From Rhizophagus irregularis (Eukaryota), in contig NC_089432.1 of the NCBI RefSeq assembly GCF_026210795.1, forward strand, positions 2,728,001 to 2,792,000: DNA of 64,000 nucleotides, in the 5' to 3' direction. Within the stretch, counting starts at the first letter, position 1. Each line of letters begins with the position of its first letter. The position numbers and the translations under genes are program-made. Of the stretch, positions 1 through 64,000 are shown piece after piece. Under the pieces are notes generated by a model, which saw nothing but the letters and a program-made list of their open reading frames with translations, was not told where the DNA came from and made no database searches.

Positions 1-729
1 ATTTCATAATCTTAAAATTTTCCTGTCAAAATATAAATTAAAATAATGAGAAACGAACGTTAAAATTTATTAAAAAAACATATAACATAATTAACCAACC
101 TTCATATCAGATATGCTAAAATTTTCTCCTTACTACTTGTTTGCAAAATGGATTTGTTACGCAGAATTCTGTGTACTAATTCTTAGTAATTATGAATTTT
201 TTTGTAAATTATAGTCATCACAAAATAAATACACTATCCGATTCTTGTGTGATTTGCAAGTTTATATTGTAGTGTTAATAAAAAAAAGATTTAAAGCGTG
301 ATTTTGGAGATAAAACCATAAGTTTGTTTTATAATAAAGAATTGGTGAAACTTGGTAATATTAATTCAAACGTTTTCGTAAAACGTTTAAAGATTATTTT
401 TTATAATGGAGCTTGTGTGAGATTTTCTGATGATCGACAGATGATCGATATATCACGCAAATATAGAATTAATGACGAAAATACATACCCAGTTTCAAAT
501 AACTTCTCTTGAGCTTTTAAACATGTAGTTACAGTAAAAGCAAAAATTTCTTATTTACAATTAAATATATCATATTTTGTCAAATAGCGTATTGTTTGTT
601 GATTCATGTTACACTTAATGTCATACATGTGTAATCGAAAAAAAAAATTTTTAAGGTAACATTCAGGTTTACTGCTGTTGAGTATCACCATTTAATAGAG
701 TTCTCGAAATTTATCTATTGAACTATGAA

Positions 730-1520
730 TGGCTTATTGGTGAATGAATAGTGTAAACAAAAAAATACTGGACTTGATTGGTGCAAAGAATGCAAAGCAT
801 TTTCAATAAAATTTCAAAATTGGACTAGTGATAATAACAATATTGACAAGAAGCTCAACTATCAGCATTTAATAGCAAATATGAAGTATTAGAGTGGATA
901 CCTTACAATAAATTTTATGATATTGAATATATTGCAAAAGGTGGTTTTGGAAAAGTGTATAGAGAAAAATGTATTGATGGATGTATTAATAGTTGGGATA
1001 ATAAAAATAAATTAGCAATAAAATTTGTCAAGCACTTAGACCAAGATTTAGTGATATTAAAGTACCTCAATTGACTGTAAATTAATGAAAAGGTGCCTGC
1101 TGGGCAAATCTATTAAATCGACCAAAAGGAGAAATTCGATACATTTTATATCAATATTATGATGAATCCTATGAATTGGAGCGTATAGATATTGATAATA
1201 AAACAGAATTACAAAAACAAATTAAAGAGGCAGAAGAAATCAATAATAGTCTACCAACTACTAGCAGCATACTTTTTACAAATTTGTCACACAAAACACA
1301 TACAGAAGCAAATTTTTACAAGTGGATTGCTTAATTCTAATAACCTTTCCTGAGCCAAAAAATTCTGATGATTATTATAATGAGCAAAATGACAACATAT
1401 ATTAGTGAAATATTTTCAGGCGATTACTGTAATAATTTGTGATATATAACTAATTAAGACAAAATATTGATATGTTTTATTTATTAAATAGAATCTTTAC
1501 AAATTGATCTTTCTCAATAA
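730..1520 (+). pseudogene. TKL-type protein kinase pseudogene with the catalytic core deleted
   Basis: Manual translation gives ..WCKEC..NWTS..VLEWIPYNKFYDIEYIAKGGFGKVY (Gly loop). It then jumps near 1010 to C-lobe remnants (LRPRF, KVPQL, MKRCL, NRP) and a tail (ELQKQIKEAEEINN, PEPKNSDDYY). Multiple frameshifts and stops; boundaries approximate. Confidence 0.75.
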
Positions 1521-4500
1521 AGATGGTAAGTCTAAACATAAATTAAACTCTGTTTTTTTACTCGTATATTTAATTATTTTAAGATAAATCAAAGGTGAAG
1601 AAATATTTAAAATATTTTGAGAGGGGTTTTTTTTTTTGATCAGACTATTATAAATTGAAAGCAATCACTTTTGTTTTAGCAATTTTTACAATTTTCTATT
1701 TATTATTATATTAAAATTTTTTTAATAAATAAGCAGGATGAGGTAGCTCAATATATTGTAATTGCAAATATATAAAACATGAAGTTAGAAAAAATATGGA
1801 TTAAGCCAAACAGTTAAATAAGGATTATTACGAGGTGCCTAATAAGATACTTATTTTATTATTAGTTATGACTAATTTGGTTAAAATAAATGGTTTATCA
1901 TAAAAAACTGACATTGCAGTAAATAATTTAATAATTCCTGGTATGTTGTTAACGTTTTTATGTAAATGAAAATAATGTTTCACTGTTACTGATTAATTTA
2001 TAGGCTATGTAAGATCTCAGAAACTCCGAACAGATATCTTAATATGATAATATTACTGAAAAAATAGTTACAAATGTTATTCCTTTTAAAGTAGTAAATG
2101 TATTCATAGACTTATTAGACTAGATTAATTTCTAATGTATATTATAAGCAATTATTATTTCAAATTTCAAAAAGTATGGAGGTTATTGTTGGATCCGGAT
2201 CCTTATCAATACAAAAGGCATAATATATAAGTCAATATATCTATGAGTTTCTCAAATTATTTATGTATGAATTGTTATCCTACTTTTCAGATCTGATTTA
2301 CTTATAGAAATTTTGTATGCTTTGCTTCTATTTCTACATTGTCAAGGTATACTATTAAAATTAGATCAAATATAAGATGATGTTCTTTTAAAGATGATTT
2401 TGTATTTAATATTTGTTTTCAGTTATACTGTATACAGATATTAGATTATTCTTTTAATAATTACTAAAATAGTATGCTTTTTTTGTATGTTAACTAAATT
2501 TCTAATCTATTCTAATGTCTTCAGATTTGTGAATAAAACATTACATATTATAATGTTATAAGATATATAAATTTGATATAAGAACAATTATTACTAAATG
2601 AAATCACACAAATTAATTAAATGATTAAAATAATATTTATATGAACTAGAATGAATAAATGTATAGTTTTTTAGAAAGTATTTTTATATGATAAAGCTTA
2701 ATATGAATTAATTAATTGAAGATGTCAACTAAAGGAAAAAAACATAGCACCATGTTGGTAAGTGTATCAAAATTGCTAGTAATTTAGTAATATTGCTTGA
2801 ATTACTACTGCGCATTTTTCCTCACTGACTGTAATATTAAGTAGTATTAATAATAAAGAAGTTTAATATATTAATCAAAGTTATAATTAAAGCAAAAATT
2901 ATGTTAAGTAGATAATTAACTCTGGTTTAAAGGTAAATAAAAGATTTATAAATAAACTTGTAATTGAAAAGCTTAAAGTAATTATGGAAAATCTGATAAT
3001 ACAAATAATTATCATCAAAGTTATGAGATTCTGATAAGTTCATGGCATATATTCAAGGAAGACAACAAGGTGTTTGCCATTTCCAGCAGGATTTATAGTA
3101 TCCAGCCCGATATCAAAAGCTGAAGGAATTATTTTTTAGCAACAGTTAATTAAATTAAATAAGCAGTATGAAGTGTTGATAAAAATCTATACTGTAGTAT
3201 ATAGTACACTTTCTTGTGATTTTTTTTTTATTACACTAAAGAATAGAGATACTTGCTGGTCAAATTAGGGATTATATTAAGTATATATTTACTATTTATA
3301 ACTAAGTTTTATGAATAATTCGTTAATTGCTTCATTGACAAATTTGTTTTGTTTCCTTTATCAGGAATATTATTATTAAATACATTCTAAAATAACTAAT
3401 GAATAGTAAATTTATTATAATTTACCAAAAAAGCAATATAAATGTGAATATATAACTTTAATCCTGTTATTCAGTATAAAGTTACTTTTTGGATTTAATA
3501 TTAAAAATAAGAAGATATTTGCTTTCAAATCTCTTTTAAACTCTTTTTTATTTAAAATTTTATTAACTGTTAAGAAATTATTTATAATTTTGTTCATCTA
3601 AATTTAATTTGAATTCTACTGATTTAGATATTGAATTTATTATTTCTCTATTAAATTGTATCAGTGTTAAAAATAATTATGTAATGAAATTTGTGCTACT
3701 TAATTGATATTTAGTTAGTTTATTATGACTTGAGTATTATTAACTAAATTTGAAATCTAACAATATTCTGTTTTCATCTTGTTAATGAATTGATATAACT
3801 TTTAGTCGATTTTTGATTCCATATCAAAGTTTGACCTTGGTTAAATCTTTAGAATAGATACTCACTTGTCTTGAATAATCGGCAAGTTTATTTTTAAGTG
3901 AATGTGGCTAGGTTGTAGTATTAAATTACATGTATTTATCTTGTGAAACTTTATGAATTTTTTGAGTATTGGTAAGACTAAAATTTAAATAGATTCATAG
4001 AAATTTACTTCCAAAGAAATAATTATATTTTAATTATCATTTTTAGAATGAAGTGATCTTATACAAACAGCCAGTTAGAGAGATTAGGAAATAATTTATT
4101 AACAAAAATATAACTAATTTTTAAATTTCAAATATCAGAAATGAGGAGAGCAAAAAAAATTATAATTAAATATTACTCTTTTTCATGGTTAAATATTATT
4201 TCATAATTAAATTTTACAATTGTTTTCCTAATTGAATCTTATTCAATCAAAAAAGAGAAATAATTGTTTTTAGCAAATCATCAGCTGTTATTATTGGTTA
4301 ATTTTTTGCTTGATCCTAAAGTATTGTTTATTAAAAATGTTTGATGAGTAACAATATTCATGTGCAAAAATGAGCTTTTCGTGAGCTTAGCAAGATTATT
4401 TTGTAAAATAATTGATATTAACGATTATAGCTATGGCCATAAATTTGTTTATTAATAAGAGTGGTGTAGCTAATGTATTAGTAGTTAACAAGAGTTTAAT

Positions 4501-5726
4501 TTTGGCTAACATTTTTTAATTTTGTGTAGCAATCCATCTTAAATTTATTCATAACTTTATTTTGATTAGTTTAAGTACTATAATAAAAAAAATTTATAAT
4601 TTGGATGTTTGCCTGTACCTCCTAGCTATACAGACAAATAAAATTTAAAGGAACAAATTATATAACCAACATAACTTTCAAGAATGAGAAAAGTTGTATA
4701 TTTAATTCTTCATTTATTTATTAATGGCGAGAAAATGTTAAGATATATCTCATTGTAAAATAATACTGCTGTAGTAAAATCTGGAATAACAATAAATTTG
4801 TTAAAATTATCCATCTGATAATCTCTCAAAAATAACATTTTTAAAAGGCAATAAAATGAGCTTCTGCAAAAAATATTTGTTAATGATCCTTATGTTGAAC
4901 ATTATATGATAAATGGCACAATTTCTCTATTAGTACTTTACGGTGGCAAAATATGTATATTTTGTCAACTACACAATAAATTTCTTCTAAAATCATTCAT
5001 TTTCTTTGCATTTTTTGAATAAACGTCCATTAAAAAAATATGTCAGTATATGAAATACCATTTCATGCTACATTAATTTTTAATAAAAGGATATTTGCGC
5101 ACATATTAATTATTACAAATACGATAAAAATGACAGAATGTGCAAATAACATTTTATTTAACTACTAAAATCTCGTTATGGAGAACACAAAGTTTTAATA
5201 GCCAGATTGCTGGTTGAAAGAGCCGATAGCCCTAAAAATAAAGTTTCTTCATCTCTACTATTTATAAATAAGATATAGTTTCTTCTAATACAGGTGCGAA
5301 TATAATGAGTATGCATGAAATAATTCTGTTCATGTGAAAACAATTGTGTTTAATGCTATAAAAAATAATGTGATTATTATTCCTATAGTATTTTATTCAT
5401 AATCTTATTTTAATAATTGAAAAGTGTAACTTTGAGTTATGATTTCTACAGTTACTTGAATATAATAAAAAAAATTAAATACATACAGTATTTTTTATTG
5501 GGAATTTGTATTCTATGCAAGTACAGTAAGATTAGAATGTTATTTATTTTAAACTTAATTAATTAACAATTAATACTTCTTGATTTACATACTAAATAGT
5601 AAATCTTTGTATTTTCAACATATGATCAGCAAACTTAAGCAAGCCAAATAATTATCATGACTTTGTAAAGTTATAAATTCTCCAATATGCTACATTTACA
5701 GTAAAAATATGGATCACAGTGAAAAA

Positions 5727-7850
5727 TCAACCATCATTGATTAAATGACTTAATCTATTTTGAGCATATGGATATCCTTGTTCAGCAGATTTTTCATACC
5801 AATAAATTGCTTGACTTATATCCTTTTTCTTACCACTTTCATACATAGAAGCAAGATTGTATTGAGCTAAATAATTTCCTGAATTTGCTCCCTTTTGAAA
5901 TAAATCAAACGACTTCTGCTTATCAACTATGATTCCAATTCCTCCATAATAACAACATCCCAAATTATTTATTCCAAGTGTATTTCCTAAATTTGTAGAT
6001 TTTTGATATAATTCAAATGCCATTAGTTCATCTATACTAGCTCCAATTCCAAATTCATAACAATATCCCAAATTGCGTATTCCACGCGGATTTCCTAAAT
6101 TTGCAGCCTTTTGATATAGTTCAAATGCTTTTTGTTTATCAACACCGGTTCCAATTCCTTCTTCATGACAATATCCTAGGCTAGTTATTCCAAATACATT
6201 TCCTGATTTTACTGCATTTTGATACAATTCAAATGCTTTTTGTCTATTAACATTAATTTCGATTCCAAAATGATAAAATACTCCAAGTATGAAAACAGAA
6301 TTAGAATTATCCTGATTGTTTAGTAGCCAATTATAAATTTCTTTTAAGGCTATATCATGGTCATTAAGATATTTAACAATTATAATTTTTCTCATTATTA
6401 TTTCGACATCTTCAATAAGAAGAATTATTTCATTAACCAATAGGTCATAGTCATTTATAATGAGATTTAAGAAAATTAAAGGTTCTATCTCTTTTATGTT
6501 GATTCTATTAAAATTTTGAATAATAATATCTTCAGAAATTTCATTATTTGATTTAGACAACTGAACTCTTGATAATTGGAAGTCTGCATTGTAATGATTT
6601 TGCTGAAAATCTAAAATAATTGCATTTAATTTTGCAATAACCTGGTTAATAGTTGGGCGATTATCTTGTTCATTATTCCAGCAATCTAAATTTATAATAA
6701 AATTATAATTAATTAATAATGTTTTAATCATGATTGAATTTAATTGTAAGTATTTACCAGTATATATTTTCGCATAATCCTCTCGTGTATTAGGAATAGG
6801 TTTCTCTCTAAGACCATACAATATTTCCATGGCCAAATCAATATTATATGGTTTGTTACAAAAAGGTGGATATCCACTAGAGATTTCCCACAAAAGTATG
6901 CCAATACTGTATATGTTACTCTTTTTATTTAACGAATATACTTGAATTTGTTTGTTGCTATCCCCTTTTACATCAAAATTTTGTGGATCAATATAAACAA
7001 CCATTTCAAATGATTTTGATTGAATATTGGATGATTCTTTAATCCTTTTTGACAATCCGAAGTCGGTCAATTTGATGGTATTCTTATGAACTAATATATT
7101 GTTAGAGTGCTATTATTAAATAGAATAATTAAAATAAATAATTGTATTAGGTAGGTACATACAATCTTACGACCCAATTTGATTAATGTAAAACCTACCA
7201 AATCATGATGCACAATTTCATTATCATGTAAGAATGATATAGCATTAGCTAACTGAAGTGCCAAATTCAACTTATCGTTCCAAGTGAGATTTTCAAAGCA
7301 TTCGCTTAAATAATTTCGAAGGGTGCCACTATTAGCATATTCCATCACTAGCAAATATTTTTTTGAATTATTGCTTTGGATTTCTTTTGAAAAAAAAAAA
7401 ATATTTTAGCTTATTTCAATTTTATTAAAACAAATTTAAATATTCGTAATACCTGTCGTAATTCCATGAAAGTGAATAATATTTTCGTGAAAATCCGCTT
7501 CACGTTGAAGTTTAAACTAAACCATGAATAGAATCATAAATTAAGAAATAATGTAAAGTAGTACGGCATAAATACAAAAATACTTATTTATTAGATATTA
7601 TAATTACTTCATTGGCAATTTCTTTTGCCACGATATTAAAATTAAAAAAAGATTTCAATGCTAAATAACTATGAGAATTTTTCCAATTTGCACGATATAC
7701 CTTTCCAATCTCTCCAAAACCAATTTCTTGAACATTATTAAAATGTTTATAATCATAATATTTAATTTGTTTTTTTGTAATAGATTCTTCAATCCAATTA
7801 ATCCATTCGTTTGAATTATCAATAAAATTAAGTTCAATGTTATTAGACAT
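5727..7850 (-). CDS. TKL kinase-Sel1 repeat protein A (~600 aa, 5 exons)
   Basis: Exons 7850-7608, 7516-7453, 7383-7199, 7109-6758, 6685-5727 splice in frame at GT-AG. Motifs GFGEIGKV, ALK, HHDLHSNN, DFG, SNIYS, CW; five 36-aa Sel1-like repeats. Confidence 0.9.
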
Positions 7851-8436
7851 TATAGTAGGTATTGTTTAATTGTTTATGAATTTTTTATTGCGAAAATTAA
7901 TTTATGTTAAGAAAAAAAAAGAATTTTATACTATTTATAGCAATTTTATACTATTTATAGAAATTGATATTCTAAAATGTGACACATTTCAAAAAAATAA
8001 ATTTGTGTAATTTGTAATTTGTAAACAATGCATATCGGCTAATAGAGAAAGTCCCTAAAATAAAAAAAAAAAAAGAGAAAGTCCCTAAAATTTAGGGTAT
8101 ATTATTATTTATCAATTAAAGAGTCATATGATACATGTCAATATAGTTTCAGCCAATAAACTATGATTAAAATTAAAATTATGTGTTTATCATCTATTCG
8201 ACTCATTAAGTTTATTTGACTTACCATAGGCCGGGACAATGGATTAGACGTTGATCTACGTAGTGGGACAATGGGTTGGACGCAATCAGTCGCAATCTTG
8301 TATAATAGAATAGTTTGCTATGAAAGCACTTATTGCTTTTATGGATATTTTCATTCGACCAGGAGTTTTACAGCTAATTGCAAAAAGTATGGACCAATTT
8401 CGACGCTTATGTAACAAAAAAAAAATCAGTAAAAAA

Positions 8437-8446
8437 GCAACAATGT
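8437..8446. promoter_or_regulatory. Conserved upstream motif GCAACAATGT of kinase-Sel1 genes (other copies 18441-18450, 26809-26818)
   Basis: Identical 10-mer in an AAAAA(A/T)(T/C)AGTAA..GCAACAATGT block upstream of paralogs A, B and C. Confidence 0.45.
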
Positions 8447-9520
8447 CCCACATCATACTGCAACAATTTTGATGTACTATATCATAAACAAGTTTATTTC
8501 TTCGTAGATATGCTTTTGTCATATATTGAAATCTAGAATTCTTACACAAATGTATTTTTCACATTTTATTGTTTAGAGTTTTATCTAATTTCTTTTTCTA
8601 TAAATAAAAAATTAATATGTATCATGCTAAATCTTGTAGCATATGATTATTTAATAATTAGCAACAAATTAGTCTTTTTTTTTTTTTAAGATTAGTAACG
8701 CATTTATTAATTATGTTTATGGATATGTTACATAATTACACAAATACCTAGACGAAAATACAAATAAATTATATTATCATCTATAACTAACCGATCTATT
8801 CTAAATTACTAAGATAAACCTAAAAAAAAAATTTTGTTATATAAATTCTATCTTTTTGTATAAAAAGTTACTAATCTAAATTATTTTAAAACTTTTTTTG
8901 AATTTTCTAATATTTTCCTATGTTTTTCAATTACTCAAAAATTTTCTAAAATTGCAAGAAAGGCATTATCTCTAAAAATATTGACAAAAAGAAAAAGAAA
9001 AAATAAAATAAATTGCTATTTATTTGTATGTATATATAAAAAAAAAGACAAAATTATTATTAATATGAAACATTAATAAAAGGTCTCCAAATCTACACTC
9101 TTGAGTCTTGACAGAAAAGTATCTGAAATTCGGACGAAACTTCTTATCGTCCGTTTGTTTTCTTCATCCTAATCTAATCATAAATCCAAAGATCTTGATC
9201 TTAACTTGTTTTCGTTAATCGGGACGAATTTGCTTATTCGTTATCGGAATCTTCCCTTCGTCCTTGTACTGTCATTGTACGTTTTTGTTTTCGTTAATTG
9301 CTACTAGCAACAAATTAGTCTATTCATTATTTAAAAATATTACCATTTATACAATAAACTTATAAACCCAATATATTCATAAATTCTTATTCATACAATG
9401 GAATTGCAATTTAAATCACACATATAAATTGTCAACATGAAACTTTGTTTTATTTATTTATTTTATTAACTGAAAATTTTACGTAAAAATACATATAACA
9501 AATGTGCTGTATAATAAAAA

Positions 9521-9556
9521 CTAGGGAAAGCCCAGAGTTTGATCGGCGCATGCGCC
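9521..9556 (-). mobile_element. Possible Helitron 3' terminus
   Basis: Minus strand has the perfect palindrome GGCGCATGCGCC and a degenerate GC hairpin, ending CTAG|T. No 5' end identified. Confidence 0.3.
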
Positions 9557-12500
9557 AAGAATTTGCCACAAACTTTTACACAATCAAAATGTACAAGCGG
9601 AAGTGAATTGTAAGTTATACTTGGGACTTACATCAAGATTAACTTATTGAAAGTACAGCATACACTAAGAATAATTTGCATGATTTCATGAATATACAAT
9701 ATTAATAAACCTCTTGTTCTTTCTTTTTATTATTTTCCGTTCACTTTTGATGGCTTTGTTCTTTTTGAACATTTTGCTTAGTTAATTTATTGGTTAACAA
9801 ACAAACTAAGGTTCGTCTATTTTATAATAAATAAATAGTATTAAACTAGATAATTGGTTAATCTCTATTTCTTATAAAATAAAATTAGTATTCATTAAAA
9901 TTTTGGCTTAGAAAATAAAACTGATATATTTGTCAAAAAAATTAATAAATATTATTATAACAAACATTGTGATTGGTCTTAATGAATATACATCCAGCCA
10001 AATTTAGTATATTAAAATTTTATGGCTGTGGTGGTTGTGCTGGTGGCTATGAAATAACTTTCATAAAAAGATATCTTAACATGTGATAAAATGCACAGCC
10101 TAAATATTTTAAGTATAAATATCACCAGTATTATATTGAGCCCAACTGTTTATTTTCCTTTTCCTTTTTCTTGCCTTTTTTTTTTCTTTCCATATTTTTC
10201 AAGGAGTTAGTAATATATAGGAAGGAAATTATTATACCAGAAATATTCTTTCATTATTTGAGATAGAAAATTAATGAAACAGCTGTAATCTTTCTATTGA
10301 AGAATTTGAATAGTTCAATGAAGTCATTCAAGCAGTCTCAGTAGAAAAACAATTAGCATCAGGGAATCACTGACCAAAATAATCTAAATAATCTGAAAGT
10401 AGGAGATTAAAGATAAATTGAAGGAGGCAAAAGGTAGTCAATAACCCTGTCCTTACATTTGACAAAGTGATCAACAATGCAAATAAAATAGAACAGACCT
10501 AAAAATTCGGATATAGCAAAGAGAAAATTTTATATAAACATCATACTTTACTATACATATTCATAATTTACTTGTAACTTTTGTAAATAGAATTGTTTTA
10601 GATAAAATATTTCTAAAACAAGGCTTTTTACTTGATTTTTAAAGGATTTCCTTAATGCTTATACAATCATACTCTTTTGATTTTTAATAAATCAAGCGGA
10701 AAACATTCTATTCCTCTGTATGGTTGGAGATATCAGCTTAAAATACATGACATATCATACTTTTAAGAATTGCACGTGAATATGCCTATTAAACATTTAT
10801 TATATGAAATATTTTCTTTATAAATAAATTTATTACACTCTTAACCTGATAAATAATTAACAAACATTTTTTTTAAACAAATTAATTTATAATAATTTTA
10901 TTTACCCTTAAGACATCTTTTAAATCTTTTGGCATATCATCTTTCTTCAAATAAAAGTGAGTGTTATATGTTAAGAACTTTGATAAGGAATAATAATAAA
11001 TCAAAAGAGGATAAAGAGGAATTGCAAGAAATGATTATCAGTTTGTAAAAAGGAAAAAGGATAAGAGGAATTTGGATAGTTGGCATGTAATCTTGAAATG
11101 AAATTAAAATAGTTGAAGAATATAGAAGAAGAGTATTAAAAGGAAAAGGAAAGGACTATTCATTATAATATTAGCATTATTTTATTTTTTACATTATTTT
11201 AAGCTATTTTATAGTAGATTTACCTGATCATGAATTATATTTATTATTTAAATATTAATGATGGTAAAATATGGCATTAATATCTTTTTTAAACCGCTAT
11301 GAACCATCTAGGTGTCCAACATTAGTGAAAGCACTTTTATGCGCATGATGTACTGTGCGCAAATATTGATTTTTGTTCAACAAAATTGACAATACTAATC
11401 TTGATTGGTTTCATCTATTTGTAACTTACCAAGAACTCAAAAAAATAAGCCTGAAAATATTATACATTTGGATTTTTAACCTAAAGAGATGGGATTGAAA
11501 TGTATTAACCATTATTTAGCTCTATTGTAAACAAGCTTTTAGAGCTTTGGAGGACTGGAGGGTTCTAAAAACCTATTAGTATCCTGATGGTTTAGATATC
11601 AAAGTTGTATTCAAAACGTTTTATGGGCTAATAAAAATATGTGTAATCCAAAGATTCTAATCACAATAATTCATCCTATAGGAAATCGCCTGAAAAGTCA
11701 AACTACTCATGTCAGGCGTGGTTCAGTTTTATTTTCTCAGGAGAAATGTCAAATGTAAATGGGCCACATATTGCAAAAAAAAATTTCTGAAATTCAAACT
11801 TTTATACTTCATTAAGTAAAACAGCTTCCATTTGAACACACTGCTTTATATGTTCAAACATGGATCTATTATAATGAATTGAGGGTGAAAAATGTAGTAT
11901 TTACAGTGAAAAGTATATAGCTTGAATAATAATATTAAGAAGCTTTTCAGTTGCGCTTCTTATTGAATATATCCATAGTAAAATTATATATTAATTTCGC
12001 CAAGATGGAACTCTGAAAGTTAATATGAAGAAAGAAGAGATCGAAAATAATCAATGACAATAATAATCAGAATAACAAATAACCATATTATGTGATGTTA
12101 ATCAATTAAAAATATTTTATAATTTTAAAATAAAATGTCAGCATAGTAATTGTTAAATTTTGAAATTATAATGATGAATAACAATAAGCAAACTGATTCA
12201 GGAGAAAATTAGTTAAAAGAGATAATACTTGTCTGGAAAAAGAAATGATTAAATAAAAGATAATATATAGTAATACCCTCCTCTTTGGTGATGCTGACTG
12301 GACATAATTCTTATATGGTGTGTCACTACCGAGATCTTTGAGGAATATACAATAAACATGTATATTTTCCTACTACCCCATCAGTTGAAACAAATAAAAC
12401 TTATAATCCATCAGATTTACCAAAAGATCTCAGGAACAACACTTTCTTAAATTAAAAGGTGGTTCAGTGGTAAAAATAGAAGGAGAAATAATAATAGCTT

Positions 12501-12750
12501 CACCTATATATGAATCAAGCAGAAATGTTATCTACTACAATGATATATCAGAGTAAATTTTAAATATTTAAATACTACTGGATATTATTCCATCTTGTTT
12601 CAACATTTTACAGTTCTCACAATATGTTACATCTTTGTGGTGAATTTTTGATTTTCTTCATTAACTCGCGAATATTAATAACTTCTTTATCAATAACTTT
12701 GATTCCTTGCTGTGCAACTAAATTCAGAATGTTGATGAAGTTTAGGTAAG

Positions 12751-12913
12751 GAAAAAAAAGTCTGATGGGGTTCAGGCTAGAAAAAAAAAAGTCTGATGGG
12801 GTTCAGGCTAGAAAAAAAAGTCTGATGGGTTCAAGCTAGAAAAAAAAAGTCTGATGGGGTTCAGGGCTAGAAAAAAAAAGTCTGATGGAGTTTGGGCTAG
12901 AAAAAAAAGTCTG
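12751..12913. repeat. Tandem repeat, ~30-bp unit AAAAAAAAGTCTGATGGGGTTCAGGCTAG, ~5.5 copies
   Basis: Directly visible head-to-tail units with no unique spacers. Confidence 0.95.
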
Positions 12914-13933
12914 CTTTTTATAAAGATAAAATCAAATTAACAATAAAGAAAAAAACATAAAGTAGCTCATTTGCCAAAGAAATATTCTTCAGTTGATAGC
13001 CCTTAATACACAACACAAAAGTATTACTGATATATTATATTCTTGAAATACTCCATATGGACGATATTGCTATGAATGTAATATATCATAAGCTTAAGAT
13101 ATTCATATAGACTATATACTTAATTATTTTATGCTGATGGGTAAAATATTTATCTCTTCATTTATATTTAGTCAATGAAAGATTAATATGCACAATACAA
13201 AAAAGTCAATCAAGCATTATCTAACTTTATTGAAATATTTTCATCAAAATTATCAATAATATTTAAAAATAGTACTACTTATTATATTGAAATTACTAAG
13301 ACATTCTTAAAAAAAATTAAAATTTTAAAAAAATTTATTAGAATAATGATAACATTTCAATTTATTTTATCATATTGCAAAGGAGCCAATGATCATCATT
13401 TTTTCAAAAACTAAATCAGATATTATGAACTATTGGATATTTTAAGTAGAAAATTTTGATAGAATACTTTGGAGTGTTTACATTAAATAACCTTTTCCTC
13501 TATACAAGTTCAAATACTGCAAGTTTCATGATATCAAACACTAGAGTTTATTAATAAACTACTATGTGATTTTATCTCTTTAGCCAGTCCACTAGTTATG
13601 ACAGAAGTAGGAAATGTGACATCTGAGTTTAAGTCATACAGGAATAGATCTTGGTAGATAGGAATTTTCCACTCAAACAACTCAAACTAATAATGCAATT
13701 ACTACAGAACCCTTTGGAGAAGGTTCTACCTCACTTGATGACTATATACACTCCTTTGCTGCTAATAATAAAGGGAAACAAGTCAGAAAATACCATCGTA
13801 TGATACTGTTCAAATCTCAATCCAAGTCTTTTCCTCTTATTTACACTTGATTCTGAGAGATATGATTTCTATTTTTTAGCTTGTAGCTGTTAATATTTCA
13901 GAATTAACAAGAAATCGCATTAGAAAAGGTTAA

Positions 13934-14020
13934 CATCAGTACTTGGTCAAGTGGGAGCGATACCCAGATACTGAGGCTACTTGGGAACCTGCTGACCGGT
14001 TAGAGGAGGATGTTAGATGA
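13934..14020 (+). pseudogene. Chromodomain relic
   Basis: Translates HQYLVKWERYPDTEATWEPADRLEEDVR*, matching the chromodomain pattern YLVKW..Y....TWEP; bounded by stops. Confidence 0.7.
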
Positions 14021-14034
14021 TTTAGTATAAAAGA

Positions 14035-14330
14035 TTATATTTTCCAAGATGATAATGTACTAGTGTACTTTGTTATTATTCATCAATTCTCAAAAATTCT
14101 TTCTTGGCTGCCCAAAGTCCTGATTTAAATCCTATTGAAAATCTGTAGAATGAAATACAAAAAAAATTAGAAATATAAACCTGTGCCAAAAAATAAAAAT
14201 AACTTTTTGCAGCATTAAAAGAATGGCATAAAATTGATAAAAGGATAAAAGCTGACTTATTTGGCTAGTAAAAAATATGCTATATAACAAAAAAATAAGT
14301 GACTTAACAATAAACGGATTACATATATTT
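14035..14330 (+). mobile_element. Degenerate Tc1-like transposase C-terminal fragment
   Basis: FQDDN at ~14042 and AQSPDLNPIENL* at ~14110-14148, with the Trp codon apparently mutated to TAG. Confidence 0.7.
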
Positions 14331-16177
14331 TCAACACCCAGTCTTGAATTTAGATACAACATCAAATTAATAATTTAAAGGTTCAAACTATTGATAATAT
14401 TAATCCAATTGTCAAAATTATCAGTATTGCATATTCTGTATTAACAGATTATAATGATGTTATTTTATCCTAATTAATATTACTTTCAGAAAAAGAATGT
14501 AATAATTTAATGACCTCAATAAGAATCCTGTTAAAAAATAGATTAATTGGCAATTTGTTATTTTAATTAGAAAATTAATTGGAAATACTCTATTAAACTT
14601 TATTATGGACTTCAACTATTTGGATTTGATATTAAACCTTTATATAATATATATTTATAAATTATTATACAAGCTACAAAAGTTAATAAGTATCTTAAGG
14701 ATATCACATCATGGTCACAACAAAATAAACAAATCAATAGTTTCAATTCTTTTTAGATATAATCTAAATCCTTTTGAAATCTCCAACACTATCTGCATCA
14801 ATTCTTTTTAGGAGTATTTTCCAAGCAATTTTATTTCAAACATTGTACTGTTTTTTCTTTGGTATAAAAGGAAAATGAAGTTTATCAAGAAAAAAAATAA
14901 CTATTTTGTTATTTTGAATTATGTTTAGATCTTAAAAAATTGATAAAAAAAGAATAATACTCCCTTATTTAAGGCATGTGATGACTAAAGATGTATTATT
15001 GTCGAAAGAAAATCATAATTGTGACGTAAGATCATTGTGTATTTTAACACAACAATTCGATTTCAGATTTTTATGGGAAATTGCCAGTATGTTTGGAAAA
15101 AAGTTACAGTTATTAATTATAAAAAAAAAAAACCTTTAAAATACAAGCATTCATTTTTAGTTAAATTGAAATAGTAGATACACTAGTATAAATTTAGCTA
15201 GAGAATTACCGCCAATTAATTTAAAACATTCATGTTTAGAATGTTTATTTATTGCATTCCATGATTATCCTAATTTCGACCTCAAAATGGTCGAAATGGT
15301 CGAAATTAATTCGACTTTAGACACCCAAAAGTCGAAATGGCTACTATGGATGTGTGAGAAATAATTATTCTTTTTTATAAATTCATGTCGTCACAATGTT
15401 TCAATTTGATGTGGTAGCAATATTCCATGAAATTTCCATGATTTCTATGGAAGTAACATTCAAAAAGGCAGTTAATTGTAAAATATAAATTAACAAATTC
15501 TTCTGAATAACCAATTATATCGTGGAGGAATAGGACACCATTTCTTAAAAGCCAATAACCCTAAGATGGGTGACTCCTTTAATCCCTCTAAACCTATATA
15601 TGCTGTATTAATCTTAACCATACCAAATAGGACTAAAGTATTTTTTTTAAAAAAAAAATTAGTAATGCTTTTCTAGGATTGATGTTGTATTTAAAATAGA
15701 AATATTAATAGAATATAATTATATCCTAATAAATTTTATATGTTTTTAATCATTTTGTTATTTAAAAAATGCTTGTTTATTAAAATGTAAAAAAAATAAT
15801 GAAATTTTTGTAATATTAATTTGGCAACCAGTAATCAGAATTTCCAGAATTTACCAATCTACAGTTCATTAAATTCATCTTTTCAAGGTGAAAATAATTG
15901 CAGTATTATTTTCATATCCTTAAAATTGATGATACTGTTTTTAAACATTTTGCAAATAATTTCTGATCCATCAATCTTAGAAACATGAAAATTTGTGATT
16001 ACATATATCTTGATACTGATTAATAAATATTAAATTCTGATCTCTGATTGATTGTTAAGATAATAATGAACATTTTCCAGAGCTACCCGGGTACTTTTGA
16101 AGGTAGATGTTAAATTCTTTAAACACCATGAAAAAAAGTATATATAAAATATATTAAAAAATTTATTACTATACAAT

Positions 16178-18270
16178 TTAATTCTTTAAATTAATTAATT
16201 CATCAAATTTATTTTGAGCTTTTTGAAATCCTTGTTTAGCAGATTTTTCATATAAATAAATTGCATGATTTATATCCTTTTTAACATCTTTTCCACTTTC
16301 ATACATAGAAGCAAGATTATATTGAGCTAAATAATTTTCTAAATTTGCAGCCTTTTGATATAATTCAAAAGCTTTTTGTTTATCAACATCAATTCCAAAT
16401 CCACAAAAATAACAATTTCCTAAATTAGTCATTCCAGGTGTATTTCCTAAATTTGCAGCCTTTTGAAATAATTCAAAAGATTTTTGTTTATTAATAGTAG
16501 TTCCAATTCCTTCTCTATAACAATTTCCTAGATTAAATGTTCCAATTGCACTTCCTAAATTTGCAGCCCTTTTGAATAAATCAAATGCTTTTTGTTTATT
16601 AATACTAGTACCAATTCCATTTATATAACAATGGGCCAAACTAGTTATTCCAAGTAAATTTTCAGTATTTGCAGCCATTTGATATAATTCATATGCCTTT
16701 TGTCTATCAACATTAGTTTCAATTCCAAAATGATAAAATACTCCAAGTAAAAAAACATAACTAGAATTATCTTGACAATCTAATAACCAATAATAAATTT
16801 CTTGTGAATCTATATCGTGATTATTAAGATAATTAACAATTGCACTTTTTCTCATTTTTACATCTGTATTTTCAAGAAAAAGAATTATATTATTAACCAC
16901 CAAGTTAAAGTTATTTATAATTAGATTTGACATTAAAGGTTCTATTTCTTTTATATTATTCCTACTAAAATTTTGAACAATTTGAGACATTTTCTCATTT
17001 AATGGATTATCATTATTTAATCTAAACAGCTGATTTCTTGATAATTGGATGTCTGAATTATAATCATTTTGTTGAAAATCTGAAATAATTGCATTTAATT
17101 TTGCAACAACCTGGTTGATAGTTGGACGATTATCTGGCTCATTATTCCGACATTCTAAATAAAAAATAAACTTTAATTAATCAAATCATTATAATATCAT
17201 CATTAGATTTAATTGTATTTACCACAATATATTTTTACATAGTCATCTGGTGTATTAGGAATAGGCTTCTCCCCTCGTAATATTTCCACAGCCAAACCAA
17301 CATCATATGTTTCATCACAAAAAGGTGGCCGTCCACTAGAGATTTCCCATAGGAGTAAGCCAATACTGTAAACATTACTTTTTTTGTTTAATGAATATAA
17401 TTGTAATTGACTAAATGTTTGTGGATCAACATTAGTATATAATTTTGATTGAATATTATATGATTCTTCAATTCTTTTTGATAATCCAAAACCAGTCAAT
17501 TGGATGGTGTTCTTATGAACTAGTATATTATTGGAATTCTATTATTATTAAAGGAACAAAATAAAATAATTGTTTTAGGTACAAAATCTTAATTAAATTT
17601 TTTAAATTATATTTTAACTTACCAAATCATGATGTACGATTTCTTTATCATGTAAATATGATATAGCATTAGCTAATTGAAGTGCCAAATTTAACTTATT
17701 ATTCCAAGTGAGGTATTCTAAGTGTTCACTTAAGTAGTTTCGAAGGGTGCCGCTATCAGCATATTCCATCACTAGCAAATATTTTTTTGAATTATCACTT
17801 TGGATTTCTTTTGAAAGAAAAATTATTTTAGTTATTTTTTTTTTCATTTATTAAAAAAAAATTTAAATATTCATAATACCCGTTGTAATTCCATAAAAGC
17901 GAATAATATTTTCATGAAAATCTACTTCACGTTGAAGTTTAAACTAAACCATAAAATAGAATTGTGAATTAGAAACATAGTGTAAAGTAGTAGTACGTTA
18001 TATAAACAGAAAATCTTAATCATATATTATAATTACTTCATTAACAATTTCTTTGGTCATGTTGTTAAAATTAAAAAAAGACTTCAATGCTAAATAACTA
18101 TGAGAATTTTTCAGGTTTGCACGATAAACTTTTCCAAAACTTCCAAAACCAATTTCTTGAATATTATTAAAATGTTTATAGTCATAACATTTAATTTGTT
18201 TGTTCGTAGTAGATTCTTTAATCCAATTAACCCAATCATTTGAATTACCAAATTCAGTGTTACTAGACAT
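16178..18270 (-). CDS. TKL pseudokinase-Sel1 repeat protein B (~591 aa, 5 exons)
   Basis: Exons 18270-18037, 17943-17880, 17807-17623, 17538-17223, 17154-16178 are in frame. Motifs HHDLNSNN, DFG->GFG, shortened activation segment, SNVYS, CW->CR; five Sel1 repeats. Confidence 0.88.
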
Positions 18271-18504
18271 TGTAATAAATATTGTTAAAATATAGAGAAT
18301 TTTTACTGCAGAAATCAATTCATTTAAAAAAAAAAAGAATTTTACGCTATTTATAGAAATTGATATTCTGAAATGTGATACATTCCAAAAAAAAAAATAA
18401 ATTTGTGTAATTTGTAAATCATAAAAAAATTTAGTAAAGAGCAACAATGTTCACGTCATCAGATTGATCATCAAAAGTCAATAAATACACCATCTGGTAT
18501 TATA

Positions 18505-18641
18505 TTTATTAAAAATTTTTTATATAATGCACAATTAGACTTTTTTATAGTTATTAGATCAGGTTAGGGTTTTTTTATTAAAAATTTTTTATATACCGTA
18601 CAATTAGATTTTTTCATAGTTATTAGATCAGGTTAGGGTTT
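18505..18641. repeat. Tandem duplication of ~68 bp upstream of kinase B
   Basis: TTTATTAAAAATTTTTTATATA..ACAATTAGA..ATAGTTATTAGATCAGGTTAGGGTTTT occurs twice. Confidence 0.9.
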
Positions 18642-19293
18642 TGATTGGTTTGGTTGGTTAAACCAATACCAATTGTCTTAACCATATTTTGTAATATTTA
18701 TTGTTACATTTAAAATTTAATTTTTTAATGAGAATGTTTTAATAACTAAAAAAAAAAATTAGCGTATTACATATTAACATATTAACATCTATCTTGTAGC
18801 ATAATAATTTTTGGCAAAATATTATCTAGTAAAACTAGATAAACCACCCGAAGATGAGTCGTCCACTGATAAAGAAAAAAAAAAGGACAAATCAAATGTA
18901 GTATTTTACATTCATTTTTCATTAAATATTGCCCTAAACCATCTATTAATCATTCCATTTATCTTAATTGTAATCCATTGTACATCAAACAATAGTTATA
19001 ATAAATTTGCCTATCGACCACAGTTTTTATTGATTATACTGTATATTTCTCTTATTACTTAGGATTAATTCTAACCAATTATAAAAATTTGCTATTTATC
19101 CGTTTGACCTAATTGACCGTGAATAAATACATTATTTATTTCATTTTTTAATCAAAAAAAAAAAATCACATGCATAAATATTGTGGCGTAGAAATTTGTC
19201 AGCATGAACCTCATTGGAATCTATCTATCTACTGTATATAATTAAAAAAAAGTGTAACGTTTAGATTACGCTTGATCGGCAAGTCATGTTGTA

Positions 19294-20572
19294 CAGTCAC
19301 GTCCGAAAGTGACGCCCGATTTAAAATTAATGCCAAAAATGGCAAAACTTTATTGATTTTCATTAAAATTCACATAAAAAATAATTACTAAAAATGGTTA
19401 ATAATGTGTTGGCCCTCCCCTTGCTTCTAGTACTGCATTTATTCTTTGTGGCATTGAAGCAACAACCTCTTCAAAAATGGAGCAATCCAAATTTTCCCAT
19501 TCTTCACTTAGTGCAACTTTAAGTTCATCCACAGTTCTTGGAAAGACTTTACAACTCTGGATATTGTCCTTTAACTGCTTCCAGATGTTTTCTATTGGAT
19601 TTAGATCGGGAGAATTTGCCGGCCAATCAATAACCACAATTTTATTCTTCTTCAACCAATCCTTGGTTATTTTCGCGGTATGTATGGGTGCATTATCCTG
19701 TTGAAAAATTGCAGCCCTTCCTGTTAACTCATGAACTGTATGCTGAAATGGATACAGATATGAATTTAGGATTCTAATGTAAGTATTTGAATTGATTTTT
19801 TCATTTCCTTCTTTATTTTCATCACAAAAAATTAATGGCCCTTTTATCCCTCCTGCAAAACATCCCCAAACCATGACTGATTTTCGACCACTTTTAAAGA
19901 TAGGTGTCAAGCATTCAGTGTTAAACCTTTCCCCTGTGTGTCTCCAAACTCTTATTTGTCGTGACTGCTTGCCAATCTCAACACTTGATTCATCTGAGAA
20001 AATAACTTGTGCCCAATCATAAGCTGTTTTTTCTTTATATTTCTCACACCAACTAATACGAGCTAATGCATGCTTTTCTGAGATAAAGGGTTTTTTTGCA
20101 GCAACATGGGAATAAATTCCAACACTATGTAATGCTCTTTTAGCAGTTGTAAGGCTGCAATTTAAATCTAATGTATTAATGACTTCATGTAAAGGTTCGC
20201 GTCAATCTTGTGTAACTTTGTTTATGAGTGCATTTTTCTCATTATTATTGAGAGCAGGTGGACGCCCCGATCTAGGTAAATTTTCAGTTTTCCCTGTCTT
20301 CTTATAATTCTTCTTATTGTGGTGGGGTCACGACCCATTTTTCTTGCTATTTGTGCAGGGTTAAAATTCTCCATATATGCTAGTATTTTTCCTTTATCTT
20401 GAGAAGTTAACTCAGTTCTATGTGACATTATTTTTTTAACTTTGCAACGCGTTTATTAGGTTATGAAATTGTGAGAAAAACATTTAAAAATAAAAAAAAG
20501 GGGGTATAAATAATGTAAATTTTGTGTATCGTAACACCATACAAAATCGGGCGTCACTTTCGGACCCGACTG
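19294..20572 (-). mobile_element. Tc1 (DD34E) transposon, 1279 bp, with disrupted transposase
   Basis: 29-bp TIRs CAGTC(AC/GG)GTCCGAAAGTGACGCCCGATTT (2 mismatches), TA on both sides. Confidence 0.95.
19398..20428 (-). pseudogene. Tc1 transposase pseudogene
   Basis: HTH-like N-terminus, GRPP, FSDES, QQDNAPIH-34aa-E (SPDLNPIE). Frameshift near 20305 and in-frame TGA at 20204-20202. Confidence 0.9.
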
Positions 20573-20865
20573 TACATCTAATCTAATTCCGGTTAATGAA
20601 ATTTTAATAGGAATTTTTTAAATACTTTTTTTTTTTTTTGGTTTTTTTCCAACCGATCTAAATTTTTTTTTCCCTCTTCCTTTTTCGGTTTGGTTTTTTT
20701 CTTTCAAACCGAATTTTTTTTTCCCGAATACATTCTTTCACTATTTAGGTTTTGATCAATGATCAAGATCAATGTTGCGGCGCCACATCAATTGCCTTTT
20801 TTCCTGATTCTTATTATTAATAATAATATCATTTTTTTTGTATCAAACTCAATAATAGACTAACA

Positions 20866-22383
20866 TCTATCTTATAATTAAAAAAATTTTGTCTGACGTT
20901 TGGATTAGTCTCTGTATAAATAATTTGAATTGTGTAACTTGAAATCCCATGCCATATAATTAAAACCCGTGACATGCCTCTGCCTGATCTATTTATGATC
21001 AAAAACTATTCGATTCCAACCTTTTTTTAAAAATTTTCAAACTGAAAAAAATTTTTTCTCCCTTTCTTTCAGTTTAGTAGTTTAGTTTTTCAACCTGAAA
21101 AATTTGTTTTTTCTCATTTTTTTCCCGTTTAGGTTTAATTTTTTTCCCAAACTGAAAAAATTATATATTTTTTTATTAAATAATCCCCATTGTTTTTCGA
21201 TCTTTTTTTTTTTAGACCGTATTGTTATTTTTTTAAAAAAAAATCTTTTTTTTCACTCTTTTGGATCGGATTATTGTCCTTTTTTTTCAGAATTTTTTTC
21301 GTACTTATTTTTTTTTTCGGATTGCTTTTTTTTTCAGAAATTTCCCTTTTTTTAAACTGATTTCTTTCTTTATCCTTTTTCTTCACTCCAAATTTTTTTA
21401 AATTTTTTTTATTATTAAATAAAAAATAAAATATTACATTAAATATATTTACTAAATTTATTATTTTTTTAAAAAAAATCAATATAACATATCAGATATA
21501 GGAAAATTGACCGACGTTGATAGAATGATGAGCAAGATTTTTTCAATTAAATTGAACGCTGGATAAATAGTTTGATTTTTCAAATTCATAAAAATCAATT
21601 AATTAATTTAATTAATTATAAAATATGTAAAAATATTAATTTTTTTTGAAGAAATTGTTGATTTAATAATAGATTATTATAACCAAATCTATATCCGAAA
21701 TTCTCTAAATAATCACAATAAAAATTTTTAATTCAAATAGTTTTGGTATTTATTTTATTTGATAAATTATTAATTTAACTAAAGTATAATAATAAATGAA
21801 ATGAATAGATTCTAATACATTTAATTATTCAAATATTTTTCCAAAGTTAATTATAAGTTTAAGATTGACGTAATATAAAATAAGAAATAATTATAAAATT
21901 TATAATTAATTAATGAAAATATTTGTAGTATTTTCATAATATTAAAGTTTTTTCGAAAATACTTCTAAAAAATTAATCAAAAAAAAACGAAAATAACAAA
22001 GGATAGTGCAAAGGAACAAAAAAGATAAGTGGTAATGGAATAAAAATGGAAGGAACGAAAAGTAGTGTAAAAGAATGAAAAAAATGAAAGGAACGAAGAG
22101 GAAATAAAAAACAACAGAAAAAATGAAGGAAGGGAAGAATAAAAAGGGCAAAAGAAATGAAGAGACAAAAAGAAAACAAAAAAATGGTGAAAAGACGAAA
22201 ATGAGATAAACAGGGGACCAAGTAAAAACCAAACCCATAAAATAAAAGAAGAAATAAAGTTAGTAGGGAACGGAAATTACATGTATTAACCATCTTAATT
22301 TACTTAGTATTACGTTATAATACTAAATTTTTCTATTTAAACAAACTCATTGATCCCGGTACGAAGCAACGGGTGACTGCTAG
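20866..22383 (+). mobile_element. Putative non-autonomous Helitron
   Basis: 5' A|TCTATCTTATAATTAAAAAAA; 3' imperfect hairpin CCCGGTACGAAGCAACGGG, then 6 nt, then CTAG|T. A similar 5' end lies at 19220. Interior is low complexity. Confidence 0.5.
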
Positions 22384-22516
22384 TATAAATGAAAATTTTA
22401 CATAAAAAACGTGACACAAATCACACAATGTAGTATAATTTATTATATATCAGATATTACAATTAACTACTATTTTAACAATTCTAATTCTTACACTTTT
22501 TGATTACTACTATTTA

Positions 22517-23838
22517 CAGTTCACGACATAAATATTCGGAATTTTATCACAATATGTAAAAATATAATAAAGTTTATTTTTTTCATTTCAAATTTATTGT
22601 ATTTATAGTTTAAAATGCGCAGATAAACATACGTCAAAAATCAGTAATTTATCGTGTAACCATTTTTTTCTATGACCATGTTAATCCGATCTGACATGCT
22701 ATCTGCTAAATTAAAGAAAACGTTTTGATCAATGTTATCCCATTCCTGCTGAATTATGCCCTGAAAATCATCTCCACTAAGTGATTTTTTTTTCATAATC
22801 CAATTATTGACCCTTTTTTCTACATTCCCTTTGAGAATCGCCCATAGATTCTCGATAGGATTCAGGTCAGGTGAGTTAGCAGGCCAATCAATAACTGAAA
22901 CATCGTTAATCACAAAAAATTGATGGGTAAGCTTTGCAGTGTGTGTAGGTGCGTTGTCTTGCTGAAATTTCCATCCATAACCAGCATGATAAGCATTAGG
23001 AAGTAGTTGGGATTGAAGAATTTCACGGTATTTTGCAGAATTCATGTTTCCTGTAAAAAGTGCAACTCCAATTGGTCCCTGACGGCAAAATGCACCCCAA
23101 ACATGCACTTTGTATGGATGCTTTACCATAGGATGTGATGGACGTGGATTGCCAGCCTTGTAACGCACAATTTGAGTATTACGGAATGTCTGAAATGTAC
23201 TTTCATCTGAAAAAATTGTGTGAGACCAGTCATCTTGGGTATGGTTTAAGGCCCATTGAAGACGAGTTTCAACATGACTTGCCTTAAGAAGGGGAACTGA
23301 TCGTGGCCTACAAACAATATAATTAAGTTTATTTTTGAGAGTACGTTGAACAGTTCGGGTTGATACATTAAGGTCTGGATATAAATTATTCAGCTTTGTA
23401 GTCATTAGAGCTGAAGTTGTAGCATTATCATTTTTAAGAAGACGGCCAAGATATCGACGTTTTTTGGGAGAAAGAACAAGAGGACGACCAGGAATGGGTA
23501 AGTGCTTAACACTTCCTGTTTTTTTTAGACGGTTGACAATATCATATACTGTAGACTTAGGAAAACCAGTTATTTTAATTATTTCGGAGGGTTTTCGTAT
23601 GTTATTGTCCCATAATTCCTTTATGGTTAACCGTTGCATTTCAAATTCCGAAGTGGGCGCCATGAATTTGTTTTGCCACTAATAAAACAATCAGGTGAGA
23701 ATTTTTGTGTTTATATATATATTCTAAAGGGGCTGGTGAATTTCCATTTTAGTTATTATTTTGATTGCACAAGACCTGGTGTGACAGCGCCCCTTTATGC
23801 ACAAAATCAAAAATTCTGGATATTTATGTCGTGAACTG
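22517..23838 (-). mobile_element. Intact Tc1 (DD34E) transposon, 1322 bp
   Basis: 29-bp TIRs CAGTTCACGACATAAATAT(TCG/CCA)GAATTTT with TA target duplication. Confidence 0.97.
22641..23663 (-). CDS. Tc1-family DD34E transposase, 340 aa
   Basis: Uninterrupted ORF with HTH, GRP, FSDES, VWG and QQDNAPTH-34aa-E. Confidence 0.96.
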   Translation of the reverse strand: MAPTSEFEMQRLTIKELWDNNIRKPSEIIKITGFPKSTVYDIVNRLKKTGSVKHLPIPGRPLVLSPKKRRYLGRLLKNDNATTSALMTTKLNNLYPDLNVSTRTVQRTLKNKLNYIVCRPRSVPLLKASHVETRLQWALNHTQDDWSHTIFSDESTFQTFRNTQIVRYKAGNPRPSHPMVKHPYKVHVWGAFCRQGPIGVALFTGNMNSAKYREILQSQLLPNAYHAGYGWKFQQDNAPTHTAKLTHQFFVINDVSVIDWPANSPDLNPIENLWAILKGNVEKRVNNWIMKKKSLSGDDFQGIIQQEWDNIDQNVFFNLADSMSDRINMVIEKNGYTINY

Positions 23839-24526
23839 TAACACTATTTATAGTATCCCCTCCTATATATAAAAAAATTTATCTTAATTTCTGCGAAACT
23901 CCGTGAATATAATACATTTACGGAATAAAAAAAAATACAGAATAAATTTTTAGAGGTATTTTACTGGATATAAAAATTTTACTCTCAATTAGTACTCTCC
24001 CTTGATTCTGGCTAAAACCTTGCTTCATGTACCTCCCTCATATAATACCCGGAATCTCACCACAATTTTTAAATCGGATAAATTGTAAATGATCTGGGTA
24101 CTATATGCTGTGCTATACGGTAATTATTTTTCCCAATTACAATTAAAATAGTAATCCGGTTCATGTGACTATTCATCTGTGAAACATATTAGTTTTGCCA
24201 TGTCAAAAAGTTCATTATAAAAATGAATAATTTTAATTTTACAACTAAAAACTTTATTGTTTACTAAGATAATAATATACAAAGATAAAGTTACTATCCT
24301 TAGATCCATTTATACAATTTACTGTCAATAGGTATATGATTTAATTTAATAATTATTAAAAAGTTAGTCATTTTGTTTGGTTATTACAAAATAAACGTAC
24401 TAAGTAATTAATATTCCATTATATTATTCATATAATGACTACCATGATTTGACTAAACAAACTTCATTTACAGAATAATATGGAAAGCACACTGAAAACT
24501 TATTACTATATAACTAAATAATACTT

Positions 24527-26644
24527 TTAATTGATTAAGTTACTTAAACTATCTTGAGCTTCTTGATATCCTTGTTCTGCAGATTTTTCATACCAATAAA
24601 TTGCTTGGTTTACATCCTTATTAATTCCAACTCCATATTCATACATATTACCAAGATTACACTGGGCCATATAATTTCCTAAATTTGCAGCATTTTGATA
24701 TAGTTCAAATGCCTTTTGCTCATTGACAACAGTTCCAACTCCATTACGATAACAATATGCTAAATTATTTATTCCAAATGAATATTCTAAATTTGCAGCT
24801 TTATGAAATAATTCAAATGCTTTTTGTTCATTAACGCTAGTTCCAATTCCATAAAAGTAACAATTCCCTAGATTATATATTCCATGTACACTTTCTAAAT
24901 TTGAAGCCTTTTTATATAGTTCAAATCCCTTTTGCTCATCAACACTGGCACCAATTCCTTTTATATAACAATATCCTAAACTAGTTATTCCAAATATATT
25001 TCCTAAATCTGCTGCATTTTGATATAGTTCAAATGCCTTTTGTTCATCAACACTAACTTCTATTCCAAAATGATTAAATACTCCAAGTAAAAGAACAGAA
25101 TTAGTATTATCCTGATTATTTAATAACCAATCATAAATTTCTTGTAAAATTATATTATGATCATTAGCATAATTTAAAATTTTACGTTTTCTCATTTTCA
25201 TTTCTATATTGTCAAAAATGATAATTATTTCATTAACAATTATGTCGAAGTTATTCTTTGATGACATCGTTTCCATTTCTTCTGCATTCATATTATCGAA
25301 ATTTTGAATAAATTGAGACATTTCTCCATGCAATGATTCACTAATTATATTGTTAGGCATTTCAACATTATTTTGCTGCTCATTTGGTAATCGGATACTT
25401 TCTTTTTGAGTAATAATTGCATTTATTCTTGCAACAACCTGGTCGATAGTTGGACGATTATCTGGTTCATTATTCCAACATTCTAAATATAAAATAGAAT
25501 TACAATTAATCAATATTATTTAATTATAATTAATAAAATTTAATTGTAAATATTTACCAGTATATATTTTTATGTAATCTTCAGGTGTATTGAGAATGGG
25601 CTTCTCTCTAAGACCTTGTGATATTTCCATAGCTAAACCAACATCGCATGGTTCATTACAAAAAGGTGGACGTCCACTAGAGATTTCCCATAAGAGTATG
25701 CCAATACTGTATATATCACTCTTTTTACTTAATTTATATATTTGTAATTGATTATTGCTATCTCTTTTTCTATTATAAAATTGTGGATCAACATAAGGCA
25801 CCACTCCAAATAATTTTGATTGAATATCAGATGATTCTTCAATCCTTTTTGATAATCCAAAATCAATCAATTTGATGGTATTCTTATGAACTAATATATT
25901 ATTGGAGTGCTATTATTAAATGAACGAATAAAGTAAATAATTATTATATCAGATATATAATCTTATTTAAATTTTATTAAATTATAATTTAAGTAAATAT
26001 CCTACCAAATCACGATGCACTATATCTTCATCATGTAAGCACAATATGGCATTAGCTAATTGAAATGCCAAAGTAAACTTCTCATTCCAAGAGAGATTTT
26101 CAAAGTGTTGGCTTAAATAGTTTCGAAGGGTACCACTATCGGCATATTCCATCACTAGCAAATATTTTTTTGAATCATCACTTTGGATTTCTTTTGAAGG
26201 AAAAAAGTTATTTTAGAATTTTTGTCTCTTTATTAAAATAATACATTTAATATATTTATAATACCGACTTGTTGTAATACCATGAAAGCGAATTATATTT
26301 TCATGAAAATCCACTTCACGTTGAAGTTTAAGCTAAATAAATGATATTATAAATTATGAACGTAATGTACATAGAGTATAATATGTAATGATATATAAAA
26401 ACATTATAGTTACTTCATTAACAATTTCTTTAGCCGTGATATTAAAATTAGTAAAAGATTTCAACGCTAAATAATTATGAGAATTTTTCCAGTTTGCACG
26501 ACACACTTTTCCAAAACCTCCAGAACCAATCTCTCGAATATTTTTAAAATGGTTATAGTCGTAATATCTAATTTGCTTCTTTGCAATAGATTCTTCAATC
26601 CAATTAATCCACTCATTAGAATTATTAGCAACGTTGTCAGACAT
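24527..26644 (-). CDS. TKL kinase-Sel1 repeat protein C (~595 aa, 5 exons), canonical motifs
   Basis: Exons 26644-26414, 26332-26269, 26190-26006, 25909-25558, 25482-24527. Motifs GSGGFG, ALK, HRDLHSNN, DFG, GVVPYVDP, SDIYS, CW; five Sel1 repeats. Confidence 0.92.
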
Positions 26645-28460
26645 TTTAGATATCGTTAAGTACAAAAAATTTTTTAGAGTAGAGTTAATTTACGTAAAAA
26701 AGGTTAAGGTTTTCTTAAAAAAAAAAAAAATTGTACTACTTGGTGTTTTAAATGAGGCACGTTACAAAAATGAAGTCATACTCATGCAGGAAAAAAAATT
26801 AGTAATGAGCAACAATGTCCTACGTAAGACCCGTTCGCAATTTTGATGTTGCACAACAACTGGCAATTTTTATAGAGACTATCTATTTACATATTAAATA
26901 TGTTAAATACATTTTTAAAAATGTTTTTTTTTTTATTAATTATTATAATGGTGTAGTAGCCGAAAAACGGAGCCGAATTCCTAATTGCCGATCATCCGGA
27001 CCCGGTTTAATCGCAGAAAATCCCCTGAAATTCCACGACGATCTACGCCTGAGCTGGGTCCGGATCACTTTGCGGGCATGATAGTATAAATTAAATATTT
27101 TGTATTTAGCGTTTATTATATTATTAAATATATTGAATAATTGATATTAACAAAAAAATACAAAAAATAATCAATGAATCTTATATAAAGTTGTCAGTGA
27201 AATAACCATCGATGAAACAATTGTAGGTGAAATAGGTGAAATGATCTTGTCTGTAAAATGATTGGTCGTGAAGTTAATTGTCGATGAGACGATTTTCGAT
27301 GAAATAAATGCATCTCGAAATCTAGACTCTTTTTTGCAACTTTATTAGTTAAAACTCGTTTAGAAATTACATAATATCTTACCTATGAAAATATAGAATA
27401 TATATAACCAAAACACTAATAGTTTATATCAGCTAAAATTTCAAAACAACAAAAACTATTAATATTTCTATTTTTCAACTGATAATTATGTGCTCCTCCA
27501 AAAACATTTTCCTATGCTCTTCCCTTTTATTATTATTTTTGGCTGATCCATTATCTATTTTATTATAAATGATTATTAATTTTGACTGATCCATTATCTA
27601 TTTTTATTTTTATTTTTATTTTTCAACAATGGGGTAATACAAATCTGGGATCTGAGCACAAAACACTACCGGTAACAGTATAAACCCAACTCTCACGAGA
27701 CTATAATTTATAAAAAACACTAGGCGTGACCAGTGCTGTTAGAGACAATAAAAGAAAAACGAACAAAATTACAAATTGAGAATTCTAACTAAACTAATCA
27801 TTCGTATTTTTTTTTTATCTAACGTACGATACTTTATGTAAATATTGTCAGGTATAGAATGATGCATTTTTTATCAAGTCCGGAATTGTTTGTAATGGTG
27901 AGTTAGCAGTTGTGTGCGGGCGTAGGTGGCAAGTAATTCGTCTCTTGCATTTCCATAGCCGAGATGTAGGATACGTCGTTCATGGTAGTGTGTGATGAAT
28001 TGTCTGGCGGTAGAGTTCTTCTGAAAAAAGTGTTTGGATCGTTAATAATAGGTTGTTGTTTAGGGTGAGATAACCTAATGTGAAAAATTTTTTATAGGAA
28101 TTCTTTGTAGTAGACTCGTTCTGTCACGGTCCCCTTATGTTCTGTTTTTTGTTCCATGATGTTTTTATGAGCTGGCACTTTATTACCAAGGCCAAATTTG
28201 TATTTTCGAATCGTAACGTTATAACTAATCCTAAGACGATTAGAATGAATTTCTTTAACGTTCGATTTTTTCTTCCTAGAGTGTTTAGTGACTTTTTTTT
28301 TTTAATGTTCTGCGTAAAAACTTGGGTCTTGTTTCGAGAGTGTGATGACATCAATAAGATATGCGAGATGAGAGCCGCAGCGCCATCGACATTGAGACAC
28401 AACGAAGGCGCTGGGATAAACACAAGAGTTTTGTAAACAATGCATATAAAAACCCAGGAT

Positions 28461-28605
28461 ATGAATTCCGTGCAAATTCCGTACCCAAACCATATTTTTA
28501 GTGATACGGAATTGTGCATTTTTCCGTATTCTATTATGATACGTTATTTCTAAGGAAAAAAATCGTATAAAAACTTTATAAAACGTATCCAATTTTTTTA
28601 TAGGG
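28461..28605 (-). mobile_element. Terminal segment of the CACTA-like element family also seen at 57135
   Basis: Near-identical inverted copy of ~57135-57280, ending TTTTTTTATAGGG. Partner end not found. Confidence 0.8.
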
Positions 28606-29196
28606 AATATGAGCCCTTTATGGAAAAAAAGATGAAATATTAAAAATGGATCGACTTTTTTTACAGGACCTTGAAAAATTAGTTTTTGTCGGCGGAAGAG
28701 TATCTTCAATCACCTATAAGGGAATCCTTACTAGTTTAGAAATTTATGGAATGTGGATCATGGAATCGTAAATATATTATTCAATAACATGATTGAAATG
28801 AGTAAAAACCGGTAACGGGTTAGTTCAAATATATTATAACAGATTAGTTCATTTAAATGTTTTAATAATTATTTTTTAAAAAAATAATAATTTTATTACG
28901 AAAAGTATTAATACCAAATTGATAAATATTAGTTATGTTTTTCGAAAATAATAATAAAAATCATGAAGTTATTACAATGAGTAATTTGATTATAGTTATG
29001 AATTACACTACATTAAATTTGCCACAGAGAAATTTTGGTAAAATTTTTTTGGTAAATAATTTTTCGAAAAATTAAAAATTTTTGTATTAATTATTAATGA
29101 TGTCATATTTCTAGAAAATAATTAATTATGCAACTAGAGAAACAGATTTAATTGGTTCACATCTTCAACATACTGAGATAATATCCAAATAAACGA

Positions 29197-29636
29197 TTAA
29201 GGCTTACAAGTTACTTGATCAAATTTCCAATCATCAACACTGCCTGTTATAACAAAACAGGCACCCGCATTAAAAGGTCCCCGTATTTTCTTTTTCTCGA
29301 AACTACCTAAAACTTTAGCATAAACCGTGTACGTTTCATCTGGAAACGTAAGGTATTGATGGAAATTCGGGCCATAGTTATCGTAACTACAATCACTGTA
29401 GTGTTTGCTACCGGCTATGCGGTAACCATTTGAATCCTCTACCCAAATTCTACAACTGCAGAGAGTCAAAGCCAATTCCGTGTCGGTACTATATGCTATA
29501 AATTAAACCAAAAAGTTGAATCATTAGAAAAGAGAATGGAGAACATATTATTAAATGTAAGGACTTTACCTTTAATGTCCATTATATAGAAACACATGAA
29601 AATGACAGTAAGAAGGTAAAAGCTTTGAAATTTCAT
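29197..29636 (-). CDS. Small secreted cysteine-containing protein (121 aa), candidate effector
   Basis: Exon 1 29636-29570 (MKFQSFYLLTVIFMCFYIMDIK, signal-peptide-like), phase-1 GT-AG intron 29569-29496, exon 2 29495-29197 in frame with the 92-aa ORF. Five Cys in the mature part. Confidence 0.85.
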
Positions 29637-31886
29637 ATTAGTTAATAACTTTTTTCAGTTGGTAGACCTGGAGGAGTATTAGTTTGAGTAGTTGTGGCGG
29701 TAGAAATGAATGTTGAAGGTTTAGCCTATTTTAATGCTTCAATTTGGGAGTTTCAATCTCTGCTTCTTTTTCTAAACGTAAGTTGATTCTGTAAAACAAA
29801 TTTTGGTGGCAGTGGTAAAGTTATATATATAATTTCAAAACCTAGATTTTCAATGATTTTCTGCCAAGAGCTATGACTTGGCTTGATTCGCTTTGTCCAT
29901 TTGAATCAATCTATAATTGACAATAAAATTCGCACATCCTGTTCAAAGGAGTATAGAGTTCTTTTTTTAAAAAATAGATTTATCATAGTATTTTAGTTAA
30001 ATAATAATAGTTAAATAAGTAAATCTAATTTTATCTTTTATTCATTATTCTGTGTTTATTATTATTTATTATTGTTTTTTTTGAAATAGGAGCGCGGACA
30101 ACCTTGCCACGTGAATAAAGTTAGCCTAATAACCAAAAGTAATAAAAATAAATTTTCTCCTTATCTATTACCATTGATAGTCTCCCAAATATCAATAAAA
30201 AAACCCCCCGTTTCTTATTATTTATTTTGCTCAATTTTTTATGAATTTTGCTATATTTAGGATATCAAAATTTTTTATACTCATTTAAATGATTTTAGTT
30301 TTACAATACTGACAGCATTTTACCGACATGAAAATTACCTTAATAGTTCCTTACTGCGTTTTAATTTCAAATTATTTGATTAAAATTCATATTACACTTC
30401 GTGATTTCGAAGTTAGTTTTCTTTGTGAATAGTTAAACAAAAATGCAGATTATTCCTAACTATCATATAATTCATACCATATCAACAAATGAAAATATGA
30501 TCTGTTAACTGGAAAAATATAACATAACCGATACATTACAAAGAAATCAACTTATCAAGCATTTATTATTGGTAATCAGATTTTCCTCTTATTTTTAAGG
30601 ATTATGGTGCCTTTCCGAAAAAAACAATCCCAAGTCATCAAATTATTACGAACCCACATAAAGTAAACATGCATTTTATACGAACCGAAAACAAATATTG
30701 TATTTTTACTTACCAAAAACGGTTAAAAAAGTGATCCCTATTAAAACGAAATGTATATTTGTGCTCGTGTAATAAATGTCTAAATAAGCACCATTTTGTC
30801 GCAAAATGGTACTTTTTTAGACGTTTTGCACACATGAACATAAATATGAAACGAATTAGGGTTAGGCTGTTAGGAGTATCCTCCGATCCAAACTTTTCGC
30901 TGAAATCAATTTCACAGAAACGCATATTGCTGAAGCATGTTTCGCCGAATTGCCATTTTCCCGAATAGACATTTTACCGAAGGCCATTTCGCCAAAACCA
31001 TTCCGGTGGAGGGACTGGAATTTGGAACCGGTTGCACAAACCGGTTGTAAATTCGGTTTCCAACAATGATTCGGTTTCATTTTTTTTTTTTTTTTTTGAA
31101 CCATGATCACGTGATCATTTGTGACCGACATGAAAATTCCTAATTCGGAACTACGTTACTACGTATAAAAAAATTGACCCAGAATTATGAATTTGGCTGA
31201 AATTATGGTTTGCTTTGTAAAAATCGGGTTGAATCGGGTTGAATCAGGTCAATCCGGCTGTACCCGTTTTAAATTTAGTTTGCGAAAATACAACTGGCAC
31301 GTTTTTAAAATAAATTAAAAACACGCGAAACTCGCTTCGGCCTCTAACGGTTCTCGTCACTAGTTATTAATTAATTCTCAAAAAGTTATCATATTTATTA
31401 ATAAAAAAGAATCTGTTCTATTCGTCTATTGTATCCTTTTTTAATTGTTTAGATTATTAAAAAAAATTTTCGTAATTGTATGTTGATCATTTTAGCATGA
31501 CCTGACGAAAAAAAAGGATCTCTTGACAATTATAATTATGCCTTTTGTTCTTAAGAAAATCTTAGATAATTATTTACTATTAATTGCAAAAAAAAAAAAT
31601 CTCATATTTAATAAAAAAGAATCTATCCTATTGTACTCTATCTTTTTAATTATTCAAAATAATTGATTAAATACATTTTCTAAACAATAACTTGATCATC
31701 ATTCAAGATTATAAGAAAAAAATCATATACTTTTTAAACATCATAAATTTAGATTACAAATTTTTTTAAAAAGAGAGAATTCATATCATTTTTTTGGTTT
31801 AGTTAAGGCCATTTTAAACTAATAATTAGTTTAACGTCTTTTATGGCTGAAAATTTGAGGGGGAAGGGAACAATTTCAGGTAATGA

Positions 31887-32496
31887 GGTATCCGGACTTT
31901 TCGCTGAAGTCTATTTCATCGAAACCATTTCGCCGAAGGGATATTATTTCACCGAAGGGATATTTCGCCGAATGGACATTTTGTCGAATGGACATTTCGC
32001 CGTTAAATTATTTATTCCATTTGGCTATTTTATTATTTTTATACTAAATACACAAAGAAATCTTTTCTAGAAAAATTTTTGAATTAGCTAATTTTTATTA
32101 AATTTGTCTTGTTGTTTATAATATATTGATCATTTTTTACTGAATAAATGTTTTTAGGAAAATAAGTTATTTATTTATTGCTTAACAATTAATATCAGTT
32201 AATTGAATGTTAAAGAGATAATATCCTGGAAAAAAAAATTTTTTAATTTTTATTTTCATTGCGTGATGAATATTATTTAATCGCTACCATCTTCGGCGAA
32301 ATGTCCATTTAGCGAAATGGGATTCAGTGAAATAGAATTTGGCGAAATAGAAGATACGGTGAATGGATTCGATAAAATACACTTTTGCAAAATATCCTCT
32401 CAGCGAAACATCACTTCAGTGATACATCCCTTCGGCGAAATGGCTTTGGCGAAATGGGTTTCGATGATATGGATTTCGACGAAATGTACCGTAACC
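31887..32496. mobile_element. Foldback/MULE-like non-autonomous element with TIRs built of ~15-bp TTTCGCCGAA units
   Basis: Arrays at 31887-32002 and 32292-32496 face each other in inverted orientation. Related arms at ~30890-31002 and 37130-37235. No TSD recognised. Confidence 0.6.
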
Positions 32497-33995
32497 ATTG
32501 AATAGTATAGTATTACAATTAAGTAATTATGTTTAACTAACTTGAAATTGCCTTTATTCAGAACGTGAATATTAATTAAACAACAAGTAATTATAGAATT
32601 TGTATTTTTAGAACTTTGTATTTTAGATTTTTTTTTTCTGCGATATATGTAAATTGTGATTAATCTTTATTGGCTCATTTAAAATTAATTATCACGTGAA
32701 ATCAGAAATTTTTATTGGTGATCATCATGTGAAATCTAACCAATAAACGGATTTTTAACCATTGATAGGATTCAAGGTGAATGGATGGATTTTGGGTCGC
32801 ATCACCAAATGCACATGTTAAAAAAGAATTATTTAATAAAAATATTAGTAAAAATTAAATGTAATTATTTAATTGTTAAACATAATAAAAAAACATATCA
32901 GATATTCTGTTGCATCTTTTTTTTTTTTTTGAATAACAATTCCTTGTAATCCATATTCGGATAATATTAGATAATATTAGTGCCTATGCGGAATGTAATC
33001 TCTAAGATCAACTATGGAGTAAAATTAGTACGATCAGATAATAAACCTTACCACCCTATTAAACTTAATTTTTTTCTTTTTTTTTATTAATGACGTATTA
33101 TAAATCTTTTTTGGTAACTTTCCGAATAAGAAAATAAATACGGGTATGTTAAATCTAAACAAGGTAAGTATATTTTAGTAATTTTAAACATTTTTGCCAA
33201 GTGGAAATATTAGAAGAAAATTCCAAATGGAAATAATTTCAAAAAGTTAAACTCCAAATGAGGAAACACTCAAAAGTCAAACCTCAAATGGAAATCGCTC
33301 AAAAATTATTTTTACTTTAACTGTTATTCAAGTTACTTAAAGTCGCCAAATTAGCTTATTATCTATTGTAATTAGGGTAAATCTTTTTAACTTCTTCGAT
33401 AAAAATGTTATTAGGGATACATTTTGAAAATATTAATAATAATTAATACATAATTTGAATTTTTTTTAGTAAAAAAAATTTCTCGCTGTGAAGAAGAAAT
33501 GATACTAGAATTTACAATAAATAAAGTAAAAATTATTCATAACACAAAAAAAAAATCAAAAATTTTTTATTGACGCGATACATATTTTTTTTTCACGATC
33601 ACTCGTACCCAAAATTGGTTTTTTTATCTTGCATAATTATTAGGAGCATATTGTTTTCATTATAAAGGAAAAATCTTCGAATTTACAAGATGCTTCACAA
33701 CCCAGAGAATTATATTTAAAAAGAAAATTATTTTCAGGAATGTTACTGCATTTTTAGCCAAACATGGATAATCAAATCATTAGATATCGAAAGGATATAT
33801 TTTAAAAAAAGATGCAAGTATTCGCTCATCCAGATAGTAAGAAATTTATAAGATTGAAAGCTTTAGCTCATATCTAATTTTGAAATAATTTAATATCAAA
33901 TGAATTATTAAAACTTTTATTTGAAATCTATTTAACTACAGGAAACATCCAATTTTTTGTCACATGATAAAATCGTCATGAATTATATATGATAT

Positions 33996-35540
33996 TCATC
34001 CTTGTAAATAATCAATAAGATTACTATTTACAGAACGATTAGTTTCGTCAGATATACTTAAATAATAAAAATTTCGAACTTCAACATTATGTAACTTAAA
34101 TTCCTTTACTATATCTTCCGAATCATACAAATCTCCATTATTAATGCTTCTGATAGCTAAATACTTGACTCTTTTTTCATTCATAATAAATTCCTTTGTA
34201 TAACTTAAAATATCATCCCAACCTATTTGCCTTATTAATAATTTATTAATAAAAGTATTTTGGGAATTTTGTAAGAATATTCTAAATTCACTTCTCTTAA
34301 TACTAAGCGTCAGACTTAAATATTCTAATTTAGAAGGGAGAGCTTGACCTAAATTTTGTAATATGGTTGAACTACCTTTAATATTATCATAATCATCTGT
34401 CCTAATATCAATTGAAAGATAATTAAGATTTTGTCTAATAATATTTTCGATTATATTGAAAATTCGATAAGTAATAATCTGACTTTCATATCCATTAAAT
34501 TCAAGAAATTTGAGATTTTTACAATATTTTATAATTAATTCTGAATATCGTTCAAATCCAAATTTACACCCAAAATTTTCTAAATAACTTCCAGATTTTT
34601 GTAATACTAATTCCATTGATTGGATTGACATTAAACCATCCGTAAATAAAGATTTTAATATAAATGGTTTAGTTAATTTATTAATTTGTAGAGAAAAATT
34701 CTCATCTAAAGAATAACAATAAATAATATGAACAGATTCCAAAACATTTAATTGTTTGAATATGTCACTAACAAAATGCATCAAATTGGCTCGATAGAAT
34801 GTAATTGTTTTTAAGGTATTTGAACAATTAAAATCTTTTAATAATAATAATGAGTGGTCTGATTTAAATCTAATATATCCTGTTAATAAAAATTTTTTTG
34901 GATTTTGATGTGATTTAATTAATAATTGTAACATATAATCATTAGAAGAATTACACCCATTAACCCAATCATGTCCAAGATATTTTAGATTTCTAATATT
35001 ATGAATGAAATTTGGATTTTTTAAAATTAATTTAACAATATCACCATAAATTGTGCTACTATAAGGATTGTAAATCTCAATTTCAAGGGTATGTAATTTT
35101 ATTTCATTTTCGATAAACATTTTAAATAATGATGTACATATATCATTCAATATTTTATGTCTAATTTCGAAGGTTGAAGTTTTAATAACAACTTTAAGCC
35201 ACTTTTCAAAAGATAAAATAAACTTACGTATATTCAAATATTTTAAAAACATAAAATAATTGAAGAATGTATTTGAAGGTAATGAATTATTAATAATATT
35301 ATATTCTTTTAGTTGTGTTTTAATATCATCATTTAAATATTGTAAGTAAATTTCTAAATAATTATAGTTTCTGATACAGATTGAAAATGGGTTTTCCCAT
35401 AATAATGGAGCAGCTAAACGACACCATAATCTGTTAACTAAAACGCATGAATATAAAGTTGAAAAATCATTATGAAAATATTTTATAACTTCATATGTTA
35501 ATTCTGGTAAATCTCCTAAAAATATTTTTGAACATGACAT
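33996..35540 (-). CDS. F-box-like / LRR-like protein 1 (514 aa, intronless)
   Basis: N-terminal LPELTYEVIKYF..TLYSCVLVNRLWCRLA.PLLW F-box-like motif followed by LxxLxL-type repeats. Confidence 0.88.
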   Translation of the reverse strand: MSCSKIFLGDLPELTYEVIKYFHNDFSTLYSCVLVNRLWCRLAAPLLWENPFSICIRNYNYLEIYLQYLNDDIKTQLKEYNIINNSLPSNTFFNYFMFLKYLNIRKFILSFEKWLKVVIKTSTFEIRHKILNDICTSLFKMFIENEIKLHTLEIEIYNPYSSTIYGDIVKLILKNPNFIHNIRNLKYLGHDWVNGCNSSNDYMLQLLIKSHQNPKKFLLTGYIRFKSDHSLLLLKDFNCSNTLKTITFYRANLMHFVSDIFKQLNVLESVHIIYCYSLDENFSLQINKLTKPFILKSLFTDGLMSIQSMELVLQKSGSYLENFGCKFGFERYSELIIKYCKNLKFLEFNGYESQIITYRIFNIIENIIRQNLNYLSIDIRTDDYDNIKGSSTILQNLGQALPSKLEYLSLTLSIKRSEFRIFLQNSQNTFINKLLIRQIGWDDILSYTKEFIMNEKRVKYLAIRSINNGDLYDSEDIVKEFKLHNVEVRNFYYLSISDETNRSVNSNLIDYLQG

Positions 35541-35625
35541 ATTGTAAAACGAAAGAAGGGAGAGAGAGGTAATCGTGTATCACATTTACATATTGTGTAA
35601 ATATAACTTTCGGAATGATGATCCT

Positions 35626-35642
35626 GATATTGTCGCACAATT
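35626..35642. promoter_or_regulatory. Conserved 17-bp motif GATATTGTCGCACAATT (other copies 41727-41743, 63799-63815)
   Basis: Identical in three F-box paralogs, 85-87 bp upstream of the ATG. Core is the inverted repeat ATTGT-CGC-ACAAT. Confidence 0.65.
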
Positions 35643-38600
35643 TTCGCCAATTTTGTGTAACAATCATAACGTAATTATATGTCAATCAGCGATTGTCCCA
35701 CTTTAATAATTCTGGTCAAAATTATAATTAGCCAGAGTTAAAGTTTTGATTACACCGAGGCCAAATGTTATTATAGATTGTATACATAAAGAAAATACTA
35801 AAAATTTCCAATTTATGAAATTAATCATAATTTAGTGATAAACTGTTATATTATCGTCAGTCAACATCCGTAATATGAATCTAATGATCAAATTGTCAGT
35901 GTTCATTACACTAATATAAATTTGGCAAAGTATATAATTCAGATTAAATATGACCAGATTTATTTTAATAATTTGTTCTTCAACTATTTACATATATTTA
36001 AATCAAAATCTTGAAAATTCAAAAAAAAAAAAAATTTTTTTAAATTAAATATTAAAACTTTTTTTTATGATTATTTGAATTAAGTATTATGCATTTATGA
36101 TTTTTTAAAAAATTCAACTTTTTTAACACACGTTATTAATCAAATTCATCCGTCCTAGACAGTCTACATAGAAATATCTGTACTTCAGTAGGAAAAATGG
36201 CCTCTATTCCGCTTTTTCTAAAGATAACAGAAGCTAAATTAGCTAAATTTGAGAATAAAATAGATTTCGGTTATAGAAACTAATCTAGTCTTGAATTGGC
36301 TGATTGGATTAAAACCAAATTTTTCAGTCCTTAACCGATTTTACTGCACCACTAATATTTAGAGGCGCAACTCAGAGAATTTTCAAAGACCAGTCAGGAC
36401 TGATTAAGGGCGCAGGGCTGAGTTGACTTTACTTTGAATTGAAATTGATGCCGATCGACCAAAATTTTTTGCCCAACTTAGAAAATTTAAAATGTAACAA
36501 GATATATTGCGTAAATTATGTAATTACCATAATCATGATTTGCATTTAATATTTAATTTATTAAATTTATTAAAAAGAATTGAGTATCAGGATGGAAAAT
36601 GTTCAAATTATTAAAAATTATTGAGAAATTGAAACTGAAGAAAGTTGTAAGTCCATTTGTGTTTAGTCATGTGTAAACTCATCACGAACTCACCATGAAT
36701 CAGGTCACATTTTATGGGAGCTACGGGTGGTCAGCCTTAATGCAGAATGAGAAATTAATATACAAGAAAACAAAATTTTTTAAAAGCAAGGATTACTCCA
36801 GTTAAATGAATTAAAGATATTCACTTTTCCATAAGGCTTATACTGGCTTATTCATAAATTCTCGAATTAACCAGATCTGGATATCTCTATGAGTAATTGA
36901 ATTGAAACAATATTTTGAATAATCATGTAACAATTACTTTTAATTTCATATATTCGTAAACTTGTAAAATTACATACACTTTTTTTTGTGATAAAACGAA
37001 TTACTTTATTTATATACAAAAAATTAAAATAAAACTGGAATTTAAATATAAATTTAACTAATTTACATGTTCCTTCAATACCACACCTCCATCATATCCA
37101 ATGTAATACATGTATTTACTACATAAATTGGTTACGGTATATTTCACCAAAGTTTATTCTACTAAAACCCATTTTACCGAGGCCATTTCTCTGAATCCTT
37201 CTCCTGAATCATTCGTTTCATTGAAGGACATTCTGGATACCAAATTACAATTCGTTAATATTATTACCAACTATATTATTAATTACATTATCTATTTTAA
37301 TTTTTTTTTATGATTTCATTTTTTTCTAAATTATTTCATTTCTGCCCCCATCACCTTCAAATCCATCATCTAATTTTGATCGTCATGTAACTTTCTTTTA
37401 TCTTTCCACTCTATATTGTAACAGATACTCATAACAAATGAATTTGTTAATTGATCTAGGTGTTAGATTTTTTGCCCATTAATCATAACATCCATCAATG
37501 TTGATATTATTCCATTTCAAATTAAACTTATTTACTAGCATACTGTTCCATATTATCCCTATATCTTCTAAATTAAGATATTCCTCATATAACTTTTTCT
37601 TCATAGCTTCCGTTTTAATATTATAATCTTCGTCCTTATATTTAAATGACGTTGAAAAAAAAACCTGTAACTTTTTTCTTCTATCAATTGCTTCAAAATT
37701 TTAATGACATATAATTTTTGTAATCAATGAATTTCTTTTCTAGATCATTATAGACAATATGAACTTGATTAGTGATTACTGTATCCACTGTATTACTGTC
37801 TGAATAATTCATATAAATGTCACTTTTGAACTTTTGCGCTATACAAAATATTATCCCTTTAAATTATATATATTTATAAATTTTCAAATAAATTTGATGT
37901 TACATAATTGCTAAAGCTTAACTACGAAAATTTACTTATTCTAGGCCTATGTAATTATAGATAAATCTGCTTTTAAAAAAATTATGATTAGCAAAAAATG
38001 AACATATTATAATTAAATTGTTAGTATATAAATTAAAACAGATAAATCTGGACAATAAGAAAATGAATAAATATTCACTATTTACATTTATCATTAGGTG
38101 GCTCTTTCTTGGCATAGTGACATGGTGGAGTGCTGCTCATTTAATAACACTATTCTTGTGGCTGATAGAAAGATAGATGATTCTCCGATTATTATTAATG
38201 CTGGTTAGTCCGTGAAATTGTCAATGTTAATGTTATTTAATCTAAAAAAAAAGAAAAAAGTGAGTACTATTGAACCAAATAACATGAATGTTTGGCATGG
38301 TAACAGAACAAATTTCTTTGCAGGTAATGCCTATGCCTAGGTTTAGACACTACACTCATCAGGTTTTTCCCATAACAGAAAGCTAATTTCAGCCCTGCAC
38401 CAAGTACTCTTACCCTGATGCCTGTTATCCATGCAGCAAAACCAAGACACACAATTTATTTGTGATACTAGGAATTCCTGAAATCAGAGAAGGACGTTCA
38501 CAGTAGGCTGTCTGAGACTGCGTAACTGTGGCCACGATGTGCTTCCAGTTCTCTGATAATATATATATAAATGTATATATATATTGAAACTCCTAATAAA

Positions 38601-40059
38601 AATAAATCCATTAGAAGATATCACAATATTGGAGGTTCATAATTGTTCCTCCTTCAGAACAAAAGACCTCACATGACCCGTGAGAAAGGTACATAATTAT
38701 TCCTCCTGTATAGAACAATAGTTCTCACATCTTTGTCATGCTATGGTGGTCTGGGAATTGCCTTCTCAAACAAGCATGAAAATTAAAGATAAATAGTACC
38801 TTAATTAAAACTGATTATTATAGTTTTTCAAGTCCAACAATAAAAAAGATTTCAGAGCTAAAAGATGGTGAGATCTTTAGTTCACCACCCTTTACTTCCT
38901 CCACTTGTTCTTAATTTCACTGCTTCGTCACTTCCTCTCCTCTTTGGTTGTTGGTGGGAGGGTTGCGTAGCATAAAAGGACAGGTTTTGTGGATAAGTTG
39001 TCTAAAGTAGAAACGTGACATACTGTTTGTTTAAAATTATTTTTATTATTATTAAGTATTTCAATAATTTTCGTGTAATCCATACTAATAATACTATAGG
39101 TTTTTTAGATTTTTTATAAAAAAAAAAATATGAAAGCAAGTAAAGCAAGTGTAAAACGTAAAACGCGAAACGCGTCAATCAAAAAATAACATCTGAAATT
39201 TAACGGTCAGCCTGACCACGTGATACATCCAATCAAAAATCAATTTCAGACGTGACATCTACAACATATAATGAGTCATAGTCGTGACTTGAATGATCGC
39301 TTACGTCATACATAATATGAAATATAAATTTATCCCTTTTAACATAAAATCAAACATTACATTTTTTTAAAAAAACCGTTTTGCTATGGTGGCAATATAC
39401 TATTCAACATTTTTATTATACGAATTAGTAACGTAGATTTTCAAAAATTAGTATCTAATCCAAAGGTGATTATATACAACAAAACTTACTAGAGTAATAA
39501 AAAATCTCACCGGAAATTAATTTCTAAAAACTCCATCGTTAAAATTTTTCTATTCCTTTGGGCCTACCCTTATCCCTGTTATTCCCATTTCGTAATGTAT
39601 TATTGAATGTAATTATTGCATAATTAGATAGTGCTGAATGTACAGATTCTAATTTCATTATGATTATATTTTATGATGAAAACAATACTTAAATCTTATT
39701 TTTTCCTGTAAAAAAGTTGATCCGTTTCTTATATTCCATCTTTTTCCGTAAAAGGTTCATATTTCTGGAATTAATAACCTTATATCATGGAATTAATCGA
39801 ATTGTTTATATTTTCCGAGAATGCAAAGCGTATATGGGAAGGTAAAAGCAAAACATTAGTTTATACTAATAACGGGTAACGTCAAATTACTGTATCACAA
39901 ATAAAGAATTTTGGATTTTTGGACTGATAAAAACAATGATAATCTCAATATTAAAACAAATGAATATTTTATTTAGAATAAGTAAGATTATAACAACTTT
40001 ATCGTAATACAAAAGAATATTCATATCTAATATTTTTTTCAATTATTATTACTAAATAA

Positions 40060-41640
40060 TTAAATAACTTCCTTCATAAAATCATCCATGTTAATCGCTA
40101 AACCATAATAACTTTTCACTTTAATATCATACAACATAAATTCCTTCACTTCGTCTTCCAATGAAAACAATTCATCACTAACGAATTCAGATCTAAATAA
40201 AGCACCATTAATAGCCAAATACTTAACCCTTCTCTTTTTCATGATATATGTTTTTATAGAGGGTAAAATATCTTGACCTTTAGTAATGTTACTTATCAAT
40301 AATTTCTTAGTAAATGTATCTTGAGAACTTTTTAGAAATACTTCAAAATCATATGCTTTAATATAATAAAGATACAAATGTAAATATTCTAATTTTAAAG
40401 GAATGATTTTTCCTAATTTTTGTAATATAATTGAATTATGTCCATTATTATCATGTATACTAATTGTAAGATAATTAAGATTATGTTTAATATTTTCAAT
40501 TAAATTGAGTGCTGGATAAATAATCGGATTATCATTTATATTCAGATCAAGAAATTTGATATTTTTACAATGTTTCACAATTAATTCAAATAATTGTCTC
40601 ATTGCCTGAGGGATCTGAATTAGTCCAGGTGGATAAATAAGTCCGCAATCATACCCAAAATTTTCTAAATAATCACAAGACTTTTGTATTAATAATTGTA
40701 GAGAATCAATTTCTGATATCGCTCCTAACTCTTGTACAAATAAAGATTTTAATTTAAGCGGTTTAGTTAAATTAATAACTTGTTGAGAAAAACCAGTATT
40801 TAAAGAATTACAATTAATTAAATGAACGGATTCTAAAACATTTAATTGTTCAAATATTCTATTTAAATTGATTATACCTTCAAAATCAACGTAATAGAAA
40901 ATAATTGTACTTAAGGTGTTTGAACAATTATAATCTTTTGATAATAATAATGATTGATATGAAAAAAAACTATCATGATCCAATGAAACTTTCTTAAGAT
41001 TTTGATGTAACTTAATTATTGGTAATATACGATTATTAAGTAATTTATTTTCTTTATAATAACCAATATAAAAGTTTAAATTTTTAATATTATTGTGAAT
41101 GAAATTTGTATTCTGTAAAATTAACTCAAGAATATCATCATAATTTATACCAAAAGAAGTATGTTTTATGTCAATTTCAAGAACATCTAAATTTACTTCA
41201 TTTTCAATAAAAAGTTTCACTAATGATACACATATATCAGATGCCAATCTTATAAAATCAGATACGAGGTCTGAATCTCCAATAGCAGCTTCAAGCCAAT
41301 TTATAATAGAAAAAATAAGCTTATTTATATTCAAATATTTTAAAAAACCATAATAATTGAAAAGTGTATTTGAAGGTAATGAATTATTAATAATATTATA
41401 CTCTTTTAATTTTGTTTTAAAATCATCATTTAAATATTGTAAGTAAATTTCAATATAATTATCATAGTTTTCAGTACGAACCGAAAAAGGATTTTCCCAT
41501 AATAATTGAGTTGCTAAACGACACCATAATCTGTTGACTAAAATACATGAATACAAAGTTAAAATATCATTTTGAAAATATTTTATAACTTCATAAGTTA
41601 ATTCGGGCAAATCCCCTGAAAATATTTTTGAACATGACAT
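40060..41640 (-). CDS. F-box-like / LRR-like protein 2 (526 aa)
   Basis: Full-length paralog of 33996-35540 with the same N-terminal motif. Confidence 0.88.
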   Translation of the reverse strand: MSCSKIFSGDLPELTYEVIKYFQNDILTLYSCILVNRLWCRLATQLLWENPFSVRTENYDNYIEIYLQYLNDDFKTKLKEYNIINNSLPSNTLFNYYGFLKYLNINKLIFSIINWLEAAIGDSDLVSDFIRLASDICVSLVKLFIENEVNLDVLEIDIKHTSFGINYDDILELILQNTNFIHNNIKNLNFYIGYYKENKLLNNRILPIIKLHQNLKKVSLDHDSFFSYQSLLLSKDYNCSNTLSTIIFYYVDFEGIINLNRIFEQLNVLESVHLINCNSLNTGFSQQVINLTKPLKLKSLFVQELGAISEIDSLQLLIQKSCDYLENFGYDCGLIYPPGLIQIPQAMRQLFELIVKHCKNIKFLDLNINDNPIIYPALNLIENIKHNLNYLTISIHDNNGHNSIILQKLGKIIPLKLEYLHLYLYYIKAYDFEVFLKSSQDTFTKKLLISNITKGQDILPSIKTYIMKKRRVKYLAINGALFRSEFVSDELFSLEDEVKEFMLYDIKVKSYYGLAINMDDFMKEVI

Positions 41641-42788
41641 ATTGTAAAATTAAAAGAGAAAAGAGGGGTATTTGTGTATCACATTTTACTACGAATAAAT
41701 TTAAAGTTTCGGAAAATGGTGATTCCGATATTGTCGCACAATTAATATTGTGTAACATCACTAACGTCAATCACTACTTAATTCCGGTCAAACTTACCCA
41801 CTCGTGAAATTGATGCCGATCATGCAATATTGACCAAAATTTTTTAAGCCGTAATAAACTTTTTAATTTCTAATATTTTTTCTTTTATCAAAATTTTTTA
41901 ATGCTTAGGTTAATATTTCCTCAAGGGGAGCAGTGCTTTAGTCAATGCTTAGGTTAATAGGCATCCTATTATATATAATTTATAATAATGAAGTTTATAT
42001 AATAAATACAACTGTTAAAATCTTGAAATCACAACTTTTTTGAACCACAAAAAGTTACAAAAAACATATTAAAGAAAATTAGACATCTCAGTTAAGTTTC
42101 CATAATGAAAGATTATTTGTTTTATTATTTATGCTTTTTTTTTAATGAAATCTGTCTAATAATTACATTTTCTATTACATTAGATATTTTATTATAAATT
42201 ATTAAAATACTTATTTGGTTATTAAATAAGATAGCATTAGAAAAATAGAAGAAATTATGTAGTTGTGTTATAATTTTATATATAAATATTATTATGAATG
42301 ATTATAATTAAAGTTAAAGATCACTTCTTTATTGCTTCATTTATTCAGGCTATGTTTAATTTTTCATAAATTATTCAAAGTTCTATTTAAAAAATCCTAC
42401 TTTTACATTCCCATTTCATAAATCTGTACATCCAGCATTACATTCAATATGATATTAAGATATTTTATGATAGAAACACTATTACAACAATGCTTAAACT
42501 TCTTTTTTTCTTACATGCTGCATCCTCTTTTTAATTTCTTCTCCTTTTTGCTACTTGTTTGATAATTTTTTTTTCTAGTAAATAATACAGAAAACAAGGA
42601 CAAACCAAATTATTGTATCACCAAATAAAGAAAGAATTCAGATTTTTGAATTGATAAAAACAATGATAATCTCAATAACAAATGAATGAATGTTTTATTT
42701 GTGTAGGTAAAATTATAAGCAACTTTATTATTAAATAAAAGAATATTCCTGCCTGATATATTTTATTAATACTATTGCTAAACAATTA

Positions 42789-44363
42789 TTAATAAACTTC
42801 CTTTATAAAATTAAGTTTATTTATCACTAAACTATGATAACTTTGTACTATAACATCATTCAGCTTAAATTCCTTCGTTTCATCTTTCAATGAAAACGAT
42901 ATCTTATCATACATATTATAAATAACATCAATAGCCAAATACTTAACCCTTCTCTTTTTAAAGAGATATTTTTTTATAGTGGGTAAAATATCTTTTTGAT
43001 TATAAATGCTACGGATCAATAATTTTTTAATAAAAGTATCTTGAGAATTTTTTAGAAATACCTCAATATCACATTCTCTAATCCAATTAAGATACAAATG
43101 TAAATATTCTAATTTAGAAGGAATGGTTTGTCCTAAATTTTGTAATAAAATTGAACTACATTCAATATTATTTATAGTGATTGAAAGATAATTAAGATTT
43201 TGTTTAATATTTTCAATTAAATTGAATTCTTGATAGATCTTCTGCTGATTATCATCTATAATCAGATTAAGAAATTTGATATTTTTGCAACATGTTATAA
43301 TTAATCCTAATATTTGTTGTTCTAATAGTGAATCATAAATTTCATATTTAGAACCACCATACCCAAAATTTTCTAAATAATCACATGATTTTTGTATTAA
43401 TAATTTTAATGATTCAATTTCTGATTCTGATATCTCCCGTATAGACAAAGATTTTAGTTTAAATGGTTTAGTTAAATTAATAATTTGTTGAGCAAAATAA
43501 TTATTTAAAGATAAACAATCAATGATATGAACGGATTTTAAACCATTTAATTGGTCAAATATTCTATTTAAATTGGTTATATAATTAAAATTAATGCAAT
43601 AGAAAATGATTGTATTTAAAGTATTTGAACAATTATATAAATCTTCTGATGATAATAATTCTTGATATAAATGAAGATTATCATGACCTAATAAAATTTT
43701 CTTAAGGTTTTGATGTAAATTAATTATTTGTAATATACGATATTTAGTCAATGCAAATTCGCGACTATAATCTACAATACTTTCAATAAAAAAGTTTAAA
43801 TTTCTAATATTGTGGATGAAATTTGTATTTTGTAAAATTAATTCAAGAATATCATTAAGACATGGGTAATAACAATTATTATTAATAAAGTCTATTTCAA
43901 TTTCGAGGGTATATAAATTTACTTCATTTTCAATAAAAATTCTAAATAGTGATATACAAATCAATCTTTTAAAATCCAAATCCAATACACTATTTTCAGA
44001 TTTTGAAGCTTTAATATTAAAAGCATCATACCATTCTTGAACAGAGATTATAAGCTTATGTATATTCAAGTATTTTAAAAAACTAGGATAATTAAATAGT
44101 GTTTTCGAAGATAATGAATTATTAATAATATTATATTCTTTTAATTTTGTTTTAAAATCATCATTTGAAAATTGTAAATAAATTTCAATAAAATTATAGT
44201 TTTCAGTACGGATTGAAAAAGGATTTTCCCATAATAATGGAGTTGCTAGATGACACCAGAATCTGTTAACTAAGATGCATGAATATAAAGTTGAATAATC
44301 ATTCTGAAGATATTTTGTAACTTCAATAGTTAATTCAGGTAAAAATCTTTTTGAACATGACAT
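42789..44363 (-). CDS. F-box-like / LRR-like protein 3 (524 aa)
   Basis: Paralog; its 3' flank (~42400-42790) resembles that of gene 2 (~39580-40060). Confidence 0.87.
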   Translation of the reverse strand: MSCSKRFLPELTIEVTKYLQNDYSTLYSCILVNRFWCHLATPLLWENPFSIRTENYNFIEIYLQFSNDDFKTKLKEYNIINNSLSSKTLFNYPSFLKYLNIHKLIISVQEWYDAFNIKASKSENSVLDLDFKRLICISLFRIFIENEVNLYTLEIEIDFINNNCYYPCLNDILELILQNTNFIHNIRNLNFFIESIVDYSREFALTKYRILQIINLHQNLKKILLGHDNLHLYQELLSSEDLYNCSNTLNTIIFYCINFNYITNLNRIFDQLNGLKSVHIIDCLSLNNYFAQQIINLTKPFKLKSLSIREISESEIESLKLLIQKSCDYLENFGYGGSKYEIYDSLLEQQILGLIITCCKNIKFLNLIIDDNQQKIYQEFNLIENIKQNLNYLSITINNIECSSILLQNLGQTIPSKLEYLHLYLNWIRECDIEVFLKNSQDTFIKKLLIRSIYNQKDILPTIKKYLFKKRRVKYLAIDVIYNMYDKISFSLKDETKEFKLNDVIVQSYHSLVINKLNFIKEVY

Positions 44364-44427
44364 GTTGGGCCGGGAATGTCAAATTTTTTATACAAAGTAA
44401 AATTGGCATACTTATATACAGATATTT

Positions 44428-44545
44428 TTTACATGATTCATCATTCATATACAGTACTTTTACATGATTCATTGATTCATCATTCATATACGGATACTGT
44501 CACATGACTCATAATTCATATACTGATATTTTGCATGACTAATTG
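44428..44545. repeat. Imperfect ~30-bp tandem repeats (ACATGA(T/C)TCAT..TTCATATAC)
   Basis: About four visible units just upstream of F-box gene 3. Confidence 0.8.
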
Positions 44546-46245
44546 TAAGTTTCTATATACAAGTTTCCATATACAAGTTTCATATATATACTTCATATAT
44601 GGTCCCGTAATTATAAATACATAAGATATTTGTTAATCAAGTCAAACACTTACTTAGGGTTATCAGAAACAAATATATGTGTAAAGTATTTTTAAGTAAA
44701 TTACAGTTTCAGGGGTATTATTAGTTTTCCGACCGATTAAACCATGTAGCTTGTATATTATAGGTTTACCCGTTTATATAAATAAACCTTTATATAAAAT
44801 AAACCATTCATATACGTACTAGTTAATTTACCAAATATATAAAATATAATAAGAAAAATCAATATTGCGTTATTTAATATATGGAATGGTGAACTTCCGG
44901 CAACACAAATAATGGATTGAATAAACTATTATCAAATAATACATACCGCATTGCGGTTCATGAGGGTAATGATAGAATATTTATATTTGTTTATTTAATG
45001 TTAGACTTATTTATTTTTATATTTAGTATTTTCATTAGTTTCATAGACTATCGCGTTAAAATAAATTAAACTTGATTAAAATTCCTTCTTATTAACAAAG
45101 CTAATAATTATTTTGTAATTTCCATATATTATCGAATACAATAAACATCAATCATTATAATGTTTAAAAAAATTTAGTCCCGATATCAAAAGTCAATTAC
45201 ATCTGTGAAGTTTTATTCATTAATAGTTATTTTAATATGTATATTTATGGTTAAGTATAGTCGTTTTTGATATCCATCCAACAATTTGAGTGAAAAGAAT
45301 TATGATGAATATTTTGGTTGGGATGACTATTAAAAAAATGATGAAATGTTAAATTGTATATCGTGAGGAAATTGATAAAATGAAAAATAAAATGACAATA
45401 ATCGGAAATTATCAACATATTTTATTATTGTGATTTTTTCATACTAAAAAATTTTTATAAGGTCATGATTTGATTGTTTATTTTTTGGAAATTCGTGAAG
45501 CCACACGTTGAATTTGCTTATTTATCTTATTTAAAAACCTTGCGTAGAGCTAGCTATTATAAAATTTTTGACACCTTACATATAAATTTGCTCAGAGTCC
45601 TGATATACCATATATTTTTAAAATTCCATCAGAAATTATTAAAGTTATTATAATTATCAATTGAATATGTTTTAACCTAAAGGTTAATTATAATATTTAA
45701 GAAAAGTGTTCAAATAGTTAAATATTTATATCATTTAGAAAATTACTGAAAATATTCTGAGAATTATTTAAACATTTTAAAGCCATTGATTCATTTAATT
45801 GTACTGTATATCTTTATGATCAACTAATTTTTAATTGCATTTCTTGAATTAATCTATCAATTTGTTTATTATTACTGGTCCAGTTTGTAAAATTTCATTT
45901 AAATAAAACTATTTTACATCATTTATATCCTGCATGATTTATTAATAAATAGTAATTACAAAATTTGACGTTCAATTAAAAATTTAAAAGTATTAAAACA
46001 TATTGTTATTTTTCAAAATTCATATAATCAAATATTTAAACATTAGTAAAATTAATTATATGTGCTAATAAACTAAAAAGTAACGTCAGAGTATATGTTC
46101 AAGAAAGAAAAAATTTATAAATCGATTTATGCTTATCTTGTGGATCGTAATAAGACGTAAAGAAAGGGGCTTATAAGAAAAAGACCTAAGACCTAGACAG
46201 AGAGAGATAGACCTAAAAAAAAGATGACGAAAAAAAATAAAATGA

Positions 46246-46525
46246 AACACCACATACACAAACCCACACACAAACCCACACTCTCACAACACGCCCACAC
46301 TCCCACACCCAACCACACTCCCACACCCACCCGCACACCCAACCCACACACCCAACCCACACTCCCACACTCCCACACTCCCAACCCACAAACCCACACA
46401 CATTCCCACACTCCCACACGCCCACACTCACACTCCCAACCCGCACTCCCAACCCACACTCCCACACACGCCCACACTCCCACTCCCAACCCGCACTCCC
46501 AACCCACACTCCCAAACCCACATAC
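46246..46525. repeat. C/A-rich simple repeat (CCCACA/CACTCC units)
   Basis: Low-complexity tract directly visible. Confidence 0.95.
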
Positions 46526-47984
46526 CTAAAGAGATGTGAAGAAAAAGGGCCTAAAAGAAGATAGACAGAGAGAAGATAAACCTAAAAAAAAGATGACGAA
46601 AAAGATGACGAAAAAAAGTTGACGAAACGAAAGAAAAAAAGATGACGAAGCGAATAAAAAGATGACGAAACGAAAAAAAAGGATGACAAAATGAAAAAAA
46701 AGGGGTCTAAGAAGACCTAATAAGAGAAAAGATGAAATAAATATGATAAAACCACACACAAACTCCTACACTATAAAGGAAGATGTAAAGAAAAGGGCCT
46801 ACAAGATAGAAGACCTAATAAAGAGAAGCCTAGGCAGAGAGAAGATAGACCTTGAAAAAAAAAGACGATGAAGTATATATTGTGTATATATAATATTGTT
46901 AGTTGACAAAAAAAAAATAAATACTTTTTCGAATAAACAGTGAATAATAATAAGATAGGGAGTATAGTATCTTGCATAATACAATTGTTTTGCAATACAA
47001 TTGTTTTGACAATACAATTGTTTGACAATATGACAATATGAGTAATTTTTTCATGGTTATGACTAATAGATGGATATATCTGCGTCTGATCTATTCCAGT
47101 TTGGTTGGCTCGTGAAGATTTTTGTGGCTAATACAGGAAAGCTTGATCAGATTTTTTTTTTGTTATGATGCTAGTTTATTCGGGTGATGTGATCAGCCGC
47201 AGTATATCGTGTTGCCGCTTACCTTTTTTTTATTATTTTTTTTAATTCAGTTTTTTTTTTCAAAACCAGAAAATATTTTTTTTTCTATTTTTGGTCCTCG
47301 AAAAAAAAATTTTTTTTAATTACTAGTTAATATATTTTAAAAGCGTAGTTAGGAATTTTCTAAGTCACGTGACTGGTCGTTATTTACCGTGACATAATTC
47401 AATTTCGCATGACGTTTTAATAATAAATTTATTAATAAAAAAAGTAATTATGTAAATAAAATCTGGACGGATTATTTAAGAGTAATAGCGTGTATAAATT
47501 GGTAGTTTTAAATTTCAATAAAAATGAAGTCTTTTCTATTTGAAGCAGTCCTTGATCAATGGCAAATGATGGGCCAACAGATCTCCGAATTCTCTATCGT
47601 ACATTCAGAATATGAGATAAGCCGGCTGTGATATATGGCATTTTTATTTTGCGAATTATCAAGATTCGTTTCTTTTGGCTCATGACTCATTTCCATAAAA
47701 AATTCCGAAATAGGTTTGTAACGAAGTCACATTTTTCGCACTCAGTCAAATGTGGTCTATCGTATGACCGAAAAATTTTGTAATAATAATTCAACAAATA
47801 CTCATGATAAAAACTCATGAGAATTTTTCATGCAAATCATATTAATCATTTCTTTCGCATAAATTTTTAACTAATAAATTAATTTTTTTACTTATTTTTT
47901 ATTCATTATAATCCACTGATGAAGAGTCTATTTTATTATTAGTCATGGTGAATCTGGAAAGATTTTTACAAGTATATATATACC

Positions 47985-48301
47985 TTCAAACATTTTATTA
48001 TGGTTGTATCATTCCTAGGAAGACTTCTTTTTAGTGATGCTTTTTCGGTTAACATTCGTAATAATAACCTTATTAGTGACGTCAAAATTGAAGATCTCAA
48101 GTTTCTTATCTATCGAGAGATAAGTGATGAATTTAAAGTTAATCATAGGAACCGAACCTTTGAAAGGTTGACATCGCTTACAATGATAAAAACAAGCTTA
48201 AAAATGTTACTACCGAAAGCGAGATGTTGATGTTTACCTTCTCGTTTAAGATATATTTTTTAGATCAAATGCTTGTAGATGAGAACATTCATATCATCGT
48301 A
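47985..48301 (+). pseudogene. Crinkler (CRN)-type N-terminal ubiquitin-like domain relic
   Basis: AFSVNI..KIEDLKFLI, then a frameshift, L*KVDI (LWKV with TGG->TGA at 48161-48163), and DENIHIIV (HVLV-equivalent, ending 48301). Confidence 0.7.
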
Positions 48302-49047
48302 TGTAAAATTACTTTTTTAGTACGAATATTATGTGTATGTTCCTACGTTTATATTGATTCGATCTAGTTTTTGGCGGAAGAGTATTAAGAGGTACATTAT
48401 CAACTTGCAAGACAATATTACAGGAATTTGAACTATGAACTTACTTTATAAAAGAAACGTTTTTTCTAACATGTTGTTTATTTTCTTATAGGTTTTGGTG
48501 CGAGTATATGATGATTGAGTAACAATTTAAGAGTGACATTTTGGATAACTGCGTAATAGTGCTTTCTAAATAATAATTGATTAGCTGTTAATAAAAGATT
48601 TTAATTATGTTTTCTCGTCAGTTTTTTTAAAAACTTCTATTATTGATAATATCTTTCAATTATTGTATTATTTATAAATTATGTTTGTCAGGTTTATTTA
48701 AAAATCTGTTTGATATATGATAAATTGCTTTTTTGTCTAATTTAATAAAAATATCATCGATGGTATAGGAACCCAATATAGAAATGTGACATTGAAATTT
48801 GGCTTTACTTTTTTCGGAAAACATTTTTTGAATGGTCGCGTGGGAATTGGAAGTAACTTATTTAATGGTTCTTATTTTAGAAATATTTTATTGAGGTTGT
48901 CATTAATTTAAAAGTGTGGTACAAAAATAGTCTTTCACGTTACCTTTGCATGAATAGTTAACTGCATCAGTCAAAATTTTTTTTCGAATTAATAAATTTT
49001 CTTTCGCATGCGGCGTCACTATAAAAAATTTAAATACATACTTTAAA

Positions 49048-51626
49048 CTAGCCCGTAGGCCCGGGCGTTGCCCCGGGTTCGCCAACGTCAATGAAATTTT
49101 AAGGTTTGGTTTATGGGTTTATAAGAGGTTAAATTAGATATTTTATTATAAATAAATTATAAGAATATTTTTTTAACTTCAAATTTATATAAGTTTAATA
49201 TTATTAATTTACTATTAATTTACTATTATAATGATCAATTTTAAACAATTTAATTCTAATCATCATACTAAAATCCTAATCCTAATAATCAACTTACTTT
49301 ACTTACTCTCCCTAAACTTAACTAATACTAATCCTAAATCTCCTACTAATATAATTAGTGAAATCAATTTTGTTAGTATAATTTATTATGCAAAATATCA
49401 TCTGAACTGCTTTGCAGTTCAGATAATATTTTGCATAATAAATTATACTAAATGTAACCTAAATAATATTTTATATATGAATTATATCAAATATATAAAA
49501 TAAATTACTTTTTATTTTTATAAAGAATTTTTTTAATTGGGGTGATGATTACTGGTGACTGAAATTATAATGATTGATTGGTATTATTTAAAAAATATAG
49601 TACCGGTAAAAATTGATAACTCTGGTCAATGGTGATGATCACACTGATAATTTGAAGTAAAAATTTTTTATAAATGTAAAGAATTTTTAAATTATATATA
49701 TAATATATTAAAAAATTTTATTATATACAATATTTTTTATATATATATATTTCATCTATTAATATTTTTACTAAAAGTTTAATATTATTTTTTAATTGAA
49801 TCATTAATAATACTACATATAATTGCCATGAGTAAATACAGAATTAATCCTACATATATTATTAGTATTTGTTTTTGGATTTTATTGATTATTATTATAG
49901 TAAAGGCTAAGTAAACTGGAAATTAATAATGTATTAATTAAAATGATAAATATATATATATGATTTATTAAAATTTCTGTATAGAGATTTGCATTGACCT
50001 CTATTTTACAATTCAGTCTGGCCCGCACTTGAAAATTAACCTAAAGTGTTGGCCCAGTCCAGCCCAAATTTATATTAAAAACCTGGCCTGAATTCAGATT
50101 ATTATTATAACATTTGTTGTAAAAACAAAAAAAATCAGACAACTTAATTTTGACTCAATTTAATTTTGGCCAGAATTAAAAAGATTTTGGCCAGAATTAT
50201 GAAAATCTGGGTTTAATGAAAATTATGTGCCAGCCAGAACCCAGCCCAGGTGAATTTTAAAGAAAGTTTGTTAGTCTAAACCTGGATTCAGATCCGAGCC
50301 AGTTAGGGTTTCTGGGTTCTGGGTTCCATTTGCAGACCTTTATTTCTGCATCTATTACATGCTGAAATTTATTAACTATTAGTCTGGTATTATAAGGTTC
50401 TTCTATTGGACTAATATATCTTAAAAGTATAATAGGTATACTAACTTTAAAAATCAATTTGTAGGAAGGAGTTTTAATTGTTAAAGTGTTTAAGAATTCT
50501 ATAGGTTAAAGATTTTGATAAACTAAATCTTTATTTTTAATTGAATCTGCTAATAAGAATTCTTTAGCTTTTTTAGGAAAAATATTAAAACATTATTTTT
50601 GTTATAAATATTGCTTTATTTATAAAATATTGTTCAATTTAAATATTGTATTTTATTATTTTTGGTTATTGAAAATAAATTGTATTTATTATAAAAGTAT
50701 TATTAGAATTTTAAAAACTGTATTTTTATTAATATGTATTGTAATATTGTTATATAGTATTGGAATATATAGTATTGTTAAAAGTTAAATATTGAATTGT
50801 GATTTGCATAAGAATTTTCTTTTGAAAATTTGCGTAATGTCACGTGATAGAGTTTTGCTGAATTAAATAAATCTTTAATTCCGGCCGGAATTAATTGATC
50901 TGCACAATAATTTCCTTTTTGGGAAATTTTGTGTAACCCAAAACTTTATTTTTTGTTAGAAACAAAATTTCCTTTTTTGGAAATTTGTGTAACATCACGT
51001 GATATATTTGGCTCCCATCGGTTGGCTGGCTTGGTTCGGCTTGTTTATGCGCATTTACATACCTTTATCACGTATACATGTCACTACATGCACTAACACG
51101 AAAGTATACGTGTATGAATGCCCTTTAAGCCGATACGGTTTGGCTCGGTTTGGCTTGAATGCCCTTTAAGTGGCTTGATTTCGCTTGATTGATCCTTTAA
51201 GCCGATATACTTTGCCATGATGTTGGCTTAGGTTGGCTTGAAGTTTGGCTTGGCTTGGCTTGGCTTGATCGGCTTGGCTTGGCTTAAAGGTCTGAACCCG
51301 TGATCTTGCGAAATATGTCAATGTAAATATGTAAAAAAATATCCTTGGATTCGAACCCGTGTCTCGTGACTTCATCAAAAAAGTAAAAAAAAAATGTAAA
51401 AAAAAAAATCATCCCCCGGATTCGAACCACTGTGTCTCACCTTCAATCTTGTTAGTGACAGAGACTGCACAAATATACATGAAAAATCAGTGAAAAATCA
51501 GTGATACAGGGGGATGCGACGCGATCTTCACACCTTCCCCGTGACCAATCACATGCCTTCAATTTAATTAGTGACAGAGAATTGCCAAATATATATAGTG
51601 GTGATATAGTGGTGATATAGTGGTGA
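49048..51626 (-). mobile_element. Putative non-autonomous Helitron (~2.6 kb)
   Basis: Minus-strand 3' end: hairpin CCCGGG-GCAACG-CCCGGG (49077-49060), 8 nt, CTAG|T. Candidate 5' end A|TCACCACTATA, repeated three times (ends at 51604, 51615, 51626). Pairing of the two ends is inferred. Confidence 0.55.
51020..51285. repeat. GGCTT pentamer-rich repeat
   Basis: Multiple (T)GGCTT units. Confidence 0.85.
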
Positions 51627-51759
51627 TAAATAGCCTGCTAAAAATGTACTATTTAATAGTAATTTGAAATTTTATAGTAACAATGGCACTCAATGTAGGA
51701 TAATCAAAATCCCATATTACAATCAATAGTGAAATAAATACTTCCAGTTATGAAGTATA

Positions 51760-52258
51760 ACAAATATTATTATTTGAAATATTGTGAAAATATAAAATTA
51801 GTTTTGATTTTTATACAATTGGAAGTCAGTTTACTTATCAAAAATTATATTTTAATTGAAAATATTAATGTACAGCCCATGCATGGTGATTCAAACTGAA
51901 TGTAGTTCAATAAATAATATTACAAAATTTAGGATAAATTTTAAATATTTACATTTGAAACTTTACCACATTGAAGAAGTGTTTCTAAAGAATTCTCAAA
52001 ATACCTTTATTAAGAAATTATTAATCTGTTATTACTTTAATGGCCAAAGTATTTTACCCTCTATAAAAGAATATATTATGAAAAAGAAAAGGGTTAAGTA
52101 TTTGGCTATTAAAAAGTTTAATTTTGCGAAAACTTATGATTGATGAATTGTTTTGATTTTAAGGATGAAGTGAAGAGATTTGGGTTGTATGATATTAAAG
52201 TGCAAAATTTTGATAGATTAAAGATTACCGCGTATGATTATATTATAATTAATCATTA
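51760..52258 (+). pseudogene. 3' fragment of an F-box/LRR-like paralog
   Basis: VFLKNSQNTFIKKLLI..ILPSIKEYIMKKKRVKYLAI and FKDEVKRFGLYDIKVQ match the family C-terminus. Frameshifted, with no 5' part. Confidence 0.85.
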
Positions 52259-52922
52259 AGTAGTATTTTATATGAAGTATATAAAGTTGATACTGAATTT
52301 CATAAAAAATTTTTTGTCACAATAAAATTTTTAGAATATTGTTAAATTATTAATCAGAAGTATAAATATTGATAAGATTTTTTAAACGCGTTAATGGTTA
52401 TTCTTTTTTTGTGGAAATAAAATTAATCTCTTTCGTACAAAAAATTTATTTATATGAAGATTGTAGACTGATAATATTGTAATTATAGGCTTATATGATC
52501 TTTTATTTTGATCACCCAAATTAGTCATTGTAGCTTAAAGATTTTGAGCTTCTTCGTCATATTAATTATAATTCCTTAATTTCAAAAATGAAGAGTTAAA
52601 ATAAAATTATTAAAAATTCATTTTGTTAATTATTTCACGCAGACAATTAAAAAATTGGAAGTTAAAAACACCCGATCATCAAAAGTTTGATGACCTAACT
52701 TAAATTAGAAGTAAAATGATCGACGGTTACCTTTGGCGTTCAGTGATACCATATTTTTTTTAAAAAAACAAAAATATTTATAAATATTTATAAATAGACA
52801 AAAAAAAAAATTATTTATAAATATGTAAATAGTTGAAACAAAAAAAAATATTTCCTATTTTTTTTCAATTTTCGAAAAGCAAAATTTAAATTCCGCAGTA
52901 ATAATTTTTTTCGTACCCAACA

Positions 52923-54985
52923 ATGTCTTATAACACCGAACTTGTTAGCAATTTAAATGATTGGAATAAATGGATTGAAGAAGCGATTTCTAAAAAACTT
53001 ATTAAGTATTATGAGTATGACCAATTTTATAATATTCAAGAAATTGGTTCCGGTGGTTTTGGAAAAGTTTGTCGTGCTAATTGGAAGAATTCTCATAAGC
53101 GTTATGCAATAAAATCTTTTTTTAATATTAATGATGCTACAGTCAAAGCATTAGTTCGTGAGGTAAATTATAATGTCGAACATTTTTCATTATTATTATA
53201 AATATTTAAGTTTTTTAATATTTATTAACTAGATTCAACTTCAACGTGAAGTTGATTTTCATGATAATGTTATTCATTTTTATGGCGTCACAACTTCCAT
53301 TAAGGGTATGATATATTCTAATATTATTTATTTCATATAATAATTAATTGATTAATAAAAATTTTTTTTTTTAAAGAAAACCAAATAAAAGAATATTCGT
53401 TAGTGTTAGAATATGCGGAAAATGGTACCCTCCGAAAATATTTGAAGGAAAATTTTGAAAATCTAACTTGGGACAAGAAATATAATCTCGCATTTCAATT
53501 GGTTTATGCAGTATCATGTTTGCATGATGAAGGGATCGTGCACCGTGATTTGGTAGATATTTTACAATTTATTATGTGTTATATTTTTAATGATTCTCTT
53601 ATTTTAACGTTAATTTAATATTGATAGCACTCCAATAACGTGTTAGTCCATCAGAATACTATTAAGCTAGCAGATTTTGGCTTATCAAAAAGAATTGAGG
53701 AAACATCTAACTCTCATTCGAGAACATTTGGATTAATTCCTTACACTGATCCAAAAAGCTTTAATAGTAGTACAACAGAATTATATTTATTAAATAAGAA
53801 AAGTGATGTTTATAGCATTGGAGTATTGCTATGGGAGATATCTAGTGGTCAGCCTCCTTTTCAAGGTAGACCGCATGATGTTGGTTTGGCTCTAGGTATT
53901 TTACAAGGCCTCAGAGAGACACCTATTCCCAATACGTCTATAGATTATATAAAAATTTATACCGGTAAATACAATTTAACTATGACTTATAAACAATGTT
54001 GTTTAATTACTAATTAATGACGTTCTTTTTTGTAGATTGTTGGAATATTGAACCTGATAATCGTCCAACTATTAATCAAGTAGTTGATGAATTAAAAGTA
54101 CTTATAATAAAAGAAAACATAAATATAAAGGATTTTCATTTATATGATGATCACAAACTACCTGATTTAGATGTTAAAATTTCTGAAAGTACTAATTCAT
54201 TAAATGTAGAATTATCTCAACTTATTCAAAATTTTAATGTAATGAATACAAAAGAAATAGAACCTTCAATATCATCAATTAACCAATTTGATGATAACTT
54301 TAATATAATAGTTAATAATGTGTTCAATTTTTTTGTTAATTTTAATGATAATGTAGGAAAACAAAAGACCTTAAGTTATCTTAATGAACAAAATATAACT
54401 TTGCAAGAGATTAATAATTTATTATTGAATGATCAAAATAACTCAAATTCTATTTACTTACTTGGAAAATTTAATGAATTAGGAATTGGGATTAGTGTTA
54501 ATAAGCAAAAAGCATTTAAGTTATATCAAAAAGCAGCAGATTTAGGAAATGTATTAGGAATACATGATTTAGGGTATTGTTATAAAAATGGAATTGGAAC
54601 TTATATTGATACGAAAAAAGCATTTGAATTATATCAAAAGGCTGCAGATTTAGGACATGCAACTGGAATTAGTAATTTAGGACTTTGTTATTGCAAGGGA
54701 ATTGGAATTGATACTGATAAGAAAAAAGGATTTGAATTATATCAAAAGGCAGCAGATTTAGGAAATTCATTTGGAATAAATAATTTAGGTAATTGTTATA
54801 AATATGGAATTGAAACTGATATTGATGAGAAAAAAGCATTTGAATTATATCAAAAGGCAGCAGATTTAGGAAATTCATTTGGAATAATTAATTTAGGTAA
54901 TTGTTATGCATATGGAATTGGAACTGATATTGATAAGAAAAAAGCACTTGAATTATTCCAAAAATTTGCAGATTTAAAGAAGTAA
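52923..54985 (+). CDS. TKL kinase-Sel1 repeat protein D (~591 aa, 5 exons), canonical motifs
   Basis: Exons 52923-53162, 53233-53305, 53377-53552, 53628-53964, 54036-54985. Motifs GSGGFG, AIK, HRDLHSNN, ADFG, SDVYS; five Sel1 repeats but no terminal AIYxYEKSA repeat. Confidence 0.92.
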
Positions 54986-56714
54986 TTAATGTACCTAAAT
55001 ATATATTTTAGTACATTAAATAAAAATTTTTCATTATATTTGATAGTTACTTAGAACTTATTATTATTTTGCTAGGCTAATATTGTACTTTTGTATAATA
55101 AGTCATATAAGCTTTATGTTACTAATTTTCCTTTATAAACTTTATAAATTTTATATTACATTCTATATTTGCTCTTTAGATGTTAATGCAATACATATTG
55201 TCATTAGTTATTTATTATATTCCTATATTTATTAATTTTGTTATATTATAGCAAGATTTTTAAAAAAATCTAGCTTGAGAGTAAATAATAAAGGATAACC
55301 AAGTTTTGAACTTCAATTATTTTCCACAAGGTAAAATTAAATTCTACATTAAATAAACTAGGTTTAACAGGTAACTATGTCAAGTAATGTGAAATTAAAA
55401 TCAGTATAGTAATACACCTAATAATAAGACTTCATAATTTTTATTAAAATTCCTTTTAAAATTCAAATGTTGATCAAATTTTTTATTTAACTAATAAATT
55501 CACTCATTATTCCAAGACTTCAAAACTATAGAACTATTTATCACGCATATTATATTAATTCAACAATAGAATAATTGAGTGTTTTATGATGAGGAAACTT
55601 GCTTCTGAATTTTTGCTTTGCAAAATTATTTCTACTAAAAAATTTTTTTACTATATACTTTATTAAAAATAAACATAATATCTATAAAACCCCGATTTTT
55701 ACTGGTTACTTTAAATACTTCTCTCCTATTGCCGTTTGTGATCACGTAATGATCGAATACGGCAGGATGCCGAAAACTGCTGACAATTTGTGATTCCAAA
55801 GTCGTAATTAATTGATTTATTTACAGTATTATGATAAATGAATCACAGTATTCGAAATTTTCTACTTTTTTAAAAAATAAGAATATAATACAACACACAA
55901 TGCTGATTCCCCTAAAATTTTTCCTAAGAAAAAAGTTAACTTCGTTCTTTGAACTTGGTTATGAACTCTTTCTTGTCGAGAAAAGATTCATCTTCTATTT
56001 ATTATTTATTTTATAAGAATTTTAATATATATGAATAAAATTATTTTTCTTCCCGAAAATTTTTATTGAGGGATCTATTTTTTCATTTCATGAAATCTTT
56101 TAAAAAAAATTTAAAACATTTATTATTGCTTATTTCAAGAAAATTATAAAATGTTCACTTAAGAAATAAAGAAATAAACGATTTAAATGAGCACAATTAT
56201 GTTATTTTTTTATTTTTTTTTAAAGTTCAAATAAACTCAACTTTAAATCCTTTTAAATAAGTATAAATTTTATTCTACGTAGTTTTTAATAATATCTCAA
56301 GCATAAATTACTTTTTTTTTAAGTTTATGGTACCCTTTTATTATTTTACGGTATGCGCATATTTTATTTTACGGAGATAACAATTAAAGAGATCGTAGTA
56401 TTTACTACGTTGACAACTAATATTGAACTTATAAAAGATTTAACATTAATAAAATTTTCTTTAAAATATTTATTTTCGAGAGTATATAATTCATGTCCAA
56501 TAATTTATAAGATAATTTTCATTTTGTTAGCAAAATTACTATTAATTAAACGAATTATGGAAGGAGAAGCAAAAAGTTGGTACAACTCAAATCTATAAAT
56601 TGACATTTTACCGTGATACCGTTATCGGTTATATAAATTCAACCGACACTATCAATATAGAGTAGATTAGATCACTTTAACTCTACACTAAAGATAAAGT
56701 AAATTATAATCGAA

Positions 56715-56831
56715 ATGATTTCAAGAAACTTGTGCTTCTTGACTATACCCATCTTTATTTGCACAATATTTAAGCATGAAGCTACTGATGAAGGTTCAAA
56801 AACAGCTGCAGGTGTAAATGGTATACTGTAA
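56715..56831 (+). CDS. Possible 38-aa small peptide with hydrophobic N-terminus
   Basis: MISRNLCFLTIPIFICTIFKHEATDEGSKTAAGVNGIL*, with TATATAAA ~85 bp upstream. Confidence 0.3.
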   Translation: MISRNLCFLTIPIFICTIFKHEATDEGSKTAAGVNGIL

Positions 56832-57134
56832 AGTCTGAAACTTTCTAAATTACACATAATAAGTAATGACTTTATAATTAAATTTTGTGAAAATGATGAA
56901 ACAATAATTAATTGAATTTAATTAATTTTCGTTTTAGAAAACATTTTTTCGTCCTATTTAAATAATTATTACGTGTGTGTATTTTCTTAATACGTCGTAA
57001 TTTCTTAATTTTCAACAAAAATCCTTTTTATTCTCTTCATGAGAAGTAATGTGTCACGTGAAATATAATAAAAACAATCAATCATGTAAAACAAGGACAT
57101 TACTGAATCTATTAAAATAGAATACACATACCTG

Positions 57135-58637
57135 CCCTATAAAAAAATTGGATACGTTTTTTATAAAGTTTTTATACGATTTTTTTTCCTTAGAAATAAC
57201 GTATCATAATAGGATACGGAAAAATGCACAATTCCGTATCACCAAAAATATGGTTTGGATACGGAATTTGCACGGGATTTATATGGAATTTACATGATTT
57301 GATCACTGATTTTATCACGAAATTTATACGATTTGGTCACTGAATTTACTATTTGTATTACAGTTTACTATAATTGTATTTACATAAATCTAATTTCACT
57401 TTATTAAATTAAATAAAAAATAAAAAATAAACAAAGTACAAATACATTATGAAAATTCCCTCTTTATTAAAACCACCTATTGCAACCTAAATTATCTATA
57501 AGTTCAGGTTCATTTGTAGTCAAACAACCTAAAAGAACAGAAAAAAAGATTGGAAACAAAACCCCCCATCTGCAATCGTCCAAGTCACCAAATGTCAGCA
57601 TTCCTACAAAAAAAGAAAGAGAACTCCAGAATGTCTGACCTACATAAAAGAAAAGAATTATGAGGCGTCTAATGAAAAAGAAACCAAAACAACAAAATAA
57701 ATCCAAAACTGACCTACAAAAAAAGAAGACTCTGAAGCAACAAAACTGAAACAACCTACAAAAAGAAAAGAATCTGAACCCAACATACAAAAAAACAAAA
57801 AAATTTGAACTGACCTAAAAAAAGAAAAAAATCCTGAATCATCCTACAAAAAGAAAAGGACTCCCAAACTGATCTACAAAAAAAAAAAAAAAGAAACTGA
57901 ATATTCTCACAAAAAAAATCTGCTGGCCTATGAAATTAAATCCAAAAAAAAATATTTTTTTAAAAAGAGGAATAACGAAGTTAGGAAAGTTAAAAAAAAA
58001 TTTTTTTTTAAAGGGAGGACGTCAAAGTTAGAAAAATAAAAATTTTTTTATAAAGAGGAAATAGAAATAGAAAGAAGAAATTTTTTTTTAAAAAAAAAGA
58101 AGAGTGGGAATAAAAGAAAAAATTTTTTTTCAAAGGAGAGTGACGAAAAAAAAAATTTTTAAAGTGAGGTACGAAAAAAAAATTATTTTTAAAAGGGGTG
58201 ACGAAAAAAAAAATTATTTTTAAAAGGGGTGACGAAGAAAGAAGAAAAATTTAGAAAAAATAACAAAAATAAGACAAGAGAAAGAGAAAGGAAAAGAAAG
58301 ACAGAAAGGAAGATCGGAAGATCAAACTCATCAAAGTAAGGGTTTATATAAAAAAACAAAAAACGTATCATAACAAAACAATAAACAATCATGTGATCTC
58401 GTGTTATGATACGGGATTTTTGTAAAATTATCTTCTAAAAATATTAAGTTTAAAAATTCCGTATACATTCCGCATGATTAATTTTTTCCGTATACATTTC
58501 TTATACATTAGTTTTTTAAAAAAATGTTCAAAAATGAATTACTTATTAAATATACGGAATTTGTATACGGAATCTATAGAAACGTACATAAAATGTATAC
58601 AAAACGTATCCTTTCCGTATACATATTTTTTATAGGG
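57135..58637. mobile_element. Non-autonomous CACTA/CMC-like element, 1503 bp
   Basis: TIR CCCTATAAAAAA...TTTTTTATAGGG, 3-bp TSD CTG (57132-57134 and 58638-58640), ATACGG(A) subterminal repeats at both ends, A-rich interior. Confidence 0.85.
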
Positions 58638-59839
58638 CTGCAATAAATATTACATAAATTTGGAATAAGAATTTTTTTGAAGGCCGATGTATTTTTATTT
58701 AATTAAACATTTTCTGAATTTAGGTCATGTAATTAACTATTTTTGTGGTAAAATAAAGCGTTAGAAGCCAAATTAGCGAAGCGCATAGAATTATTCGTCT
58801 AGTTTTTTTTCAGGTTTATTTACACATAAGAGATTTATAATTGAAAATATATTATTCAAATATCTAATAATACATTATAAAATTTTGATATTTTATGTGC
58901 TGCTAAAATTATTTTAGTTTGTTGAGAATTGTCAAGTTTCGGTGACAATGTGGTATATACCGTAAAATCCTTTGAGGTACCATTTTTTTCAAATGTTAGA
59001 AATAATTTAGTTGTCATAAAAAATGGTTTGCCGTTGTCTTTAAAATGTCAGTAAATTCTAGTTTTAATTACAATAAACACAGAATAGATCAGGCGCAGAC
59101 ATGCCACGTATTTCCATGTTACACAATTCAAATCAATGATAAATGATAAGCGCTATATTAAGAATTGACAGTGTAAAGCGTATCTTTTTTTCCTTGTGAA
59201 AAAACAAAATGAGTTCTGCCTATAGCTCCAAAATGTCAATAACTTTCCAAATTCGATGCTAGAAGCAAAATTCAATATGGAAAAGGTAGTTCGTCAAAGT
59301 ACTTTTGACAAATTACGTATTGAAATGATTAAATTGTCCAATAACCTTTTATTTTTTAATGATTATGTGGCTGTGAATGATCAGATAAAAGAAATAGGTC
59401 ATACTTTCCTTATTTATTTATTTATTTATTCTTTTAAAAAAATAGAAATCATCTGTTTCCGCATTATTAATTCAAAGTGGCACTGTTTGTTCCGATTGTG
59501 GCGCAATGTAAAAAAAAACGTGGCAAGAATACTCTCATGCGTCTCTTTTGTTTCACCCTCGTTAATAAAACAACAATTTTGCAAATGATTACGGCTAAAA
59601 AATAATTATTAACATCAAAATCTCGCATTTCCTCATGAATTTTAACATAGCCATGGCACAATATAGAAAAACGTGGCAAAATACTCTTGTACGCCTCCTT
59701 TACTTCGCTCGCCTTTAAATAATTTGGAATATATGTTATTATAAAAAAATTTTCTTATATAAATACTTTGAGAAAGTAGAGAGAAATTTCTTTAAACGCA
59801 TTAATAAATAACGAATTAAAAATTATATATAACGCAATA

Positions 59840-60171
59840 ATGAAATTCAAATACTTTTTGTTGATTTTCGTCATTACCATTGTTTTAGCGGGTAAATAAA
59901 TCATCATCTTACTTTATTAATATTAAAGAATCTTTTAATGAAAATTTGATAATTTAAATTCATTATTGACTCAGACGCAGCACCGTTTAATTATAAACGG
60001 GACGCAGACGCAGCACCGGCAGTTGCATTTAAACGAGACGCAGACGCAGCACCGGGGGTTGGATTTAAACGGGACGCAGACGCAGCACCGGTTGAATATA
60101 AACGGGACGCAGACGCAGCACCAACTTTAGACGCTCCAATACCCCCAATCGGGGGCGGACCGCCAACATGA
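59840..60171 (+). CDS. Secreted Kex2-processed repeat peptide precursor (KEP; alpha-factor-like architecture), 82 aa
   Basis: Exon 1 59840-59891, intron 59892-59974 (alternative in-frame AG at 59980), exon 2 59975-60171. Protein: MKFKYFLLIFVITIVLA-DAAPFNY-KR-DADAAPAVAF-KR-DADAAPGVGF-KR-DADAAPVEY-KR-DADAAPTLDAPIPPIGGGPPT*. TATATAAA at 59756. Confidence 0.88.
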
Positions 60172-62163
60172 TGCGGATGCAGCAACAATTATAAACACAT
60201 ATTAATCGTGATGCAGATACAGAATAATTATTATTTGCTATATTTACTAGATATACAGTATAATATATTGATTTCAACAATAATATGTATATTTTGATTA
60301 TCGACAAATAAAATCTCATGTTTACTTACTAATTACTAGTTGCTAGTAGTGTATTTTTTACTCTTTTTTTTTTAATGATATTATCATGTCTGGATTGTCT
60401 TCGTTTTTCCTATTGTTCAGAATTCAAAATAACAGGGAAAAAATAATGGACCTACTTTCCCTATACAAAATTTTATACAAAAACTCCATAAAAATGAGCC
60501 TTTTACGTGGAATATAGAAAATAGATCGACTTTTTATATTATGATTCTATTTTCAAATATATATAAGAATTTTCATATTTGAAGTTTATTAAGCGAAATA
60601 TTTAAATAATTATAGGGGAATTTTTTTTTTTTTTTTTTTGATAAAATAATAATATTTTTTTTTCTTTAAATTAGAATTACGAAAATTTTTTTAAAAAATT
60701 GTAGAAAATTATTTGATGAAATCACCTTAAAGTTTATTCATGTTCATATCAAAAACGTTTTGTTAGCCATAATAATTATTGATTTCACATGCTTTTTCGC
60801 AAAATATTTTGAAAACCGCACAAAATAGTTGCGCCACAATTCTTTATTCGTCGCTTAGTAAAACTAAAAATATAACATATTTTAAATAATATTGTCAAGT
60901 TTCAGTAAACTTTATAATAAAATAAACTCTATATTACAATTTACTTTCAATTAAATCATGCTTTCTTTTACAGACACTACAATGTAAACTTGCATAAGAG
61001 TTCATTATAATTACTAGGTTAAATTTTAAGCCATCGTGCCTCATTCAACGGATAGATTGATTATCAGGTAAATATTGTAATATTGTACTTATTAAACTCT
61101 TCATTGAAGTACGATGTAATCATATTAACGTAACATAATACGAACATCATTTCCTGATAGATACTGCACATTACTTTGACAATAATACTAGCTTTATTTA
61201 AATAATAATTTAACATTTGTAAATAGAACAAATTTTGTATCTTCTTTCTTAATATATAGTAAGTAAATTATGACAGAATGATGCAGGTTAATGAAATTTA
61301 CAAAACAGGCCCTAAAAGCCAAAATTTTTACGCTCTTTAATTATGCCGTAAGGCCAAAGGAATTATGTCTCTTCTTAGTTACTAAGTTCAGTTGTGAAGC
61401 AGTTAAAAACTATACAATAGCGTTTAAGCGATAAACATATGACAGATTTTTTCATATAAAAAATATGATAATTTTTAGATGCTTAAATCTAACAACAGCA
61501 ACTTCATAGTTATAATTAATTTTTATGAACTGTTCTTACAAGGTTACGAGTAAATATTTCAGATTTAAAATCTTATCAATATATCGAAGCTTGATTATTT
61601 CCTATCAAATGGTAGGTAGGTCGGTATTTAAGAAAAATTCAATAAAGAGAATTCCACTTCAAGAAATTATATATATTCCTTCAATAAATTATTACCTATA
61701 TTGAAAATTTTGTATACAAGAAAAAATTCGATAATGCACTTTATATGATACCAAATATAGTTTTTAATGATATTTTACCATAAATATTTGAAAATTTGAA
61801 AATTTTACAATAAATGTGATTTCTAATTACATTACGACGAATTTAATTTTTCCAATATTGAGGAAATTAGTTATTTGACACATTTTTTAACAAATTTGCA
61901 TATCATTTATAACTTATAGGGCGAAGCATGGTTTTGCTTAAATTCACAAAATGAACATCTGTTACATCTTAAGGTAAATGCTATTCATGATCCCCCACTT
62001 TTATTAATACCCTGTAATAAATCATCGTTTGTTAATTTTATTGCGCTATTCGTTTTAAAAAAAGCTCGACTAGGGAGAAATTCTTGGAATCAAAAATATT
62101 TAGTTTATTTTCATAATAAATACATGTATTCTTTAATATTTCATTTTATGTGTTTACTACTAA

Positions 62164-63714
62164 TTAATTTCCTTTTATAAAATCACTTGTACGAATCACT
62201 AAGCTAGAATAACTTTGCACTTTAATATTATACAACCCAAATTCTTTCACTTCATTGTTAAATGAAGATAAATCACTACTATGACCTCTAAGATCATATA
62301 ATGGAGTTATAAAGAAAGATAAATACTCAACTCTTTTCTTTTTTAAGATATATTTTTTTATAGAAGGTAAAATATCTTGACCTTCAATACTATAGATTAA
62401 TAATTTCTTAATAAAAGTATTTTGAGAATTTTTTAGAAATACTTCAAAATCAATTATTTTAATATGATGAAGAAATAAATGTAAATATTCTAATTTATAA
62501 GGAATATGTTGACCTAAATTTTGTAATATAATTGAACTACATCCATTACTGTCATATGATGTACTGATTGAAAGATGATTAAGATTTTGTTTAATACTTT
62601 CAATTAAATATAATACTGGATAAATAATTTGATCATCATTTCCAATTAAGTCAAGATATTTGATATTTTTACAATATTTTATAATTAATTCTAATATTTT
62701 TTGTTTTGATGATGAATTAGGTATAAATCCAAATTCATACCCAAAATTTTCTAAATAATCACCGAATTTTTGTAATAATAATTGTAATGATTCAATTTGT
62801 AATAATTCGTTTATAAATAAAGATTTCAATTTAAATGATTTAGTTAAATTAATAATTTGTTTAGTAAAATCATTATTTAAAGAAGTACATTTAATGATAT
62901 GAACTGATTCTAAAACATTTAGTCGTTCAAAAATTCTATTTAAATTGGTTATACTGTTAAAATCAACACAATAAAAAATGATTGTATTTAAAGTATTTGA
63001 ACAATTATAATCTTTTGATAATAATAATGATTGATATAAAGGAAAATTATTATGACGTAAGAAAATTCTTTTAAGATTTTGATGTAAATTAATTATTTGA
63101 AATATATAATCATTATTGTCGTTTTTGAGAACACCTGAAGTATTAATATAAAGGTTTAAATTTCTAATATTGTGAATGAAATTTATACTTTTTAAAATTA
63201 ACCCAAGTATAGTATTAAGACACGGGTAATAATAATTACCTGAGATCTCAATTTCAAGAGTATGTAAATTTACTTCATTTTCAATAAAAATTTTAAATAA
63301 TGATATATTAATCAATTTTCTAATATCAGATGCTCTATATTCGGGGTTTAAAGGTTTAATAGCAGTTTCAACCCACTTTTCAACAGAGATAATAAACTTA
63401 AATGTATTCAAATATTTTAAAAACTTGAGATAATTGAACAGGGTATTCGAAGGTAATGAATTATTAATAATTTTACATTCATTTAATTCCGTCTTAATAT
63501 CATCAGTTATATTATGTAAGTAAATTTCAATAAAATTATAGTTTCCGGTACGTGATGAAAAAGGATTTTCCCACAATAATGGGATCGCTAAACGACACCA
63601 TAATCTGTTGATTAAAGTGCACGAATATAAAGTTGAATGATCATTTTGAAAATATTTTATAACTCCATAAGTTAATTCAGGTAAATCTCCTGAAAATATT
63701 TTTGAACATGTCAT
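62164..63714 (-). CDS. F-box-like / LRR-like protein 4 (516 aa)
   Basis: Full-length paralog with the same N-terminal motif. Confidence 0.88.
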   Translation of the reverse strand: MTCSKIFSGDLPELTYGVIKYFQNDHSTLYSCTLINRLWCRLAIPLLWENPFSSRTGNYNFIEIYLHNITDDIKTELNECKIINNSLPSNTLFNYLKFLKYLNTFKFIISVEKWVETAIKPLNPEYRASDIRKLINISLFKIFIENEVNLHTLEIEISGNYYYPCLNTILGLILKSINFIHNIRNLNLYINTSGVLKNDNNDYIFQIINLHQNLKRIFLRHNNFPLYQSLLLSKDYNCSNTLNTIIFYCVDFNSITNLNRIFERLNVLESVHIIKCTSLNNDFTKQIINLTKSFKLKSLFINELLQIESLQLLLQKFGDYLENFGYEFGFIPNSSSKQKILELIIKYCKNIKYLDLIGNDDQIIYPVLYLIESIKQNLNHLSISTSYDSNGCSSIILQNLGQHIPYKLEYLHLFLHHIKIIDFEVFLKNSQNTFIKKLLIYSIEGQDILPSIKKYILKKKRVEYLSFFITPLYDLRGHSSDLSSFNNEVKEFGLYNIKVQSYSSLVIRTSDFIKGN

Positions 63715-64000
63715 ATTTGTAAATTTTTGAAAGTGAAAAAAGGGGAGTTAACAAATTTTTATTTTGTCGAATTGGGTAAATTATATCGATTTTTTGCCGA
63801 TATTGTCGCACAATTACGCCAATTAATCATGTGTCACAGTGTTACTCTGTTACATGTTTTAATGATTTAGCGCAATTTTAAACTAATGAAATCTAATTAT
63901 GGCAAAGATATACATAGTAAAGATATGCATATTATTCAAGTTTTAAATATTCCGAGTACTCAATGCGTTCAAGATTTATTTGTTTCAATTTCATGTAAGT

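What the first reader, a model, noticed from the sequence alone, without database searches (positions are those of the whole stretch)
59840..60171. Hidden alpha-pheromone-like multi-peptide precursor (signal peptide plus KR-DADAAP repeats)
Seen: an 82-aa spliced gene absent from the ORF track, with a 17-aa hydrophobic leader and five modules separated by four KR sites. The spacer DADAAP is invariant after every KR, while the cores all differ (FNY, AVAF, GVGF, VEY, long tail); the four short cores end in an aromatic residue. Established: ascomycete alpha-factor precursors are cut after KR by Kex2, trimmed by Kex1, and lose X-A/X-P dipeptides to Ste13; similar KEPs yield other fungal peptides. 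Inference: DA-DA-AP is fully removable, releasing a cocktail of distinct 3-4-mer peptides (or AP-extended forms). Unlike true pheromones the cores are non-identical, so this may be an undescribed peptide signal or RiPP-like system in a fungus with no observed sexual cycle.
Basis: partly seen in the sequence, partly recalled or inferred. Interest (0 to 1): 0.88.

Follow-up and report, generated by a model that had tools for sequence, protein, structure and literature searches.

The report
Mycorrhizal fungus short-peptide cocktail precursor
This is a real, spliced gene of a root-symbiotic fungus whose small product is predicted to be secreted and cut into several different 3-4-residue peptides that likely act as signals; it belongs to a precursor class already described in this fungus, though nobody seems to have studied this gene or detected its peptides.

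Summary
The gene runs from ATG 59840 to stop 60171, and the 83-nt intron (59892-59974) is bridged in RNA contigs from 4 of 4 runs laid, from four studies. The 82-aa product is identical to an annotated hypothetical protein of Rhizophagus irregularis (GLOIN_2v1638073, EXX66621.1), so the gene is not hidden. It belongs to a Glomeraceae family sharing its leader and KR-DADAx[AP] spacer (31 of 32 profile hits at E<=1e-3). The kind is in print. Kamel 2017 lists paralogues, some with mixed cores. Le Marquer 2019 reports STE13-signature KEX2-processed repeat proteins (KEPs) in R. irregularis and raises hormone and RiPP roles. Non-identical cores are usual in the family (11 of 13). The RiPP reading is unsupported: no tailoring gene lies nearby, and DUF3328 is reported absent from Mucoromycota. 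I did not find this gene in the KEP lists I could read. Best reading: Kex2/Kex1/Ste13 release of linear FNY, AVAF, GVGF, VEY and a 15-aa tail as diffusible signals. Processing is inferred and no receptor is known. Verdict: new member of a known kind, interest 0.3.

The parts
59840..59891 (+). Exon 1 coding part: first 17 codons plus one base; hydrophobic leader shared by the family (predicted signal peptide, likely 19 aa with the first residues of exon 2)
   Evidence: 11-residue hydropathy peak 3.47; cut site by analogy with Kamel 2017 paralogues
59892..59974 (+). 83-nt phase-1 GT..AG intron; its last bases plus the exon 2 start match the repeat unit at 16-17 of 18 nt
   Evidence: junction in 4 of 4 RNA runs
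59975..60171 (+). Exon 2 coding part to the TGA stop
59986..59994 (+). Predicted core 1, FNY
59995..60018 (+). KR + DADAAP spacer 1; holds the in-frame AG at 60007 that gives the annotated 71-aa form EXX66622.1
60019..60030 (+). Predicted core 2, AVAF
60031..60054 (+). KR + DADAAP spacer 2
60055..60066 (+). Predicted core 3, GVGF
60067..60090 (+). KR + DADAAP spacer 3
60091..60099 (+). Predicted core 4, VEY (VVY in allele P0001)
60100..60123 (+). KR + DADAAP spacer 4
60124..60168 (+). Predicted 15-aa Pro/Gly-rich tail peptide, unlike the tails of the other 25 family proteins examined; no CLE pattern
59803..59839 (+). 5' untranslated part, at least this long (5'-most base of an RNA contig); TATAAA at 59740 and 59758
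60172..60317 (+). 3' untranslated part, at least this long; AATAAA at 60307
59102..59678 (.). Three ACGTGGCA copies upstream (59102 minus, 59518 plus, 59671 plus); candidate regulatory sites, untested

Best explanation
The gene is transcribed and spliced and encodes an 82-aa precursor that is predicted to be secreted and cut by Kex2, Kex1 and Ste13-type proteases into four linear 3-4-residue peptides and a 15-residue tail, which likely act as diffusible signals of the fungus. Shown: gene structure, splicing, presence in RNA libraries (some from roots or rhizosphere), family membership. Inferred, in order: the leader directs ER entry; Kex2 cuts after each KR; Kex1 removes the KR; a Ste13-type dipeptidyl aminopeptidase strips DA-DA-AP and stops because the second residue of each core is not A or P; FNY, AVAF, GVGF, VEY and the tail leave the hypha unmodified. 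Least supported: they are ligands for fungal receptors that coordinate hyphal behaviour, rather than bulk or structural material. Odds: processing as drawn about 0.75; signalling to the fungus itself about 0.5.
For: Splicing in 4 of 4 runs. All 6 RNA holders listed are metatranscriptomic libraries, 3 labelled root or rhizosphere. In 26 family proteins, 62 of 71 dibasic sites are followed by X[A/P] and 40 of 71 are preceded by F, Y or W, against 11% aromatic background (partly circular, because the profile was built on such repeats). In this gene the cores change while the spacers do not: 5 of 9 against 2 of 24 variable nucleotide columns, Fisher p=0.009, post hoc; all amino-acid changes fall in cores. 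The two differences from allele P0001 lie in a core and the tail. R. irregularis is not among the 15 catalogues lacking KEX1, KEX2 or STE13 in Le Marquer 2019. Basidiomycete precursors of this build are processed to linear peptides, with the XA/XP motif removed (PMC9769878).
Against: No peptide, protease assay or receptor exists for this gene. Diversifying selection on cores is not shown: 7 nonsynonymous and 1 synonymous change in cores against 0 and 2 in spacers gives p=0.07; the rate test gives p=0.16. Spacer identity may partly reflect recent duplication (2 nucleotide changes in 4 x 24 nt). No orthologue outside R. irregularis was found. The mixed-core paralogues RiSP193 and RiSP260 had 0-2 reads per library in Kamel 2017. 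Knockouts of six Coprinopsis kep genes gave no phenotype. Peptides of 3-4 residues are far shorter than alpha pheromones (9-24 aa).
Confidence: 0.5

Rival explanations
1. The peptides, or mainly the Pro/Gly-rich tail, are aimed at the host root, as the KEX-framed RiCLE1 peptide is.
For: RNA holders include root and rhizosphere metatranscriptomes. YGY-repeat paralogues (RiSP357, RiSP618, RiSP734) are up-regulated in planta or by root exudates. RiCLE1 is a precedent in this species (PMC12037060).
Against: The tail does not fit the CLE pattern taken from RiCLE1p and is unlike the other 25 family tails. No Pfam or PDB match. A PIPP likeness to plant IDA peptides is recalled and was not tested.
Confidence: 0.15
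2. It is a mating or self/non-self pheromone precursor of a cryptically sexual fungus; variable cores would carry strain identity.
For: Alpha-factor-like anatomy. An allele differs in one core (VEY against VVY). Halary 2013 found a pheromone-sensing pathway but no pheromone gene. A weak Atlas lead to an MF_alpha cluster (0.80, rank 4 of 5 shown, within chance range).
Against: No MF_alpha Pfam match. Cores are short and lack Cys. The identical protein is on record for several strains. The passages read in Halary 2013 name only a STE3-type receptor. Mateus 2020 reports no up-regulated pheromone gene in co-inoculation (I did not check its gene lists for this gene). The family has many members with different cores.
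Confidence: 0.1
3. The products are structural or bulk material: hydrophobic peptides that aid hyphal aggregation or wall attachment, as proposed for Rep1 and MiSSP8.
For: Cores are hydrophobic and aromatic. MiSSP8 knock-down blocks hyphal aggregation (bioRxiv 10.1101/218131 abstract). Paralogue RiSP618 is abundant (hundreds to about 11,000 reads per library).
Against: Rep1 lacks the STE13 signature, whereas this gene has three removable dipeptides per module. Each core is present once.
Confidence: 0.1
4. It is a young, nearly neutral paralogue of an expanding family: expressed and perhaps processed, but with no specific role.
For: No orthologue outside the species. It lies among tandem kinase-Sel1, F-box-like and transposase genes. 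Selection tests are not significant.
Against: The frame is intact in all 3 cluster members. Transcripts appear in 4 studies. There is no amino-acid change in spacers or leader.
Confidence: 0.1
5. It is a dikaritin-type RiPP precursor whose Tyr-containing cores are cyclised.
For: Two of four short cores end in Tyr, and Le Marquer 2019 raised cyclisation for R. irregularis KEPs.
Against: No DUF3328, tyrosinase or other tailoring family among the 54 window frames of 85 aa or more (smaller exons not scanned). Umemura 2020 found no DUF3328 protein outside Ascomycota and Basidiomycota. The STE13 signature is absent from precursors of cyclic toxins. Two cores have no Tyr.
Confidence: 0.04

Closest known systems
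R. irregularis KEPs with STE13 signature (Kamel 2017, PMC5293756: RiSP193, RiSP260, RiSP357, RiSP618; Le Marquer 2019, PMC6339444)
   Same: Same leader family (16 of 19 identities to the two nearest paralogues), KR-D/EA-D/EA spacers, and 3-6-residue cores ending mostly in an aromatic residue. RiSP193 equals P0007, a top profile hit.
   Different: The spacer variant DADAAP occurs only in this gene among the 26 examined. Its cores and Pro/Gly tail are its own. It is absent from Kamel Table S1 and, by three accessions, from Umemura Table S2.
Ascomycete alpha-pheromone precursor (MF-alpha)
   Same: Signal peptide, KR sites, removable XA/XP dipeptides, several modules.
   Different: No pro-region, no MF_alpha Pfam match, cores of 3-4 rather than 9-24 residues, all different, no Cys. 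No link to mating has been shown.
Basidiomycete STE13-motif KEPs (Vogt 2022, PMC9769878)
   Same: Same build outside Ascomycota; short cores ending in an aromatic residue; linear products detected by mass spectrometry; function unknown.
   Different: Their detected peptides are 6-8 residues and end mostly in Trp. One such protein (Sanghuangporus, P0053) hits the profile at 2.8e-6, with a different leader.
RiCLE1 (PMC12037060) and Laccaria MiSSP8 (bioRxiv 10.1101/218131)
   Same: Mycorrhizal secreted precursors with predicted or in-vitro KEX2 sites and an effect on symbiosis.
   Different: This gene has no CLE motif and no DWRR repeat, and no function has been tested.
Dikaritin RiPP precursors (ustiloxin, phomopsin)
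   Same: Signal peptide plus KR-separated short cores.
   Different: No DUF3328 or tyrosinase gene nearby; STE13 signature present; cores do not follow the Y-x-I pattern.

Membership tests
KEP (Le Marquer 2019 definition) | N-terminal signal peptide, no membrane segment | tested here: inconclusive
   One hydrophobic stretch at the N-terminus; paralogues were called secreted in Kamel 2017. SignalP and TMHMM were not available.
KEP (Le Marquer 2019 definition) | At least four fragments on cutting at KR/RR | tested here: met
   Five fragments; definition read.
KEP (Le Marquer 2019 definition) | At least three similar fragments, covering 15% or more of the length | tested here: met
   Three internal DADAAP fragments of 9-10 aa, 33% of the length; similarity judged directly, not with FIMO.
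KEP with STE13 signature | XA/XP dipeptides after each dibasic site | tested here: met
   DA-DA-AP at 4 of 4 sites.
KEP with STE13 signature | Actual processing into peptides | not testable with these tools
   Needs mass spectrometry or a protease assay.
Glomeraceae small-KEP family (RiSP193/260/357/618 group) | Shared leader and KR-DADAx[AP] spacer | tested here: met
Ascomycete alpha-pheromone precursor | MF_alpha or MF_alpha_N domain | tested here: not met
   0 Pfam families at E<=0.1; Atlas lead at 0.80 only.
Ascomycete alpha-pheromone precursor | Near-identical repeats of 9-24 residues | tested here: not met
   Cores of 3-4 residues, all different; range.
Ascomycete alpha-pheromone precursor | Mating-type control and a Ste2-type receptor | not testable with these tools
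   No genome held; passages of Halary 2013 name STE3 only.
Dikaritin RiPP | DUF3328 or tyrosinase gene near the precursor | tested here: not met
   None in 54 window frames of 85 aa or more; the window ends 3.8 kb downstream of the gene. DUF3328 is reported absent from Mucoromycota.
Fungal CLE mimic | 12-residue CLE motif | tested here: not met
   The tail fails the pattern taken from RiCLE1p.

The most novel reading that the evidence does not exclude
Glomeraceae run a multigene library of ultrashort (3-4 residue) peptide signals: a conserved leader and spacer scaffold with fast-changing cores, read by fungal or plant receptors for hyphal self/non-self recognition or symbiosis control. In this gene every repeat carries in-frame splice acceptors, so the cocktail could be tuned by choosing the 3' splice site. 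These would be among the shortest ribosomal peptide signals known in fungi (recalled comparison) and candidates for the missing pheromones of arbuscular mycorrhizal fungi.
Probability: 0.15. Interest if true: 0.75.

Novelty: new member of a known kind. Interest (0 to 1): 0.3.

Why it matters
How arbuscular mycorrhizal fungi signal to each other and to roots is largely open. A pheromone-sensing pathway was reported without any pheromone gene (PMC3834313), and the R. irregularis KEPs were flagged in 2019 as unexplained. This gene adds an expressed member and five defined, cheaply synthesised peptides with computable masses, which makes the 2019 hypothesis easier to test. It does not open a new kind of system.

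Tried and rejected
No whole genome is held, so copy number, paralogue promoters, proteases and receptors were not searched directly. Pfam and PDB gave no match. Atlas hits were 0.80-0.85, within chance range, and its model is low confidence, pTM 0.21. I did not fold the protein. In one search, 6 of the 25 hits besides P0002 are family members by leader; the long repeat proteins match by repeat composition and were set aside. The 71-aa form (acceptor 60007) was not seen in the 4 runs laid; contigs drop rare variants, so this is no evidence of absence. A second read lay, meant to test other acceptors and a silent flank, returned no result, so that stays open. Three runs guessed to be RNA held next to none of the words, which proves nothing. 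Tests for positive selection on cores were not significant. A hydrophobic frame at 29359 has no repeat structure and was not pursued. Three look-ups of earlier scan findings returned nothing.

Full report
OBSERVATION. The sequence has an ATG at 59840, a GT donor at 59892 and an AG acceptor at 59974. Joining the exons gives 82 codons ending at TGA 60169-60171; the unspliced frame stops after 19 codons. The protein has one hydrophobic N-terminal stretch and four KR sites, each followed by DADAAP. The cores are FNY, AVAF, GVGF, VEY and a 15-aa tail. Of 24 runs listed, 20 hold the stretch and 6 of these are RNA, from 4 studies. I laid 4 of the 6, one per study. Each has a contig that skips exactly 83 nt (GT..AG) with no other letters listed, and together they cover 59803-60317. 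The motif cluster is beyond chance: 4 of the window's 5 KR(X[AP])2 motifs lie within 105 nt, while 20 shuffles gave 0-4 in 64 kb.

IDENTITY. The product equals P0003, recorded as GLOIN_2v1638073, RhiirA1_423873 and EXX66621.1 of Rhizophagus irregularis, all named hypothetical. An allele (P0001, PKK69911.1) differs at two residues, one in core 4 and one in the tail. A 71-aa record (EXX66622.1) corresponds to the in-frame acceptor at 60007 and lacks the FNY module. Every repeat carries such in-frame AGs, and the intron end plus exon start matches the repeat at 16-17 of 18 nt. Only the 59974 junction was seen in RNA. Neighbours are kinase-Sel1, F-box-like and DDE transposase frames; none of 54 frames of 85 aa or more matched a tailoring enzyme.

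FAMILY. An 11-sequence profile returned 37 proteins at E<=1 among 7,994 scored candidates of 26-146 aa. Of the 32 at E<=1e-3, 26 are R. irregularis clusters (alleles of several strains, so fewer loci), 2 R. diaphanus, 3 Glomus cerebriforme and 1 a basidiomycete. One RNA run also held a paralogous transcript that leaves the window sequence at the same junction (tables 7 and 8). I analysed 26 proteins with an intact family leader. Left out were the allele, the isoform, five without an intact leader (P0036, P0046, P0050, P0051, P0056) and six outside the named Glomeraceae. In these 26, 62 of 71 dibasic sites are followed by X[A/P], 40 of 71 are preceded by an aromatic residue, and 11 of 13 proteins with two or more internal cores have all cores different. 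These counts are partly circular, because the profile selects such repeats. Mixed cores are therefore normal for the family. No orthologue of this gene was found outside R. irregularis; longer proteins were covered only.

EVOLUTION OF THE REPEATS. The four spacers differ by two synonymous changes. The cores differ at 5 of 9 aligned columns against 2 of 24 in spacers (p=0.009, post hoc). On a minimal tree the cores show 7 nonsynonymous and 1 synonymous change; tests for positive selection give p=0.07 and p=0.16. This fits a fixed processing scaffold with free or diversifying products. It does not prove selection, and recent duplication explains part of the spacer identity.

LITERATURE. Le Marquer 2019 (PMC6339444; passages, sections 18 and 24, supplement search) counts 12 KEPs in R. 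irregularis. It says most carry STE13 signatures nearly identical to yeast, notes Tyr-rich peptides and cryptic sex, and proposes hormone, effector or cyclised products. Its Table S2 is only a pointer to a website I could not see, so this gene may be listed there. Kamel 2017 (PMC5293756; passages, section 12, table rows) prints paralogues RiSP193, 260, 357, 618 and 734. The YGY-repeat ones are up-regulated in planta or by exudates, whereas RiSP193 and RiSP260 had 0-2 reads per library; this gene had no hit in its five supplementary files. Umemura 2020 (PMC7329392; passages, Table S2 rows) does not list EXX66621, EXX66622 or PKK69911 although those strains have entries; I lacked the accessions for the other assemblies. 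It says KEPs often hold several repeat types and finds no DUF3328 outside Dikarya. Vogt 2022 (PMC9769878; passages) shows processing of such precursors to linear peptides and no phenotype for six kep knockouts. Halary 2013 (PMC3834313; passages) found STE3 and the signalling cascade but no pheromone gene. Mateus 2020 (PMC7490403; passages) saw no pheromone gene induced in co-inoculation. MiSSP8 (abstract), RiCLE1 (passages) and RiPho4 (PMC9895418; passages) were read for comparison; PMC6960344 was seen only as a listing. Searches for the gene identifiers and motifs in main texts returned 0 papers. Topic searches turned up no functional study of this family, judged from the listings and the papers read. 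The library lacks most subscription journals.

MECHANISM. Shown: gene, splicing, presence in RNA libraries, family. Inferred from the established alpha-factor pathway: ER entry, Kex2 cleavage after KR, Kex1 trimming, and Ste13-type removal of DA-DA-AP. The proteases are inferred to be present from Le Marquer Table S1b, not searched here. The products would be four linear 3-4-mers and a 15-mer. I favour a diffusible signal to the fungus itself (0.5), because three removable dipeptides per module imply that an exact N-terminus matters. Rivals: host-directed peptide (0.15), mating pheromone (0.1), structural peptide (0.1), near-neutral paralogue (0.1), RiPP (0.04). The aromatic residue before KR could reflect product function or protease preference; I cannot separate these.

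VERDICT. It works like an alpha-factor precursor but fails the membership tests for alpha pheromone, dikaritin and CLE mimic. It meets the sequence criteria for a KEP with STE13 signature, a class already reported in this species. It is a new, unstudied member of a known kind whose function is open. Interest 0.3; the most novel reading has probability 0.15 and would merit 0.75.

Noticed in passing
window 59102-59109, 59518-59525, 59671-59678: ACGTGGCA occurs three times within 740 nt upstream of the ATG and four times in the window (0.21 expected; motif picked post hoc). Only 2 of 85 other 750-nt bins show any such triple, one of them a simple repeat. Two copies contain CACGTT on the minus strand, a reported RiPho4 site, though CACGTG/T occurs 24 times in the window. 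The two near copies lie 153 nt apart in a short direct repeat. A likeness to bZIP G-box sites is recalled. Possible phosphate or secretory-stress control.
   Followed up: partly
window 59974-60130: 13 of the 14 AG dinucleotides downstream of the donor, up to 60130, keep the reading frame, so any alternative acceptor would drop modules without a frameshift; one such form is annotated (EXX66622.1).
   Followed up: partly
run X18, records 3 and 4: Two contigs match only the leader exon with 3-5 other letters; one continues into a different KR-repeat exon at the same junction, so paralogues are expressed in the same sample.
   Followed up: no
window 5730-26689 (minus) and 52905-54982 (plus): Four multi-exon kinase plus Sel1-repeat genes, three in tandem on the minus strand, interrupted by two DDE/Tc1-type transposase frames (19401-20201, 22644-23678).
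   Followed up: no
window 33999-35579, 40063-41649, 42792-44378, 62167-63747 (minus): Four paralogous single-frame proteins of about 527 aa with a weak F-box-like N-terminus, below the Pfam cut-off.
   Followed up: no
proteins P0030/P0044 and P0025/P0047: Family members carry adjacent locus tags (OCT59_009345/009346; C1645_818222/818223), which suggests tandem clusters elsewhere; no second leader copy was found in this window.
   Followed up: no
proteins P0007 and P0035: Two small family members are named 'kinase-like domain-containing protein' in NCBI records, apparently a misannotation.
   Followed up: no
window about 46200-46600: A GC-rich, strand-biased simple-repeat stretch gives long open frames on both strands.
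   Followed up: no
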